A stretch of 64,000 nt of DNA, taken from positions 12,697-76,696 of the forward strand of contig JBDKJD010000003.1 of assembly GCA_039796775.1 (NCBI GenBank), given 5' to 3'. The stretch comes from Candidatus Parcubacteria bacterium. GTDB lineage: Bacteria; Patescibacteriota; Minisyncoccia; Phycocordibacterales; UBA5272. This document shows, one piece after another, positions 1-64,000 of this stretch. The position numbers and the translations under genes were made by a program. The notes under the pieces are model-generated. The model had not been told where the DNA came from. It saw only the letters and a program-made list of their open reading frames with translations, and searched no databases. Numbering within the stretch: the stretch's first letter is position 1; every line of letters begins with the position of its first letter.

Positions 1-473
1 ACAGCCTGAGTAGTAGGGCATTCCAAAAGATTTTTTAATTCCTCAGTTTGTACATATCCTTTTTTATCTAGTAGTAGATCAAGCATTCTCTTCCTTTTCC
101 CATTTTCAGATAGGTCATACGAATAAACTTTTCCATCAATAACTCTGTTGAGGGACACGTCATTTGTATCATACACAACCACAAAATCACATCCTTGTAC
201 TTGTGGTGTTTTTTGTTTTTTCGCATTCAGTTGCCGTAGCTCCTTTAAAATCAAAACATCAGTTGGTTGATAGTTTATAAGGACGTGATGGTTTATTTCA
301 GGGAGAGTAAAAGCATTCTTCATTTCCGCTATGCGTTCAACTGTTGGTCTGAGCGTATCAAGTATTTTTTCTCGTTGTTCAGAAAACTTCTTCATTGTTT
401 CTTGAGCATCATCAAAATAGGTGCTACTGATCAATTCGCCAACTGTTTGTGGTTTTTTAGCATCTTTTGACAT
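1..473 (-). CDS. hypothetical protein, partial (runs off window start); divergent from lexA
   Basis: Uninterrupted minus-strand frame from ATG at 473 (MSKDAKKPQTVGELISS...) to position 1; absent from supplied track because truncated by window edge. Confidence 0.4.
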   Translation of the reverse strand, partial: MSKDAKKPQTVGELISSTYFDDAQETMKKFSEQREKILDTLRPTVERIAEMKNAFTLPEINHHVLINYQPTDVLILKELRQLNAKKQKTPQVQGCDFVVVYDTNDVSLNRVIDGKVYSYDLSENGKRKRMLDLLLDKKGYVQTEELKNLLECPTTQA

Positions 474-502
474 AAGGAAAGTATATCAGGGACTTGCATA
501 AA

Positions 503-522
503 AGTATATAGTTATTTATACT
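503..522. promoter_or_regulatory. palindrome AGTATA-N8-TATACT in lexA upstream/divergent promoter region; candidate operator
   Basis: Perfect 6-bp inverted repeat arms 10 nt upstream of lexA ATG; two AAAGTATAT direct copies nearby. Confidence 0.25.
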
Positions 523-532
523 GAATTATACC

Positions 533-1153
533 ATGATACCAAATAACCTTAGTGACAAAGACAAGAAAGCATTTGCCCTTATCCGCAACAAGATTATCCA
601 TTATGGGAAGAGTCCAACTCTTAGTGAAATAAATGAAGTAACTGGTGGTAAATCTCCTCGATCAGCAAGTCTTGTGGTAGATCGATTGATTGAAGCAAAG
701 ATGATTAAGAAAGAAGGAAGAACATTGAAACTTATAGGCACTCATTCTACACAATCGATAAGTACGATTAACATCCCCTTAGTAGGGTCAGTAGCATGTG
801 GTATGCCTATTTTCGCAGAAGAAAATATTGAAACACTTATACCTGTATCAACTGCTTTAGCAAAAACAGGTTCAAAGTATTTTATTCTTCGTGCAAAAGG
901 AACATCAATGAATGATGTGGGGATTAATGACAATGATTTACTCTTAGTACGACAACAGGACACTGCAGATGATGGGCAAAAAGTAGTTGCTCTTATCAAC
1001 GATGAGGCGACCGTGAAGATTCTAGAGAAAGGTAATGGTGTAGTAATCCTTAGACCAAAATCTAAAGACAAAAGCCATAAGCCGATCATATTAACAAATA
1101 ATTGCACGATCCAAGGGGTAGTGGTTGCGGTACTGCCTGCAGATCTCTATTAA
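533..1153 (+). CDS. lexA: LexA-type transcriptional repressor (winged HTH + S24 peptidase)
   Basis: PLVGSVACGMP cleavage-site region, GTSM Ser nucleophile and VKIL Lys motif all align with the LexA/S24 self-cleaving fold; N-terminal HTH. Confidence 0.85.
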   Translation: MIPNNLSDKDKKAFALIRNKIIHYGKSPTLSEINEVTGGKSPRSASLVVDRLIEAKMIKKEGRTLKLIGTHSTQSISTINIPLVGSVACGMPIFAEENIETLIPVSTALAKTGSKYFILRAKGTSMNDVGINDNDLLLVRQQDTADDGQKVVALINDEATVKILEKGNGVVILRPKSKDKSHKPIILTNNCTIQGVVVAVLPADLY

Positions 1154-1157
1154 TAAA

Positions 1158-1397
1158 ATGACTAAAAGAAATATACATACTGTATACAACAAAGAGCGTG
1201 AGATGTGGGAAACAAAAAAAGAAGGGCAAGAAAAACCTCTTGCATCTTCACACACTAAAGCAACAGCAGAAGAAAAATCTGTAAGAGAAGCAAAGAAAGC
1301 TGGAGTCGAACATGTTATTCATAATAAGGACGGAAAGATCAGTGACAAAGATAGTTACGGCAATGATCCAATTCCTCCAAAAGATAAGATTCACTAA
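1158..1397 (+). CDS. hypothetical highly charged 79-aa protein, translationally coupled between lexA and CD-NTase
   Basis: ATG 4 nt after lexA stop; its TAA at 1395-1397 is followed by CD-NTase ATG at 1399; Lys/Glu-rich, no recognizable domain. Confidence 0.4.
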   Translation: MTKRNIHTVYNKEREMWETKKEGQEKPLASSHTKATAEEKSVREAKKAGVEHVIHNKDGKISDKDSYGNDPIPPKDKIH

Positions 1398-1398
1398 T

Positions 1399-2292
1399 AT
1401 GGCCTGGGAAGATACATTTAAATCATGGGGAGCTGCCCCAGGTAAAACAGAGCAAGAAAAGATGGAAAATGCGGAAACGGCAGTAAGGAAAGCGATTAGT
1501 GCAAACGCTAAACTTTCTTCTATGGATATATCTATTGTTCCACAAGGTTCATATAAATCAAGAACAAATGTTAGAAATGATAGTGATGTTGATATATGTG
1601 TTTGCCTAAACTCAACCTTCTTTCCAAGGTATCCTCAAGGAAAAACAAAGGAGTACTACGGTAATTCGGATGGAAGTATAACTTTTCGGGAGTTCAAAAA
1701 TCTCGTGCAAACTGCTCTTGAAGATTATTTTGGTAAAGAGAATATTACTCGCGGGAATAAAGCTTTTGATATCCACTCAAACAGTTACAGGGTGGATGCC
1801 GATGTTGTTCCAGCATTAGCGTATCGCTATTATTATGATGATGGAAGTCTCTACCATCACGAGCCGACTGGGATTGCTTTTGATACAGACAAAGGTGATC
1901 GTATTATAAATTGGCCACATCATACCTACCAGAATTGCAAAGATAAGCACGATAATACTGGTAAAAGGTATAGAAAAATGACACGAATACTAAAACGCTT
2001 ACGCAATAAAATGCAAGATGAGAATATTTCGGAAGCAAAAGATATACCTTCATTCTTAATTCAAAGTATGGTTTGGAGTGCTCCTAATGATAGCTTCAAT
2101 AGAGCTACCTATACTGATGATGTTCGTGCTGTTCTAGCTCATTGTTTTAATCAGACACTACCTGCGGGTGGTCATGCATCACTTAAAGAAGTAAATGATA
2201 TAAAAACAATATTTGGGCCTCATCAAGTGTGTACAAGAGAGAAAGCTCACGCATTCTTTTCAAGAGCTTGGGATTATATAGGTTTCGAATAA
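1399..2292 (+). CDS. CBASS cGAS/DncV-like nucleotidyltransferase (CD-NTase, SMODS domain)
   Basis: N-terminal WEDTFKSWGAAPGKTEQEKMENAETAVRKAI typical of SMODS. GSYKSRTNVRNDSDVDICV matches the GS...[DE]h[DE]h nucleotidyltransferase motif and YRVDADVV supplies the third catalytic Asp. About 297 aa. Start chosen at ATG 1399 rather than the in-frame extension from 1312. Confidence 0.8.
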   Translation: MAWEDTFKSWGAAPGKTEQEKMENAETAVRKAISANAKLSSMDISIVPQGSYKSRTNVRNDSDVDICVCLNSTFFPRYPQGKTKEYYGNSDGSITFREFKNLVQTALEDYFGKENITRGNKAFDIHSNSYRVDADVVPALAYRYYYDDGSLYHHEPTGIAFDTDKGDRIINWPHHTYQNCKDKHDNTGKRYRKMTRILKRLRNKMQDENISEAKDIPSFLIQSMVWSAPNDSFNRATYTDDVRAVLAHCFNQTLPAGGHASLKEVNDIKTIFGPHQVCTREKAHAFFSRAWDYIGFE

Positions 2293-2297
2293 ATAAT

Positions 2298-2921
2298 ATG
2301 GAAAAAATAAACAATACTGTAAAAGTCTACGCTCAATTTATAACATTCCTTGTTATTTGGGCAGTTATTGCTTTTGTTACGAAAACCTACCAAACAAATG
2401 ATTTGCTAAACATATTGAAACTAATCCCACAAGCAATAACTGGGTATTTATTTGTCGCATTACTTTTTTCAAGATGGATATGGAAACTAAAAATTTTACA
2501 GGGGTGGCTAATTAAAGTTCCAAATCTTCAAGGTACATGGAAAGGAGAAATAAAAAGTGATTGGATAAATCCTGAAACAGGAAAAGGAGTTGATCCTATA
2601 CCTGTTATTTTAGTGATACGTCAAACTTTCTCAACAATCAAATGCACCCTTATGACAAAAGAATCTACTAGTTATAGCACTACAGCTGATATTACATTAG
2701 TGCCAAGTAGTGAAGATTTATCTCTGACCTATAATTATACAAATAGATCAAAAGCAACGATAAGAGATAGAAGCCCTATTCACGACGGTGCTTCAATTCT
2801 AAAAATAATAAAAAGCCCAAAGAGAATTCTAGAAGGAGAGTACTGGACTAGTAGGAAAACACGAGGAGAGATGCATTTAGAGTTTTATTCAAAAGTTTTA
2901 TCCGAAAGTTTTAATAGCTAA
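2298..2921 (+). CDS. CBASS effector, two-TM beta-strand-rich (S-2TMbeta / Cap15-like) membrane protein
   Basis: ATG 5 nt after CD-NTase stop; two N-terminal TM helices (VYAQFITFLVIWAVIAFV, AITGYLFVALLFSRWIW) followed by about 130 aa with alternating beta-like pattern; about 207 aa, matching the known CD-NTase-associated 2TM effector architecture. Confidence 0.6.
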   Translation: MEKINNTVKVYAQFITFLVIWAVIAFVTKTYQTNDLLNILKLIPQAITGYLFVALLFSRWIWKLKILQGWLIKVPNLQGTWKGEIKSDWINPETGKGVDPIPVILVIRQTFSTIKCTLMTKESTSYSTTADITLVPSSEDLSLTYNYTNRSKATIRDRSPIHDGASILKIIKSPKRILEGEYWTSRKTRGEMHLEFYSKVLSESFNS

Positions 2922-2957
2922 CTTTAAACCTTGATTAGGTGAGCATATAATTATTAT

Positions 2958-3614
2958 ATGCGGACTTTTGACCAATATATTGAGATTCTTAATACCTCTC
3001 TTACTGAAAAAAAGCCAAAGATAATTTGTGCTTCGTGGATCTACAAGAATACTCCAAGCGTGTATCGTTATGTATGGAAGAATATTAAGACGGAAACTGG
3101 CCATGTTGATTGGGATAGGGTTACTTGTTGCTTAGATAGGTCGTTTCAAAGACGGTGGGTAAGACACAGACAGAAACAGGTAAAACTTTACAAAGAACAA
3201 TCAGAGGTAGACACTGTTTTGAATAGATATAAAGATAAGCTGTATACCTTCATCTGTGCTCAGTGTAAGGAAGATAAAGATGTTAAGGATAGGATTGTTA
3301 TTCGTCTAGTGCGAGTAAGTCAAAGGGGTAATATTTTAGCTCAAGCAGAACTTGTTAAGTGGATTAACTACACCGTGGACGAGTGGATTGATAGATATCC
3401 TCAAATCTGTAAATGGAAAGGCTACCGAGATGAAGCTGATGAACATATAAAGAGGTGTATTCGTTGCTACAGATATACAGGGTCATTTCTCGGATACCTC
3501 TTCAGGACTCTTGAGTATTCAGCAAGAGGTAAACCTCCACTTGCTTCTTTAGATGATAAATTCTGTGATGGAGAAAGGACACGAATTGACTACATCAGTT
3601 CTGAACCTTTATAA
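2958..3614 (+). CDS. hypothetical Cys/Trp/Arg-rich protein (10 Cys incl. CC, CxxC x2), same operon orientation as CBASS
   Basis: AGGTGA SD-like upstream; no recognizable domain; Cys pairs CAQC and CIRC suggest Zn binding. Confidence 0.5.
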   Translation: MRTFDQYIEILNTSLTEKKPKIICASWIYKNTPSVYRYVWKNIKTETGHVDWDRVTCCLDRSFQRRWVRHRQKQVKLYKEQSEVDTVLNRYKDKLYTFICAQCKEDKDVKDRIVIRLVRVSQRGNILAQAELVKWINYTVDEWIDRYPQICKWKGYRDEADEHIKRCIRCYRYTGSFLGYLFRTLEYSARGKPPLASLDDKFCDGERTRIDYISSEPL

Positions 3615-3622
3615 CTATCTAT

Positions 3623-3784
3623 ATGGAAAAAGATATTCAACCAAGTGAAGATGATCAAATTGATTATTTGGCAGAGATTTTAGTAGAAGTATATTTAGAA
3701 AGTAAGGGATACAAGCAGTATCCATGGCTTAATGGTGAGACAATGTGGAGAAAAGAACCTAAAGACGAGGAGGAAATCGAGTAG
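3623..3784 (+). CDS. hypothetical 53-aa acidic protein
   Basis: ATG 8 nt after previous stop; MEKDIQPSEDDQIDYLAEILVEVYLESKGYKQYPWLNGETMWRKEPKDEEEIE; below track length cutoff. Confidence 0.3.
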   Translation: MEKDIQPSEDDQIDYLAEILVEVYLESKGYKQYPWLNGETMWRKEPKDEEEIE

Positions 3785-3819
3785 TTCATATTTCCTTTTA
3801 TTTTTGTTAGGATTGCAGA

Positions 3820-4197
3820 ATGGGAACTACGACACAACCACTTGGTCCAGAATTTGCTAGTCAAATGGTTACTATGTTTTTAAATACTCTTCAGGAAGCA
3901 ACAGTAAAAGCGTACTTAATGCTTTGGGGTATATTGATTGCTTTCTTGAAAGAACACTGGCTTGGTGTTGCTGAAATTCTCTTAAGTATTCTTGGTATTT
4001 CACTTTTAGTATTTCTACTTACAGGAAGATGGGCAATGCTCGGTAGTGTACTCAATAGGTACTTCTTCTTTGGAATTCTCTTTATTATTGGACTTATCTT
4101 TGGTCCAGCAGTATTTGCTAATGATTATTTTGAAATCGTATGGGCTGTTGTGGGTATAATTGCTTTTGTTATTGTAGGGAAAATCTTTAAAGAATAG
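3820..4197 (+). CDS. hypothetical multi-pass membrane protein (125 aa)
   Basis: 3-4 predicted TM helices; followed by conserved 3' module and terminator. Confidence 0.5.
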   Translation: MGTTTQPLGPEFASQMVTMFLNTLQEATVKAYLMLWGILIAFLKEHWLGVAEILLSILGISLLVFLLTGRWAMLGSVLNRYFFFGILFIIGLIFGPAVFANDYFEIVWAVVGIIAFVIVGKIFKE

Positions 4198-4259
4198 TTA
4201 CACCTGACTGTAACATTATAGGTCTTATTTGTGTCACTTTTGTCACTTTTTCATATAGC

Positions 4260-4396
4260 CACGAGAAGGGTCAAAATGATATACTAAAAACTAACAAATA
4301 ACCTTTGTGGGGTAATGAATCCACTAAGTTCTACCTGTTGAACCCTCACATCGGTAAGAAAAACACCTGAAGCGTTAAGCTTTGGGTGTTTTTCTT
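4260..4396 (+). repeat. conserved 3' UTR module copy A (homologous to 5177..5304) ending in rho-independent terminator hairpin
   Basis: About 75% identity over about 135 nt with copy B, e.g. atactaaaaactaacaaataacc...gtaatgaatccactaagttctacct vs ataccaaaaactaataaatagac...gtaatgaacccgctatgttctacct; terminal hairpin aaaaacacc...ggtgttttt. Confidence 0.6.
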
Positions 4397-4628
4397 AGTG
4401 AGTGAACTGCTTCACTCACGTGCCGATGTGACGGCCACAGTCATGTTTTAGAAAAGTTGTATTCCTGACTTTTCTAAAACGGACGAGGCGGGGTCGCGAG
4501 TACTTATGAGCAACTCACACGAAGTGTGATTAGCGCAATTAGTAACTCGTGACCACATCAATTAGCACTAGTGCACGAAGTTCGAAAAAGTTACTATTAA
4601 ATTTTAATAAGAGTAAAACATAATTATT

Positions 4629-5165
4629 ATGAGTAATATTCCCACTCAAAACCAAAAAGGTAATATAGATATAACTGAGTATATAAAACTAACAATAACT
4701 ATCAGAGAAAAACTTGGTGAGAACTATTCTAAAGAGATGTCGCAACTTTTCCAGTATACCCAATCTTTAATGGGTGTACTTGGTCTAATTGCAGGATTTG
4801 GTTTTACTGCTTTTCAGTTTATAGAAAGCTATATCTTATTTTTCGTTGGGGAATTACTCGTTGTTGGTTCTGTTTTATATTTAGTATATAAAGTTAAAAT
4901 ATATACAGCAGCACAACCGATAAAGACTGAAGAGTATTTAAATAAATACCATGATAAAGCAAGGGAAATAAAAAGTGCTATTTTGTCTGATGATAAAGAT
5001 GCTATTAGTGCGTTGTCGGAAGAAATCAAAAAAGAAGTTAATGATACTTCTGAGATTCCTAAATTAAAAATAGCAAAAATTATAAGTGATTCTCTGAAAA
5101 AATCATTCTGGTTTAGTTCTGTGGGAATTATTTTAATATTTGCTTCTTTTGTTATTTGTTTATAA
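4629..5165 (+). CDS. hypothetical membrane protein (178 aa; 2 central TM + C-terminal TM, charged helical middle)
   Basis: ORF with hydrophobic segments; followed by 3' module copy B. Confidence 0.5.
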   Translation: MSNIPTQNQKGNIDITEYIKLTITIREKLGENYSKEMSQLFQYTQSLMGVLGLIAGFGFTAFQFIESYILFFVGELLVVGSVLYLVYKVKIYTAAQPIKTEEYLNKYHDKAREIKSAILSDDKDAISALSEEIKKEVNDTSEIPKLKIAKIISDSLKKSFWFSSVGIILIFASFVICL

Positions 5166-5176
5166 TCTCATAGACT

Positions 5177-5304
5177 CACGAGAATGCTTAAAATTATATA
5201 CCAAAAACTAATAAATAGACTCTGTAGTGTAATGAACCCGCTATGTTCTACCTACGAAGACTCACAGTAACAAAAATACACAGGCTCCTTCTGTGTATTT
5301 TTGT
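5177..5304 (+). repeat. conserved 3' UTR module copy B with terminator hairpin (aaaatacacag...ctgtgtatttt)
   Basis: See copy A. Confidence 0.6.
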
Positions 5305-5389
5305 GGTGGCAATCAGTAGAAGCAAGGCTTCCACATACCTTACTTCTAGACTTGGATAAATAGTTTTAATCTCACAAAAAATAGGGCAC

Positions 5390-6577
5390 CTAATTACCGA
5401 ACCTACTCTCTACGATAAGTTTTGAATCACTGTAAAAACTTACATCACCTGACGCGGTGTAAAGTTGAAAGTTTTCAAAAGTACCCTTGTCTATAAGAGT
5501 AAACTTCATAACTGAACCATCTTGAGAAATAAAGCTTGGTTTTTGCATGCTGTCAGAATTAGATCCGTTAGCTCGAAGACTTATCTTTTGTCTTATCTCC
5601 CATATAAATTTATCACAAGCGGGGGACGTGTTTCTAAAATTTATTCCTTCAAGAACCAAAACATCTCCTATCTTTGCAGAAATAGTGGGGCCTGTTTTCT
5701 TATCACCGTCTTTCAATTCTGCAGGTATTACATAAATATTATTAATTTTAGGGATTAAAGGACCAGACCAATATTTACACTCTTCAGTTAGTTTTTCATT
5801 TTGATTTAATGAAGTTTGGTTGTTTGTTACGGATTGTTGAGATGTTGTATTTTGAGTAGTCAAACAATTACCATAAGAATCCACAGACATACCTGAAGGC
5901 ACATAACTTTGTATTCCTTCTATATTTTTACAAATATCTACCACCATTTTAGGAGAGTTATCTATATTACGTATCTGATTATTTTTTATTTCAATCTCTT
6001 CGTTAGAAATAAAAAGTTTTTGATTTTTATAGAAGAACCCATTTACAAGTTTACCGTTGGTGTCTACTAAACTAGCGGTTACATAATTAACGACTTTATA
6101 GTTTGGACTTTGTGTAATTATAATTTTTCTACCAAGACTATCATATTTAATATCGGTATCGTAAATAGAATCAGAACTTGATGCTTGTGTGTTATTTGCT
6201 ACAGCTTGTGTAGTTGGAGTTGTGTTTGTATTTTGATTAGTACCAAATCCCGTCTCAGCTTTTTCAGCTTCGTTTGAACTAGCAATTACCGCGTCAATTT
6301 CCTTATTAATTTTTTCTCTAGTTAGGGCACCGACAAACCCGGTTGCAGGTAGCCCAACACTGGTTTGATACGCTTTTACTGCTTTAAAAGTAAGTAGTCC
6401 AAAATAAGTAGAAGGTGTTGTTTTAAGTAGTCCTTTATCAATGAGAAATTCTTGAAGTTCGGTAACCTCTTTATCTCTTTGACCATATTTTAGATTTTTA
6501 TCAATCGAAGCATAAGAAACTGTTGTTGCTCCTAAAGTTAGGAGTGTTACGATACTTATAATTTTTTTCATTTTCAT
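5390..6577 (-). CDS. secreted protein with signal peptide and peptidoglycan-binding (PG_binding_1-like) domain, Thr/Asn/Gln-rich linker
   Basis: MKMKKIISIVTLLTLGATTVSYA signal; DKEVTELQEFLIDKGLL...YFGLLTFKAVKAYQ PG-binding motif. Confidence 0.6.
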   Translation of the reverse strand: MKMKKIISIVTLLTLGATTVSYASIDKNLKYGQRDKEVTELQEFLIDKGLLKTTPSTYFGLLTFKAVKAYQTSVGLPATGFVGALTREKINKEIDAVIASSNEAEKAETGFGTNQNTNTTPTTQAVANNTQASSSDSIYDTDIKYDSLGRKIIITQSPNYKVVNYVTASLVDTNGKLVNGFFYKNQKLFISNEEIEIKNNQIRNIDNSPKMVVDICKNIEGIQSYVPSGMSVDSYGNCLTTQNTTSQQSVTNNQTSLNQNEKLTEECKYWSGPLIPKINNIYVIPAELKDGDKKTGPTISAKIGDVLVLEGINFRNTSPACDKFIWEIRQKISLRANGSNSDSMQKPSFISQDGSVMKFTLIDKGTFENFQLYTASGDVSFYSDSKLIVESRFGN

Positions 6578-6803
6578 ATATTTTTATTAAAATAGGACAC
6601 TTTAACTTCTACTTTATTATAGCAAGATAGGCACCCCAGTGGGTGCGCACAAGCTAACAGTCGGAACCGTTAATCCTGTATTCCCACATAGAGTGCCTAT
6701 GCTGAACACGATTAACGGAAAAAGACCAGTTCGGTCTCGAAACTTATTAACTTGTGCGCACTATAACAATACCACAAATAAAGATAAATGCTACACTATC
6801 ACC

Positions 6804-6959
6804 ATGCTCAAAGCCGATAAAAAATGTATTGTATGTAAAGTGGATCTCAACACTCAAAAGAGTTTCCAGGAACGTGAAGACTGGGAATCAGTGAAGTTCT
6901 GTAGTAGCAAGTGCAGAAAAGCTGCAGCTAGCCGTCCGACATTTAAAAAGAGGCGGTAA
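6804..6959 (+). CDS. DUF2256-type zinc-ribbon protein (51 aa)
   Basis: CIVCKVD...FCSSKCRKAA pattern; only the C-terminal part of track ORF 6639..6959 is considered coding. Confidence 0.5.
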   Translation: MLKADKKCIVCKVDLNTQKSFQEREDWESVKFCSSKCRKAAASRPTFKKRR

Positions 6960-7017
6960 GATGCTGCCGAATGAAAAACCTTCCCCTTTGGGGGAAGGTT
7001 TTTCATTCGGCAGCATC
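6960..7017. terminator. bidirectional terminator, 26-bp perfect stem hairpin
   Basis: gatgctgccgaatgaaaaaccttccc-ctttg-gggaaggtttttcattcggcagcatc between convergent genes. Confidence 0.7.
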
Positions 7018-7056
7018 TCTTCTATCTACACAATACCCCCTGAGAAGATTTCTTGT

Positions 7057-7476
7057 CTAATACTTCTTAAGCCACTCATTCATTATCTTAATCTCACTCT
7101 CTTGAGCAGTAATAATATCTTGGGCGAACTTTCTTAATTCAGAACTTATTGTTTTATCCTCCAACAAAAGCTTCGCCATATCCACCGCCCCTTGATGATG
7201 AGGAATCATATCTGTGATAAATGCTTTCTCTAATTCCTTGCCACTTTTGCCACGCATATTAGCGAGCATATCCATCATCATGCCTTCCACGCTTCCACCG
7301 TGATTCATCATCATAGATTCATCCCCCATGCGATGCATCATCATAGATTTTTTACCTTCTTTGTAATCTCCATCTCTATCAAAACACATATTCCACACAC
7401 AGCAAATGAATAAACCGAGCACAACAATGGAGAGTCCAATAGTTGTATATTTGTAATTAATATTTTTGAAAATCAT
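7057..7476 (-). CDS. DUF305 family protein with N-terminal TM anchor and Met/His-rich segment
   Basis: MIPHHQGAVDMAK DUF305 motif; MMMH/MMMN repeats. Confidence 0.6.
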   Translation of the reverse strand: MIFKNINYKYTTIGLSIVVLGLFICCVWNMCFDRDGDYKEGKKSMMMHRMGDESMMMNHGGSVEGMMMDMLANMRGKSGKELEKAFITDMIPHHQGAVDMAKLLLEDKTISSELRKFAQDIITAQESEIKIMNEWLKKY

Positions 7477-7507
7477 ATAATGAAAATACTTAATGATAAT
7501 AAATCAA

Positions 7508-7975
7508 TCAATGCGTATGTGACGCACCCAAAAGTAACGTATCAATCAAAAACACAGAAGTTATAACTATAACAAAAGCAATAAGACTCACAACAACAAT
7601 ACTCTTACGACTAAGAATATATTTTTCTTTAATAAAGAAAGTAATATACGCCAGAACTAAACCAATACCAAGAAGCATGCCAGCGTATCCTGGATTATCT
7701 AAATAGTGCTGTATACCACCAGATAAAAATCCTGTTCCAAAGGAGAGCCCTGTAACAAGAAGTATATACTTCATATCCACCGCCTGATTTTTCTCCCTTG
7801 CTTCATAGATACTTCCCGTAATCATAAGAATAAGTCCTATACATCCAAGAATTACATAACGAATTGCATCAGCTTCTAGTGTACCAACATGTACTACAGA
7901 CCCAGCAATGAGAGCGACACCAAGATATTTGGCGATATAAATAGAGTAGTCCCTATGTTCTTTTGAAAGTGTCAT
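7508..7975 (-). CDS. hypothetical 4-TM membrane protein
   Basis: Hydrophobic profile only. Confidence 0.4.
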   Translation of the reverse strand: MTLSKEHRDYSIYIAKYLGVALIAGSVVHVGTLEADAIRYVILGCIGLILMITGSIYEAREKNQAVDMKYILLVTGLSFGTGFLSGGIQHYLDNPGYAGMLLGIGLVLAYITFFIKEKYILSRKSIVVVSLIAFVIVITSVFLIDTLLLGASHTH

Positions 7976-8002
7976 ATCGATACTGATAACTCTGTTTGCT
8001 TT

Positions 8003-8221
8003 TTACCTCATTCTAACCGTAATTAACTCACCACTCTTTGTAGTAAATTTACCAAAGAGAATCATAATAAAGTCAATCATCACCCATATACCAAAACCAC
8101 CGAATGTTACAACCATAAGAATACCTGTTCCTATCTTTCTGTTATAGAACCTGTGGACACCCAAGAACCCTAAAAAGAAACATAGCAGGAGCGTTATCAT
8201 CCACTCTATATTTATTTTCAT
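8003..8221 (-). CDS. TM2 domain-containing small membrane protein
   Basis: GVHRFY motif characteristic of TM2 domain. Confidence 0.5.
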   Translation of the reverse strand: MKINIEWMITLLLCFFLGFLGVHRFYNRKIGTGILMVVTFGGFGIWVMIDFIMILFGKFTTKSGELITVRMR

Positions 8222-8369
8222 ATCACTAATAATCGCATCAGTCTTATTAACTTATTCGTTATTTAGTAAAATACTTGTTTGATTTGTTTCCATAGTCTTA
8301 TCTACTATATAACCATATCATTGATAATTAAAGCACAACTCTTCATAGAAAGATTTTTTGATTAAAAAA

Positions 8370-9761
8370 TTATTGAGTAATTCTTATCTCTTCCATACTA
8401 ACCGTTCTACCATTTGAGGTGTCAACAAGAATAACTTTCATTGTTAAACCCTCCTTATATTCATAAGGTTTTGTTATTGTTATCTTACCATTACGCCCTG
8501 AGAATCTATACGCTGCACCTCCTGGAGCCCAAGGATTAACGCGGGCATTGTAATAAGACTCTGCAGCTAAGCCAACAAGTGATATATTGTTACCTGAGTA
8601 ACCGTCGCCGTTTCTTGCGATCTCTGTTGGCTCTAATTGAAGTTCATACTGTTTCGCGTAATTATCAATACTATAGTCAAGAACGGCTTGAGTATAATAG
8701 CCCCCAGCATCATATATCGACTGAACAAGATTAAAAGAAAGTTTTGGCGTTGGTTTAAAAATTATATTTTCAATAATGACTGAAGTTTTATTACCAAGAG
8801 AATCATAAAGCGCTACACTCACATTCCCGTTATACTCGCCCAAAAACTTTCCTGTAAAACTAATCACCCCAGGACTCTTGTATGTCCTACTCTGCGCAAT
8901 AACTTCATCACCATCCACCTTCCAATTAGCGACTATTTTACCTACTGTGTCTAAGTTCTGACCATAAATAGTAATATAGTAAATACCATTATCTTCTTTT
9001 GAAAACGTTCCATAAGAAGCTGATGGTTTAACCTGTACAGAATTTTGACCATTAACTTCTTCAACTAAAAGATTGCCTGTTGTCTCAGAAAAACCATCTT
9101 CAGAAACTACAGTTATTTTAAGAAACTTACCAATATACTTTTGGGGCGTTGTAACGACTATTGTATTCTGAGCTTTTAAGACAAAATTGCTTTGCTGTTG
9201 TTCTTCACTTGTGGCATCTGTCTTAATAACAACTTTTACTACTTTATTCATTCTCTCCCCAAGAAGAATCGTCTTATATACTCCTGTGAGAGGATCGTAT
9301 TCTTGCTTGACAGCTCTAAGTGAAGGGTTGCCCCCTAAAGGAAAGTTAAGGACCGGTACAGATGACGGAGTTACTGTACTTGGATAAGATGGGTTTGTAT
9401 ATTGTGGTGACGATATTTCGTTTGAACATGTCTCTTTTTGTATCACTTTCCTTGTGATTGAACCAACGCTTCCTGTTGGACTAATTCCGTTTGCAGTCTG
9501 GTATTTTCTAACCCCTGCAACAGTTAAGCGACCGTAAAACCCAGTCGCAGATCCCGATATTATTCCTTTCTCTATCAAAAACTCTTGAAGAGCCGAGACT
9601 TCATTATTAGAGTTACTATCTCTTGACCCAAGACGAAGAACTGGGGTTGTTATAATGAGGCAAGAATCTTCATAAACTTCATCTCCTTGATTTTGGGCAT
9701 AGGAATAACCTCCAAAGCTTAATGAGATTAGGGATAGTAGTAAAAGTTTTTTTATTGTCAT
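8370..9761 (-). CDS. secreted peptidoglycan-binding domain protein (paralog of 5390..6577 in N-terminal region)
   Basis: Signal peptide MTIKKLLLLSLISLSFGGYSYA; EVSALQEFLIEKGII...FYGRLTVAGVRKYQ PG-binding motif. Confidence 0.6.
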   Translation of the reverse strand: MTIKKLLLLSLISLSFGGYSYAQNQGDEVYEDSCLIITTPVLRLGSRDSNSNNEVSALQEFLIEKGIISGSATGFYGRLTVAGVRKYQTANGISPTGSVGSITRKVIQKETCSNEISSPQYTNPSYPSTVTPSSVPVLNFPLGGNPSLRAVKQEYDPLTGVYKTILLGERMNKVVKVVIKTDATSEEQQQSNFVLKAQNTIVVTTPQKYIGKFLKITVVSEDGFSETTGNLLVEEVNGQNSVQVKPSASYGTFSKEDNGIYYITIYGQNLDTVGKIVANWKVDGDEVIAQSRTYKSPGVISFTGKFLGEYNGNVSVALYDSLGNKTSVIIENIIFKPTPKLSFNLVQSIYDAGGYYTQAVLDYSIDNYAKQYELQLEPTEIARNGDGYSGNNISLVGLAAESYYNARVNPWAPGGAAYRFSGRNGKITITKPYEYKEGLTMKVILVDTSNGRTVSMEEIRITQ

Positions 9762-9781
9762 ATATTATAATTAATAAAATA

Positions 9782-9812
9782 ATTATACACGCACACCCCC
9801 CCCCATTATCAA
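9782..9812 (-). promoter_or_regulatory. candidate phase-variable sigma70 promoter: -35 TTGATA, 19-nt spacer containing a G9 homopolymer (C9 on plus, 9796..9804), -10 TATAAT
   Basis: Read on minus strand: TTGATAatgGGGGGGGGtgtgcgtgTATAAT about 20 nt upstream of ATG 9761. Confidence 0.5.
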
Positions 9813-9823
9813 AATAAAGATAA

Positions 9824-10309
9824 CTATCTAAATGCAATAACTGTGATATTGTCTTCCTCCTTGGTAACACTCGGATCAGTTTGATAGAAATGATACGCTT
9901 CTTTGATATTCGGATAGTCTTTCATAATCTTCGGCCATATATCCTTAAACTGAGAGTAGCCTCCTTTCATGATATATGAAATAAAATCCCCGCTTACTTT
10001 CATATCGCCATCTTTATGAGCAAGACCGATACGTCCGAATCCGAACATTTTTGGCTCCTCAATCATGCCGATATTCCAGTCTATCGCGTTACCATTCTTA
10101 ACAAAGTCACTCTTAAGAGATTCATATCTCCCTTTTGTCATGGGCATCCAAAAGAAGAAAAGCATCTTCTTAGTAATGAAGCTCGCATCTATATGATGCA
10201 TAGCATAACCATCCTTGATATCTGATTGTGTATACATAAGTATGTGAGAAAAAGTTTTATACTCTACATTATCTAGTCCCCTTAGGTAAGGACTGGCACG
10301 CAACACCAT
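9824..10309 (-). CDS. hypothetical protein
   Basis: ORF only; start uncertain (overlaps next gene by 41 nt). Confidence 0.3.
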   Translation of the reverse strand: MVLRASPYLRGLDNVEYKTFSHILMYTQSDIKDGYAMHHIDASFITKKMLFFFWMPMTKGRYESLKSDFVKNGNAIDWNIGMIEEPKMFGFGRIGLAHKDGDMKVSGDFISYIMKGGYSQFKDIWPKIMKDYPNIKEAYHFYQTDPSVTKEEDNITVIAFR

Positions 10310-10709
10310 CTTTGTTGCCGTCTAATCTATTAGTATCCTCTGATACCCCTCCTGCGTTATCGAAGAATTCTTGCGCGTCACCTTGTGTCTTGAAGTCATC
10401 ACAATTGTACTCGTCTGTATACTTGGCATTAGCTGCTTCTTTGGTTCCTGCTTGTACAATATTCCCTTTATTGTCACGAAGCACACGTGACTCACTGATG
10501 CTCTTAGTCTCCATCATCTTATCAAGATCGTAATCAGTATTAGCAACTTCAAGACCAAGTGCTCCCACAAGAAGGGCTAAGATAACACCGATCACAGCCT
10601 TGGCCCATGTAGTCTTGGCAGTGAAGAATAACACCCCCGCAAGTACAATAAGACCACCGATTACCCATAGTCTCACTTTTTTAGAATTACGCATTTCTTG
10701 TATTTTCAT
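10269..10709 (-). CDS. membrane-anchored Excalibur (Ca-binding) domain protein
   Basis: N-terminal TM; C-terminal DGNKDGVACQ Excalibur-like motif. Confidence 0.5.
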   Translation of the reverse strand: MKIQEMRNSKKVRLWVIGGLIVLAGVLFFTAKTTWAKAVIGVILALLVGALGLEVANTDYDLDKMMETKSISESRVLRDNKGNIVQAGTKEAANAKYTDEYNCDDFKTQGDAQEFFDNAGGVSEDTNRLDGNKDGVACQSLPKGTR

Positions 10710-10755
10710 ATATTTGAAAGTATAACACTAAGAGAATCAATACTTTAATATCTCT

Positions 10756-11313
10756 TTAAAGTTTGGCTGAGTTAAAAAGCACACTAAATGCTTCGCACCA
10801 CACGAGCGCATATTGATACTCTTCGATATTAATATTCTCTGGTATCTTATAGTTAAAATTACCACTTGTTGCCTTAAGTGCCCCAAGATTCACGAAATCT
10901 TTTGCTTCTAAATCCTTAGCCAAATAAACTACCAAATCAGGACCGTTGATAGTGCTAAAGTCTTCATAGCGAAGATACTTCGTATCTCCTTCGCTCACCA
11001 GTCTCACATAACCAGATGCTGGATGTGTCTTGGTTGGTACTATCGCACTTCTGGCTATCTGAGGCGAGACTGCGATATCTTGGGCTGATACAGATTGAGA
11101 CGTAGACGATGCTTTCATCTCTTCTTTGGATTCAGTTGCTTCCACTAATTGAGATGTGGTAGATACTACTTCTTTTTTATTGTCTATATTTACTTCTACA
11201 GGAAGTGCCTCGTCTAAAGATGAGGTTCTTAATTGAGGAAGTATGAATAGATAAAAAGAAACGCCAGCAATAATACATGTGAATAATCCAATGATGTAAT
11301 ATTTTTTGTTCAT
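10756..11313 (-). CDS. DM13 domain protein with N-terminal TM anchor
   Basis: HPASGYVRLV...FSTINGPDLVVYL matches DM13 signature. Confidence 0.5.
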   Translation of the reverse strand: MNKKYYIIGLFTCIIAGVSFYLFILPQLRTSSLDEALPVEVNIDNKKEVVSTTSQLVEATESKEEMKASSTSQSVSAQDIAVSPQIARSAIVPTKTHPASGYVRLVSEGDTKYLRYEDFSTINGPDLVVYLAKDLEAKDFVNLGALKATSGNFNYKIPENINIEEYQYALVWCEAFSVLFNSAKL

Positions 11314-11331
11314 AATATAGCAGTGTTAGAT

Positions 11332-12750
11332 TTAGGAAAATACCCTAAACAAAAAACGAATAATAGCATATGTGCGGCCTGATAACTTGGACCCCATATA
11401 GGTGAGCGCTAGGCGTCTATTGATACGACTCTTAGTTGGATATGGATATACCTTGTTATAGAGAGCCTTAAGCGAAAGATCGTTATAGTGAACGGTGAGC
11501 AAGTCTTGAACAAGCTCGCCTGCGTCTTCTGCTACCATTGTTCCTCCTAAGACATTACCTTCTCCATCGATATATACTTGTAAGAAGCTTCCCTTTTCTC
11601 CATCGGTAACAGATCTATCTTCTTCGTCAAAAGAAAGCATGTGCGCGGTATAAGGAATACTTTGCTCATTAAGTATCATCTCACTCTTACCGAACGTTGC
11701 CACTTCTTTGCTGGTGTAGGTAACCCACGCAAGTGTCGTTGGAGACTTTTTCTTAAAAGGTGAAAGCATATTGTTGATCACTACTTTTGCATGCTCTTCT
11801 GCAACATGGGTGAACATAAACGACCCAGCAATATCTCCTACCGTAACGACATGCGGGTTAGTGGTTTCGAGATATTTATTGATGATAAGCTTACCATTCT
11901 CATCTATCTTGATGCCGGCATTCTCTAAAGCTAAACCTTCACTATTGAGCACTCTTCCGATGCCGACAAAAAGAGCATCTGCTTTCTTAGAAAACTCTTT
12001 ATCGTCCACAGTATAAAAAACATGACCATTCTGTATCTTGATGAGCTTCATGCTATTAACTATCTCTACCCCTTCTTCTTTGAACATACTCTCTACCGCG
12101 TCACTCGCTTCTTGTATCTCTCTCCCGAGCAGCTTCTTATCCGCATTAAGTATTGTCACCTCACTTCCCAAGAATCTAAACGCTTCTGCGAGTTCACATG
12201 ATATCGGCCCACCACCAAGAAAAACGAAATCGTCCGGAAGAGTCTCCAAAGAAAACACTGACTCATTATTAAGAAGCGGCACACTGCCATCATTATCTGC
12301 GAGTGTGAGAGCTCTTGCTCTACTCCCTGTTGCAAGCACACACTTATTAAAGGAATATAACTCATTATTAACGCTAAGCGTTCGTGCGTCAACAAATGAA
12401 GCATCACCGATCACAACATCCATTCCTTTTGATCGTAGATATTCACTATTCTCGTGGAGGCGAATCGCATCTTGCTTGTGACGTATCTCATCTAATACCT
12501 TTTTGAGGTCTGTCTTGCCTGACACTGTATAGCCATAACGACTAGCATCATGCGCTTGTTTAATAGTGCGCGCGGTATGTATGAGAGCCTTACTAGGAAC
12601 ACATCCATAATTAAGACAATCACCGCCGATTGAAGCTTCGCTTTTGTTCACAAGAAGTACAGAGAGTCCGACTCGTGCGAAAAATGAAGAGACATTTAAT
12701 CCGCCTGACCCAGCTCCTATAATGATGATGTCATAATGTTTTTTGTTCAT
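11332..12750 (-). CDS. FAD-dependent pyridine nucleotide-disulfide oxidoreductase (dihydrolipoamide dehydrogenase/mercuric reductase-like)
   Basis: IIIIGAGSGG FAD motif; GGDCLNYGCVPSK redox-active disulfide. Confidence 0.75.
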   Translation of the reverse strand: MNKKHYDIIIIGAGSGGLNVSSFFARVGLSVLLVNKSEASIGGDCLNYGCVPSKALIHTARTIKQAHDASRYGYTVSGKTDLKKVLDEIRHKQDAIRLHENSEYLRSKGMDVVIGDASFVDARTLSVNNELYSFNKCVLATGSRARALTLADNDGSVPLLNNESVFSLETLPDDFVFLGGGPISCELAEAFRFLGSEVTILNADKKLLGREIQEASDAVESMFKEEGVEIVNSMKLIKIQNGHVFYTVDDKEFSKKADALFVGIGRVLNSEGLALENAGIKIDENGKLIINKYLETTNPHVVTVGDIAGSFMFTHVAEEHAKVVINNMLSPFKKKSPTTLAWVTYTSKEVATFGKSEMILNEQSIPYTAHMLSFDEEDRSVTDGEKGSFLQVYIDGEGNVLGGTMVAEDAGELVQDLLTVHYNDLSLKALYNKVYPYPTKSRINRRLALTYMGSKLSGRTYAIIRFLFRVFS

Positions 12751-12760
12751 AGTGATTATT

Positions 12761-13300
12761 TTATATTTTGAATTTCTTGCCGATTAATACTAGTCCTGCT
12801 ATCGCTATTACAGCAAGCGCAATATTGATGGGGCTCAGCATCGCAAGTGATTCTCCAAAATACACAAAAGCGAATGTCCCTGGGATAATCCCTATACTCG
12901 TCCCTATCATATAATCTCGTGTAGACACTCTCGTAACCCCGAGCAAATAGTTAAGAGCATTGAACGGGAAAAGCGGAATAAGTCTTAAGAGGAGAACAGT
13001 CTTCATCCCTTCCTTAAAAAATTTCTCTTCATAGGTTTCGAGCTTTTTGTACTTACTGAGCAAATGCTTGGCCACATACCCCCTCATCACATATCTCGCA
13101 ATCAAAAAAGCAAAGGTCGCGCCTACAATATTCCCCACAAGAGAAATCAGTGTGCCGTACCACACTCCGAATGTCGCTCCAGCCAAAAGTGTGAGCGGAG
13201 TCCCCGGCAAGAACGCGATTGCTCCTATCACTTTTCCTACTATCAAGATAAGGGCTGCGTAGTGCGGATATTCGGCAACTAAAAGTTGTAATGTTTCCAT
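12761..13300 (-). CDS. DedA/SNARE-associated (TVP38) family membrane protein
   Basis: LRLIPLFPFNALNYLLGVT conserved DedA motif. Confidence 0.7.
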   Translation of the reverse strand: METLQLLVAEYPHYAALILIVGKVIGAIAFLPGTPLTLLAGATFGVWYGTLISLVGNIVGATFAFLIARYVMRGYVAKHLLSKYKKLETYEEKFFKEGMKTVLLLRLIPLFPFNALNYLLGVTRVSTRDYMIGTSIGIIPGTFAFVYFGESLAMLSPINIALAVIAIAGLVLIGKKFKI

Positions 13301-13352
13301 GGTGTTATATTTTCTTGTTTTGTTTCATTCTTCTATATAAATACTTTTATTA

Positions 13353-14513
13353 TTATTGAAGCAAGGAAACATACTCGCCGTATCCTTCCTTTTCCATATC
13401 TTTAAGGGGAATAAAAAGGAGTGATGCACTATTCATGCAATATCTCATACCTCCTCTATCCTTCGGTCCATCATTAAAGACATGACCCAAGTGCGAGTCT
13501 GCAATAGCGCTTCTCACTTCCGTTCGAACTGAGAATAATTCTCTATCTTCATGGAGAGTTACACTACTTGGAGTAATAGACGTCGTGAATGATGGCCAGC
13601 CGGTTCCGGAGTCATATTTGTCTTTTGATAAAAATAGCGGTTCTTTGCTTACTATGTCGACATAGATTCCTATCTCTTTATTGTCATGATACTTGTTATC
13701 AAAGGGTCGCTCTGTACCATCTTCTTGAGTTACTTTGTACTCTATAGGTGACAACTCTTTTAATCTCGCTACTTTTTGTTCTTGAGAAAATGTTTTCCAA
13801 GAAGAAGTAGCGCTCGTGTTAGTTGTGTTAGCTGTGTCGCCGAATATTTCTATAATGCTCGGGTCTTTCTTCTCCCAATGAATACGAATGAATTGATTGC
13901 GACCACTCGCTTCTCTATACCCACCATATCTCACGGGATTCTTATCTTTATAATCCTGATGATATTCTTCGGCTGGGTAGAAGTTGGTAAACGGTAGCAC
14001 GACGACTGCTACTTTTTTGTCGAACTTCTTACTGCCGTCAATCTTGGTAATAACGGCTTCGGCTTTTGACTTCTGAGCTTCATCTGTGTAATAAATAGCA
14101 GGAGTGTACTGATACCCACGATCACCGAACTGTCCTTCACCATCTGTTGGATCAATATGCTTAAAATACAGCGAGAGCACCTGTAGCGTAGAAATAATAC
14201 TCTCATCGTAGATAACCTCCACCGCTTCACGTGCTTTCACCTCTCCGCTCCCTACTTCTTGATAACGAGGATTCTCCTTCTCGCTATCAGCATATCCAGA
14301 AATAGCAGAGATAACTCCACGATAATGATTGAACTCGGCTTCTGTGCACCAGAAGCAACCACCTGCTAAAACTATTTTTGAATAATTCTTATTATCGCTG
14401 AGTGTTGTATCGGGTGTATGTAATGGGGAAGTGTTTCTCATATACCAATTATACAGAACAAATGTAATAACAACACTTAGTAAGAAAATAGAGATGCGCA
14501 TTGTTGTGGTCAT
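13353..14513 (-). CDS. msrAB: bifunctional peptide methionine sulfoxide reductase MsrA/MsrB
   Basis: GGCFWC (MsrA) and RYCMNSASL (MsrB) motifs. Confidence 0.8.
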
Positions 14514-14583
14514 AGCTTTAATACCATAGTAACATAACTTCTATGTGGTCATAGCTTTAATACCATAGTAACATAACTTCTAT
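14506..14583. repeat. perfect 39-bp tandem duplication spanning msrAB start codon and 5' UTR
   Basis: gtggtcatagctttaataccatagtaacataacttctat x2. Confidence 0.8.
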
Positions 14584-14700
14584 AATGAAATACCAGCCAT
14601 CAAAACCATACCATGGCTCCTTTATTCCTTATTGCATGTTTAGAAAGCTTTATCTGTTTCGAGAAGATTTTTTCGATACCTTAATTGATAGCTATGACCA

Positions 14701-15984
14701 TTAACGGCTCAGCCACTCTTTTTCTTGTCGTACTAAATACTTTTCTGCCGGATGGGTTTCGGCTAATATCATCTTCACTGCGCGCTCTAACCTCACACTC
14801 TGTGACCCTTTGCAATACACAACGTCTCCCTTTTGTAATATCTTTACCAACTCCTTCCCCGCTTCTATTGCGTTATCACATTCCATAATATCTATCTCAT
14901 TCATCTTGGCGTCGAGCGCCCCTTCTGCAGTAGCTAGAGAACGGATACCTACAGTGAACAACTTGTGAACTGTCTCTCCTGCTATTGTGCCTAGACGATA
15001 GTGTTCATCTCTTGTATGTACGCCAAGCTCCATCATGTCTCCCAGTACAGCAATCTTCCTGCCTTGTATGTCCATAGAAGCAAGCGTCTTAAGACCGTGC
15101 TCTGCCGCCTTAGGAGAAGCATTATACGTATCATCAATAATAAGCGAACCATTCATTCCAGGAAGAAGACGCATACGACCCTTTGGTGTATCTCCATCAC
15201 ATAGCGCCTGTAATGCTTCAGCTATAGGAATCTTAAGCTCTTTCGCAACTGCAAGAGCTGGGAGCGCGCAATACACAGGAGACTTGCCTACCACTTCTGG
15301 GAGTACGAGCTCATGAGATTCTTCTCCGATATGAATCGTTGCTTTTGTTCCAACATACGGATCACCATAGAGACCGACAGCAGTAGCGCGAATGTCGGCA
15401 TCTTCTTCTATACCAATACTCATCTTGCGAGCTTCTGTTTTCCCAATAAGAGTTGTTTTCGAATCATGATCATCCGCATTCCAAATATAGAGACCATTTT
15501 TCTTAAGAGCTTTGACAAGATATCCCTTTTCTTCAACTACTGCGTCTCTATCCTTAAAAAATTCTATATGTACCGGTACCTTACCGAATTGAGTCACAAC
15601 AGTAACATCAGGCTTGATCCATGTAGTAATACTCTTGATGTCTCCTGGACGATCAGCACCTATTTCTAATACGAGATGCGTTGGATAGTCTTTACCAATA
15701 GCTACGAAGAATCCTCGTATGATCACCAGCATCCATTTAACAGGATTATTCCACGCAGACTTCTCTCCCAAAATGGTAAGCGGAACACCGAACTCACTAT
15801 TCATACTCTTCTCACTACGACGCACATGTACATGATCTTTGAGAACTGTATAAATAGCATCTTTGGTTCCTGTTTTACCGAGATTACCTGTTACTCCAAT
15901 GATAAAAGGCTTATGTCGCTTAAGTGTGAGCTTAGCCTCCCAAGTGAGAATGGTGACGATGAGTGGTTTAATGAGGTCTTTCAT
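14701..15984 (-). CDS. murF: UDP-N-acetylmuramoyl-tripeptide--D-alanyl-D-alanine ligase
   Basis: IIGVTGNLGKTGTK P-loop, DDTYNASP motif, Mur ligase architecture. Confidence 0.8.
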   Translation of the reverse strand: MKDLIKPLIVTILTWEAKLTLKRHKPFIIGVTGNLGKTGTKDAIYTVLKDHVHVRRSEKSMNSEFGVPLTILGEKSAWNNPVKWMLVIIRGFFVAIGKDYPTHLVLEIGADRPGDIKSITTWIKPDVTVVTQFGKVPVHIEFFKDRDAVVEEKGYLVKALKKNGLYIWNADDHDSKTTLIGKTEARKMSIGIEEDADIRATAVGLYGDPYVGTKATIHIGEESHELVLPEVVGKSPVYCALPALAVAKELKIPIAEALQALCDGDTPKGRMRLLPGMNGSLIIDDTYNASPKAAEHGLKTLASMDIQGRKIAVLGDMMELGVHTRDEHYRLGTIAGETVHKLFTVGIRSLATAEGALDAKMNEIDIMECDNAIEAGKELVKILQKGDVVYCKGSQSVRLERAVKMILAETHPAEKYLVRQEKEWLSR

Positions 15985-16016
15985 AAGGGCAGTAATTGGT
16001 TATTAGTAATTGGTTA

Positions 16017-16534
16017 TTAGTTTAACACAAGCGAAATAACTTCATCTGTTAGCTCCTCTTTAGTTTTTCCTTCGACCTTGATGGTTGTCCCGATCTCTTT
16101 AAGTACTTCGTCTATGAGCGGCTGGACATTGTTATTAAACTTCTTGAGCCGTTCTTCTTGAGAAGAACCATCATGAATAAACACTTCTCGACCTCGTGCG
16201 TTAAGACGTTCGAGCACCAAATGATCCGGTGCGGAAAAATGAATAACACTAAACGATAATGTGAGTTTTTTCATATCATTAAACGATCTAGAAGTATACG
16301 GGTTACCACTTACTATCACTAACTTTCTACCTGATAGCTCAGCAAGTAACGAATAGACCTTATCTCGTGTCTCTTGGTAGAACCCCTCATCGCCAACCTC
16401 CTTTTGAAACTCTTTAAGAAGCGTGCTAAAAGAATAATATTCTATGTGCTCGTACAAGGATGCCAAGTGCCCCCCCCTACAGTCGTTTTTCCGCTTCCTG
16501 GCTTACCTATTAACCACACTAACCCTGTTTTCAT
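16017..16534 (-). pseudogene. P-loop nucleotide kinase-like gene interrupted by frameshift in G8 homopolymer (16470..16477)
   Basis: Upstream ATG 16534 encodes MKTGLVWLIGKPGSGKTTV (Walker A) then hits G8 tract. Frame stops 11 codons later. Downstream track ORF (TTG start) continues ASLYEHIEYY... to 16017. One extra G would fuse both into about 172 aa. Confidence 0.55.
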
Positions 16535-16644
16535 ATGCTTACATCCTAGCACAAAGCGTGGCCTAAGGTTCCCGATTTCTTAGATTGTAATCAATCTTTT
16601 GAAATCGCAATACTCTCGAGTGCTGCGCTTTGTGTTACCAATAA

Positions 16645-19200
16645 CTAATTACGCAAGTATTTATATTCCTCACAATCACATTTCTTCACTTTCTTTCCAC
16701 TACCACATGGACATGGGTCATTACGTCCTGCTTTCACCTTAGTATCTACGCCTGCTGTATTCTTATCAGCACCCGGGGCGTCAGGAATGACTTGTACGAA
16801 ATCATTCTGCATGCGCGCCTGCTGTGAAGCAAAGAAAGCGTCGATATTATCCAAGAATGAAATAAGTTCATGCTTAAGCGTATTCTCAAGTGATCTAAAT
16901 GCTCGCAATCCCTCTTTCTTGTATTCGACAAGCGGATCTCGCTGGCCATATGCTCTTAAGTTCACTGAACTACGAAGATGTTCCATTTGATCAAGATGTT
17001 CCATCCAAAGCGTATCAATAACCTGAAGCATCATGATACGGAATATGTGATGTACCGCTCCTTTGGTGTACTTCTCTTCTTTGTCTTTAATAAGCGTTTC
17101 TAGCTCAGGCTTAATAGCTATAAGTTCTTCAAAGACTTCATTAACAATACTTTCATCACCAAAAAGAATTCTTCTACGTTTTTTATAAATACTAGTGCGC
17201 TGATGATTGAGGACATCGTCATACTGAAGAGTGTGCTTGCGTGTATCGAAGTGAAATCCTTCTATCTTCTCTTGAGCGCCCTCTAGCGCACGAGATACGA
17301 GACGTGACTCAATAGGCTCATCTTCTGGGATACCAAAGCGGCCCATCATCGCTTTTATGTTATCTGATCCGAATACTCTCATAAGATCATCCTCAAGTGA
17401 GACAAAGAATTGTGTCTCACCTTTATCTCCTTGACGACCCGAACGACCTCTCAACTGATTGTCGATACGACGAGCTTCGTGACGCTCTGTACCTATAACA
17501 AAGAGCCCTCCGAGCGCTATCACTTCTTCTTTCTCGGCATCAGTCGCACTTGGTCCACCTAGCTTAATATCAACTCCACGTCCTGCCATGTTGGTAGCTA
17601 TAGTGACAGCACCACGAAGTCCGGCATTAGCGACTATCTCTCCTTCCTTCTCATGATTCTTGGCATTAAGTACAGAGTGAGGCACGCCTTCTCGTTCTAG
17701 ATACTTAGAAATAGCTTCGTTCTTTTCGATAGAGATGGTACCGATGAGAACTGGCTGCCCTTTCTCATGAAGCTCTTTGACTTTCTTTGCAAGCGCTTTC
17801 CATTTACCTTTCTCAGTCTGGAATATAAGATCTGAATGATCAATTCTATTAATCGGATTATGCGTAGGCACTGGTGTTACCACTAGTCCGTACACTTTAT
17901 AGAACTCTTCCTTAGAGGTCTCAGCTGTTCCTGTCATCCCTGCGAGCTTCTCATAAAAACGGAAGTAGTTTTGAAAGGTAATAGAAGCAAGGGTGCGAGA
18001 CTCTTGTTCAATTTTTACCCCTTCCTTTGCTTCAACTGCTTGATGAAGACCATCTGACCAGCGACGTCCTGGCTGCATACGTCCAGTGAACTCGTCGACT
18101 ATAATTACCTCTCCATCACGTACCACATACTCACGCTCACGTGCAAAAAGCGCCTCTGCTCTCACCGCTGTTTCAAGATGATGAACATACTTCATCCCTT
18201 CTACTGAATAGATATTAGAAATACCGAGCTTCTCTTCTGCTTTGTTGATACCGGATTCTGTGAGAGTGATTGCTCTTTGCTTCTCATCTACTGTGTAGTC
18301 TTCGTCTTTTACTAATGTCCTAGCAATCTTAGCGAACGTAACATACATCTCACTTGATTCTTGTGCGGGAGCAGAGATAATAAGCGGCGTACGAGCTTCG
18401 TCTATTAAGATGGAGTCGATTTCGTCAACGATTGCATAATGATGCTTACGTTGTGAAAGTTGATCTTTGTTATAGCCGATATTGTCTCTCAAATAATCAA
18501 AGCCAAATTCATTGTTAGTCCCATATGTAATATCTGCTAGATACGCCTCTTGGCGAGTGCAGGGCTTCAAGTAGTCGTAGACAATTTTGTATGAACCAAC
18601 ATCGTCACGCTCTTCGTCATCTGCTTTTTTATCTTTGTCTTCTGTTTCAGCGCTGTCATAAAGATATGATGATTGATGATTAATCACAGAAACAGTAAGC
18701 CCGAGAGCATCAAACACTTGCCCCATCCACACAGCATCTCGACGTGAAAGATAATCATTCACTGTAACAACATGCACGCCGCGACCAGAGAGAGCGTTAA
18801 GATACGCAGGAAGTGTAGCAACGAGAGTCTTTCCTTCACCTGTTCTCATTTCAGAAATATTACCCTCATGAAGAAGGATGCCTCCAATTACCTGTACACG
18901 ATAATGCATCATGTGAAGCGTGCGACGTGAGGACTCACGTACTAGAGCAAAAGCAAGAGGAAGTACTTCGTGTAAAACTTTCTTTTCCTCATGTTTTAAC
19001 TCATCTCCTTCTTTACCTTCGAGCTTGCCAATTACTTCTTTCTTAAGAGAAAGCCCTCTTTCCTTTAATTCTTCATCTGAAAGAGCTTTTAGCTCCTCCT
19101 CATATGAAAAAACCTTATCTACTAAAGGAAGAAGTTTCTTGATAGTCTTCTTAGACTCATCGGGGAAAAACTTTTCTAAAAATGGTATTCCAAGTGACAT
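16645..19200 (-). CDS. secA: preprotein translocase ATPase SecA
   Basis: 851 aa; DEAD-like motor motifs, C-terminal CPCGSGKKVKKC zinc-binding tail. Confidence 0.9.
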   Translation of the reverse strand: MSLGIPFLEKFFPDESKKTIKKLLPLVDKVFSYEEELKALSDEELKERGLSLKKEVIGKLEGKEGDELKHEEKKVLHEVLPLAFALVRESSRRTLHMMHYRVQVIGGILLHEGNISEMRTGEGKTLVATLPAYLNALSGRGVHVVTVNDYLSRRDAVWMGQVFDALGLTVSVINHQSSYLYDSAETEDKDKKADDEERDDVGSYKIVYDYLKPCTRQEAYLADITYGTNNEFGFDYLRDNIGYNKDQLSQRKHHYAIVDEIDSILIDEARTPLIISAPAQESSEMYVTFAKIARTLVKDEDYTVDEKQRAITLTESGINKAEEKLGISNIYSVEGMKYVHHLETAVRAEALFAREREYVVRDGEVIIVDEFTGRMQPGRRWSDGLHQAVEAKEGVKIEQESRTLASITFQNYFRFYEKLAGMTGTAETSKEEFYKVYGLVVTPVPTHNPINRIDHSDLIFQTEKGKWKALAKKVKELHEKGQPVLIGTISIEKNEAISKYLEREGVPHSVLNAKNHEKEGEIVANAGLRGAVTIATNMAGRGVDIKLGGPSATDAEKEEVIALGGLFVIGTERHEARRIDNQLRGRSGRQGDKGETQFFVSLEDDLMRVFGSDNIKAMMGRFGIPEDEPIESRLVSRALEGAQEKIEGFHFDTRKHTLQYDDVLNHQRTSIYKKRRRILFGDESIVNEVFEELIAIKPELETLIKDKEEKYTKGAVHHIFRIMMLQVIDTLWMEHLDQMEHLRSSVNLRAYGQRDPLVEYKKEGLRAFRSLENTLKHELISFLDNIDAFFASQQARMQNDFVQVIPDAPGADKNTAGVDTKVKAGRNDPCPCGSGKKVKKCDCEEYKYLRN

Positions 19201-19235
19201 AATCAGGCAATTATACCATAAATAGAGCTTAGTTG

Positions 19236-19565
19236 TTAGATGCTTGATTTTAGATTTTCTTTATATTCTGTAATCTTGTCGACGATATCTGGCCGGAGTT
19301 CTTGATCTGTTATTATTCTATACCCAGTTGATTTCCACCCCCACGCACTACTGTTAGAAATAGTATTTTTGGGAATAGTGCCTGCAGCTATAACTCGCCA
19401 TCCTGTTTTGCCCAGATGGGCACTGACCAGGTCTTTATGATATATAACCGCACCCAAAAGTAGATCATCACTTTCAAGTAGAGGAAACTTTTCCTGTGCA
19501 GATTCATCACATGAAAGCACTCCAAGGTATACGATATTCATTTTCAAATAAATATCCGTACGCAA
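19236..19565 (-). CDS. hypothetical protein
   Basis: ORF only. Confidence 0.3.
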   Translation of the reverse strand: MRTDIYLKMNIVYLGVLSCDESAQEKFPLLESDDLLLGAVIYHKDLVSAHLGKTGWRVIAAGTIPKNTISNSSAWGWKSTGYRIITDQELRPDIVDKITEYKENLKSSI

Positions 19566-19568
19566 AAC

Positions 19569-19598
19569 AAAAACACTCCATGGGAGTGGAGTGTTTTT
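19569..19598 (-). terminator. rho-independent terminator hairpin
   Basis: aaaaacactccat-ggg-agtggagtgttttt. Confidence 0.6.
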
Positions 19599-19610
19599 GC
19601 GACTTGCGTA

Positions 19611-19724
19611 CTATGCACGCTTTGCTGTCTTCTTTGCGGCTTTCTTCTTTGGAGCAGCTTTCTTCACAGCCTTCTTGACTGCTTTCTTAGCTACTTTCTT
19701 TACCGCTTTCTTTTTTGCTGCCAT
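19611..19724 (-). CDS. 37-aa Lys/Ala-rich histone H1-like basic protein
   Basis: MAAKKKAVKKVAKKAVKKAVKKAAPKKKAAKKTAKRA; own terminator downstream; below track cutoff. Confidence 0.45.
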   Translation of the reverse strand: MAAKKKAVKKVAKKAVKKAVKKAAPKKKAAKKTAKRA

Positions 19725-19954
19725 AAAATTTTTATTATGCAAATAAGAGAGTTCTAATAAATTTTGATCACGACCAATGATCAGTACTCTCTATGCATAA
19801 GTATGACATTCATACATAGACACACAAGTATAATTAAAATTATTTCTGTGGATAACTTACTAAAAATATTTTTATTGTCATGTTTCGTTTATGCAAATGC
19901 GAAGAAGTCGCAAAAATAGTTGCTAGTTACTAGTTTGTAGTTAATAGATAATAC

Positions 19955-19986
19955 AAGAACTGGCACCCCAATGGGTGCCAGTTCTT
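19955..19986 (-). terminator. GC-core hairpin (aagaactggcacccca-atgggtgccagttctt) downstream of SET gene
   Basis: Perfect 13-bp stem; core motif also at 6626..6648. Confidence 0.5.
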
Positions 19987-20011
19987 GCTAGTAACCAGTA
20001 ACTAGTAACAA

Positions 20012-20566
20012 TTAACTAGCGGCCATTGCTCCGTAGCTGTGCTTCTTGGCTGTGCATCTACATCCATATGGCGCAATATGTTCCTTTACGAATTCTTCTC
20101 CGTAATCATAAACAATTTCATCGCCCTCTTTGATATTTTTGATAGCACGTATAAAGACACGACCCTTTTTAATTTCACTTTCTGCGTTAGCTGCCTCCTC
20201 ACACGCATGATTACAGTAGCGCGCAATATTCCATCTTGGAGTACCGTCAATTGTTCTATTACGTGTAACTTCGAAGAGATACTGACTTGTTGCTTTTTTG
20301 TCAGCTTGTTCTTTGTTAAGAATCTCTCCGATGTATTCAATGATGAGTTCCCCTTTCTTGATATCTTCACCTGCGAAGAGACCTAAGCCTGCTAAGCCGC
20401 GCTTTGCTTTTACTTTTTTAAAATGATGATCCGGCAACTTTTCTGTTACTTCTTTTGTTGTCCCTTTTTTTGACACAGTCTTTGCAACTTTCTTTGTAAT
20501 CTTTTTCTCTACTTCCTGTGAGAGCTTTCCTCCTTTCTTTAAAATCTTTGATTGTTTATCTAACAT
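20012..20566 (-). CDS. SET-domain protein lysine methyltransferase with Lys-rich N-terminal tail
   Basis: GLGLFAGEDIKKGELIIEYIGEIL, RYCNHACEEAANAE, DEIVYDYGEEF, post-SET CRC. Confidence 0.7.
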   Translation of the reverse strand: MLDKQSKILKKGGKLSQEVEKKITKKVAKTVSKKGTTKEVTEKLPDHHFKKVKAKRGLAGLGLFAGEDIKKGELIIEYIGEILNKEQADKKATSQYLFEVTRNRTIDGTPRWNIARYCNHACEEAANAESEIKKGRVFIRAIKNIKEGDEIVYDYGEEFVKEHIAPYGCRCTAKKHSYGAMAAS

Positions 20567-20637
20567 AATGAAAATAAGGATACTATATATATAGAGACCT
20601 CAGCAATAGAATATAAATATGGTAGTATTCTTTATAT

Positions 20638-22764
20638 ATGAAACAAGTTCCAGAGAAACTATTACAACCATATAATGCACAAGAGATAGAGCCCGGTCTT
20701 TACAAGACGTGGGAAGACTCTGGGTACTTTAACCCGGACAATCTTCCTGGCGAGAGAAAAGAGGCTTTTACTGTTGTCATGCCACCTCCGAACGCTAACG
20801 GCTCTCTTCACGCCGGGCACGCACTCTTTGTGACGATCCAGGATATTTTAATCAGATACCACAGAATGAATGGCAAGAATGCCCTGTGGCTCCCCGGCTC
20901 TGATCATGCAGGTTTTGAGACACAAGTTGTGTATGAGAAGAAGCTAGAGAAAGAAGGGCGTTCACGTTTTGATATGAAGAGAGAGGACCTTTATAAAGAG
21001 ATTCTCGACTTTACCCTCTCCAACAAATCCTTTATGGAAGGGCAACTACGACAACTCGGGGCATCATGTGATTGGTCTCGCTCTCTGTTTACGCTAGATG
21101 AAAGAGTTATTAAGACTGTATATAATACTTTTTCTAAACTAAATGAAGATGGTCTACTTTATAGAGGAAAGCGTATCGTTAACTGGTGTCCGAAACATCA
21201 GACGTCTCTATCTAACCTAGAAACATCTCACGTAACCCGTAAGGACCCGTTCTATTATTTTAAATACGGACCGTTCACGATTGGAACTGTTAGACCTGAA
21301 ACAAAATTTGGTGACAAGTATGTCGTGATGCATCCCGATGATGCGCGTTATAAAGAATTTGCTCATGGGCAAAAGATAACTGTTGAGTGGATTAACGGAC
21401 CAATCGAAGCAACAATCATTAAAGATGAGACGAGTGACCCAGAATTCGGAACGGGTGTTATGACTATCACACCGTGGCACTCTGGTGTCGACTTTGACAT
21501 TGCTAAGCGTCACAACCTTGATATGGAGCAGATTATAGATGAGCGCGGAAAGTTGCTCCCTGTTGCAGGAGAATTCGCTGGGATGAACATAAAAGATGCT
21601 CGTGCGAAGATTGTAGAAAAGCTAGAGAGTAAAGGACTACTTGTTAAGACTGACACCGAATATTCCCATGAAGTTTCTGTTTGTTATAAATGTGAACGCG
21701 AGATAGAACCTCAAGTGAAAGCCCAATGGTTCGTAACTATGAAACCACTTGCTGAGAAGGCGGTGAGCGCACTTGATAAGGGCGAATTCAGAATCCTTAC
21801 CGACCAGCATGAGAAAGTTTTCCGTCACTGGATGGGTAACGTACAGGACTGGAACATCTCACGTCAGATTGTGTGGGGGATTCCAATACCGGCTAAGATA
21901 TGTGACGCCTGTGATAAAGGTTTCGTAGACATCGCGGGCGAGAAGGCTTCCTGTGAATCATGTGGAGGGCAATTACGTCAAGAAGCTGATACCTTTGATA
22001 CATGGTTCTCATCAGGACAATGGCCGTTGACGACGACAGGATTCCCTGATGGCGACGACTTTAAGAAGTTTTATCCAACTGCGGTGATGGAAACCGCAGC
22101 TGATATTCTTTTCTTCTGGGTTGCTCGCATGGTAATGTTTGGCCTCTACCTGACTAATGAAGTGCCATTTAAAGACATCTACCTACACGGACTTGTTCGT
22201 GATGCGCACGGAAAGAAGATGAGTAAGAGTAAAGGTAACGTCATTTCCCCTCTTGAAGTATCTAATGAGTACGGGACAGATGCACTAAGAATGGGACTCA
22301 TTGTGAATAACGCACCAGGTGTCGACATGAACCTCGACCCGAAAAAAGTAGGTGCCTATAAAAAATTTGCCAACAAAATCTGGAATGCCACGCGCTTCGT
22401 ACTCGAAAAGACAACTGACTACGAAGAATCAGATACTGCGTTTACAAAAGAAGACCAAGAACTCTACGATGCTTGGATCGTTGTAAAGAATGATATTACC
22501 TCCGACCTAGAGAACTATCGTCTTCATCTCGCATCAGAAAAGATATATGACTACTTCTGGAAAACATTCTGTGACAGTATTATAGAAACTAGAAAAACAA
22601 GAATTCTTGAGGATAAAGAAAAGACCAGTGCCCAGAAACTTCTTCTTATACTTCTTCGAGAGCAACTCATTGTACTCCACCCGTTCATGCCTTTTATTAC
22701 AGAAGAAATTTGGAAGGATATTAAGAGAGAAGATGATGAGATGCTTCTGGTGACAAGATGGTAG
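20638..22764 (+). CDS. valS: valyl-tRNA synthetase (compact form)
   Basis: PPPNANGSLHAGHAL (HIGH), KMSKSKGN; ValRS-type editing/catalytic layout; 708 aa. Confidence 0.8.
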   Translation: MKQVPEKLLQPYNAQEIEPGLYKTWEDSGYFNPDNLPGERKEAFTVVMPPPNANGSLHAGHALFVTIQDILIRYHRMNGKNALWLPGSDHAGFETQVVYEKKLEKEGRSRFDMKREDLYKEILDFTLSNKSFMEGQLRQLGASCDWSRSLFTLDERVIKTVYNTFSKLNEDGLLYRGKRIVNWCPKHQTSLSNLETSHVTRKDPFYYFKYGPFTIGTVRPETKFGDKYVVMHPDDARYKEFAHGQKITVEWINGPIEATIIKDETSDPEFGTGVMTITPWHSGVDFDIAKRHNLDMEQIIDERGKLLPVAGEFAGMNIKDARAKIVEKLESKGLLVKTDTEYSHEVSVCYKCEREIEPQVKAQWFVTMKPLAEKAVSALDKGEFRILTDQHEKVFRHWMGNVQDWNISRQIVWGIPIPAKICDACDKGFVDIAGEKASCESCGGQLRQEADTFDTWFSSGQWPLTTTGFPDGDDFKKFYPTAVMETAADILFFWVARMVMFGLYLTNEVPFKDIYLHGLVRDAHGKKMSKSKGNVISPLEVSNEYGTDALRMGLIVNNAPGVDMNLDPKKVGAYKKFANKIWNATRFVLEKTTDYEESDTAFTKEDQELYDAWIVVKNDITSDLENYRLHLASEKIYDYFWKTFCDSIIETRKTRILEDKEKTSAQKLLLILLREQLIVLHPFMPFITEEIWKDIKREDDEMLLVTRW

Positions 22765-22955
22765 AATACAACCTTTAGCTCTTAGCTGTTAGTATTTAGC
22801 AAATACAAAACTTCATACTTAGAGTATTCTTCTGTTTTACGCTAAGAGCTCATCGCTAAAAGCTAACAGCTGCACATCTGTGGATTACTTTCGTTTTACT
22901 TAACAAAATACGTATATACTAGATCTATACACACCTAGGTCTTAATTATTTACGT

Positions 22956-23516
22956 ATGCTTAAAGAAAAAAAATCATTTTTTGAACGACTTGCAGGTTCT
23001 ATTTCAGTTGAAGAAGACGAAGATCAAATAGAATTTCAACCAGAGCAAGACGATGAAAAGGAAGAGATGACTCCAGTGCGCCAAGCAGCTCCATCAAGAG
23101 CAGCTTCTCCTGCTATTACACACGCAACTCTCCCAACGAGATCAAAGATTCATCACATCGAAGAAGAGGAAGAAGAGCCTGTAGAAGAAGGTGAGCTTTC
23201 CGTAGATGTTTATCAGACACAGAACGAGATCATCATAGAAGCTATGGTAGCTGGAGTTAAGCCTGAAGACCTTCATATCTCTATTACTCGTGATATGGTG
23301 ACAGTACGTGGAAGACGTGATGGTAACACATCTGTTGGTCATGATGATTATTTTTATAAAGAACTTTATTGGGGAACATTTACTAGAACAATACTTCTTC
23401 CTCATGAAGTAGAGATAGAAGAAGCAGAGGCCGTAGAGAAGCATGGACTTTTAATACTCAGACTTCCAAAAGTCGACAAAGCCCGTCAAACAAAACTAAA
23501 AGTAAAAAGTATCTAA
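22956..23516 (+). CDS. Hsp20/alpha-crystallin small heat-shock protein with acidic N-terminal extension
   Basis: ELSVDVYQTQNEIIIEAMVAGVKPEDLHISI...VTVRG alpha-crystallin domain. Confidence 0.75.
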   Translation: MLKEKKSFFERLAGSISVEEDEDQIEFQPEQDDEKEEMTPVRQAAPSRAASPAITHATLPTRSKIHHIEEEEEEPVEEGELSVDVYQTQNEIIIEAMVAGVKPEDLHISITRDMVTVRGRRDGNTSVGHDDYFYKELYWGTFTRTILLPHEVEIEEAEAVEKHGLLILRLPKVDKARQTKLKVKSI

Positions 23517-23586
23517 ACCACACGTACCGATCAATGATCGGTACTTTGTTATGTAGTGTTTATAAAAAATTTAATACAATCTCATT

Positions 23587-23814
23587 ATGAAAGATACATG
23601 TCACGAAAATCACGGTAGATCTATTGGTAAAGCAATCAGCTATAGAGTGGTGAGTATTATTGCAGACCTCGCTCTTGTATTTATTTTAACCAGAAAGATA
23701 GAACTAACGCTTGGTATAGTATTACTCAGTAATACAGCAAGTGTATTCATTTATTATTTCCATGAGCGTGCTTGGAATAATATTCACTTAGGAAGACGAC
23801 CTAAGTCAGAATAA
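23587..23814 (+). CDS. small membrane protein (DUF2061-like)
   Basis: 75 aa, two TM segments. Confidence 0.35.
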   Translation: MKDTCHENHGRSIGKAISYRVVSIIADLALVFILTRKIELTLGIVLLSNTASVFIYYFHERAWNNIHLGRRPKSE

Positions 23815-23843
23815 CAAAATCCCCTTACGGGGATTTTGTTATT
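23810..23843. terminator. bidirectional terminator hairpin
   Basis: aataacaaaatcccc-ttac-ggggattttgttatt. Confidence 0.65.
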
Positions 23844-23868
23844 CCCAAACTCTCTCTACAGAGTATTA

Positions 23869-24687
23869 TTATGGGATAGTGACACTTGTAGTGTTAGAAT
23901 ACGCGGAGAATCCTCCTGTGTTAAATGCTCTTACTTTGTAATAATAGGTAGTGCCGCTCACTACACCGAAATTATTATTTGAAGTAACTCCAGCTGTTGT
24001 AGAAGCAACAACAGAGAAGGAAATATTATCTAAACTTCTTTCCAATAAAAACCCTGTTTCATTATTTGAATTATCAATCCAAGTAGAGGATACATAGGTT
24101 GAAGTGCCTGTTGTTACAACTGAAGATGATAACCCACTAGGAGCTATAGGTGCAGCAGGAGTATAGGTAATTACAGTTTGTATATTACTAAGACGAGCCC
24201 CTCCTGTGCCTGATGTATAGACAGCCCCTACTTCAAAAGTGGTGGAGGCATCCTTGACGATAGAGAGTCCTGAGAAATTAGTAGCAGTAAGCACTGTTGG
24301 TGTAGTACCTGAAAGTGAGTAACTTCCAGTATCAGCACTATCTGAACCATTTACTCTATAAAAAAGATTCATCGTTGATGCTCCAGAACTTTTATTCTTT
24401 GAAGCGCAAGGAGTTATAGCAACTGCTGTTATCGTTGATCCGTCTGGTATAGAACTGAGCGAAATACCAAAAGAGTCTCTTGATCCTGTAACTGTAGTGC
24501 GTACGTAATCAGTTAATCCATTACATGAAGACTCGTCAACTAATGTGTAATGAGTCGATCCAGTTGATGGGGTCCAAGCGTTATATGTACCAACAGAACT
24601 AGGGAAAAGTGCAGACGTTACTAAAGCAGAAGCAATCATAAGACTACTTAACAAAACCCCTGACGTGATAATTTTATTTTTTAACAT
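23869..24687 (-). CDS. secreted Ser/Thr-rich protein with C-terminal fibronectin type III-like domain
   Basis: Signal peptide; C-terminal ...TYYYKVRAFNTGGFSAYSNTTSVTIP FN3 signature. Confidence 0.5.
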   Translation of the reverse strand: MLKNKIITSGVLLSSLMIASALVTSALFPSSVGTYNAWTPSTGSTHYTLVDESSCNGLTDYVRTTVTGSRDSFGISLSSIPDGSTITAVAITPCASKNKSSGASTMNLFYRVNGSDSADTGSYSLSGTTPTVLTATNFSGLSIVKDASTTFEVGAVYTSGTGGARLSNIQTVITYTPAAPIAPSGLSSSVVTTGTSTYVSSTWIDNSNNETGFLLERSLDNISFSVVASTTAGVTSNNNFGVVSGTTYYYKVRAFNTGGFSAYSNTTSVTIP

Positions 24688-24877
24688 GTACTATATACAA
24701 TTAATTCTTTTAATATTAAAAGTATAGTCTATCTGAGTAATTAAAGAAGTGCATATACCTCATTCAACTATCTTTTGTAAAAGATAGGTGAAATTTATTT
24801 TGTTGGAGTAGATAGATGACTAGTCATTACTTTGATATTTTGTGTATACAAATATGCTTGACCACGGATTACTGATA

Positions 24878-24895
24878 GTGCTTGGACCCAGGCTC
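24878..24895. repeat. 18-nt direct copy of tRNA-Phe 3' end (gtgcttggacccaggctc), copy 3
   Basis: Identical to 25409..25426 and 25212..25229; degenerate 4th copy 24973..24986. Confidence 0.7.
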
Positions 24896-25211
24896 AATCA
24901 ACATTCGCTATCGCTCATGTTGATTTTAAGAACCACTCGGTTCTTAACGCTTCGCTTTATTTGAGAAATCAATGGACCTAGGCTCGGTCATTACTTTGGT
25001 ATTTTATGTCGTAACTTCGTTACTCATAAAACACTCAAAGTTTTGACCTAAAGAAAAACCGACAAGTAAACAAGTCACAAAAATAAGGAGCTCAATTTTT
25101 ATGACTTGTTTACTTGTATACCGGTTTTCCGTTCGAGCCTGTCGGGCAACACTTCGGTGTTGCTCTGTCCAAGCACCATAACAAAATCCCCTTAACGGGG
25201 ATTTTGTTATG

Positions 25212-25229
25212 GTGCTTGGACCCAGGCTC
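25212..25229. repeat. 18-nt direct copy of tRNA-Phe 3' end, copy 2, embedded in 23-bp-stem hairpin 25169..25219
   Basis: gtgcttggacccaggctc; hairpin ccaagcaccataacaaaatcccc-ttaac-ggggattttgttatggtgcttgg. Confidence 0.7.
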
Positions 25230-25410
25230 TCCGACAAGTATTTGTTCGCCGCCGCTCACAAATCTCGCCGGCCACTCCTCGCCATCGCGCGTGCTCGCTC
25301 GATAAGGCTCCGGCTTTCTCGCCTGTCGATTGTGACGCAGGTCACAATCTCTCCTTCGCAGCAAACACTAAAATACCACCTTTATGAAAAGGTGGTATTT
25401 TAGTGTTTGT

Positions 25411-25482
25411 GCTTGGACCCAGGCTCGAACTGGGGACCTATTCCTCTTCAGGGAAGCGCTCTACCAACTGAGCTATCCAAGC
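25411..25482 (-). tRNA. tRNA-Phe (GAA)
   Basis: Revcomp gcttggatagctcagttggtagagcgcttccctgaagaggaataggtccccagttcgagcctgggtccaagc folds as cloverleaf with anticodon GAA; followed by 18-bp-stem terminator hairpin 25363..25408. Confidence 0.85.
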
Positions 25483-25532
25483 TTACTTATTAGGCAATTC
25501 TACCACAAAAAGTATCGACTTTCAAAGCGGTA

Positions 25533-25862
25533 CTACTCTCCGCTTGTCGCTGATTTTTTGAGACCTTCTATCAATGTATTGATAAGTTTTGCTTCTGGAA
25601 GATTACTATTAAGAGCGTTGAGCTGATTGATTGTTGTCTGTAATTTAGTTCCATTTTCTTGTAGATAAGAGACAGCTGGACGAATATAATAATACGCTCC
25701 ACCAATAGCACCAAGAATAACCACCCAATATAGTAAACGGAAAGCACTAGAGACATACTGCTGTCGTCGTAGTGACTGAAGAATGTCATGATTCTCAAGA
25801 GTCATTTCATAGACCAAATCTAACTTTTCTTCATTGGTGAGTTTTTTGTTAAGCATATGCAT
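25533..25862 (-). CDS. hypothetical membrane protein
   Basis: ORF with one TM. Confidence 0.3.
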   Translation of the reverse strand: MHMLNKKLTNEEKLDLVYEMTLENHDILQSLRRQQYVSSAFRLLYWVVILGAIGGAYYYIRPAVSYLQENGTKLQTTINQLNALNSNLPEAKLINTLIEGLKKSATSGE

Positions 25863-25931
25863 AATAGTATATCCTACTTACCCTCTCATCAAAAGAATAA
25901 ATATGTTAGAATCGAAACTACACAAATAAAA

Positions 25932-26003
25932 GCTCTCGTAGTTCAATGGATAGAACAGTCCCGTCCTAAGGGATTAATGTGGGTTCGATTCCTGCCGAGA
26001 GCA
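25932..26003 (+). tRNA. tRNA-Arg (CCU)
   Basis: gctctcgtagttcaatggatagaacagtcccgtcctaagggattaatgtgggttcgattcctgccgagagca; acceptor gctctcg/cgagagc, TTCGATT T-loop, anticodon loop gtCCTaa. Confidence 0.65.
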
Positions 26004-26046
26004 CAACCATGTGAGATAGACTGAAATGTTTATGAAGTAATTGAAT

Positions 26047-26454
26047 CTACTCTTTTGGATTTTCAAACCTTAAAATTCTATTCGCATCATCATCCCTTTT
26101 TCTTTGTTGAGTAAGTGTTTGTAGTTGAGCAAGATAAATGTCTACCCAATCTAACAGTACCCTTTTTTCTGTTTCTGAAGTATTTGCTTCCGTCATTGAA
26201 AAAATAATAAGAGTGATGTCAATCATTTCTCCACGAGAGAAATGCTCTGTTGCGAGAGATGCAGCAGATTCTTTGTTTACCAAACCAAAATTCATCTGTT
26301 TATACAGCTCCAAAATAGCGTTTGCTGTAGCTTCTTTGTTGTTCATCACTTGATCAACGTCGATTAGATCCATTGTTGCTTTTCTTTGATCCTCAGTTCT
26401 ATGTTCTCTTCTTGGTTGACCAGGGTCACTTGGATTCAATTGTATTGGAGGCAT
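26047..26454 (-). CDS. hypothetical protein
   Basis: ORF only. Confidence 0.3.
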   Translation of the reverse strand: MPPIQLNPSDPGQPRREHRTEDQRKATMDLIDVDQVMNNKEATANAILELYKQMNFGLVNKESAASLATEHFSRGEMIDITLIIFSMTEANTSETEKRVLLDWVDIYLAQLQTLTQQRKRDDDANRILRFENPKE

Positions 26455-26590
26455 ATTTTTAAGTATATCAAAAATGTAAGCATATTTTTTAGAAAATACC
26501 CATGACCGGGTGGGGTCAAAATAGATTTTCTAAAATCGCCAGGGAATCCTTACGGGGCTTGATTGTATACATTCCGAGACTTGGCAACAG

Positions 26591-26642
26591 CACATGAATG
26601 GTAAAAGACCGAGAAACCTCTCGGTCTTTTACCATTCATGTG
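26591..26642. repeat. perfect 24-bp-stem hairpin
   Basis: cacatgaatggtaaaagaccgaga-aacc-tctcggtcttttaccattcatgtg. Confidence 0.7.
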
Positions 26643-26915
26643 CTCGAGAAAAAAGTACAAGTACTTTTCGTGCGGAATCGAACGAAAAACCGGTCTACGG
26701 AATTATCCTTGCAAAAGTTTTCTTCCTGACTTTTGTAAGGATAATTTTGTCGGTTTTTCTCGGGGTCGAGACTTTGAGTGTTTTATGAATACCCAAGGTG
26801 TGAAATAAAATACCAAAGTGGTGACCGAAAACGAAGTGGTTTCTGCCGAGAGTATAGAACACTAAAATATAACAAAACCCCTTCACAACTGTGAAGGGGT
26901 TTTTTGTATAAATAA

Positions 26916-27221
26916 TTATTCAGCAATCTGTAATAGCTTCGCCATCATTTCTTGATTGAAACCAACCATCACATCTTCGCCTATCTTGATAACAGGCACA
27001 CCCATTTGACCTGTCATTTCTACCATCTCTTTGCGTTTATCAAGATTCTCAGCAACGTTATAATCTGTGAAAGCAATATTCTTAGAGCCGAGCCAATCTT
27101 TGGCCATATGACAAAAGTGACATGTCGGGGTGCTATAAATTTCCACATTATGTATTTGATTAACTTCTATTGTTTTTGTATCCATATAGAGTAGAGTATA
27201 CAAAATATTCACGGGAATCAA
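26916..27221 (-). CDS. glutaredoxin/NrdH-like thioredoxin-fold protein
   Basis: YSTPTCHFCHMAKDWL CxxC active site; likely real start at internal Met (MDTKT...). Confidence 0.6.
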   Translation of the reverse strand: MIPVNILYTLLYMDTKTIEVNQIHNVEIYSTPTCHFCHMAKDWLGSKNIAFTDYNVAENLDKRKEMVEMTGQMGVPVIKIGEDVMVGFNQEMMAKLLQIAE

Positions 27222-27227
27222 AATCTC

Positions 27228-27656
27228 TTATTTATCACCTCTACGAAACACAGAATTCCACCAAATACTTAGCTTTTCCAAAAAAGAAATCCGCTCTCGT
27301 ACATTACTCACTGGAGATTTTTGATTATCGTATACAATGATTACCCCCTCACCTTCTTTGACTACAGGATGAGTTGTTCGTATATACTCTTCTTCACCGC
27401 GAGGAGTTTTAATGAACGCAAGAGATTCCTCTGCTTTCTCTTTTTTCTGCTTAAGGTCGAGCATTTCCTTTTCTGTATCATCTCTTATCTTACTCATCTC
27501 TATCCTTTTATTGTTAAGCTCAACAACCGATCGCGCCAAAACAATAACTAGAACGAACAAAATAACAATGACTGTTTTTGAGTAAAAAATCGTTCTTATA
27601 ATATGTTTTTGTTGATATTCTTTCACAGATGCTGTAGTATATCTATATTCTAACAC
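27228..27656 (-). CDS. TM + coiled-coil protein (FtsB/DivIC-like septum formation initiator, tentative)
   Basis: N-terminal TM, KQKKEKAEESL coiled-coil; weak. Confidence 0.3.
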   Translation of the reverse strand: MLEYRYTTASVKEYQQKHIIRTIFYSKTVIVILFVLVIVLARSVVELNNKRIEMSKIRDDTEKEMLDLKQKKEKAEESLAFIKTPRGEEEYIRTTHPVVKEGEGVIIVYDNQKSPVSNVRERISFLEKLSIWWNSVFRRGDK

Positions 27657-27673
27657 GTAGCAACGACTATTAT

Positions 27674-27778
27674 ATGTTCAACTCAAAACATCGAAAATTA
27701 GTAGAAAGAATCTGGGCAGGAATTTCTATCTTAGCAATTCTTGGAATGATACTTTTCTCTGTAGCAATAGTTCTCTAA
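27674..27778 (+). CDS. 34-aa small hydrophobic peptide with own terminator
   Basis: MFNSKHRKLVERIWAGISILAILGMILFSVAIVL; terminator aaaaacagcgc-ttact-gcgctgttttt at 27781..27807. Confidence 0.3.
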   Translation: MFNSKHRKLVERIWAGISILAILGMILFSVAIVL

Positions 27779-28223
27779 AGAAAAACAGCGCTTACTGCGC
27801 TGTTTTTTAATTCCCTCAATCTTGGGGGAAAATTTCAAGGTATGGTTTAAACATTTCACCGGAGGCGTACGCTTCAAGCGTGACGCCTCCAAAAACGACA
27901 GGGTAGCTTAGATCTGGTTGTTTAGATTCTTTAAACACCTGTCCTCCATAAAACCATCTATTTCCTTTTTTGAAAAATTTTGCAGCCCCTATAAAAAAGT
28001 TGTAGGATTTTCAGGTTTTGACACGTATACAGAATCATAAGAGTGACCACAATTTGGACCAGAATGATATTTGACAGACTCTAAAACAACACCGTTATCT
28101 ACATTTATTCCAATCGAAAGAACAGGGAAATTGGTGTCACCAATTTTTTTTGAAAATGCTGCAACAATAGTTATAGTACCCCTTTTTGATTAAAAGCAAA
28201 CAGCTAAAGGCTAATAGCTACCC

Positions 28224-30020
28224 TTACTTCTCTGTCGGTTTCATCATGTTTAAGAATGTGTCATGAGAAATATTAACTTTACCTTCGCGCTGCATTCTAT
28301 CCTTTCCTCGCTTCTGCTTTTCTCGTAACTTCATCTTACGAGTAATATCCCCTCCGTAGAGATACCCTGTTACATCTTTCTTCATCGGAGCGATTGATCG
28401 AGAAGCAACAATACGACCATGCACATATGCTTGGATTTTGATTCTAAATAATTCTCTTGGCAAAATCTTCTCTAATTTCTCAACCACTTCTTCACTTTCT
28501 TCACGTGATCTATGTTCAGGAATAACACGAGAAAATGCTGCGACTCTCTCTTCTGCTACATACACATCCAGTCTCGTGACGGAAGCTGGCTTCATCTCTC
28601 CTTTTCTATATGCGATAGAAGCATATCCAGAAGACGCTGACTTCACCTCATCAAAGAAGTTACGCATAAGCTCACGAAGTGGCATATCGATAATCATCTC
28701 AACTCTATCGTGCCCCCAATCAACCATATCCGTGACACTTGCTTCATGTATATGGAGCAATTGCATAAGCGTGCTGACATATTCATGGGGCGTAATGATA
28801 GTAAGCACTATCCAAGGTTCCATCACACTTATGTATTGCCCATGATCTGGGAAGTGTATTGGTGTATAGACCATTTCCTTTTCTCCGTTTTTTAATGTTA
28901 CTTCATATGTAATAGATGGTGTAGTAATAACAAGCTCTTGGTCGAATTCTCGTCGTAATCGTTCAGTTACAATCTCTAAGTGAAGCATACCCAAAAACCC
29001 ACAACGGAATCCTCTTCCTAATGCACCAGACGCTTCTTCTTCAAAGGTAAGTGATGAGTCTGACAATTTCAACTTGGAAAGTGAGCTACGCAAATCATCA
29101 AACTCATCTTGAGTCTCAGGATACAGTGAAGCAAATACGAGTGGAACGGGAAGAGAGTAACCAGGGAATGCTGGGAGTGGACGCGCAAATGTTGTCACTG
29201 TATCTCCAACTCGAGCAATACCTGGCTCTTTGATACCAGTCACTATATACCCTATCTCCCCTTTATGAAGAACTCCTGTTTCTCTTTTTTCTGGAGAAAA
29301 TGTTCCTACTTCTCTTATGATAAAACGATGCTTCGCTTGGAGGAATAGTAAGTCTTCACCATTTTTGACCACACCATCAAGAATACGAACATAAAGAATA
29401 ACCCCTTGATGATTGGAATATTCAAAATCAAAGATAAGCGCCCTTGAGGAAGGTGACGATTCAAATTCTGAAACTGGAGGAGGGATTCTTTTAATTACTG
29501 CTTCCACTAATTCTCTCACCCCTTCTCCTGTTTTGCCTGAGACTGCAAGTATCTCAGACTTGTCGCATCCGAGTAGTTTAACAATTTCGTCTTTTACTTC
29601 ATCTGCATGAGCGAGCGGGCTATCTATCTTGTTCACTACTGGAATAATAGTGATGCCAGCTTCTTTGGCCATCTCGAGCGTAGTTAATGTTTGAGCTTGT
29701 ACCCCCTGAGTAGCATCAACCAGTAGTAACGCACCTTCAACCGCTCGAAGTGAACGTGATACTTCATATGAGAAATCAATATGCCCAGGAGTATCAATTA
29801 AGTTAAGGATATAATCATTACCGTCATCACTTTTATACTCCATACGAACAGGAGTCATCTTGATCGTGATGCCTCGCTCACGTTCAAGTTCCATACTGTC
29901 TAAGACCTGCTCTTTCATTTTGCGAGCATCCACCGTCTTAGTAACTTCAAGAAGTCTATCTGCAAGCGTAGACTTACCGTGGTCAATATGGGCTATGATT
30001 GAGAAGTTGCGTATATTCAT
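28224..30020 (-). CDS. lepA: elongation factor 4 (LepA)
   Basis: [18 protein letters not shown]1 motif, LepA-specific C-terminal domain, 598 aa. Confidence 0.9.
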
Positions 30021-30077
30021 AAGTCCTTCTAATACTACACGAAAATAGACATAATAACAAAAGAAACGGACCTTATC

Positions 30078-31352
30078 TTAGTGAAGTTTTTTCTTGTTAT
30101 AAAAATACAACATCAAAAAGAAGCTCATCAAAAATGTCACTGTGATTCCATAGAGGAGACTTATCACCCCAAGATGAAGCGTAGAATATGCCGTTACTAC
30201 TCCTAAAGCGTTTGAAATCACGCCGACCATGAGGACACTTTTGGTATCTTTCATAGAATAAAAACTAACAACAAGATACCCGGTCATCATATGCACTGGA
30301 AGTATGATCAAAAATCCAATCAAAAAGAATGCAATCAATTCATTTTGACCAGAGTTACCGTAGAGTATATAAATCACCTCTTCTCTTAAGCCGTACAACA
30401 CAATCGATGCCATAACTCCAACCACACCAAGAGCGATAACATATCGCTTAACAGTTTCTTTGTAGAGAGTGACTTTATGTTCTACAACATCTCTTGAAAG
30501 TATAGGGATACTCGCTGCTGTTACACTTTGTTGAACTATTTGAATAACACCATCCATAATACGTTGAGCAAACAAATAGCTCGAAAGAACTCCAGGACCA
30601 AGCATCGTAGCAAAGCTAGTGAAACTAATCACACGAAGTTGTGTAACTATATTAAGACCGGTTCTCGGAATCCCAAGATAAACAAGCTCCTTTATGTGAT
30701 CCCAAGAGAAATGAAATAACACTTCCCCAATCTTAGCCTTACGCAAAGATAGTAACTGAACCAAGAAAGAAATAAACGCTCCAACAAGCACCCCATAAAT
30801 AAGCCCGTCTATTCCAAATGAAGGATATAAATAAATAATTCCAAAAATAATACCAAGTGAATATCCAAGTGGTGCAACCCCGAAGATAATAAAATGATTT
30901 TTTAATTGAGCAAAACAAGAAATCAAAGAAGTGAGCCCGAGCAATACGGGCTGAATAAGAAGTAATCGAGTAACTGAGACAAAAGTATCTATTTGTTCCT
31001 GAGAGAATCCGGGGACAATAAACCTTGCATAAAGATGTACTGTAAGTGCGATAATAGTACCAACAATTGTAAGCATTATCCCCACAAAAAGAAACGTTGA
31101 CGAAAGTTTTTTACGTGGATCTTCTATGTTACCTTTCTTGTCTTCCACTGTTAAAAAAGGCACCACTGTCGCTGATGTCACAAAAGCAAGCGACAACGCA
31201 TAGAGAAGATCAGGCAACCTGAATGCAGCATTATATACGTCGAGAATCTCTCCGACACCAACATTCGTAGCTAGAAGTCTATCTCTCACAACTCCGAGCA
31301 AAACTGAGAGAATGCTAAAAAAAGCTATAATTACTGAGTTTTTGAGAATCAT
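30078..31352 (-). CDS. murJ: lipid II flippase MurJ-like (short, 424 aa)
   Basis: LLGVVRDRLLATNVGVGEILDVYNAAFRLPDLL aligns to MurJ N-terminal signature; 12+ TM. Confidence 0.65.
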   Translation of the reverse strand: MILKNSVIIAFFSILSVLLGVVRDRLLATNVGVGEILDVYNAAFRLPDLLYALSLAFVTSATVVPFLTVEDKKGNIEDPRKKLSSTFLFVGIMLTIVGTIIALTVHLYARFIVPGFSQEQIDTFVSVTRLLLIQPVLLGLTSLISCFAQLKNHFIIFGVAPLGYSLGIIFGIIYLYPSFGIDGLIYGVLVGAFISFLVQLLSLRKAKIGEVLFHFSWDHIKELVYLGIPRTGLNIVTQLRVISFTSFATMLGPGVLSSYLFAQRIMDGVIQIVQQSVTAASIPILSRDVVEHKVTLYKETVKRYVIALGVVGVMASIVLYGLREEVIYILYGNSGQNELIAFFLIGFLIILPVHMMTGYLVVSFYSMKDTKSVLMVGVISNALGVVTAYSTLHLGVISLLYGITVTFLMSFFLMLYFYNKKKLH

Positions 31353-31407
31353 ACAATATATAGGAGTATAACATAAGAGAAAAAACTTCCTTTCGGAAGT
31401 TTTTTCA

Positions 31408-31797
31408 TTGCGTCTCTATCTATAAGCCGAATTCTGTCCCCGTGGGATAACGATATCAGAATATTTTGAAGTTTTGAACTCCTTACGTGATATAACAATC
31501 AACGGAACTCTGCTACCGTTATCCCACGGGGTGTAGACATTTATCTAGGACTTCTCTTGCGATCAGTCTCAAGCGACTCAAAGGATTGCTCCAGTACGGT
31601 CTTGCACACACGTATGTATTTAGCCGTTTCAGCCGAACTTAATCGGATCGTTTCTGTTCGCAACACGTGGATCACTCCAGGTGGGTGTTACCCACTACGC
31701 TTCCAACACTTACCTCTGAGACAAGCTCAGGCGGTTGATATGTGTTCGGACTTTCCTCACGATATTACTATCGCGCGTCTACCCAATAGAGACCAAA
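31408..31797 (-). ncRNA. rnpB: RNase P RNA (bacterial type)
   Basis: On minus strand: P4 5' strand GAGGAAAGTCCGAACAC and P4 3' strand ACAGAATTCGGCTTATAG; P1 GTCTCTAT/ATAGAGAC; followed by terminator hairpin 31383..31408. Confidence 0.8.
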
Positions 31798-31840
31798 CCA
31801 CTATATACTAGTCTTTCAAATAACTCAAGTGGTGAACAGT

Positions 31841-32371
31841 TTAATTCTCAAATTTTATTTTTGAACCGAGGTATATTCCATAATCGTCAGAAAGCCCAGC
31901 ATTTATTTCAAGAACAAAACTAGCATCTATTCCATTAATAAAATGTTTTGGATATGTATCAGGGGTTACATTTCTCTCTATCCAAACTACAGTACCTGTA
32001 TAGTCTATCCAAATAATATCAAGAGGAAAATTCATCGCCTTCATCCAAAAGCCATACTTGCCAGGATGGTCGAACACAAATAACATTCCCTCATTATCTT
32101 TCATCTTCTCTCTTCCGGATAATCCGAGTGATCTTGATTTATCTGTAGATACGACTTCTGCCATAAGCGCACCCTTAGGTAACAGTACAGTTACGTCATG
32201 ACGAACTATTTTATCAAACATTTCATTGTTACAAACTTTCTCAACAAAACATCTATAAAAATATTCTCCAGAGAAAAAGAACCCTGTAACAACAAAAAGA
32301 ATCACAACAAAACGAATCACTTTTTGTTTAAGAGAAAGCGATTGTTTGATTTTGGTTTTTTTGGAACTCAT
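31841..32371 (-). CDS. DUF192 domain protein with N-terminal TM
   Basis: GMLFVFDHPGKYGFWMKAMNFPLDIIWID matches DUF192. Confidence 0.55.
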   Translation of the reverse strand: MSSKKTKIKQSLSLKQKVIRFVVILFVVTGFFFSGEYFYRCFVEKVCNNEMFDKIVRHDVTVLLPKGALMAEVVSTDKSRSLGLSGREKMKDNEGMLFVFDHPGKYGFWMKAMNFPLDIIWIDYTGTVVWIERNVTPDTYPKHFINGIDASFVLEINAGLSDDYGIYLGSKIKFEN

Positions 32372-32389
32372 GTACAGAATACTACAGTA

Positions 32390-34177
32390 TTACCCCTGAC
32401 GACCTGCACGTGAACGTTCAGATTCTGTAAGAAGCTTCTTGCGGAGACGTACTGACTTTGGTGTAACTTCTAAGTATTCATCAGCGTTCATTATTTCAAG
32501 TCCACGCTCAATTGTAATCTCCCATGCAGGCACAAGAACAATAGCTTCATCGGCACCAGATGAGCGCATGTTAGAAAGTTGCTTACCTTTAGTTGGGTTC
32601 ACCATCATCTCTTCACCCTTTGATGTGTTACCGATAACCATACCTTCATATACTTCTGTAGTAGGTAAGATATAAATAACTCCACGATCTTGAAGATTCC
32701 AAAGCGAGAATGCAAGTGACTTACCTGTAGCCATTGATGTCATAGAACCTACGAGACGGCGAGTAATCTCTCCTGCATATGGACCGAACTTGAGGAAACG
32801 CGCTGAGAGAATACCAAGACCTTTAGTATCAATGACGAACTCTCCACGATAACCAAGAAGCCCACGTGTTGGGATTTCTGCTTTGATACGACTAATACCA
32901 TTCTTCTCTGACATATCGGTAATCATAGCTTTGCGGCGACCAAGCTTCTCCATCACTGCACCGGATGATTCTGTTGGCACATCAATAACAAGCTCTTCGT
33001 ATGGCTCCTCCTTAACGCCGTCTTTTTCATGGAAAATAACTTGAGGCTGTGATACCTGTAATTCATACCCTTCACGACGCATTGTCTCAAGAAGTACACC
33101 GATATGAAGCTCTCCACGACCATACACGAGATATTTATCAGTATCAAAATCCACCCTGAGTCCTACGTTGATCTCAAGCTCCTTCTCTAGACGGTCACGA
33201 ATCTGACGACCGGTGACGAACTTACCTTCCTTACCGGCAAATGGAGAATCGTTCACGAGGAAGTTAAGAGCAATCGTTGGCTCATCAATCGCAATAGCAG
33301 GCATCGCCTCTTGTGTCGCCTCTTTAACAAAGGTATCTCCAATATATACATCAGAGAACCCAGCGATCATAGCGATATCTCCAGCCGCTACTTCTTCTAC
33401 ATCAACTCTATTAATACCGTTGAAGGTATATATCTTAGTAATCTTACTCTTAGATGTTGTACCGTCTGCTTTTTTGATTGTATACTCTCCTCCAACTTTA
33501 AGAACTCCATCATACATACGAACAACGGCCATGCGTCCGAGGAAGTTATCATATGCCAAATTAAAAGCTTGAGCACACGGAAGCTTAGCCATATCTCCAG
33601 TTGCCTTTGGAACTTTCTCGAGAATGATATCAAGAAGCGGTGAAAGGTCTTTCTTCTCATCGGTAAGATTCTTCATAGCTACACCCTCACGCCCGATTGC
33701 GTACACAGTGGTGAAATCTAGTTGTTCATCATTAGCTCCGAGCTCCATAAAAAGTTCGAACACCTCGTCATGTACACGAGTCGCATCAGCTGCAGGCTTG
33801 TCTATCTTGTTAATAACTACAATAGGTTTAAGCCCAAGCTCAAGAGACTTCTTGAGTACGAAACGTGTCTGCGGCATTGGACCTTCTTGAGCGTCAACAA
33901 CGAGGAGTACGCAATCAATAGAGCGTAACACACGCTCTACTTCTGATCCGAAGTCAGCGTGACCTGGAGTATCGAGAATATTAATCTTAACTCCTTTGTA
34001 TGGCACAGAAGTATTCTTCGCGGTAATTGTGATACCACGCTCTTTTTCCATTGGATTAGAGTCCATTGTCTGACCCTCTACTCCGACCCCACACTGCTTC
34101 ATGAGCGCGTCAGTAAGAGTTGTCTTTCCATGGTCAACGTGAGCGATGATGGCGATATTACGAATTTCTTGTTGCAT
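32390..34177 (-). CDS. typA: GTP-binding translational regulator TypA/BipA
   Basis: IRNIAIIAHVDHGKTTLTD, 595 aa, EF-G-like domains. Confidence 0.9.
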   Translation of the reverse strand: MQQEIRNIAIIAHVDHGKTTLTDALMKQCGVGVEGQTMDSNPMEKERGITITAKNTSVPYKGVKINILDTPGHADFGSEVERVLRSIDCVLLVVDAQEGPMPQTRFVLKKSLELGLKPIVVINKIDKPAADATRVHDEVFELFMELGANDEQLDFTTVYAIGREGVAMKNLTDEKKDLSPLLDIILEKVPKATGDMAKLPCAQAFNLAYDNFLGRMAVVRMYDGVLKVGGEYTIKKADGTTSKSKITKIYTFNGINRVDVEEVAAGDIAMIAGFSDVYIGDTFVKEATQEAMPAIAIDEPTIALNFLVNDSPFAGKEGKFVTGRQIRDRLEKELEINVGLRVDFDTDKYLVYGRGELHIGVLLETMRREGYELQVSQPQVIFHEKDGVKEEPYEELVIDVPTESSGAVMEKLGRRKAMITDMSEKNGISRIKAEIPTRGLLGYRGEFVIDTKGLGILSARFLKFGPYAGEITRRLVGSMTSMATGKSLAFSLWNLQDRGVIYILPTTEVYEGMVIGNTSKGEEMMVNPTKGKQLSNMRSSGADEAIVLVPAWEITIERGLEIMNADEYLEVTPKSVRLRKKLLTESERSRAGRQG

Positions 34178-34442
34178 ACCGAGATGGTTATTAGGTGTTA
34201 GTTATTAGTGATTAGACAATACAAAATACTAAAATGTTTTTGTAGAAAAATATGAAGCGGTACTGTACCGCTTAGATAGGGAATATTATAACACAATTTC
34301 TCTAAAAAAGCTAGCCCGTTTTCTTTTCTTCATATGCTAGAATTCTTATGTAAGAGCATTCTTGTTGGAATCACGATAAACAACAAGTTCTACCCCACTT
34401 ACCGGTGAGGCTTTAGTTTGCAAACTAAAGAAAAATGTTCGA

Positions 34443-34470
34443 AAAAAGCAGCCGACCTCGCTGCTTTTTC
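34443..34470 (-). terminator. rho-independent terminator
   Basis: aaaaagcagc-cgacctc-gctgcttttt. Confidence 0.6.
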
Positions 34471-34496
34471 TTTTTGCTTATCAAATAACCTGTTTA

Positions 34497-36506
34497 CTAT
34501 TTAATACCCAACTCTTTCAAGAACGCTTTATTACTTGGCTTACGCCCAAGGAAGTTAGTAAGAAGCTTCATCTCATCTTCCGACGATCCCTTTTCAAGTA
34601 CCTCTCTTCGCCACTTCATCCCAACTTCAGCATTAGTCATCACATTCTTATTTCCTTTTGTCTTGAAACTCTCAAATGCGTCACATGCATACACAAGCGC
34701 CCAAAGATATGAATAATATCCTGCATCATACCCAACAAGATGACCAAACCCAGCCACGAAAAGCGGAGACACCTTTGGCATGTCTATATTAAAGAATTGT
34801 TTATTCATCTTACTGTACACGCTCTCTACATCTTTTATTTTTCCAAGATGCAGATCCATGTCGAGCTTGCCCTGAATAAGTTGACGCGTATAAAAATAAG
34901 CATTCATGTGAACCTTACCTTTGACGATCCGATCGATCATTGCGTCATCCATTTTTTCTTGTGTCTTATAATTATGAGAAAGTTGCTTCATCACCTTTTT
35001 GTCCCATACCCAGTTCTCCATAATCTGAGACGGTGTCTCGACGAAGTCCCACGCAACATTGGCTCCAGCCTGTGACTCAAGACGTGCACGAGAAAGTGTC
35101 ATATGGAGGAGATGCCCGAATTCATGGAACAATGTCTCTACGTCTGAAATAGATAAGAGTGACGGGACTTTTTTAGTTGGTGTAGGGAAGTTACAAAGCA
35201 TCACAGAGTACGCAGGCAGATATTCTTCCCCTTTCCAAGTCTTCTCTTTTGAAACAACAACATCTACCATACACGCATGACCATACTTCCCTTCACGTGG
35301 ATAAAGATCTAATGAGAAATACCCGATAAGAGCACCTTTGTTATCTTTGGACTCATCTCTAATTTCATAACTCTCTACATCTTTGTGCCAGAGTGTGAGC
35401 GGTGTCTTGTGAAATGAAATAGAAAATAATTCTCCAAATATTCTAAACATCTCTTTCTGTACATGAGTTGTTGGGAAATATGCTTTTACTGTTTCCGGGT
35501 CAATATCATATAACTTCTTTTTAAGTGATGTTCCAACAAAAGAAATATCAAAGTAATCAAGCTTTTTGATTCCTAATTGCTTTGCTTCTCTGCCTAATTC
35601 TTGTAATTCTGCTTTTGCTTGTGGCGCTATTTTTTTGAGAAGATCTTCTTGGAACTGTGATGCCACCTCCCCGCTACGGGCCATACGATTCTCGGTTTTA
35701 AAATCAGCGTGATGCTTATATCCAAGAATAGTTGCAATCTTGTGACGAATCGTTACTAACTCATTTAAAATAGTTAGATTCTTTTTGCCTCCTTTTTTGA
35801 GATTCTTAAGAGCAAGCTCTTCGCGCTTCTTGCGATTCTTGGCTTCTGACATAAAAGGAAGCACATGCGGATACTGAAGCGAAACAATATATCTACCATC
35901 AGTATGACGAGGGAGTGCTGTTATATAATTCTCACTCATTCCATCAAGTTCATCTTTGGTACAAAGGATATAATCTTGATAGTCATTGATATTCTTACGG
36001 AAAGCGATTGAAAGCTTGGAGGATTTTTTAAAAAGAACTTTTAATTCTTTTTGTTTTTTAGTATCTAAATCAAAACCAATTCGCTTATACTCGCGAAGTG
36101 TTTCTTCAATGAGCTTGATATCTTCTTTTCTCAAAGACTTTTTTTCATCACGAAAATTCCCTTCATAGTATTCAAGTACAGCGATGTAGAGATCTCTATC
36201 GTACTCTATGTCTACCGCCTTTTCAGAGACAGAAGAGAGGACTGCTGTAGCACCATCTCGGACCTCTTTCTTGGTTGATGTCTCTGCGAGTAGCCCCATC
36301 TTTGAAAGCGCGCTTTCGAACATATCATCTGCGCGTTCGAGTGCATACACAGTATTCAAGAATGTTCTTTCTTCAGGGAGAATAGACTTTATTTCTTGAT
36401 AGACTTTTTTCTTATTTTCAAGATAACTCTTTGCAATCTTTTCCATCTGCTTTGGTGTCCATTTCACCCAAGCGAAATCTTTTTGTGTAAGCGGTAGTGT
36501 TTTCAT
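34497..36506 (-). CDS. M3 family oligoendopeptidase (PepF-like)
   Basis: HEFGHLLHMTL HExxH zinc site in M3 context, 669 aa. Confidence 0.7.
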   Translation of the reverse strand: MKTLPLTQKDFAWVKWTPKQMEKIAKSYLENKKKVYQEIKSILPEERTFLNTVYALERADDMFESALSKMGLLAETSTKKEVRDGATAVLSSVSEKAVDIEYDRDLYIAVLEYYEGNFRDEKKSLRKEDIKLIEETLREYKRIGFDLDTKKQKELKVLFKKSSKLSIAFRKNINDYQDYILCTKDELDGMSENYITALPRHTDGRYIVSLQYPHVLPFMSEAKNRKKREELALKNLKKGGKKNLTILNELVTIRHKIATILGYKHHADFKTENRMARSGEVASQFQEDLLKKIAPQAKAELQELGREAKQLGIKKLDYFDISFVGTSLKKKLYDIDPETVKAYFPTTHVQKEMFRIFGELFSISFHKTPLTLWHKDVESYEIRDESKDNKGALIGYFSLDLYPREGKYGHACMVDVVVSKEKTWKGEEYLPAYSVMLCNFPTPTKKVPSLLSISDVETLFHEFGHLLHMTLSRARLESQAGANVAWDFVETPSQIMENWVWDKKVMKQLSHNYKTQEKMDDAMIDRIVKGKVHMNAYFYTRQLIQGKLDMDLHLGKIKDVESVYSKMNKQFFNIDMPKVSPLFVAGFGHLVGYDAGYYSYLWALVYACDAFESFKTKGNKNVMTNAEVGMKWRREVLEKGSSEDEMKLLTNFLGRKPSNKAFLKELGIK

Positions 36507-36531
36507 ATGTAAGCTATTTTAGCATAAACCT

Positions 36532-37086
36532 CTAACGCTTGTTAGGTGCTCGATAGTATCTACATTCTTCTCCGTGTGCACCTGGAAGCATATTGATGCT
36601 CATCAAGAATTCCCCCACTATTTCACCTCCTACAAATTTAAATTGCTTCTTGAAAATCTTAACCCATTCTTTTTTTGCACTGCTTTCGGCTTTTAGCTTT
36701 TCGCTTTTAGCTTGAACATTCAGCCACTTCCTAAAGCTACCAAACTCCTTCTGTATCTCTACCAACTTTTGTGCGTTATAAATGGCTGCACCGATCTTTA
36801 AGCGATTACGAATAATCCCTGCGTCATTCATAAGACGAGTGAAGTCTTTCTCATCATACTTCGCTACCTTTTTAATATCAAAATTGTCATACGCTTTTCT
36901 GAAATTATTTTCTTTTACTAAAATAGTGTGCCATGATAGCCCTGCCTGATTAATCTCCATAACAAGTCTTCCAAAAAGCTCGTCATCATCATCTATCGGT
37001 ACTCCGTAATGAAGGTCGTGATAGATCTTATCGACATCATTCTTGTCAGTTATTTTTGCTACATAATCACAATACGAGTGGGACAT
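36532..37086 (-). CDS. tag: DNA-3-methyladenine glycosylase I
   Basis: EINQAGLSWHTIL...AGIIRNRLKIGAAIYNA aligns to Tag. Confidence 0.8.
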   Translation of the reverse strand: MSHSYCDYVAKITDKNDVDKIYHDLHYGVPIDDDDELFGRLVMEINQAGLSWHTILVKENNFRKAYDNFDIKKVAKYDEKDFTRLMNDAGIIRNRLKIGAAIYNAQKLVEIQKEFGSFRKWLNVQAKSEKLKAESSAKKEWVKIFKKQFKFVGGEIVGEFLMSINMLPGAHGEECRYYRAPNKR

Positions 37087-37091
37087 ATTAC

Positions 37092-37319
37092 TTATTTAGC
37101 GTGTTTCAAAAAATCTTTCTTCTCTATCTCTGCTAATTTTAAAATACCGTGAAGTGTGCCTTCTGCTATTTCTTTATGCAGTGACACAATACTTGTTATA
37201 ACTTTATTCTTAACCTCTTTGATTACCTTAACGTGACTTCCTTTTTGAAAAACAACCTTGAAACCAAAATATTTTTCTAAAACTTTTACTATTTGTTTGC
37301 CAGAGAATGTCTTAGACAT
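37092..37319 (-). CDS. hicA: HicA-family toxin (mRNA interferase)
   Basis: FQKGSHVKV...HKEIAEGTLHGILKLAEI HicA/YcfA motifs. Confidence 0.55.
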   Translation of the reverse strand: MSKTFSGKQIVKVLEKYFGFKVVFQKGSHVKVIKEVKNKVITSIVSLHKEIAEGTLHGILKLAEIEKKDFLKHAK

Positions 37320-37322
37320 ACA

Positions 37323-37535
37323 CTACTCAACAACCTCAAAGGAAGAGATGAATACTGGGCTCTTGAAAGACGATTTTTTGATTGGAGAATTTTCAAGATA
37401 AAGACTTACCGCCTCTTGGAGATTATCCATTGCTTCATCTAGCGCTTTGCCTTGACTCACAACACCAAGCTCTATGCATCGTGCGACAAAAATATTTTTT
37501 TCTTTAACTATACTTGCTGTGAATCTAAGGCTCAT
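37323..37535 (-). CDS. hicB: HicB-family antitoxin (UPF0150)
   Basis: FVARCIELGVVSQGKALDEAMDNLQEAVSLYLE typical HicB N-domain; 3 nt from hicA. Confidence 0.5.
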   Translation of the reverse strand: MSLRFTASIVKEKNIFVARCIELGVVSQGKALDEAMDNLQEAVSLYLENSPIKKSSFKSPVFISSFEVVE

Positions 37536-37581
37536 ATGTTTCGATTATATACCCAAACATTACTAAGGGCAATTCTATATA

Positions 37582-37929
37582 CTACCTCCCTCTTGTTATC
37601 ACAACTCCAGGTACACAGTCATTCCAAATATCAGGCTTAGAGATATCAATAGTTACTGATTCTGCTTTTGAATGAGTAAGTACTGACTTTGCAATCTCCT
37701 CTGCTAAAGATTCGATGAGATTGTGTGGGCTCTTCATGAGAATGTCGTGCACAGATGAGCGTAAGAATTCATAATTAAGAGTTTCCTTTAGATCATCACT
37801 ATTGCCTGCATTTGCTGTAGAGCAAACAACAGAAACACTCACCACGAAACGCTGCGCTTTGTAATGCTCTTCTTTGTAATAGCCGTGTTTGGCGACGACC
37901 GTATAATTTTTAAGATAAATTGTATCCAT
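37582..37929 (-). CDS. folB: dihydroneopterin aldolase
   Basis: MDTIYLKNYTVVAKHGYYKEEHYKAQRFVVSV...DLKETLNYEF aligns along FolB length. Confidence 0.8.
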   Translation of the reverse strand: MDTIYLKNYTVVAKHGYYKEEHYKAQRFVVSVSVVCSTANAGNSDDLKETLNYEFLRSSVHDILMKSPHNLIESLAEEIAKSVLTHSKAESVTIDISKPDIWNDCVPGVVITRGR

Positions 37930-37949
37930 GTTGTTGTATGTGAAGTCTA

Positions 37950-38423
37950 TTATATTCCCAATATTCTATAAAGAGCAATTCCTGTTGCTATTGTCACATT
38001 AAGTGACTCTTTGGTTCCGAGCATCGGAATCTCTGCTATTACATCACACATAGCTAAAACCTCTTCTGACATACCGGTAACTTCAGGACCAATAATGAAC
38101 GCAACATTTTCTTTATCTTTTATACTCACCTCTTTGTAATCTATTGATTTCTCGTCTTGTTCGACTGCGATGATATATGTATTCTTCTCCCTGAGTTTAA
38201 GGAGCGCTCTGGTTGTCTCTTCTTCATATTCCCAACTAATGATCTCCTCGGCACCGAGTGCTACTTTTGCAAAGTCTTTTCTTTTGTTCCCCCATTTATC
38301 AAGCGGAGTTGGCGTTGTGCCACACAGGATAATATGAGTCACGCCACACGCATTCGCGGTACGAAAAATAGACCCAACATTATATACCGAGCGGAGATTA
38401 TCTAAGACAAGAGTGACTTTCAT
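37950..38423 (-). CDS. SpoU/TrmH-family RNA 2'-O-methyltransferase (TrmL-like)
   Basis: LDNLRSVYNVGSIFRTANACG motif 1, 157 aa. Confidence 0.7.
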   Translation of the reverse strand: MKVTLVLDNLRSVYNVGSIFRTANACGVTHIILCGTTPTPLDKWGNKRKDFAKVALGAEEIISWEYEEETTRALLKLREKNTYIIAVEQDEKSIDYKEVSIKDKENVAFIIGPEVTGMSEEVLAMCDVIAEIPMLGTKESLNVTIATGIALYRILGI

Positions 38424-38504
38424 TCACACAATACTACCACACAAAAGCCTTTAGCTATTAGCGCTTGGCTTTTGGCTAACGGCTAAAAGCTAATGGCTGT
38501 TTAA

Positions 38505-39284
38505 TTACGCTCTCAACTTCCACCCTGTCTTGAAGATGTACACACATGCAGTTAACGAGAGCGCTGTTAATGTGCCGAGCACAGTCACTCCAAGAAGTAG
38601 CGAGGCTTCGTGATATCCAGTGAGTGCGTATCTGATACCGTCCACGACATAAAATATCGGGTTAAGATAAACAATTGCTTGCCACTTCTCTGGAAGCATG
38701 TGTACAGAGTAGAATGCACCTCCCAAGAATGTAAGCGGGGTTAAGATAAAGTTAGTCACAATGCCGAACTTCTCAAAACTATTATCTGCCCAAATGCCTG
38801 CAATAATACCCAAGAAACCAAAGAGGAATGAAGCAAGGAGCACATATCCGAGCAAGAGGAACGGATGCTCTACTGTGTTCACTCCAAACAAAAGCGCCAC
38901 AACAGAAAGTGCGACCATGATGGCAAGCGCTCGCACCACACCTCCTATAATCAGAGAGAGCACTAGTTCTACATACGAGATAGGAAGTGTGAGCATATCT
39001 TCAATAGTCTTCTGGAACTTCATAAAATAAATAGAGAAGCTCGTGGCAGAAAACACAGCCATTATGAGATTCATGGCGAATACCCCAGGGAATACGAATG
39101 TAAGGTATGGTAATCCTTCTATCAGATCAATCTTACTCCCAAGTACAAAACCGAAAACAAAAATATACAATACCGCAGTGAAGAAAGGTGCGATAAGCGC
39201 CTGCCCTATTACACGCCTCGTCCTCCCGACCTCTCTTCGAATAAGTGTGTAGAGTCCTATCCAGTTATTAAGATATGATTTCAT
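38505..39284 (-). CDS. ABC-2 type transporter permease
   Basis: 6 TM, ABC-2 layout adjacent to ATPase. Confidence 0.7.
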   Translation of the reverse strand: MKSYLNNWIGLYTLIRREVGRTRRVIGQALIAPFFTAVLYIFVFGFVLGSKIDLIEGLPYLTFVFPGVFAMNLIMAVFSATSFSIYFMKFQKTIEDMLTLPISYVELVLSLIIGGVVRALAIMVALSVVALLFGVNTVEHPFLLLGYVLLASFLFGFLGIIAGIWADNSFEKFGIVTNFILTPLTFLGGAFYSVHMLPEKWQAIVYLNPIFYVVDGIRYALTGYHEASLLLGVTVLGTLTALSLTACVYIFKTGWKLRA

Positions 39285-39288
39285 ATAA

Positions 39289-40017
39289 TTATGCAGTATG
39301 TCCGATAAGCTCTAGATATGCTTCTTCTAATTTGCGACCTTTTGTTACTTCTTCTATTGTTCCGTCTTGTATAATCTCGCCGTTTTTTATAATCGCCACA
39401 CGTTCACACAATGCTTCTATTTCTTCTAAATAGTGAGACGTTAGAAGTATTGTCTTACCCTCTTTGTGTAAGATTCTCAAATATTTCCACAATGACTGAC
39501 GTGTCTCGACGTCCACTCCGGCGGTTGGTTCATCCAAGATAAGAATATCTGGGCTGTGCATCATCGCTTTAGCGAGCATAGTGCGACGCTTTAGACCCCC
39601 TGATAAAAATTGAAACTTCTTGTCTCTGTGTGACACAAGCTCAAAGAGCTCAAGAAGCTCTTGTCTTCTCTTCTCCATTTTTTCTCCTATGATACCGAAG
39701 AACCCAGCCTGATAATCAAGCATCTCATCTATCGTTTGGAAAATATCAACAGTGAACTCCTGAGGAGAAACACCAATACATGCTCGAGCATGACGATACT
39801 CTTCTACAACGTTATGACCATGTACTTCTATGACGCCTTCTGTCGGAGATGTTACCCCTGTGATACAGCTAATGGTCGTCGTTTTGCCGGCTCCATTTGG
39901 ACCAAGTATTCCTATGAACTGGCCTTTAGGAATGGAGAGGTCGATGCCATGCAATGTTTCAGCCTTTGCATCGCGATATGTCTTCCTGAGACCTTGTATG
40001 CTTATCGCTTCTTTCAT
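39289..40017 (-). CDS. ABC transporter ATP-binding protein
   Basis: GILGPNGAGKTTT Walker A, LSGGLKRR signature, ILILDEPTAGVD Walker B. Confidence 0.85.
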   Translation of the reverse strand: MKEAISIQGLRKTYRDAKAETLHGIDLSIPKGQFIGILGPNGAGKTTTISCITGVTSPTEGVIEVHGHNVVEEYRHARACIGVSPQEFTVDIFQTIDEMLDYQAGFFGIIGEKMEKRRQELLELFELVSHRDKKFQFLSGGLKRRTMLAKAMMHSPDILILDEPTAGVDVETRQSLWKYLRILHKEGKTILLTSHYLEEIEALCERVAIIKNGEIIQDGTIEEVTKGRKLEEAYLELIGHTA

Positions 40018-40023
40018 AAATAA

Positions 40024-40536
40024 TTACGCAGTGTGCATAGGAAGCGCACCAAGATAATCCATCTTCCCTATCTGAGCACCCAAGTGTCGTACGATATCAT
40101 ACGCAGTCACTATATGAAAGAAGGTATTTTGAACAGGATACTTTTCTACGAAGTCTTTACCGAGTACATATGCTCCACCCATCCAGTAAAGACTGATATG
40201 TCGCTCGTCTGCTCCCACAAAATCCTCTTCTTGAAGTGTGAGCAGGAGCTCTTTTGTTTTGTTCACTCGAACTTTTAATTCTTGGAAGGTTGTTTCTGTG
40301 TCATCCATCTTCACATGCTCTTTGCCAGCTAAGAGAAAGAGGTTACGTCTTGCGTCATCTGTTGCGATACGAATCTGAGAAACAAAAGGGAACATGTCAG
40401 GCGCTAATCTGGTCTCGAGTATCTCTTTTTCTGTGATGGCTTTTTCTACAGAAAGAGCCTCTGCTTTAGCGATGATAGCTAAAAGAGAGTCCATACCTCC
40501 TAGTAATGTCTTGTGTATATAGCTGTAGTGATTCAT
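40024..40536 (-). CDS. DUF1993 family protein
   Basis: Length and TAYDIVRHLG motif. Confidence 0.45.
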   Translation of the reverse strand: MNHYSYIHKTLLGGMDSLLAIIAKAEALSVEKAITEKEILETRLAPDMFPFVSQIRIATDDARRNLFLLAGKEHVKMDDTETTFQELKVRVNKTKELLLTLQEEDFVGADERHISLYWMGGAYVLGKDFVEKYPVQNTFFHIVTAYDIVRHLGAQIGKMDYLGALPMHTA

Positions 40537-40597
40537 AGATGTTATTATATAAAATAGTTAGTATGCTAAGTATACGCTTGATTGTGAGCGTTGTCTA

Positions 40598-40750
40598 TCA
40601 CTTCTCTTTGTTCTTATTTTTTCTACACACGTCACTACAGTAGATAACACTGTCCCATATACCTCGCTTAGCATATGATGCGCGATTGCTAAACGATCGC
40701 TTACACACAGGACACATCTTAGTATCATCTGAATACTTATTCGTTGCCAT
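40598..40750 (-). CDS. DUF2256-type zinc-ribbon protein (50 aa), start overlaps upstream gene stop by 14 nt
   Basis: MATNKYSDDTKMCPVCKRSF...VIYCSDVCRKNKNKEK; below track cutoff. Confidence 0.45.
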   Translation of the reverse strand: MATNKYSDDTKMCPVCKRSFSNRASYAKRGIWDSVIYCSDVCRKNKNKEK

Positions 40751-42164
40751 GTTTTGTGATCAGCATTCTCATACGAGGATTATTAATAAAAAGCTCTTGA
40801 TGCTTTTTGATGAAGTCCCAATAAAGTTTAGTCCACCCATCTCCCCACTCCCCTTTTTTATAATCACTCATTTTCAAAATATAATTAGCTCCTGATATAT
40901 AGGGCTTAGTCATCATCATACCGCCATCAGAATACGTGATCATGCTGTATACATTCGGAACCATAACCCAATCATAGGCATCGATGAACAATTCCATGAA
41001 CCACTTGTATATCTCATCTGGCGAATATTCATTGAGGAGCATATAATTCCCAACTATCATAAGCCGCTCAATATGATGAAGGTATGCCGTCTTAAGAACT
41101 TTTTGAATAGATACATCAACTGGAGTAGACCCGGTAGTACCATCCCAAAAAGATGCAGGCAACTTCTTGGTATATCCAAAATAATTCTTCTTCCTTTGTG
41201 TGACACCTGCTACTACATAGACACCACGCACGAACTCTCTCCAGCCGATGATTTGTCTAATGAATCCTTCTATTGATTCTATTCCTACATCATGCACTTC
41301 TCCGTACTCTATCGCTCTTCGCACTACATACTCTGGATCAAGAAGGCCGTTATTGAGATATGGACTAATCATGCTATGGAAAAGAACGTGAGCGTTTGAG
41401 ATGATTGCATCTTCGTACGGACCAAAGTCTTTGAACCTCTCTTTCAAAAATAATTCGAACACCTCCTTTGCTTCTTGTCGCGTGGTTGCATAATAATATA
41501 TATCTCCTTGTCCGTAGGAAGCTTGTATCGTGTCTCTCACATACGATCTCGCTTCTTGTATATAGTGATTATCATATTCCTTGAGCGCTTCTTTGACTTC
41601 CATTCCCTTTGGAATCTTTTTTCTATTGTCGACATCATATGTCCACTTGCCACCACGCGGCATATCTTGATCCATCAAAATCTGATACTTCTTCCTCACA
41701 TGAATATAAAAAGGCGTGAGTCGGTATGGGGCTTTAGGCAAAAGAGAAGTAACCTCATCCTTTGAGAGAAGAAACATTGGTGATTCATATCTGGTAAACA
41801 CGATTCCTGACGCTTTCTCACATGCGCGCAATCTCTTTTCTAAAATATAATCAACAGTATCGTAATACACACACGTTGCTGAATGGGTAAGATGTGGAAG
41901 TAAATAAGCCAAACCCTTACTTTTATCTTTAGTTACTTCGTAGGGCACATACCTCACTTCGTAAGAAGCGTCGAGTAATTCTTGCTCATACGCCTTCATG
42001 GTCGCACGATGAAACATAAGCTTTTGAATATGAAACGTAAGAGCATGATACTCATCCTTAAAAAAGAGAGGGTCTTCTATAAGAAAAATCTTTTTTATAT
42101 CCTTATCAAAAAGCTTGGGATTAAAGAGTTGATGAGGGAATAAAAGAAGTATTCTTTCGTGCAT
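40737..42164 (-). CDS. cryptochrome/photolyase-related protein (COG3046-like)
   Basis: IIGWREFVRGVY and GGMMMTKPYISGANYILKMSDY conserved blocks. Confidence 0.65.
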   Translation of the reverse strand: MHERILLLFPHQLFNPKLFDKDIKKIFLIEDPLFFKDEYHALTFHIQKLMFHRATMKAYEQELLDASYEVRYVPYEVTKDKSKGLAYLLPHLTHSATCVYYDTVDYILEKRLRACEKASGIVFTRYESPMFLLSKDEVTSLLPKAPYRLTPFYIHVRKKYQILMDQDMPRGGKWTYDVDNRKKIPKGMEVKEALKEYDNHYIQEARSYVRDTIQASYGQGDIYYYATTRQEAKEVFELFLKERFKDFGPYEDAIISNAHVLFHSMISPYLNNGLLDPEYVVRRAIEYGEVHDVGIESIEGFIRQIIGWREFVRGVYVVAGVTQRKKNYFGYTKKLPASFWDGTTGSTPVDVSIQKVLKTAYLHHIERLMIVGNYMLLNEYSPDEIYKWFMELFIDAYDWVMVPNVYSMITYSDGGMMMTKPYISGANYILKMSDYKKGEWGDGWTKLYWDFIKKHQELFINNPRMRMLITKHGNE

Positions 42165-42186
42165 AGTAACGACTTAGTAACATGAG

Positions 42187-42801
42187 TTACTTCTTCATCT
42201 CGTGATAAAGCTCCATACGCATACCGAGCGGACTTGAGCCTTCGTTTCTATACTTACGAGAGAGAGTAAGTTGATAGATGCCAAACACCGCAGTCAAAAT
42301 AGTAGACCAAAACTTATACTGTACCCACACGTCATTATCATAGAATCTCCAAGCTATTTCATTGGTTATAGTCAGGAGCAAAAAGAATATCCCCCATCTA
42401 AGTGAAAGGATATACCACCCCTTCTCCTGTATATCAAAGAGCGTAATAAAAAGTGGCTTGAGCATCGCTTTGCCTATTAAAGCTCCTCCTAGCAAAAAGA
42501 CAGCAAAGAACCCATTATAAAATGTATCCTTTATCATGAAGAGTTCTGGATTCTTAAAAAAGAGCGTGATCACACCAAAAAGAATAACAGATATTCCAGC
42601 AATAAGTGGGAACCATGCAATTCTTTTTTCTAAAACATATGATGCAAGTAGTGCAAGCGCAGTACAAAGAGTAAAGATAGCGGTAGAAATAAGGAACGCC
42701 TTATCTTCACTTCCTAAAATAGACAAGGTGAGGAAAAAAAGTGCAATAGGTCCAAATTCAATAGACCAAGCAATGATAACTCCTTTGTACTTATTAGACA
42801 T
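42187..42801 (-). CDS. YciB/IspA-like intracellular septation membrane protein
   Basis: 5 TM, similar block order to YciB. Confidence 0.45.
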   Translation of the reverse strand: MSNKYKGVIIAWSIEFGPIALFFLTLSILGSEDKAFLISTAIFTLCTALALLASYVLEKRIAWFPLIAGISVILFGVITLFFKNPELFMIKDTFYNGFFAVFLLGGALIGKAMLKPLFITLFDIQEKGWYILSLRWGIFFLLLTITNEIAWRFYDNDVWVQYKFWSTILTAVFGIYQLTLSRKYRNEGSSPLGMRMELYHEMKK

Positions 42802-42837
42802 TATTAGATAATAGCACGTATTAAAAAATAACCATCT

Positions 42838-43551
42838 CTATTTTGTACTGATACTATATAGCGAACCTATTTCTGTTATTGAACTTACCACGGAAGCGAT
42901 TACTTCTCTGTCAAAAACGATTTTGTGATGCCCGTGCACTGGGACGTGTATATTTTTAGCTCCTTCCAGATAACTTCCTTCTTCACTCCAGACATGATTA
43001 TCGTACTCTGGAATTATAGAAATAATTTTTTTATTTACATCTACATGTAACTGCAAATCTTTAATTATTTGACTTGTCGTATGTAATTCTTTTAGCGGCG
43101 CAATTGGGAGAACTTTTGTCATCTCTGACCCAGAGTAAGGCGTAGCAATAGAGATCATGCCGATTACTTTTCCTTTAGTAGTATTATGACAAAGAATATA
43201 TTTTCCTATGAGACCACCCTTACTGTGTCCTATGAGAATAACGTTTTTTAAATTATTCTCTTCAATAACTTCTGTCACCAAATTTGCAGAATGAGGAATG
43301 GTGTGAAGATTATACCCAAGCTTAGGAACTACATAGACTGGATGCCCCAATCTATGTAGTTCATTTACCATCTTTTTCATGAATCCCCATTTATTAAATA
43401 CCCCAGGAAGAATCACTACTGGATTCTTAGACAAATGACTAGCGTAACTGTGTGGTCGGTGAGGAGTAATATAAACAATACCCGCCATTACACCATAAAG
43501 CATGTACAGATAATCATGTGCCCATGCTTTTATTTTGGTAGAAAGTTTCAT
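42838..43551 (-). CDS. alpha/beta hydrolase (esterase/lipase-like)
   Basis: VILIGHSKGGL GxSxG nucleophile elbow. Confidence 0.6.
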   Translation of the reverse strand: MKLSTKIKAWAHDYLYMLYGVMAGIVYITPHRPHSYASHLSKNPVVILPGVFNKWGFMKKMVNELHRLGHPVYVVPKLGYNLHTIPHSANLVTEVIEENNLKNVILIGHSKGGLIGKYILCHNTTKGKVIGMISIATPYSGSEMTKVLPIAPLKELHTTSQIIKDLQLHVDVNKKIISIIPEYDNHVWSEEGSYLEGAKNIHVPVHGHHKIVFDREVIASVVSSITEIGSLYSISTK

Positions 43552-43565
43552 CTTCTTTTCTTTAA

Positions 43566-43850
43566 TTATACCAACACTTTCCCTGACGATGAAAACTTCA
43601 CACCTTCTTTTTTAAGAAGAGCTTCTTTACTCTTCCCTCTAAGTCCGTTATACCTACCTATCGCTCCATCTGACGTAACTACTCTGTGACATGGAATATT
43701 TTTGTCTTGATTGGCGGCCATGATATTCCCAACTGCACGAGACGCTTTAGGATTCCCAGCTTGTGCTGCTACTTGCTTATAAGTCATAACAGATCCCTCT
43801 GGAATCGCTTTCACCACATCACATACTTTTTGTTTAAAGGATAAGTGCAT
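43566..43850 (-). CDS. methylated-DNA-protein-cysteine methyltransferase DNA-binding/active-site domain protein
   Basis: IPCHRVV active-site Cys motif; start taken at internal Met 5 nt after upstream stop. Confidence 0.65.
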   Translation of the reverse strand: MHLSFKQKVCDVVKAIPEGSVMTYKQVAAQAGNPKASRAVGNIMAANQDKNIPCHRVVTSDGAIGRYNGLRGKSKEALLKKEGVKFSSSGKVLV

Positions 43851-43854
43851 ATAT

Positions 43855-44820
43855 TTATCCTCGGGCGACGAGATAAAAAACATACGCCACATAGATAATA
43901 ATAAACACAGCCCCCTTCCATGCGACAAGGGTATGCTTCTTACCCATAAACATAAAGATAAACAAAAGAAGCGCAGCCAAGAGACCAACTAAAATATCAA
44001 CAATAGATGAAGTTGACACAGTAACTGGTGTGATTATTGATGTGAGCCCGAGTATCCAAAACACATTAAATATATTAGAGCCGACTATATTTCCAACAGC
44101 CAGATCTGTCTCTCCTTTTTTAGCTGCAATGATAGATGTGACAAGCTCAGGCAAAGACGTACCTATGGCGACAATAGTGAGGCCAATGAAGAGTTCTGAA
44201 AGTCCTGCAACTTTTGCTAATACCACCGCTTGCTCGACGAATACTTTTCCTCCAAAGAAGAGCATGACAAGTCCTAGGACGACCAGAATGATAGCGTGTG
44301 GTTTTTTGTAAAGAACTATTTCATCCTCACCTTGAGAGGTTGGGCTTTCCTTCCTTGCAAGCTCTAAAATGTAGTACATAAAAATAGCAAAGAAAGAGAT
44401 GAGGAGTAATCCTTCCCCTCTTGTAATAAGATTCTGAGCGTCACCATTTAAAAGTACATCTTGGGTAACAAACAACACCGCAACCATCGCAAGGAGCGCG
44501 AATGGTATCTCTTTCCACACAGTAGAAGACGCGGCAGTAAGAGGAATAATAAGAGAGCACACTCCGAGTATTATTAATATATTAACAATGTTGGACCCAA
44601 CGATATTACCAAGAGCAATATCAGTGTTACCACCTACCGCAGATACCATATTAACCACAAGCTCAGGTGCTGATGTCCCAAAAGCAACAACTGTTAGCCC
44701 AATAACAAGAGATGACACTCCATATGACTTGGACAAAGAAGACGCTCCACGAACCAATATCTCTCCTCCTGCCACCAAAATACCTAAACCGATGAATAAT
44801 AATAAAAATGTAATAAACAT
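43855..44820 (-). CDS. CaCA family Na+/Ca2+ exchanger (YrbG-like)
   Basis: Two alpha-repeats GTSAPELVV / GTSLPELVT. Confidence 0.8.
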
Positions 44821-44980
44821 AATCCTAGAAGCATACTAAAAAAATAACATGAAACAAAGTGATATATCTATTTCTGGTTCGCAACGACGAGACTCCCATA
44901 GCGAGGGGGGGTATTACCTGTATCTTGTTTAATACTCTCTCGGAAAATATGATATAATCTTCCGATCAGAAAAGATATCT

Positions 44981-45065
44981 AGAGGGTTCGCATAGCGGTC
45001 TAGTGCACTGCCTTGGAAAGGCAGCAAGGTGAAAGCCTTCGGGGGTTCGAATCCCCCACCCTCTG
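44981..45065 (+). tRNA. tRNA-Ser (GGA), class II with long variable arm
   Basis: agagggt...ctgccttGGAaaggcag...caaggtgaaagccttcg ggggttcgaatccccc accctct; preceded by TGaTATAAT extended -10 at 44951..44959. Confidence 0.8.
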
Positions 45066-45107
45066 CAAAATAATGAACACAAAGTGAAACTTTGTGTGAT
45101 TATATTT

Positions 45108-45132
45108 TGCATGAGAGGTGGGGGATTCGAAC
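45108..45132. repeat. inverted partial copy of tRNA-Ser 3' end (T-arm + acceptor)
   Basis: tgcatgagaggtgggggattcgaac vs revcomp of tRNA 3' end tgcagagggtgggggattcgaac. Confidence 0.65.
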
Positions 45133-45267
45133 TGAGTCCGACACGAAGTCAACTTTGTACTCAAAATTGTGAGGACGAAGCGGGGTCGCGAAATAATCTT
45201 TTTATGAATTGTAACCAATGAAAGAAAAAGATATGTTTGGCGACCGAATCCCTACTCTTAAAAAACA

Positions 45268-45296
45268 AAAAACGAAACTGAAAGTTTCGCTTTTTG
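45268..45296 (-). terminator. rho-independent terminator of 45331..45621
   Basis: aacgaaact-gaa-agtttcgc followed by T-run on minus strand. Confidence 0.55.
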
Positions 45297-45330
45297 TTGC
45301 ATCTAACTACTAACTACAGTCTAGTGACTA

Positions 45331-45621
45331 CTAACTATTAGAAGCCTTCTCGTGGTACTCTTCTTCCTCCCCCTCCTTCTTCTCAGCGAATAACTTAGGC
45401 ACCCTCTTATACTCTTTTTTCTTCTCAACAAAAAAGTACACAACAGGCCCAATGACAGGCACACCAACAATGAGTACAACCCAAAGGAATCTATCCATCT
45501 TCGCAGCGTCAACTACCATCCAAAGAGTGAACGCAATTGCGAGCACGTAACATGCATACACAACAAAGGAAAGTAGCGCCCACACCAGAAGTCCCACAAA
45601 CATCATTGTTCCTGTAATCAT
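45331..45621 (-). CDS. PLDc_N-like small membrane protein with acidic C-terminal tail
   Basis: WMVVDAAKMDRFLWVVLIVGVPVIGPVVYFFV pattern. Confidence 0.45.
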   Translation of the reverse strand: MITGTMMFVGLLVWALLSFVVYACYVLAIAFTLWMVVDAAKMDRFLWVVLIVGVPVIGPVVYFFVEKKKEYKRVPKLFAEKKEGEEEEYHEKASNS

Positions 45622-45627
45622 ATACTG

Positions 45628-46539
45628 TTACTTGATTCCTCGTAATCTAGCTGTTCTCTCTGCAACTGGAGGATGTGTCATGAAGAGTTTTTGGAACCAA
45701 CTTATCTGTTCATGCTCACGAATCTCACTTTCATCATTCACTCCACTAGGATCAGAAATAAAGAGGTGCGCAATTGCTGCATGTTGTACCCGCATCGGCT
45801 GATGGAAGTTACTAATCTTCTCTAAAGCAGATGCAAGACCCTCTGGATAGCGAGTAATGAGCGCTCCTGTCGCGTCTGCCAGAAACTCACGCTCGCGTGA
45901 GATAGCAAGCTTGATAATCATCGCAGCTAAAGGCGCGAGAATTATCGCTACTATTCCTAATACTAAGGAGATCGGACTCTTGTTCTCATTGTCGCGGCCT
46001 CCAAACATAGAAGCATGAAGCACCATATCTGCCACGAAAGAAATCATTCCCGCGAATACCACAATAACTGTCTGCAGTAACATATCACGATTGCCGATAT
46101 GAGCTAGCTCATGAGCGAGCACTCCTTCTAATTCACTTTTATTAAGAAGTGGGAGGAGTCCTGTGGTGACAGCAACAACAGCGTTATCTTGATTGCGTCC
46201 TGTAGCAAATGCATTAGGCGCTGGATCATCAATCACATAGAGCTTGGGCATAGGAAGCCCTGCTGTGATACAGAGATTCTCAAGCGTGTTGTAGAGATCT
46301 TGGAATTCTTCTTTGGACTCTATACGACGAGCATTCGCCATAGAAAGTACGAGCTTATCTGAGAACCAGTATGCTCCAACATTCATGACGAGACTTATCG
46401 CTATCGCTCCATAAAGAAGCGAAGGGTTGCCATACATAAACGAAAGCGTAAAACCAATCACGATAACCAAAAGGAGGAACCCGGTCATCATGAACCATGT
46501 CTTTCGTATGTTAGCTGATTGATTGGAATATAAATTCAT
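45628..46539 (-). CDS. htpX: zinc metalloprotease HtpX (M48)
   Basis: HELAHIGNRD HExxH, 4 TM layout. Confidence 0.85.
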   Translation of the reverse strand: MNLYSNQSANIRKTWFMMTGFLLLVIVIGFTLSFMYGNPSLLYGAIAISLVMNVGAYWFSDKLVLSMANARRIESKEEFQDLYNTLENLCITAGLPMPKLYVIDDPAPNAFATGRNQDNAVVAVTTGLLPLLNKSELEGVLAHELAHIGNRDMLLQTVIVVFAGMISFVADMVLHASMFGGRDNENKSPISLVLGIVAIILAPLAAMIIKLAISREREFLADATGALITRYPEGLASALEKISNFHQPMRVQHAAIAHLFISDPSGVNDESEIREHEQISWFQKLFMTHPPVAERTARLRGIK

Positions 46540-46579
46540 AGGTTGGTAAGTTAGTTTGTTAGTGATTAGCGGTTAGCGG

Positions 46580-46939
46580 TCATTCTTTATTTATTAGTGT
46601 AGCAATAAGTTTATTTAGCATTTTAGCAATTTCTTCAATAAGCAATTCGTGTTGAAGTAAATTTTCTTCTTTAACAAACCCTAATCTTTTAGTAATAACT
46701 ACTTGAGTCTCGAGTTCAGAAAGAGACGCATAAGCTATTCTCAGGAACTGAACATACTCTTTTGTGTGTTTTCTTGAGAACCCTTCTGCGATATTTGAGG
46801 GGATTGATATCACAGACCTTCTCATCTGACTTGTTAAACCAAATAATTCTGTTTGAGGAAAAGAACTAGTGACTAAATAAATCTTTTCTACAAGGTCTAT
46901 ACTTTTTTGCCACACAATAAGTTCTTTATATGACTTCAT
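46580..46939 (-). CDS. four-helix-bundle protein (23S rRNA intervening-sequence protein family)
   Basis: KSYKELIVWQKSIDL...GLTSQMRRSVISIPSNIAEGFSR...ASLSELETQ signature. Confidence 0.7.
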   Translation of the reverse strand: MKSYKELIVWQKSIDLVEKIYLVTSSFPQTELFGLTSQMRRSVISIPSNIAEGFSRKHTKEYVQFLRIAYASLSELETQVVITKRLGFVKEENLLQHELLIEEIAKMLNKLIATLINKE

Positions 46940-46981
46940 AATACGACCAGTGACTAAACGCTAACGACTAGTGACTAATCA

Positions 46982-47566
46982 TTAGAAGCTAACATTGACT
47001 GGGTTCTTGGCAGCTTGATCAGCTTCATCTAATTCGAAGAATACTTCTTCTGTGAATGAGAACATCTTGGCAATGAGATTACTAGGCACTGTCTGAATCT
47101 TAGTGTTATATGCCATAACGTTTGAATTATAGAATCTGCGAGCTGCCTGAATCTTATTCTCTGTGTCTGATAACTCATTTTGAAGCTGTAAGAAGTTCTG
47201 ATTTGATTTAAGATCAGGATAGCTTTCTGCTAATGCAAAGATGCTCTTGAGAGTCCCTGAGAGCATATTCTCAGCTTCTGCATGTTCCTTCCCTGTCCCT
47301 GTTGTCGCCATAGCCGCGTTGCGCGCTGCGACAACTTTCTCAAGAGTCGAAGTCTCGAAATTAGCTGAACCCTTAACAGTGCTCACAAGATTAGGGATAA
47401 GGTCATAACGACGCTTGAACTGCACTTCGATATCTGACCATGCTTCCTTCACTCTCATACGAAGAGTGACCAAGCTGTTGTACATCGCAATAACGATAAC
47501 AATGAGAACCGCCAAAACAATTAAACCGATAATAAGTGGTGACATAAATATACGTTTCTTTTTCAA
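46982..47566 (-). CDS. lemA: LemA family protein
   Basis: N-terminal TM, EAWSDIEVQFKRRYDLIPNLV motif. Confidence 0.8.
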   Translation of the reverse strand: MKKKRIFMSPLIIGLIVLAVLIVIVIAMYNSLVTLRMRVKEAWSDIEVQFKRRYDLIPNLVSTVKGSANFETSTLEKVVAARNAAMATTGTGKEHAEAENMLSGTLKSIFALAESYPDLKSNQNFLQLQNELSDTENKIQAARRFYNSNVMAYNTKIQTVPSNLIAKMFSFTEEVFFELDEADQAAKNPVNVSF

Positions 47567-47769
47567 TTAGCCTCCCCTGAATTCAGTCATAACTGTCTTC
47601 ATAATCAAGGTAAGGTACATCTAATAGTACAAAAAGGAGCCTCAAAGTCAAGAAAAAAATAGCTTCAAAAAAAGATTCTCTGTGAATAGACAAGATGGGA
47701 TTCTGTTGTCTTATTTATCTCTTATTTTACTTGTCTTTTTTGACACTTTTGTTACTATGAGAAGTATCT

Positions 47770-49527
47770 ATGAAAAACGAGTCTCAATCATCACTTCTTA
47801 ATAAAAAGCGTCACTCTCTCGCCCATATCCTTTTAATGGCAATCAAAGATGTTTACCCGTCTGCGCTTCCAACTATTGGTCCAGTGACCGAAAACGGCTT
47901 TTATTATGATATAGATTTCGGCACACAGAAGGTTGGTGTAGACGAACTCCCTCTTCTCCAGTCAAAAATGATCGAAATCCTCAAACAGAATCTCGACTTC
48001 CGTGTAGAAGAGGTCTCACAAATAAAAGCCAAAGAACTTTTCTCATCTAATAAATATAAACTTGAGATTATTGATGGTATTGTAGAAGAAAACGTTCCTG
48101 TGACACTCTATCATACAGGAGACACTTTTTTTGATCTATGCGAAGGCCCACATGTTGAGAACACATCTCTCATCGCTATTGATTCATTTAAGTTAGAGAA
48201 AGTGGCAGGAGCGTATTGGAGAGGAGATGAAAAGCGAGAGATGCTCACCCGTATCTATGGTATTGCATTTGATACAAAAGAAGAACTAGGTGCGTATGAA
48301 ACTCAATTAGAGGAAGCTAAGAAAAGAGATCACAGAATCGTTGGTCAACAATTGAAATTATTCACCTTCTCACCTTTGGTGGGTCCTGGTCTACCACTGT
48401 GGACACCACGCGGCACAATACTTCGTCAGAAGATTGACTCGTATGTTCAGGAGTTACGATCACAATACAATTATCAACCAGTAGCGATTCCTCATATCAC
48501 CAAAAAAGATTTATATCTTAAAAGTGGTCACTGGGAGAAATATGCTGAGGATCTTTTCAAAATAGACACACGCGACGGGCATACCTATTGTATGAAGCCG
48601 ATGAACTGTCCTCATCATACACAAATATATGCGAGTGAGTTACGATCATACAAAGAACTTCCTGTACGTTACTCTGAGACAACAATGGTATATCGTGATG
48701 AACAGTCAGGAGAACTCTCTGGACTTAATCGTGTCCTCTCTATCACTCAAGATGACGCGCATGTCTTTTGTCGTGAATCACAATTAGAAGCGGAAGTTGA
48801 AGGTATTTGGGATTTGATCGAGCGATTCTATTCTACTTTTGGCTACAAGGAATTAATTCCTCGCTTTTCAAGACGAAACAATGAACCAAAGTACAAAGGC
48901 TCAGACGAAATATGGCAGAAAGCGGAAGGCGCTATCAAGAATTTGATTGAAAAGAAATCAAACAACAATTGGATAGACGGCGAAGGGGAAGCTGCATTTT
49001 ACGGACCAAAAGTTGACTTCATGGCCAAGGACTCTCTCGGCCGCACATGGCAAGTGGGAACTATTCAAATAGACTTCTTGCAACCGACCAACTTCGGACT
49101 AGAGTATGTATCAGAAGAAGGTAAACGTGAGATGCCTGTCATGATACATTGCGCAATCGCTGGCTCTCTCGAAAGATTCTTGTCTATTTATATAGAACAC
49201 GTTGGCGGCAACTTCCCTCTTTGGTTGTCACCTGTGCAAGTTGCTGTGCTTCCGATCAATGAAAAGCATCATAGCTACACACAAGGTATAGTTGAAACTC
49301 TAAGAAAAAATGGGTTACGTGTAGAATTAGATACTTCAAAAGATGGGCTCGGTAAAAAAGTGCGTTATCAAAAAGAAATGAAGACACCATACTGGCTTGT
49401 AATCGGCGATAAAGACATGGAGGCGAATAAGGTGACACTAGAATCTCGTGATAATGGTAATCTTGGACAAATGAGCATTGAAGAATTGATAGTTAAATTA
49501 GGAGAAGAGGTTACAAAAAAGATTTAA
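47770..49527 (+). CDS. thrS: threonyl-tRNA synthetase (lacking N-terminal TGS extension)
   Basis: RHSLAHILLMAIKDVYP, CPHHTQIY, ITQDDAHVFC class II motifs; anticodon-binding C-terminus. Confidence 0.9.
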   Translation: MKNESQSSLLNKKRHSLAHILLMAIKDVYPSALPTIGPVTENGFYYDIDFGTQKVGVDELPLLQSKMIEILKQNLDFRVEEVSQIKAKELFSSNKYKLEIIDGIVEENVPVTLYHTGDTFFDLCEGPHVENTSLIAIDSFKLEKVAGAYWRGDEKREMLTRIYGIAFDTKEELGAYETQLEEAKKRDHRIVGQQLKLFTFSPLVGPGLPLWTPRGTILRQKIDSYVQELRSQYNYQPVAIPHITKKDLYLKSGHWEKYAEDLFKIDTRDGHTYCMKPMNCPHHTQIYASELRSYKELPVRYSETTMVYRDEQSGELSGLNRVLSITQDDAHVFCRESQLEAEVEGIWDLIERFYSTFGYKELIPRFSRRNNEPKYKGSDEIWQKAEGAIKNLIEKKSNNNWIDGEGEAAFYGPKVDFMAKDSLGRTWQVGTIQIDFLQPTNFGLEYVSEEGKREMPVMIHCAIAGSLERFLSIYIEHVGGNFPLWLSPVQVAVLPINEKHHSYTQGIVETLRKNGLRVELDTSKDGLGKKVRYQKEMKTPYWLVIGDKDMEANKVTLESRDNGNLGQMSIEELIVKLGEEVTKKI

Positions 49528-49542
49528 GCTGACTATAAAAAT

Positions 49543-49574
49543 AATGCCCTCAAACCTTTAGGTTTGAGGGCATT
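49543..49574 (+). terminator. thrS terminator
   Basis: aatgccctcaaacc-ttta-ggtttgagggcatt. Confidence 0.65.
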
Positions 49575-49598
49575 TGTGATGTGCTTACACTGAGCACA

Positions 49599-49829
49599 TC
49601 ACTCATCTAAGTGGAGCTCTCCTTGTTTTGGTTGCCAACCACCACATGTGCCAGCAGATAGCGGTGACGCAAGTTGTTGTGTCTGACAAGGGGCAGGAGT
49701 ACCATTCCCATTCCAAGCTGTGACACACTCACCTAGGGCACGCCAAGCATCAAAGCAGTCTTGGGCTGGTGATGGATTAACAAGGCCACCACCCTGTTCA
49801 GTTACCACCCCACTGTTTGGTGTTTCCAT
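49599..49829 (-). CDS. 76-aa Cys-containing small peptide (candidate bacteriocin/RiPP-like precursor or abundant small protein)
   Basis: Perfect TTGACA-17nt-TATAAT promoter (49862..49890, minus) and AAGGAG SD 5 nt before ATG; local GC about 50%. Confidence 0.4.
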   Translation of the reverse strand: METPNSGVVTEQGGGLVNPSPAQDCFDAWRALGECVTAWNGNGTPAPCQTQQLASPLSAGTCGGWQPKQGELHLDE

Positions 49830-50372
49830 GATTGCTCCTTATAAAAAATAACAACACACATATTATACTATGTAAATAGTTTTTTGTCAAAGAAAAAACC
49901 TTGCGTTTAAACGTAAAGGTTTGTAATCAACGAGTGAGAGCGGAGAGAATTATTGTTAGCTACACGTCTGCTGTTGTGTTTGAGGAGTTGAACCTCCTTG
50001 TTGCTTTGGAGGGTAATAAGCTCCCTGTTGAGCAACACGAGGGCGGCCTCCTTGGTCAGTGCTTGAATGGGGACTCCCCGACCCATGTTGTTTTTGGAGG
50101 CTTTGTTCAAACTAGGGATATCGACTCATCTAAATCTCCTTCATCATTGGCTGCAAAAAATCTTTGTTGACGGGTTTCAATATAGACACACCCATCATAA
50201 AAGAGCTGATCATTAGACGCTTCAGCATGATTACTCATACGCATCTACTCCTAAAAGAAGACTATTATCATGTCACAGATATGTTCCCTTATCAATATAC
50301 TTTAAACCAGTCTAGTAACGCGAAGACTTTAATAATGAGGATGTTAAATCTAAATTAAAGTCTGTATGTGGT

Positions 50373-50891
50373 TTATTCTAAAATAGAATATTCTTTGTGA
50401 AGAGTAATAGAGAGCTCTGCGGCTTTTGCTTTAGTGATTGTATCTCCTGTACCTGTAGAATTGTTCACCTGGAACGCGAATACCTCATCAGAGAATGTCA
50501 CCTCTTCATTGTGGCGTAGATCGTACTCTTCTTGAGTGATATCGCCTTCTATCTTTTTCACTTCGAGAATCGCAGCTGGATTATGTTTTTGTATATAACG
50601 AAGCACTCGTTCTACGTCATTGATAGCTTCATCTGTAACTGGTGAGTGCTTCCAATTCTTGTGATAGTCAGAAATAAAATGATCAAGTTTTGCGGGGATA
50701 AAAATACGAATTCGTGAACACATTGGATCATGTTTAATCCATTCATCCATAGCATAATAATCAACTCCTGTAGCTCCACCTGTTACCATTCCATCACCAC
50801 GAGAAAAGACTTCGCGCGCAGCCGCACGAACATCGCATTCAACTTCTGTATTAGTGAGACGCCATGTCCCTGTGAAAATAATCCAACGCAT
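50373..50891 (-). CDS. SLOG-superfamily (DprA/Smf-like Rossmann) protein
   Basis: IIFTGTW...VTGGATGVDYYAMDEW and EVFAFQVNNSTGTGDTI resemble DprA GxARGID and C-terminal motifs. Confidence 0.4.
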   Translation of the reverse strand: MRWIIFTGTWRLTNTEVECDVRAAAREVFSRGDGMVTGGATGVDYYAMDEWIKHDPMCSRIRIFIPAKLDHFISDYHKNWKHSPVTDEAINDVERVLRYIQKHNPAAILEVKKIEGDITQEEYDLRHNEEVTFSDEVFAFQVNNSTGTGDTITKAKAAELSITLHKEYSILE

Positions 50892-50946
50892 ATAAGAGAT
50901 GCTATTCTACCACAAAAAACATTAGTATAGTTTGACCTACACCTTC

Positions 50947-53025
<2,079 letters not shown>

Positions 53026-53111
53026 TTAAATTAATACACTTAATTATAGCATTTAAAGCACTAGAAAGCGAGTGGAAAATTGACAATATTATCCTTATTT
53101 TTCAAGGTTTT

Positions 53112-54437
53112 TTATATGTATTTTTTGAGCTCTTTTATAAAAAGGTCGTTACGTTCATATTCATTATTAAAATACTTTGAAAAAGAAGCAAATCCAGGGC
53201 TAAATAAAATAATATCCCCCTCTTTCGCGAGAGTGAAAGCTTTTTCTATACACTCTTCTAAAGTTTCAAAAAGATACTTTTTTGGAAGTGATATGGTGTC
53301 AGTCCCAGTTCCAGAAAGATAAATGACTTCTTGTGTATGACTCTCTAGGTATATCTCGTATTCTTCCTTCGGTAGACCCTTATCAGCTCCTCCTGTTATA
53401 ACCAAAGGGCTTTTATCGAATGCTTCTTCTATTGCCTTGATACCAGCAACAACAGCGTCACCTGTAGTTGCGTTATTATCATTAAACACACGAACACCTC
53501 GGAAAAGACCAAGATCTTCTAAGCGTCCATCTACTGGCTTAAACGTAGCGATAGCAGTATCAATTTCTTCGTCAGTTAATCCACACTGAAGGGCAGCTTC
53601 GTATGCGAGTCCTGCGGACATCTGATTATGCTCACCTATCATATTCATTGGCACCACTCTTTTTGAAGCAACGATCATAGCCTGTCGCTTATCCCTCTTT
53701 AGGATTTCGTCTTGAGCCTGCGGACTTACGATGAGAACATCATGCTTCTCCTGATTTCGGTAAATAGCAGCCTTGTCATTAAAGTACGCCTCTTTATCGT
53801 TCTTATAATAATTCATATGATCATCCATGAAGCTAGTGAAGACTGAAATGTGGGGTGAAATATTCATATCCCTAAACCCTTGGAGCTGCCAACTGTCAAG
53901 TTCTAGCACTAGATAATCACCATCTTCTACCTCGTCTAACAAAGGAAGGTTAGCAACTCCGCGAATATTTCCTCCAAGCTTAACACTTATACCGTTTTCT
54001 TTAAGGATGTGTGAGATAAGTTGTGTCACTGTGCTCTTGCCTCTTGTGCCAGTGACCCCAATAACAGTAACATCAGGAAGCCTCCCCATACATATGGAAA
54101 CCACTTTTGCTGCAGTCATATACACTGGCACTCCGTGTTTTTTGGCATGAAGAAGGTATTCGCTGTCAAACGGCACACCAGCCGCTTTTATAATAAAATC
54201 TCTATTTTCAAAGTCTTCCATCTTGTGTTCACCAAGATGGTAGATAATATTGTCAAACTCTTCTAATTCTTTAACAGAACTACTAAGCTGCTCTCTCGTC
54301 TTTTTATCTGTAACTATTACCTCTCCGCAATGTAATGCTAGAAAACGAGAATCCCCTACACCACGACCAAGCAACCCAAGCCCCATAACAGTTACTTTCT
54401 TTCCTTTAAAAAAATCTTCGTATAGTTCTTTCTTCAT
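53112..54437 (-). CDS. murD: UDP-N-acetylmuramoylalanine--D-glutamate ligase
   Basis: VMGLGLLGRG Rossmann start, VIGVTGTRGKSTV P-loop. Confidence 0.85.
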   Translation of the reverse strand: MKKELYEDFFKGKKVTVMGLGLLGRGVGDSRFLALHCGEVIVTDKKTREQLSSSVKELEEFDNIIYHLGEHKMEDFENRDFIIKAAGVPFDSEYLLHAKKHGVPVYMTAAKVVSICMGRLPDVTVIGVTGTRGKSTVTQLISHILKENGISVKLGGNIRGVANLPLLDEVEDGDYLVLELDSWQLQGFRDMNISPHISVFTSFMDDHMNYYKNDKEAYFNDKAAIYRNQEKHDVLIVSPQAQDEILKRDKRQAMIVASKRVVPMNMIGEHNQMSAGLAYEAALQCGLTDEEIDTAIATFKPVDGRLEDLGLFRGVRVFNDNNATTGDAVVAGIKAIEEAFDKSPLVITGGADKGLPKEEYEIYLESHTQEVIYLSGTGTDTISLPKKYLFETLEECIEKAFTLAKEGDIILFSPGFASFSKYFNNEYERNDLFIKELKKYI

Positions 54438-54444
54438 ACTCTAT

Positions 54445-55707
54445 TTACACAAAATCAATTTTATTAATCTCTTCGAATGCATTTCCTGCACCCATATTCA
54501 CAATCACAGTCTTCTCTCTTGTATAAGAATTGACGAAAGACGCAATAAGAGAAAGTGAATCTAGTTTTTTAGCGTTACCTCCTTTTGTGTTAATGGCTTC
54601 AACGACAATATCCTGATTAATCACCGTGTCGTCTTCTAATCGCGCCTTATAAATGGGAAGAATATACACCTCGTCAACTTCACTCAACACTTCAACAAAA
54701 TCTGACAGCAGTACCTTAGTACGAGAATACAGGTGAGGCTGAAATAGCATAACAATATACCACTCTCCTTTAGGAAACTTTTCTCTTAGGGCTTTGTGTG
54801 TAGCAAGAATCTCTGCAGGGTGATGACCATAATCATCATAAACTGCTATGCCTGCTTTTGTTGTGCCTTTATATTCCATTCTTCTCCATGTCCCTGGAAA
54901 TGATAAGAGTCCCTTTCGTATCTTCTCTTCATCAAGCCCAAGAGACTTGAGTAAGGTTAGAACAAGACTCGCGTTTTCTCTATTATGTGTGCCAGGCACT
55001 GAGAGGCTAATCGTTGTCCCAACCTCAGCATCCACAGCAATATGTTTAGCTGATGTTGAGAGAGTTACATTTGGATGTGTCACAAGAACCCCTTCACTGT
55101 CTAGTTTTTCTACGAATGACTGAAAAGCGCTTCGTATATCATCGATATCTTTATAATAGTCCAAGTGGTCGGCGTCGATATTTGTGACAATGACATGAGT
55201 TGGGTGAAGGTTTAAAAATGATCGCTTATATTCACACGCTTCAACAATTAAATAGTCACTATCTCCTGCAATAAAGTTAGTACCACCTTCTGCCAACAAG
55301 CTTCCCACAATAACCGTTGGACGGATACCGCATGCCTTCATAGCATAATAAGTCATCGCAGTAGTTGTAGTCTTACCGTGGGTACCACATATTGCTATTG
55401 TGGTTTTCTCTTTCGTTACTTCACCTAATGCTTCTGGATATGTCCTTAGCTCTAAACCTCGCTTCTTAGCTTCTTCGTATTCTGGATTAGTGTCGAGTAC
55501 GGCAATAGAGTAAACAACTTTTGCAACATCCTCAGTAACATGAGAAGCATCATGACCTTGGTAAAAAATAACTCCTTCTTTCTCGAGTGCTTTGGTTAAG
55601 TCTGATGCCGCACTATCTGACCCAGAAACTTCATGGCCTTGTGACTTGTAGTACCTAGCTAACGCAGAAAGTCCTATTCCTCCTATTCCAATGCAGTGAA
55701 TCTTCAT
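54445..55707 (-). CDS. murC: UDP-N-acetylmuramate--L-alanine ligase
   Basis: IHCIGIGGIGLSALA, IAICGTHGKTTTTAM. Confidence 0.85.
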   Translation of the reverse strand: MKIHCIGIGGIGLSALARYYKSQGHEVSGSDSAASDLTKALEKEGVIFYQGHDASHVTEDVAKVVYSIAVLDTNPEYEEAKKRGLELRTYPEALGEVTKEKTTIAICGTHGKTTTTAMTYYAMKACGIRPTVIVGSLLAEGGTNFIAGDSDYLIVEACEYKRSFLNLHPTHVIVTNIDADHLDYYKDIDDIRSAFQSFVEKLDSEGVLVTHPNVTLSTSAKHIAVDAEVGTTISLSVPGTHNRENASLVLTLLKSLGLDEEKIRKGLLSFPGTWRRMEYKGTTKAGIAVYDDYGHHPAEILATHKALREKFPKGEWYIVMLFQPHLYSRTKVLLSDFVEVLSEVDEVYILPIYKARLEDDTVINQDIVVEAINTKGGNAKKLDSLSLIASFVNSYTREKTVIVNMGAGNAFEEINKIDFV

Positions 55708-55753
55708 ATATAAAGTTGTACCAAAAAATGCTATTAAATGCTAGTATTAGGAG

Positions 55754-56440
55754 ATGAAAGCAATTATTCTATGCGGCGGTCGTGGCGCGCGTATGGCACC
55801 CCTGACTGACGCACTCCCTAAACCAATGCTTACCGTGCTTGATAAAAATCTTATCGAATGGAAATTGGAAGCTCTTCCAAACAACGTAGAAGAAATTATT
55901 CTTGTGGTTGGGTATTTAAAGAAGAAGATCAGCGACTACTTCGGCGACACATGGAATAGTATCCCTATACGTTATATAGAACAACATGTACTCGATGGCA
56001 CAGGTGGAGCTATTGCATTATGTGAACCATATATAAACGATAGAGCTCTCATCATGATGGGAGATGATATCTATGATAAAAAAGACTTAGAACAACTATC
56101 TAAGCATCCTTTCTCAATGCTTGTTGTAGACGGCGGAGAAGAAGCAAAAAATATAAAAGCAGGCAAAGTTGTAGAACGTGACGGACTATTCATTGGATTA
56201 AATGAAGGCCTTGCAGACACTGGGGTTGAGACGACGCTCATTAATGCAGCGGCGTACACTATATCAAAAAAATATTTTAACTATGAAAAAGTAAAAGTGA
56301 GCGAGAATGAGTACGGGCTCCCTCACACCCTTGTATCAGTTGCCAAAGATCACCCTGTACATATCATAAAAACAGATGCTTGGATACAGATCACAACACC
56401 AAATTGCTTACAGAAAGCCGCCGAAAGAATAAGTAAATAG
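55754..56440 (+). CDS. sugar-phosphate nucleotidyltransferase (NTP_transferase domain)
   Basis: MKAIILCGGRGARMAPLT G-G-x-G-x-R motif. Confidence 0.7.
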   Translation: MKAIILCGGRGARMAPLTDALPKPMLTVLDKNLIEWKLEALPNNVEEIILVVGYLKKKISDYFGDTWNSIPIRYIEQHVLDGTGGAIALCEPYINDRALIMMGDDIYDKKDLEQLSKHPFSMLVVDGGEEAKNIKAGKVVERDGLFIGLNEGLADTGVETTLINAAAYTISKKYFNYEKVKVSENEYGLPHTLVSVAKDHPVHIIKTDAWIQITTPNCLQKAAERISK

Positions 56441-56538
56441 AATACAAAAGAGCTACTACGTACCGCTTATCAGCTTAGCAATCACGAACCTAAATACCAT
56501 TCACTCTACACACTATAAGCTAGTAACTATCGACTGTT

Positions 56539-58455
56539 TTATCTCACCTCGAAGCCTTTTTCTTTTAGGGCTGCATACACTTTATCAGCTACAGCATTAG
56601 CCTCTTCGTCTGTGAGCGTTCTGTCACTTGACTGAAGAACCATACGAAAGGCGTAGGATGTCTTTTGTGTTCCATCTTCAAATGTCTTCTGAAATGTATC
56701 GAACATATCACATGAAATAACAAGAGATGGAAGTGCTCCCTTAATCGCATTCATAATATCAGGAAACGTAATACCTGTTGGTACAAACACCGCCACATCT
56801 CTCACAATAAAAGGATATGGTGACACAGGTTGATATGACGAAGTTAATGTATGTGAGGTAAGTGGAATATATTCAGTCTTTTCTTCAAGACTGCTTATAA
56901 GTGCATCAAAATCAATCACAACACAATACGGTTTAGTTGATGCAACAACAAATGGTATCGAGTCTACCTGAAGCGCATCTTTGATATTAGAAACAATAGC
57001 TACAATATCTGCTTCATATGATGATTTCTTCTTGCCGTCGTCTATCAATAGTGCGAGCTCACGTCTCTCACCTTCTTTAGTGAAAACATTACCGAACTCA
57101 TAGAGTTTGATGAGGTTTGTTTTAAGAAGTGGAGCGTTCTGCATATTGAGTGAAAATGCATGCATCACCCCACCTGAGAGACTAGAACGCAATACCTCTT
57201 TATCACTCGCAAGACCTTTTTTGATTCTGACTTCTCCTTGATTACCAAATGAATACGTCATAATATCAGAAAAGTCATGAGCAAAAAGAATATTCCTCAC
57301 AATATTCTCATATGCGAGCCGTTTATGTGGGATGCCTTTTCGTTTTAGATCAGGTAACACACTTGGTACAGAATTGAGACCGTTGATGCGTACTATTTCT
57401 TCAATAATATCTTCCTTGGCAACAATATCGAGACGGTTGAGCGGTGGTGCGATAACAAACACTCCATTATCTTCTGTATACAAAAAATTAAGCGCCTCAA
57501 ATACACTAACAACTTTTTCTCTTTGATATGACGTTCCTAAATAACGATTGACTTCTGCCAAAGTAATTCTTATAGTTCTCTGTTGTTCTTCTCTTCCTTT
57601 CACATCAACAATATTACTAATCACCGCTCCTTCATTTTGTTTTTTGATAAGAGCGATCGTCATACGAAGCCCTTCTTCAACCAAAGAATCACTCAATTCG
57701 TTTTCAAAACGCTTTGAAGCATCTGTTCTTATGCCATAGGCTTGAGATGTTTTCCTTATAAGAACAGGATTAAAGTTAGCAGATTCCAAAATAACACTTG
57801 TCGTAGTGCTGCTTATCCCTGAATACTTGCCTCCTTTTATACCAGCCAAACCAAGAGGTTTTTTGGTATCTGCGATGACAAGTGTTTTTTCATTAAGAGA
57901 TAATTCTTTGTCATCTAATGTGACAAGAGATTCTCCACTACGTGCGAAACGGGCAATAAGCGTAGCGTCTTCTACAAGACTTGCATCATAGGCATGCATC
58001 GGTTTGTTGATAGCGAATTGCACATAATTAGTAATATCAACGATTGAGTTAATACTCTTTTGTCCTATAGCAAGAAGTTGCTTCTTGAGCCATTCTGGAG
58101 ATTCGGTGACAGTAACTCCATCAATACGAACTGACATGAATCTGGTACACGCATCTCTATCTTCTATTACAATGTGAGGTGGGGTGACAGCAGTGTCCCC
58201 TTCTCCTTCATAATACATCTCAGGGTCGACGAATGTCGTCTTACATAATGCTGTGACATCACGTGCAATACCACGATGAGAGAGAGCATCATGTGCACGA
58301 TTAGGTAATACTTTGATATCAAAAACATCATCACCCTCATACTGTGTCACTTCTTCAATTTCAAAAGCATTGAGCGTAATAAGCTCTTTAAGCGTCTCTG
58401 TATCGTTAAGTGTTTCTTTGCTATATGTTTGTAGCCATTGTTTGCTGAATTTCAT
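56539..58455 (-). CDS. pheT: phenylalanyl-tRNA synthetase beta subunit (short form)
   Basis: B3/B4 and B5 domain order, C-terminal FDX-ACB; 638 aa. Confidence 0.85.
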   Translation of the reverse strand: MKFSKQWLQTYSKETLNDTETLKELITLNAFEIEEVTQYEGDDVFDIKVLPNRAHDALSHRGIARDVTALCKTTFVDPEMYYEGEGDTAVTPPHIVIEDRDACTRFMSVRIDGVTVTESPEWLKKQLLAIGQKSINSIVDITNYVQFAINKPMHAYDASLVEDATLIARFARSGESLVTLDDKELSLNEKTLVIADTKKPLGLAGIKGGKYSGISSTTTSVILESANFNPVLIRKTSQAYGIRTDASKRFENELSDSLVEEGLRMTIALIKKQNEGAVISNIVDVKGREEQQRTIRITLAEVNRYLGTSYQREKVVSVFEALNFLYTEDNGVFVIAPPLNRLDIVAKEDIIEEIVRINGLNSVPSVLPDLKRKGIPHKRLAYENIVRNILFAHDFSDIMTYSFGNQGEVRIKKGLASDKEVLRSSLSGGVMHAFSLNMQNAPLLKTNLIKLYEFGNVFTKEGERRELALLIDDGKKKSSYEADIVAIVSNIKDALQVDSIPFVVASTKPYCVVIDFDALISSLEEKTEYIPLTSHTLTSSYQPVSPYPFIVRDVAVFVPTGITFPDIMNAIKGALPSLVISCDMFDTFQKTFEDGTQKTSYAFRMVLQSSDRTLTDEEANAVADKVYAALKEKGFEVR

Positions 58456-58599
58456 ATGTATAAGATATCGGTTAAAAGGATGTCTGACATTATACTACAA
58501 CAATACTATAATTTACTCATCTTCGCCATCTAGGCGTCCGAGAAACCCCGAACCCTGTTCGGGGTTTCGATTGTCCCTAAGATAAAGACTTGCTACTCT

Positions 58600-58940
58600 T
58601 CTTTTTATTTCTTCAAATTTTTTATTTGACAGTTTCCCAAGTTTTCTCAAAAGCCTTTTATTACTCAAGTGGCGCATTTGATGCAAAATGATGCAACTTT
58701 CCTGTTCATTGTGAGTGTAGGCATAAAAGTAAGAACCTTGTTTCTTTTTTGTTGTAATAGGTAATCACAAAAAAGCATTTGAGTTCAATTTTTTAAAAAC
58801 AAGAACGGGTCTTTCTCAAGACTCATTTTTGCCATCTATTTCTTCGCCAAGATTCTTCCCAAGACTGCACCACCAAATATCTCTTTCGCTAAATATAGGC
58901 CCTTCTTTTTCTGATAAATTACTTTTTACAGAAATCCATT
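58600..58940 (-). pseudogene. possible decayed PemK/MazF-like toxin gene remnant in pheS-pheT spacer
   Basis: Minus-strand translation gives ...SERDIWWCSLGKNLGEEIDGKNESLERPVLVFKKLNSNAFFVITYY... (MazF-like GxxIWxxxLxPxxGxEQxGxRPxLV) interrupted by stops. Confidence 0.3.
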
Positions 58941-58961
58941 TTGAGAATTCTTCTTTCGTTT

Positions 58962-59780
58962 TTAAAATTGATTAACTAAACGAAGATCGCCGTTATAGAG
59001 CATACGAATATCATCAATGCCAGTCTTGAGCATGATAAGACGATCAAGTCCGCCACCAAAAGCAAATCCTTGATACAGAAGTGGATCAAGTCCTGCATTC
59101 TTGAGTACTTGTGGATGCACCATGCCAGCTCCCATTATCTCTATCCAGCCAGATGCTGAACATACATTACATCGCGAACTATCTTGAAGTATCCCTGTTC
59201 CATTACATTTAAAGCACTGCATATCAACTTCTACTGAAGGTTCTGTAAAAGGAAAGAATGATGAGCGGAGGCGTACTTCTGTTTTCTTCTCAAGAAATTC
59301 TGTGAAGTAATGTTCAAGCACTCCTTTTAAGTGAGCAAGCGTAATATCTTTGCCTATCATGAGACCCTCCACCTGAAAGAACTGCGCCTCATGACGAGCG
59401 TCGGTGGCTTCATTTCTAAACACTTTACCAGGCACAACTACAGCTATCGGAAATTCTCTCTCCTCCTTAATCCATCTCTCAATAGTGCGGACTTGTACAC
59501 CGGAGGTATGTGTACGGAGAACATAACCAAGTGAACCAAAAGTTGTCTCAGCTTCCTGTTCTTTTGTGGTCTTCGTGCGAGTGTGCGAGATAGTGTTTTG
59601 ATCTATCCAAAAGGTATCTTGCATATCACGAGACGGGTGATCGCGAGGGACATTCAAAGCGTCAAAATTATACCATTCACTCTCGAGTTCTGGACCGTCA
59701 ACAATATCAAAACCTATTCCGGTAAATATCTGAGACACCTTGTCTATCGCTTGAGTTATAGGGTGGAAATGAGAAGACAT
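58962..59780 (-). CDS. pheS: phenylalanyl-tRNA synthetase alpha subunit (short form)
   Basis: Class II motifs incl. FRNE..., GAGMVHPQVL, GFAFGGGLDRLIML. Confidence 0.85.
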   Translation of the reverse strand: MSSHFHPITQAIDKVSQIFTGIGFDIVDGPELESEWYNFDALNVPRDHPSRDMQDTFWIDQNTISHTRTKTTKEQEAETTFGSLGYVLRTHTSGVQVRTIERWIKEEREFPIAVVVPGKVFRNEATDARHEAQFFQVEGLMIGKDITLAHLKGVLEHYFTEFLEKKTEVRLRSSFFPFTEPSVEVDMQCFKCNGTGILQDSSRCNVCSASGWIEIMGAGMVHPQVLKNAGLDPLLYQGFAFGGGLDRLIMLKTGIDDIRMLYNGDLRLVNQF

Positions 59781-59802
59781 GACTGTAATTATACCATAGT
59801 TT

Positions 59803-59851
59803 AAAGCTTAAAGCTTATAGCTTATAGCTTATAGCTTATAGCTTATAGCTT
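59803..59851. repeat. 7-bp tandem repeat (aaagctt x2 + atagctt x5)
   Basis: Seen directly; lies 23 nt upstream of pheS start codon. Confidence 0.9.
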
Positions 59852-59953
59852 AGAAAAAGTGTAAGCCTGATTCGCGAATAAATTAAATGTGTATAAATGT
59901 ATCTGTATTACCATATTCTACGTTCTATACTCTACATTCTGTACCCCTCCTCT

Positions 59954-61216
59954 CTATCTCTTCGTATCCTGAAGGACCCAATCATTTCTTTTCTTTGTAA
60001 ACGTATCGAATATCGCCTTTCCAATAAAAAATGGTACAAAGATCGGATACAGCAAGAAGAAGAAAGGAAAGTTCTTGTATAACTCTTGCTTATCGTCCGA
60101 TAGAACATTACCGATATACAGAACCACTAAAAACATCGTGAGCATTATCATCGCAATAAATGTCATCACTGCTGTATTAAAATAAAAGAAATCAAATTGT
60201 GGAAGTGACGGATTAACTCCAACAGTCATCCATTCTTCTAATCTAAGCACAATCATTTTTATTAAACCATACATCACAAAGAGTGCCGCATATAGCCCAT
60301 AAAACATAAAGAGAAAAGCCATAGGTAACGTAAACATTCCAAAATTACCATACTCTTTCTTGAAAAATAATTCTCGATAATCAAGAGCATTCTCCAAAAA
60401 TCCTCTCGCCCATCTAAGCCGCTGATGGAAGAAACCTTTAGCTGTTGACGGCCCCACTGTGTAGACAAGCGCCTTGTGAGAATTCATAATCTTAAGATGA
60501 TTCTTGTGCATGCGGAGAGTGATTTCAAAATCTTCTGTGTTGTGTGCTTTTTTGTAGCCACCTAATGTCTCGAAAACTTCTCGTTTAAAAATAGAAAATG
60601 GTCCGGGAGTAACCTGAATTGCATCTAGCTGTCCAAAAGCTTTCCTCAAAAAAACTCCCATTAAATATTCTACAGCCTGCATCCTTTGGATAAATGTCCT
60701 CGGGTTACGAATATGGATACAAGGAGTTATTGCCATCGCAGTTGGTGTAGCTTCGAAGTAACCAACAATAACACGTAGAGCATTCGGTGCTACGAATGAG
60801 TCAGCATCTAGGCAACCAAAAAGTTCACTCTTTGACATTGAAAGAGCGCGATTAACAGCGTTATGCTTGCCTTGTTTTTCTTCAATACACACGTCAATAT
60901 TCTCTGGATAAATAGTCTTAAATTCTGTCGCTACTTGATACGTCGCATCAGTGCTGTTGTTATCTACAACAATAATATGGAGCTTGTCTTTAGGGTAATC
61001 CAGCTCCATAAGTGAAGTGAGGGTTGCACCAAGTGTACCGGCCTCATTCCAACACGGAACAGCTATAGTGACATGCGGGTACTTTGTAATGACGAAGGCT
61101 TCTTCGTTTTTGATTTTCTTTTTATTTTCAAAAAGGGATACGAAAAGAAGTATCTGAAAATACATCGACAGAAATAGGAACGGGTACATGAGGGCATTTA
61201 AAACGCTTTCTATCAT
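59954..61216 (-). CDS. processive family-2 glycosyltransferase (cellulose/PNAG synthase-like) with flanking TM helices
   Basis: VTIAVPCWNE, VVDNNSTD, LDADSF, FHQRLRWARG (QxxRW). Confidence 0.75.
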   Translation of the reverse strand: MIESVLNALMYPFLFLSMYFQILLFVSLFENKKKIKNEEAFVITKYPHVTIAVPCWNEAGTLGATLTSLMELDYPKDKLHIIVVDNNSTDATYQVATEFKTIYPENIDVCIEEKQGKHNAVNRALSMSKSELFGCLDADSFVAPNALRVIVGYFEATPTAMAITPCIHIRNPRTFIQRMQAVEYLMGVFLRKAFGQLDAIQVTPGPFSIFKREVFETLGGYKKAHNTEDFEITLRMHKNHLKIMNSHKALVYTVGPSTAKGFFHQRLRWARGFLENALDYRELFFKKEYGNFGMFTLPMAFLFMFYGLYAALFVMYGLIKMIVLRLEEWMTVGVNPSLPQFDFFYFNTAVMTFIAMIMLTMFLVVLYIGNVLSDDKQELYKNFPFFFLLYPIFVPFFIGKAIFDTFTKKRNDWVLQDTKR

Positions 61217-61218
61217 GT

Positions 61219-61980
61219 TTATTTTTTCTTAGTGGTGGTAGCTGCCGTAGAGGAAGCATTCGATTCTACTTTAAATGACTCAGGGAGTAGCGCTTCTACT
61301 TCTTCAACTGTTTTAAAACCAGAGAAAACCTTATCATCAATAATTATTGTAGGAAGTGCAGCAGTCACCTTATATATGGCCTTAAGAGAGTCGACCACTG
61401 AAAGATCTAAATCATAATCAAAGGAGTACACGCGCAAATTAGGATAGAGTTCTTTAAGTCGAGTTAGGACATACCCCTGCTTCGCGCAGTCCTTACAGTC
61501 ACTTCTGTTAGTGTAAAAATAAATAACTGAGACTGTTTTTTTGGCTTGTCCACATTTTTCAGTTAACTTCTTTGACAGAAGATAATCTTTTACTTGTAAG
61601 AGGGAGTAATATTTTTTTAGATATTGTACGGTTGCATCATCGCCTCCTCTTTCGTTTTCTGTAAACGAAAGCTTCTCCCCTACGAGAGATAACTGCTCCG
61701 AAAGGACAGTATCATTAACGTGCGAGCATGGGATTTCTTTTAAAAGATCGAATTGTGTTTCGCTTGCGAGAATATCTATTGCTATTGTGTCTTGTATTTC
61801 TTTTACGTTTTCTGTACGTAGTGATGAAAAATAGGTTGAAGCAAAAAAGGCGGTTACAAAGATAGAACTTGTAATAAGGAGTGTGAGGAGATATTTTTTG
61901 ATATCAATCATGGAGGGGCAGATATTAGAGAGTAGACAATAGATTATAAGTGATACGTAATCTAAATAAATATGCTCCAC
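61219..61980 (-). CDS. membrane-anchored thioredoxin-fold protein (CKDC motif)
   Basis: VIYFYTNRSDCKDCAKQ CxxC in thioredoxin-like context. Confidence 0.4.
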   Translation of the reverse strand: MEHIYLDYVSLIIYCLLSNICPSMIDIKKYLLTLLITSSIFVTAFFASTYFSSLRTENVKEIQDTIAIDILASETQFDLLKEIPCSHVNDTVLSEQLSLVGEKLSFTENERGGDDATVQYLKKYYSLLQVKDYLLSKKLTEKCGQAKKTVSVIYFYTNRSDCKDCAKQGYVLTRLKELYPNLRVYSFDYDLDLSVVDSLKAIYKVTAALPTIIIDDKVFSGFKTVEEVEALLPESFKVESNASSTAATTTKKK

Positions 61981-61987
61981 ATATTTA

Positions 61988-62063
61988 TGGAGCCAGAACT
62001 CGGGCTCGAACCGAGGACCTACGGTTTACAAAACCGTTGCTCTACCAACTGAGCTATTCTGGC
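61988..62063 (-). tRNA. tRNA-Thr (UGU) with encoded CCA
   Basis: Revcomp gccagaatagctcagttggtagagcaacggttTTGTAaaccgtaggtcctcggttcgagcccgagttctggctcca. Confidence 0.85.
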
Positions 62064-62574
62064 TTTTAATATTGTTTATATGTTGCATAATACTCTCTAG
62101 AAGAGAGGCATCATAATAACGTAGGGAGATTGTACCAAATTCTAGCTTTTTTGTCGAATCACTTTTTCCTTTTTTGTGAATAGTTGTTTTATAGAAAGAA
62201 GATACAGGGATTGACAATTTTTTTACCAAAAAATCTTTTAATTTCTTATCTTTTTGACCTTCGTGAATATGAAGCAAACATTTAATTCTTTGTTCATCAA
62301 TTTTACAAATAACTCTTAAAAAAGTTACAAATAAGAGCATCATATCTGGATCACTATTAGTAAAAACGAGTGTAGTTCCTGATTTTGTACCCTCCCCCCA
62401 ATATAAAGCGAGACCGATATAGTAGAGCGGTAATAGTCTTTTTTGAACACTCGTTGGAAGCACGCTCGAAAAACTGTTATTGTCTCTATTATATTTTGTT
62501 TTAAGTGATTGAGATATACTCCGTGATGAAATATTACTTTTTTTGATTATATATCTAACACCAGTAACAGACAT
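62026..62574 (-). CDS. LAGLIDADG-like homing endonuclease (single-motif type), 3' end overlaps tRNA-Thr by 38 nt
   Basis: KTKYNRD...LLPLYYIGLALYWGEGTKSG resembles I-CreI NTKYNKEFLLYLAGFVDGDGS block; weak elsewhere. Confidence 0.35.
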   Translation of the reverse strand: MSVTGVRYIIKKSNISSRSISQSLKTKYNRDNNSFSSVLPTSVQKRLLPLYYIGLALYWGEGTKSGTTLVFTNSDPDMMLLFVTFLRVICKIDEQRIKCLLHIHEGQKDKKLKDFLVKKLSIPVSSFYKTTIHKKGKSDSTKKLEFGTISLRYYDASLLESIMQHINNIKSQNSSVGRATVL

Positions 62575-62938
62575 ATTGAGGTGAGTAGCAACTTCTTAAA
62601 AGATAGCCCTGAAATATATAATTCCTGTGCTTTTACATTGCGTATCTCCTTTTCAAGGTGACCGTCTTTATTTTTTATAAATTTCATATAATGAATAGGT
62701 TATTTTTTACACTGAAGTAAATAAAACAATTTTAGCATAGTAAAGATTAGTTAATCTTTAAAAGACTAAAATGTTGTGTTCGTAGGGAAGTCTGCGAGGG
62801 TTTAGATGAATCAAGGAGTGAAGGCTACGCCTTCACTCCTTGGAAGCTGTATTCTTAATGTTTGGCACTCCATATTCCATCTTTAACACTCTACGCTCTA
62901 TGTTCTAAGTCCTATACTCTACAATCTACGTTCTGTAT

Positions 62939-63463
62939 CTACGGCCTCCCCTCCTCTATTCCAGAAATATCTCCAAACCCGATCAGAATATCAAGCGTCG
63001 GCCGATACAGATAAATCAAACTGTCATACACTACTACCACATCTCCGTTTTGAGCGTCTTTAAAGAATGCTTGAGTTTGTTTAAGTTTGGACACATCTTG
63101 TACGACTGCTATTTGAGGATTCCCTTCTGGAACCTTCACGTGAGTCTTTAGTGCTGCTACAATTTCTTCGCCTGTTTGTGGAACTTTTTTGACTACCTTT
63201 TCTCCGTTAATACTAGTCACTGTACCTAATGATTCTTCTTGTTCTAATCTGTGTAGTTGATATTGAGAATAAATTCCAAAACAAAGAAAAATAAAAGCGA
63301 GAATACTAAGAGAGACAACAATACGTGTGATGCGTTTTTGTTTTTTCTTGCGACGTTCTATCTTATCCCTTAGAAGGGACGCCTCATCATAAGAAACATT
63401 CTCTTCATGAGTAATATCTTTATTCTTCTTTTCAAAAAAGGAAGTAATAGAGTTAAGTTTCAT
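62939..63463 (-). CDS. hypothetical membrane-anchored protein
   Basis: ORF, one TM. Confidence 0.35.
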   Translation of the reverse strand: MKLNSITSFFEKKNKDITHEENVSYDEASLLRDKIERRKKKQKRITRIVVSLSILAFIFLCFGIYSQYQLHRLEQEESLGTVTSINGEKVVKKVPQTGEEIVAALKTHVKVPEGNPQIAVVQDVSKLKQTQAFFKDAQNGDVVVVYDSLIYLYRPTLDILIGFGDISGIEEGRP

Positions 63464-63472
63464 ACGTTTATA

Positions 63473-64000
63473 TTAACGAAGTATATCACAACCAATTGTT
63501 TCGTTGGCTTTGATTCTGGTGGTTGTATACCAATTTCCAGTCGCAATAGAAATAGGAATAAACGTAGAAACATACACTCTGTTAGATCGCTGGAAGCGCC
63601 TAACCGCATCCCTGGTAAGAGGACCAAATACCCCACTTAATGGCAATCGTTCGCCTTGAACAATATTCAAAAACTGCTGAACCTTACGCACGTCCTCTCC
63701 TCTATCCCCAAAGCGGAGATTAGTTCTAAAAAATGGACAAGCGTTCACAACTATTTTCTCTCCACATGGTGCTGTGGTCTGTCTTTCTATGTGACGCTGA
63801 CTGAGTGTATACACCGTTCCTGTTGGTTCTTTTAGTCGCATTGGATCTAGGATGAGATTTTTATACTTCTTCTGCCATCGTTTAACTGCCTCTACATCTC
63901 TTGATTCATAGATACCATTAATTGGAAGCTTTTCATTTTCATATTCATTCAAGAATCGCTCCAATTTCTCGACATCGCTTTTGTTGTTACTGAGTGTGAT
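63473..64000 (-). CDS. peptidoglycan-binding domain protein, partial (N-terminus beyond window end)
   Basis: Two PG_binding_1-like repeats (DVRKVQQFLN...GVFGPLTRDAVRRFQ); frame remains open to 64000. Confidence 0.5.
   Translation of the reverse strand: MTLSNNKSDVEKLERFLNEYENEKLPINGIYESRDVEAVKRWQKKYKNLILDPMRLKEPTGTVYTLSQRHIERQTTAPCGEKIVVNACPFFRTNLRFGDRGEDVRKVQQFLNIVQGERLPLSGVFGPLTRDAVRRFQRSNRVYVSTFIPISIATGNWYTTTRIKANETIGCDILR

Follow-up and report, generated by a model that had tools for sequence, protein, structure and literature searches.

What does the pairing of a SET-domain gene with a 37-codon Lys/Ala-rich gene in a parcubacterial genome signify? The earlier note had proposed that the two genes, which lie on one strand of the 64-kb stretch of DNA analyzed here (the window), form a nucleoid-protein methylation system analogous to one described in Chlamydia. 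Across approximately 170 related loci the peptide gene proved to be independent, widespread, and normally placed before secA, and we therefore regard the two genes as neighbors and not as a demonstrated enzyme-substrate pair.

The SET protein

The SET gene and its 3′ flank have the following features:
20012-20566, minus strand: predicted SET-domain protein lysine methyltransferase gene, 184 aa, with a Lys-rich N-terminal tail, SET core, and CxCx4H post-SET motif
19953-19988, minus strand: terminator-like hairpin 3′ of SET with a perfect 15-16-bp stem, 4-nt loop, and weak T-tract

The SET protein aligned with the full Pfam SET profile PF00856 (positions 1-105 of 105) and scored 85.8 bits (cut-off 22.4; E = 3e-24). 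The GxG, NHxC, ELxYDY, and post-SET Cys motifs read from the sequence by the earlier note are all present. Specifically, G60-L-G62, Y96, N119-H120-A-C122, and E150..Y153-D-Y155 were invariant in 52 homologs, and motif invariance also held across 121 homologs. The post-SET motif takes a variant form, C169-x-C171-x4-H176, in which histidine replaces the third canonical cysteine; this form was likewise invariant in the 52 homologs, and a C3H zinc site is plausible here. Identity among the best 120 homologs was 68-99%. From these sequences the gene appears intact and under strong purifying selection, and its product looks like an active protein lysine methyltransferase that uses SAM. An AlphaFold2 model built with 52 homologs had a pLDDT of 53 and was set aside. 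We found no literature on SET proteins in Patescibacteria among open-access papers.

At E < 1e-3 the protein matched 98 SET chains in the PDB, the nearest being the SET domain of MLL3/KMT2C (E = 6e-16), with which its SAM-binding and catalytic motifs align. The GxG, YxF, RYxNHxC, ExxYDY, and post-SET CxC elements are common to it and the KMT2/MLL (trithorax) enzymes. In contrast to those enzymes, it is a stand-alone protein of 184 aa that lacks WRAD partners, its post-SET motif is CxCx4H and not CxCx4C, and it carries the Lys-rich N-terminal tail that the earlier note had remarked upon. Residues 1-52 are 31% K/R and contain the conserved motifs KQSxILKKGG and KLPDHHFK; the KQS..KKGGK stretch looks reminiscent of histone H3 residues 4-14. 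The protein belongs to a SET subfamily of the Patescibacteria that has gained a tail of about 50 residues, which may serve as an auto- or pseudo-substrate or as a tether to a polyanion, either DNA or RNA.

The Lys/Ala micro-gene and its control signals

The signals around the peptide gene, in order of transcription, are:
19847-19856, minus strand: DnaA-box-consensus site GTTATCCACA, 9/9 match to TTATCCACA, ~20 nt 5′ of the -35 element
19800-19827, minus strand: predicted promoter of the peptide gene, with -35 TTGTGT (19822-19827), 16-nt spacer, and extended -10 TGT-CATACT (19800-19808)
19725-19792, minus strand: predicted 5′ leader, with no Shine-Dalgarno sequence
19786-19792 with 19746-19752, minus strand: predicted outer stem of the leader, AGAGAGT with ACTCTCT
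19778-19783 with 19765-19770, minus strand: predicted inner hairpin of the leader, TGATCA with TGATCA
19771-19775, minus strand: conserved leader GGTCG, on the 3′ side of the loop
19611-19724, minus strand: micro-gene for the 37-aa polycationic peptide MAAKKKAVKKVAKKAVKKAVKKAAPKKKAAKKTAKRA, with ATG at 19724 and stop codon at 19611-19613
19569-19598, minus strand: intrinsic terminator of the peptide gene, a hairpin and T-run, AAAAACACTCC...GGAGTGTTTTT

The peptide gene begins 287 nt past the SET stop codon on the same strand, in agreement with the spacing of about 290 nt given in the earlier note, and is the only K/A-rich ORF in the window. A homologous K/A ORF was found 3′ of SET and on its strand in 48 species-level genomes. 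Within this clade the peptides vary from 21 to 50 aa with preservation of the frame, and the MAAKKK and AKRA ends are conserved. Where two loci encode identical peptides, every nucleotide difference lies at a third codon position (10/10 between the window and L006, 8/8 between L002 and L024), and AAGGAGGTG precedes the ATG in those lineages that use Shine-Dalgarno sequences. Conservation, third-position changes, and Shine-Dalgarno sequences together indicate that the ORF is a real coding gene and not a chance ORF of A-rich DNA. An antisense ORF of 51 aa, rich in Phe and Ala (plus strand, 19591-19746), was rejected: the substitutions fit third positions of the minus-strand frame, and the promoter, Shine-Dalgarno, and terminator signals are also on the minus strand. 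Annotation pipelines overlook or over-extend the gene. A query extended to 43 aa matched only 20 over-extended gene calls, the N-terminal parts of which are non-coding leader translated in varying frames.

No Pfam or NCBIfam family matched the 37-aa peptide at E ≤ 1, so that the homology of HctA/HctB type raised by the earlier note found no support; the Hc1 (PF07432) and Hc2 (PF07382) profiles gave no match, and the likeness to these proteins is compositional only. Nor does the peptide qualify as a linker histone of the H1/H5 type, since 37 aa leave no room for a winged-helix globular domain, and no Pfam family was matched. By its composition it can be likened only to the H1 C-terminal tail.

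The hairpin behind SET forms the core of a 113-nt imperfect palindrome (19915-20027). The predicted promoter elements of the peptide gene coincide with conserved blocks in an alignment of 49 upstream regions, and metagenomic loci have an equivalent architecture with GATAAT as the -10 element; the transcription start is likewise a predicted one. The terminator that the earlier note had assigned to the small gene was recovered, and a strong equivalent was present in all inspected loci. Because the hairpin would terminate SET transcription and the peptide gene has a promoter, leader, and terminator of its own, the two genes probably constitute separate transcription units and not a co-transcribed pair.

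The leader motif GGTCG was present in 97 of 109 metagenomic loci among the matches listed, against 2.4% expected by chance, and leaders paired better with their own flanks than with foreign ones. The window leader had a stability z-score of -1.7 and 135 leaders averaged -1.3; a control region scored -1.1, close enough to this mean that the stability test does not discriminate. Covariation within the clade was weak, with double changes at one pair. RNAalifold returned no consensus structure for the leader alignment, and Rfam 15 gave no match at the gathering score, its weak matches being to unrelated families. We hold the predicted leader structure with moderate confidence.

The copy of the DnaA-box-type site before the peptide gene is the only perfect one in the window, and GTTATCCACA was invariant in 48/48 genome loci and in 6 SET-less loci. 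The 9-mer consensus (TTATCCACA / TTATNCACA) was matched 9/9 in all 56 independently retrieved upstream regions of peptide genes. Perfect copies of TTATCCACA numbered 67 in 811 kb, 56 of them placed before a peptide gene. The distance from box to -10 was 49-51 nt in 71 of 93 loci, and SET-less loci of the order murB-peptide-secA retain the box. Judged by the consensus, DnaA may regulate the peptide gene. A second DnaA-box-like site lies near hsp20:
22879-22887, minus strand: TAATCCACA, 1 mismatch, ~70 nt 5′ of hsp20
22956-23516, plus strand: hsp20
A counterpart with at most one mismatch occurred at the same place in 47/47 related loci and fits TGTGNATAA or carries one other mismatch. Since a TTATCCACA-type site also precedes hsp20, a stress factor might take the place of DnaA as the regulator.

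An origin of replication was considered and rejected on account of the single perfect box and the lack of a dnaA gene nearby. One-mismatch boxes in the window showed no excess (23 versus 17.6 expected), and the sole box cluster in 1.7 Mb of loci was on an unrelated contig (L184). Neither a dnaA locus nor an origin was present among the collected sequences. The rpmH gene classically lies beside DnaA-box clusters; the site here differs, being a lone box in a fixed place near the promoter and not part of an origin cluster. A search of open-access papers yielded none on DnaA boxes in Patescibacteria.

Gene neighborhood and the enzyme-substrate question

Downstream of the peptide gene the window contains:
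19236-19565: poorly conserved 109-aa ORF, between the peptide gene and secA
16645-19200, minus strand: secA, the usual downstream neighbor of the peptide gene across Patescibacteria

We searched from the peptide side with a DNA pattern made of the box and the ORF start; it requires both the box and MA[AV]K[KN], and the resulting metagenomic sample is therefore silent on box-less copies. K/A micro-ORFs were found in 109 of the 120 pattern matches listed, encoding peptides of 10-58 aa that begin MAAKKK. The family is approximately 49% K and 26% A, with only composition and termini conserved. Among the matches listed, SET lay upstream of the peptide gene in 8/69 loci (8/65 after dereplication, ~12%), and secA lay downstream in 55/66 (49/59 dereplicated), within 1 kb in 46/59 dereplicated loci that include deep lineages. 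The other upstream neighbors were diverse (murB, ddl-like, Wzy-like, and tRNA-synthetase genes). The peptide gene is part of a conserved and widespread Patescibacteria module consisting of box, predicted promoter, GGTCG leader, micro-ORF, and terminator. Open-access papers contained no description of such a module or of its position before secA, and none on Lys-rich micro-proteins before secA.

The synteny that the earlier note had suggested checking was thus borne out from one side only: a peptide ORF follows SET in 48 genomes, but few peptide genes have SET upstream. Synteny in the clade covers the entire block hsp20-valS/SET-peptide-secA, within which valS, hsp20, and secA are as syntenic as the SET-peptide pair. 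Linkage in excess of this background was not seen from both partners' sides. Moreover, no K/A ORF was found within 6 kb of tail-less SET relatives in other Patescibacteria. A dedicated system for methylation of the peptide by SET, as the earlier note had envisaged, is consequently left without comparative support: the transcription units are separate, housekeeping genes show equal synteny, SET accompanies the peptide gene in a small fraction of loci, and tail-less SETs lack the K/A ORF. SET could be encoded elsewhere in genomes where the two genes are apart, however, so that missing adjacency does not exclude an enzyme-substrate relation, and methylation of the peptide by SET is possible.

Should the K/A peptide be the physiological substrate of SET, lysine methylation would modulate a nucleoid protein in its charge, binding, or turnover, along lines proposed for the cpnSET-Hc1 pair of Chlamydophila and the Go1-SET-MC1-α pair of Methanosarcina. 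The intact, strongly conserved SET gene fits this proposal, as does the same-orientation adjacency in 48/48 tail-bearing SET loci with enough sequence, which survives insertions of 1-3.7 kb of other genes or loss of secA. The SET tail, KKITKKVAKTVSKK, shares the composition of the peptide, suggesting that the two co-localize on the same polyanion. Tail-less SETs are never beside the peptide gene, and the tail-bearing subfamily is confined to the clade in which SET adjoins it; this restriction favors a link, yet common descent predicts the same. Against the proposal are the lack of a SET-peptide operon, the equally syntenic housekeeping neighbors, and a peptide family far broader than the clade, with SET near few of its genes among the matches listed. 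Apart from the K/A composition no target motif is conserved in the peptide, and SET enzymes in vitro often methylate any Lys-rich peptide. We consider it unlikely that the peptide is the physiological substrate.

The chlamydial precedent invoked by the earlier note is itself divided: cpnSET reportedly bound both Hc1 and Hc2 and methylated the former, whereas NUE of C. trachomatis did not methylate Hc1 (PMC3980110). The organisms are alike in having a small SET methyltransferase together with Lys/Ala-rich, H1-like proteins, which condense DNA in Chlamydia. Length varies in the peptide family as it does in Hc2, there through Lys-rich repeats (PMC2848022). However, Hc1 and Hc2 have 125-237 aa and their own Pfam families, whereas the peptide has 37 aa and matches neither, the SET protein described here bears its own Lys-rich tail, and the genomic linkage is clade-specific only. 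We know of no developmental cycle in these Patescibacteria. In Methanosarcina mazei, a minimal prokaryotic SET enzyme, Go1-SET, similarly methylates an endogenous small basic DNA-binding protein. MC1 differs in being a folded protein of ~90 aa with a target lysine, K37; the peptide is of low complexity and has no defined site.

Possible roles of the peptide

We somewhat favor a reading in which SET and the peptide gene are autonomous and adjoin through clade gene order, SET being a methyltransferase, the peptide a nucleic-acid counter-ion, and a TTATCCACA-binding factor the controller of its synthesis. Translation of the 37-aa ORF would give an intrinsically disordered poly(Lys/Ala) peptide of about 3.8 kDa that is most likely a non-specific binder of polyanions. 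It would compact nucleic acid or serve as its counter-ion irrespective of sequence, much as the histone H1 C-terminal tail, Hc2, or protamine does. DNA is the likeliest target, its binding being suggested by composition only. Each micro-gene copy is predicted to be monocistronic and has a box ~20 nt 5′ of the -35, a σ70-type promoter, a GGUCG leader (the motif often in a hairpin loop), the ORF, and a strong terminator; as a rule the secA promoter comes immediately after it. The factor recognizing TTATCCACA, by consensus DnaA, would control synthesis of the peptide, and the leader may also have a role. A length of only 10-15 aa, as in the shortest family members, would be tiny for a nucleoid protein, which counts against the view of DNA compaction.

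AlgP, PhaF, and Hc2, which have DNA, RNA, or polyphosphate as their targets, resemble the peptide in their K/A/P/V-repeat composition, hypervariable length, and disorder. Coxiella ScvA and Hq1 are further H1-tail-like, K/A-rich polyanion binders. Most of these proteins are larger, or the basic region is a domain on a folded module, whereas here the entire product has 10-58 aa. They differ also from the arrangement seen here, in which a rigidly conserved promoter carries a DnaA-box consensus, the leader contains GGUCG, and the gene has a favored place before secA.

Patescibacteria have tiny genomes with few recognizable nucleoid proteins or regulators. A conserved and probably highly expressed micro-gene of this kind may supply cells across much of the bacterial tree with one of their main polycations. 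The invariant DnaA-consensus site, together with the leader motif, offers concrete handles on transcriptional and post-transcriptional control in little-known organisms. The Lys-tailed SET subfamily is a small, clean candidate for endogenous bacterial protein lysine methylation outside pathogens. Clade-limited adjacency in such highly syntenic genomes should not be taken as an enzyme-substrate system.

We think it rather improbable that the peptide instead works with RNA or the ribosome, whether as a tiny ribosomal protein particular to the lineage, comparable to bS22, bL37, or Thx, or as a general RNA chaperone, with the GGUCG leader as the site at which it binds to autoregulate. Ribosomal-protein autoregulation typically involves a structured, conserved leader whose loop motif does not vary, the gene is monocistronic with a strong promoter and terminator in housekeeping surroundings, and PhaF exemplifies RNA binding by a disordered K/A-rich region. 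The bS22, bL37, and bTHX genes are likewise tiny, often escape annotation, and encode strongly basic products. However, those proteins have a fixed length and conserved sequence, as befits rRNA-pocket peptides, whereas here lengths of 10-58 aa accompany conservation of composition only. No NCBIfam or Pfam ribosomal-protein model was matched, and the DnaA-box-type site suggests control linked to DNA or replication.

A more inclusive scheme, which we hold to be quite improbable, would make the peptide a near-universal Patescibacteria counter-ion of 10-58 Lys/Ala residues, a minimal partner of the chromosome resembling protamine or an H1 tail, tied to replication initiation through the DnaA box and tuned by the GGUCG leader as a novel RNA, and would have one clade recruit the SET with its matching tail to the neighboring position to methylate it. 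If this were true, peptide and recruited SET would be a stripped-down bacterial analog of histone-tail methylation.

The position before secA raises the question of whether the micro-ORF is a uORF or leader peptide for secA that uses its Lys codons to sense translation or Lys-tRNA supply and modulates read-through of the terminator. Close spacing to secA among the matches listed, variable upstream neighbors, a terminator between micro-ORF and secA, and retention of composition but not length, as in leader peptides, would fit such a role. However, the stop codon lies at a varying distance of ~10 to 30 nt from the terminator with no evident antiterminator, and the peptide gene and secA of the window are 410 nt apart with an ORF between them. 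Attenuation of secA was rejected as the main model because secA has its own -10 right behind the terminator and the unit remains intact with secA 2.6-8.7 kb away or absent; we regard this role as very improbable. Lacking a signal sequence, the peptide cannot be a secretion monitor of the SecM type.

It is most improbable that SET acts as an effector, exported to methylate the histones of a host like RomA/LegAS4, BaSET, or the type III secreted NUE, and that the small ORF is irrelevant to it: the sole NCBIfam match was to the Legionella effector AnkI/LegAS4 (39.8 bits, far under the cut-off of 550) and the nearest solved structures are eukaryotic H3K4 methyltransferases, but neither a signal peptide nor a secretion motif is present in the protein, and its gene lies among housekeeping genes and retains 70-90% identity in many MAGs from free-living habitats. 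The hosts of Patescibacteria known so far are mostly prokaryotes.

The peptide gene

The peptide ORF lies on the same strand as the SET-domain lysine methyltransferase gene (SET), at the distance given in the earlier note (about 290 nt), and encodes exactly the peptide first written there.

20012–20566 (−): SET ORF, 184 aa
ATG 19724, stop 19611–19613 (−): peptide ORF, 37 aa, 287 nt downstream of SET

No other ORF in the 64-kb window is K/A-rich. The window has a G+C content of 39%, and the genomes closest to it are metagenome-assembled ones that bear the labels Candidatus Paceibacterota, Nomurabacteria or Patescibacteria. Scanning of the SET protein against one genome per species yielded 73 loci, 54 of which share the gene order of the window. 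A homologous same-strand ORF follows SET in 48 of the 54, that is, in all with enough downstream sequence except L048, where no peptide ORF follows SET and the SET protein has no N-terminal tail. The distance between SET and the peptide ORF is 184–548 nt in 37 of the 48 loci, with inserted genes of 0.9–3.7 kb in the other 11. The peptides encoded after SET range from 21 to 50 aa yet keep the MAAKKK start and usually the AKRA end; the indels therefore keep the frame. Loci with identical peptides differ at third codon positions alone (10/10 differences between the window and L006, 8/8 between L002 and L024). An antisense Phe/Ala ORF was rejected because these substitutions fall on third positions of the peptide frame. 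Lineages other than that of the window have AAGGAGGTG ahead of the homologous ORF. Conservation after SET, frame-keeping indels, third-position changes and AAGGAGGTG elsewhere are the four grounds on which the small ORF is a gene. No Shine-Dalgarno sequence was found before the peptide ORF, SET or valS in the window, whose organism seems to do without such sequences.

The earlier note held the ORF to be too short for the ORF track. Gene callers either miss it or prolong it upstream into the leader, in a frame that varies by locus. The public gene calls for the database proteins P0121–P0140 run 20–35 codons upstream through the non-coding leader, and the "N-terminal domains" of these proteins are artefacts. 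Elsewhere in the window, the 5' part of a tRNA-Thr gene (61988–62063, −) is overlapped by the 3' end of a same-strand 182-aa ORF (62026–62574, −).

A SET-independent metagenome scan with the pattern GTTATCCACA-N100-130-ATGGCNGYNAARAA returned at least 120 loci, a sample chosen for the upstream box described below and an MA[AV]K[KN] start; the taxonomy of most of its contigs goes no further than a few SecA proteins labelled Patescibacteria or Paceibacterota. Peptides of 10–58 aa are encoded by 109 of the 120 listed loci (98 distinct, median 25 aa, 49% K, 26% A).

Promoter, leader and terminator

19847–19856 (−): box GTTATCCACA, the sole perfect copy in 64 kb
19765–19792 (−): leader hairpin region, GGTCG at 19771–19775
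22879–22887 (−): second box-like site TGTGGATTA, upstream of hsp20 (22956–23516, +)

The box GTTATCCACA agrees with the DnaA-box consensus at 9/9 positions. It does not vary among the 48 genome loci, two further loci that are cut off ahead of the ORF, and six loci without SET, and is present with or without SET nearby (L002–L053, L063 and the peptide-side loci L074–L199). There are 67 perfect copies in 811 kb, with ∼9 expected from composition, and 56 of the 67 are peptide-gene boxes. Alignment of the 140 nt upstream of the peptide ORF, together with the metagenomic loci, places a −35 element (TTGTRT) ∼20 nt downstream of the box, followed by a 16–17-nt spacer and a −10 element (TGT-CATACT for the window clade, otherwise GATAAT). 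The spacing from box to −10 is 49–51 nt in 71 of 93 loci. We infer from this layout the promoter and transcription start of the peptide gene, and the box would be bound by DnaA.

A box-like site, either TGTGNATAA or a copy with one mismatch (outside the window, TGTGNATAA or a perfect match), also lies about 72–125 nt upstream of hsp20 in 47/47 related loci, ∼20 nt before the hsp20 −35 element and in the opposite orientation. Since the motif precedes hsp20 as well, the recognising factor would control at least two promoters in the window, suggesting a small regulon common to hsp20 and the peptide gene. An unrelated short contig from the pattern scan (L184, 1326–1462) carries three perfect DnaA boxes and a fourth, imperfect one within 140 nt and is probably a replication origin rather than a peptide-gene locus.

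GGTCG is found 27–76 nt before the ATG in 97 of the 109 listed leaders (from loci L080–L199), against 2.4% by chance. In roughly half of the lineages it makes up the 3' part of a hairpin loop, on stems that are wholly unlike between lineages (TGATCA/TGATCA, TGATCG/CGATCA, GCAATAAAT/GTTTATTGC, AACAACGTT/AATGTTGTT and others); in other lineages it comes after a hairpin instead. The flanks of GGTCG pair over 6.1 bp with their own partners versus 4.3 bp with foreign ones (p = 5e-11; 5.3 versus 4.4 bp after dereplication, p = 0.025). The structure has moderate formal support: only weak covariation is seen inside the clade, the z-score of the window leader is −1.7, and leader z-scores are no better than those of a control region. 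A search of Rfam with the leader gave no family match, and the GGTCG motif may be a new cis-acting regulatory RNA element.

The terminator that the earlier note ascribed to the peptide gene is a strong intrinsic one, directly followed in most lineages by a −10 element and the start of secA. This −10 element often lies right after the terminator, just ∼8 nt ahead of the secA ATG, suggesting that the secA mRNA is leaderless. Directly upstream of secA is where the micro-gene lies in ∼80% of the listed loci, across deep Patescibacteria lineages (window 16645–19724, −; L074–L199), and the secA start in the metagenomic loci is usually 116–300 nt past the peptide ATG. In the window a 109-aa ORF (19236–19565, −) separates the two genes; it matches no known family, and only 5 related loci have a homolog (36–41% identity). 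Judged by sequence comparison, the peptide ORF is a true gene that stands on its own and occurs widely. No description was found, in Rfam or the searchable open-access literature, of a module that joins the box, fixed promoter, GGUCG leader, 10–58-aa poly(K/A) ORF and terminator ahead of secA.

The SET protein

20039–20062 (−): post-SET motif C169-x-C171-x4-H176, invariant

SET covers the whole Pfam SET profile (85.8 bits, cut-off 22.4). Among solved structures it is closest to the SET/post-SET domains of MLL3/KMT2C (E = 6e-16), with other KMT2, NSD, EHMT and EZH enzymes next. The GxG, NHxC and YDY motifs first noticed in the protein are confirmed, as GxG, Tyr96, RYCNHxC and ExxYDYG are invariant when the protein is aligned with 51 homologs. 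The reported post-SET Cys motif holds for its invariant CxC, but His176 stands where the canonical CxCx4C has its third Cys. SET, a SET-family member and putative lysine methyltransferase, has all sequence-defined features of an active enzyme, with a C3H variant of the post-SET motif. An AlphaFold model of low confidence (pLDDT 53) was set aside.

The Lys-rich tail noted earlier comprises residues 1–52 (31% K/R). Its central part is variable, and two motifs are conserved, KQSxILKKGG close to the N terminus and KLPDHHFK directly ahead of the SET core. More than 1,600 database proteins match SET; the best 120 are 68–99% identical and all have such a tail. SET stands for a subfamily in Patescibacteria that has gained this Lys-rich extension. 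The tail motif KQSxILKKGGK (window 20510–20557, −; residues 4–14) resembles residues 4–14 of histone H3, KQTARKSTGGK, and the closest solved relatives of SET are H3K4 methyltransferases; by resemblance only, the motif might serve SET for automethylation or as a pseudo-substrate.

The more remote SET proteins, of Patescibacteria and further phyla (L054–L068; 131–167 aa, SET core 40–62% identical) have no tail, and no K/A ORF was present within 6 kb of their genes. They occur on Caulobacteraceae, Chitinophaga, Pelagibacteraceae, Burkholderiales and Nanoarchaeota contigs, suggesting wide horizontal spread of the minimal SET core.

Relation of SET to the peptide, and peptide function

19953–19988 (−): SET-terminal hairpin, perfect 15–16-bp stem

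The earlier note proposed that SET and the peptide could form a nucleoid-protein methylation system. Its parts were correctly described, but their coupling is unsupported. A conserved upstream region and a terminator of its own belong to the peptide gene, and no sequence signs of co-transcription with SET were found. (A 113-nt imperfect palindrome of GTTACTAG-like repeats, 19915–20027, encloses the perfect 15-bp stem of the SET terminator and reaches over the stop codon of SET.) Synteny places the peptide ORF after SET in 48 loci, but this adjacency is uninformative because a whole block is conserved: hsp20 (47 loci), divergent valS (50), SET, peptide, secA (33) and murX. Two divergent peptide variants in the protein database sit between murB and secA, without SET. 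Among listed loci with at least 1.5 kb upstream, SET precedes the peptide gene in 8/69 and murB in 17/69, the remaining neighbors being varied (ddl-like, Wzy-like and tRNA-synthetase genes among them); an HMM search for SET elsewhere in the listed metagenomic loci gave no match. With at least 1.5 kb downstream, secA follows in 55/66 (49/59 after dereplication). The constant partner is therefore secA, not SET, and SET/peptide adjacency is confined to one clade on these loci, although SET may lie elsewhere in genomes where it is not beside the peptide gene. Only one observation hints at a link: the subfamily with the tail coincides with this clade, and its tail has the composition of the peptide, which common descent explains equally well. 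As far as gene arrangement tells, SET and the peptide gene have no specific link. The main value lies in a widespread, apparently undescribed micro-gene module and a tail-bearing SET subfamily, not in the proposed pair.

Lysine makes up about half of the peptide, acidic and bulky hydrophobic residues are absent, and its length is free while its composition and termini are kept. The peptide would on these grounds be a disordered polycation working by charge, a signature shared with the H1 C-terminal tail, Hc2, AlgP, PhaF and protamines. Searches of Pfam and NCBIfam gave no Hc1, Hc2 or linker-histone family match; the peptide is not a member of these families, and by composition it is a functional analogue. 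We favor DNA as its main target because of the DnaA-consensus site, and the SET tail probably takes the enzyme to the same polyanion or acts as an auto- or pseudo-substrate.

That SET methylates the peptide is biochemically plausible and has precedents in Go1-SET with MC1-alpha and cpnSET with Hc1, the latter disputed since NUE left Hc1 unmethylated (PMC3980110); nothing in the comparative data marks the peptide as a substrate, and we regard its methylation as rather doubtful. RNA or ribosomes are a quite improbable target in place of DNA, and polyphosphate is a possible one. A leader peptide or attenuator for secA is very unlikely: the peptide has no signal sequence, its stop-to-terminator distance varies, secA has its own promoter, and the peptide unit survives where secA is distant or missing.
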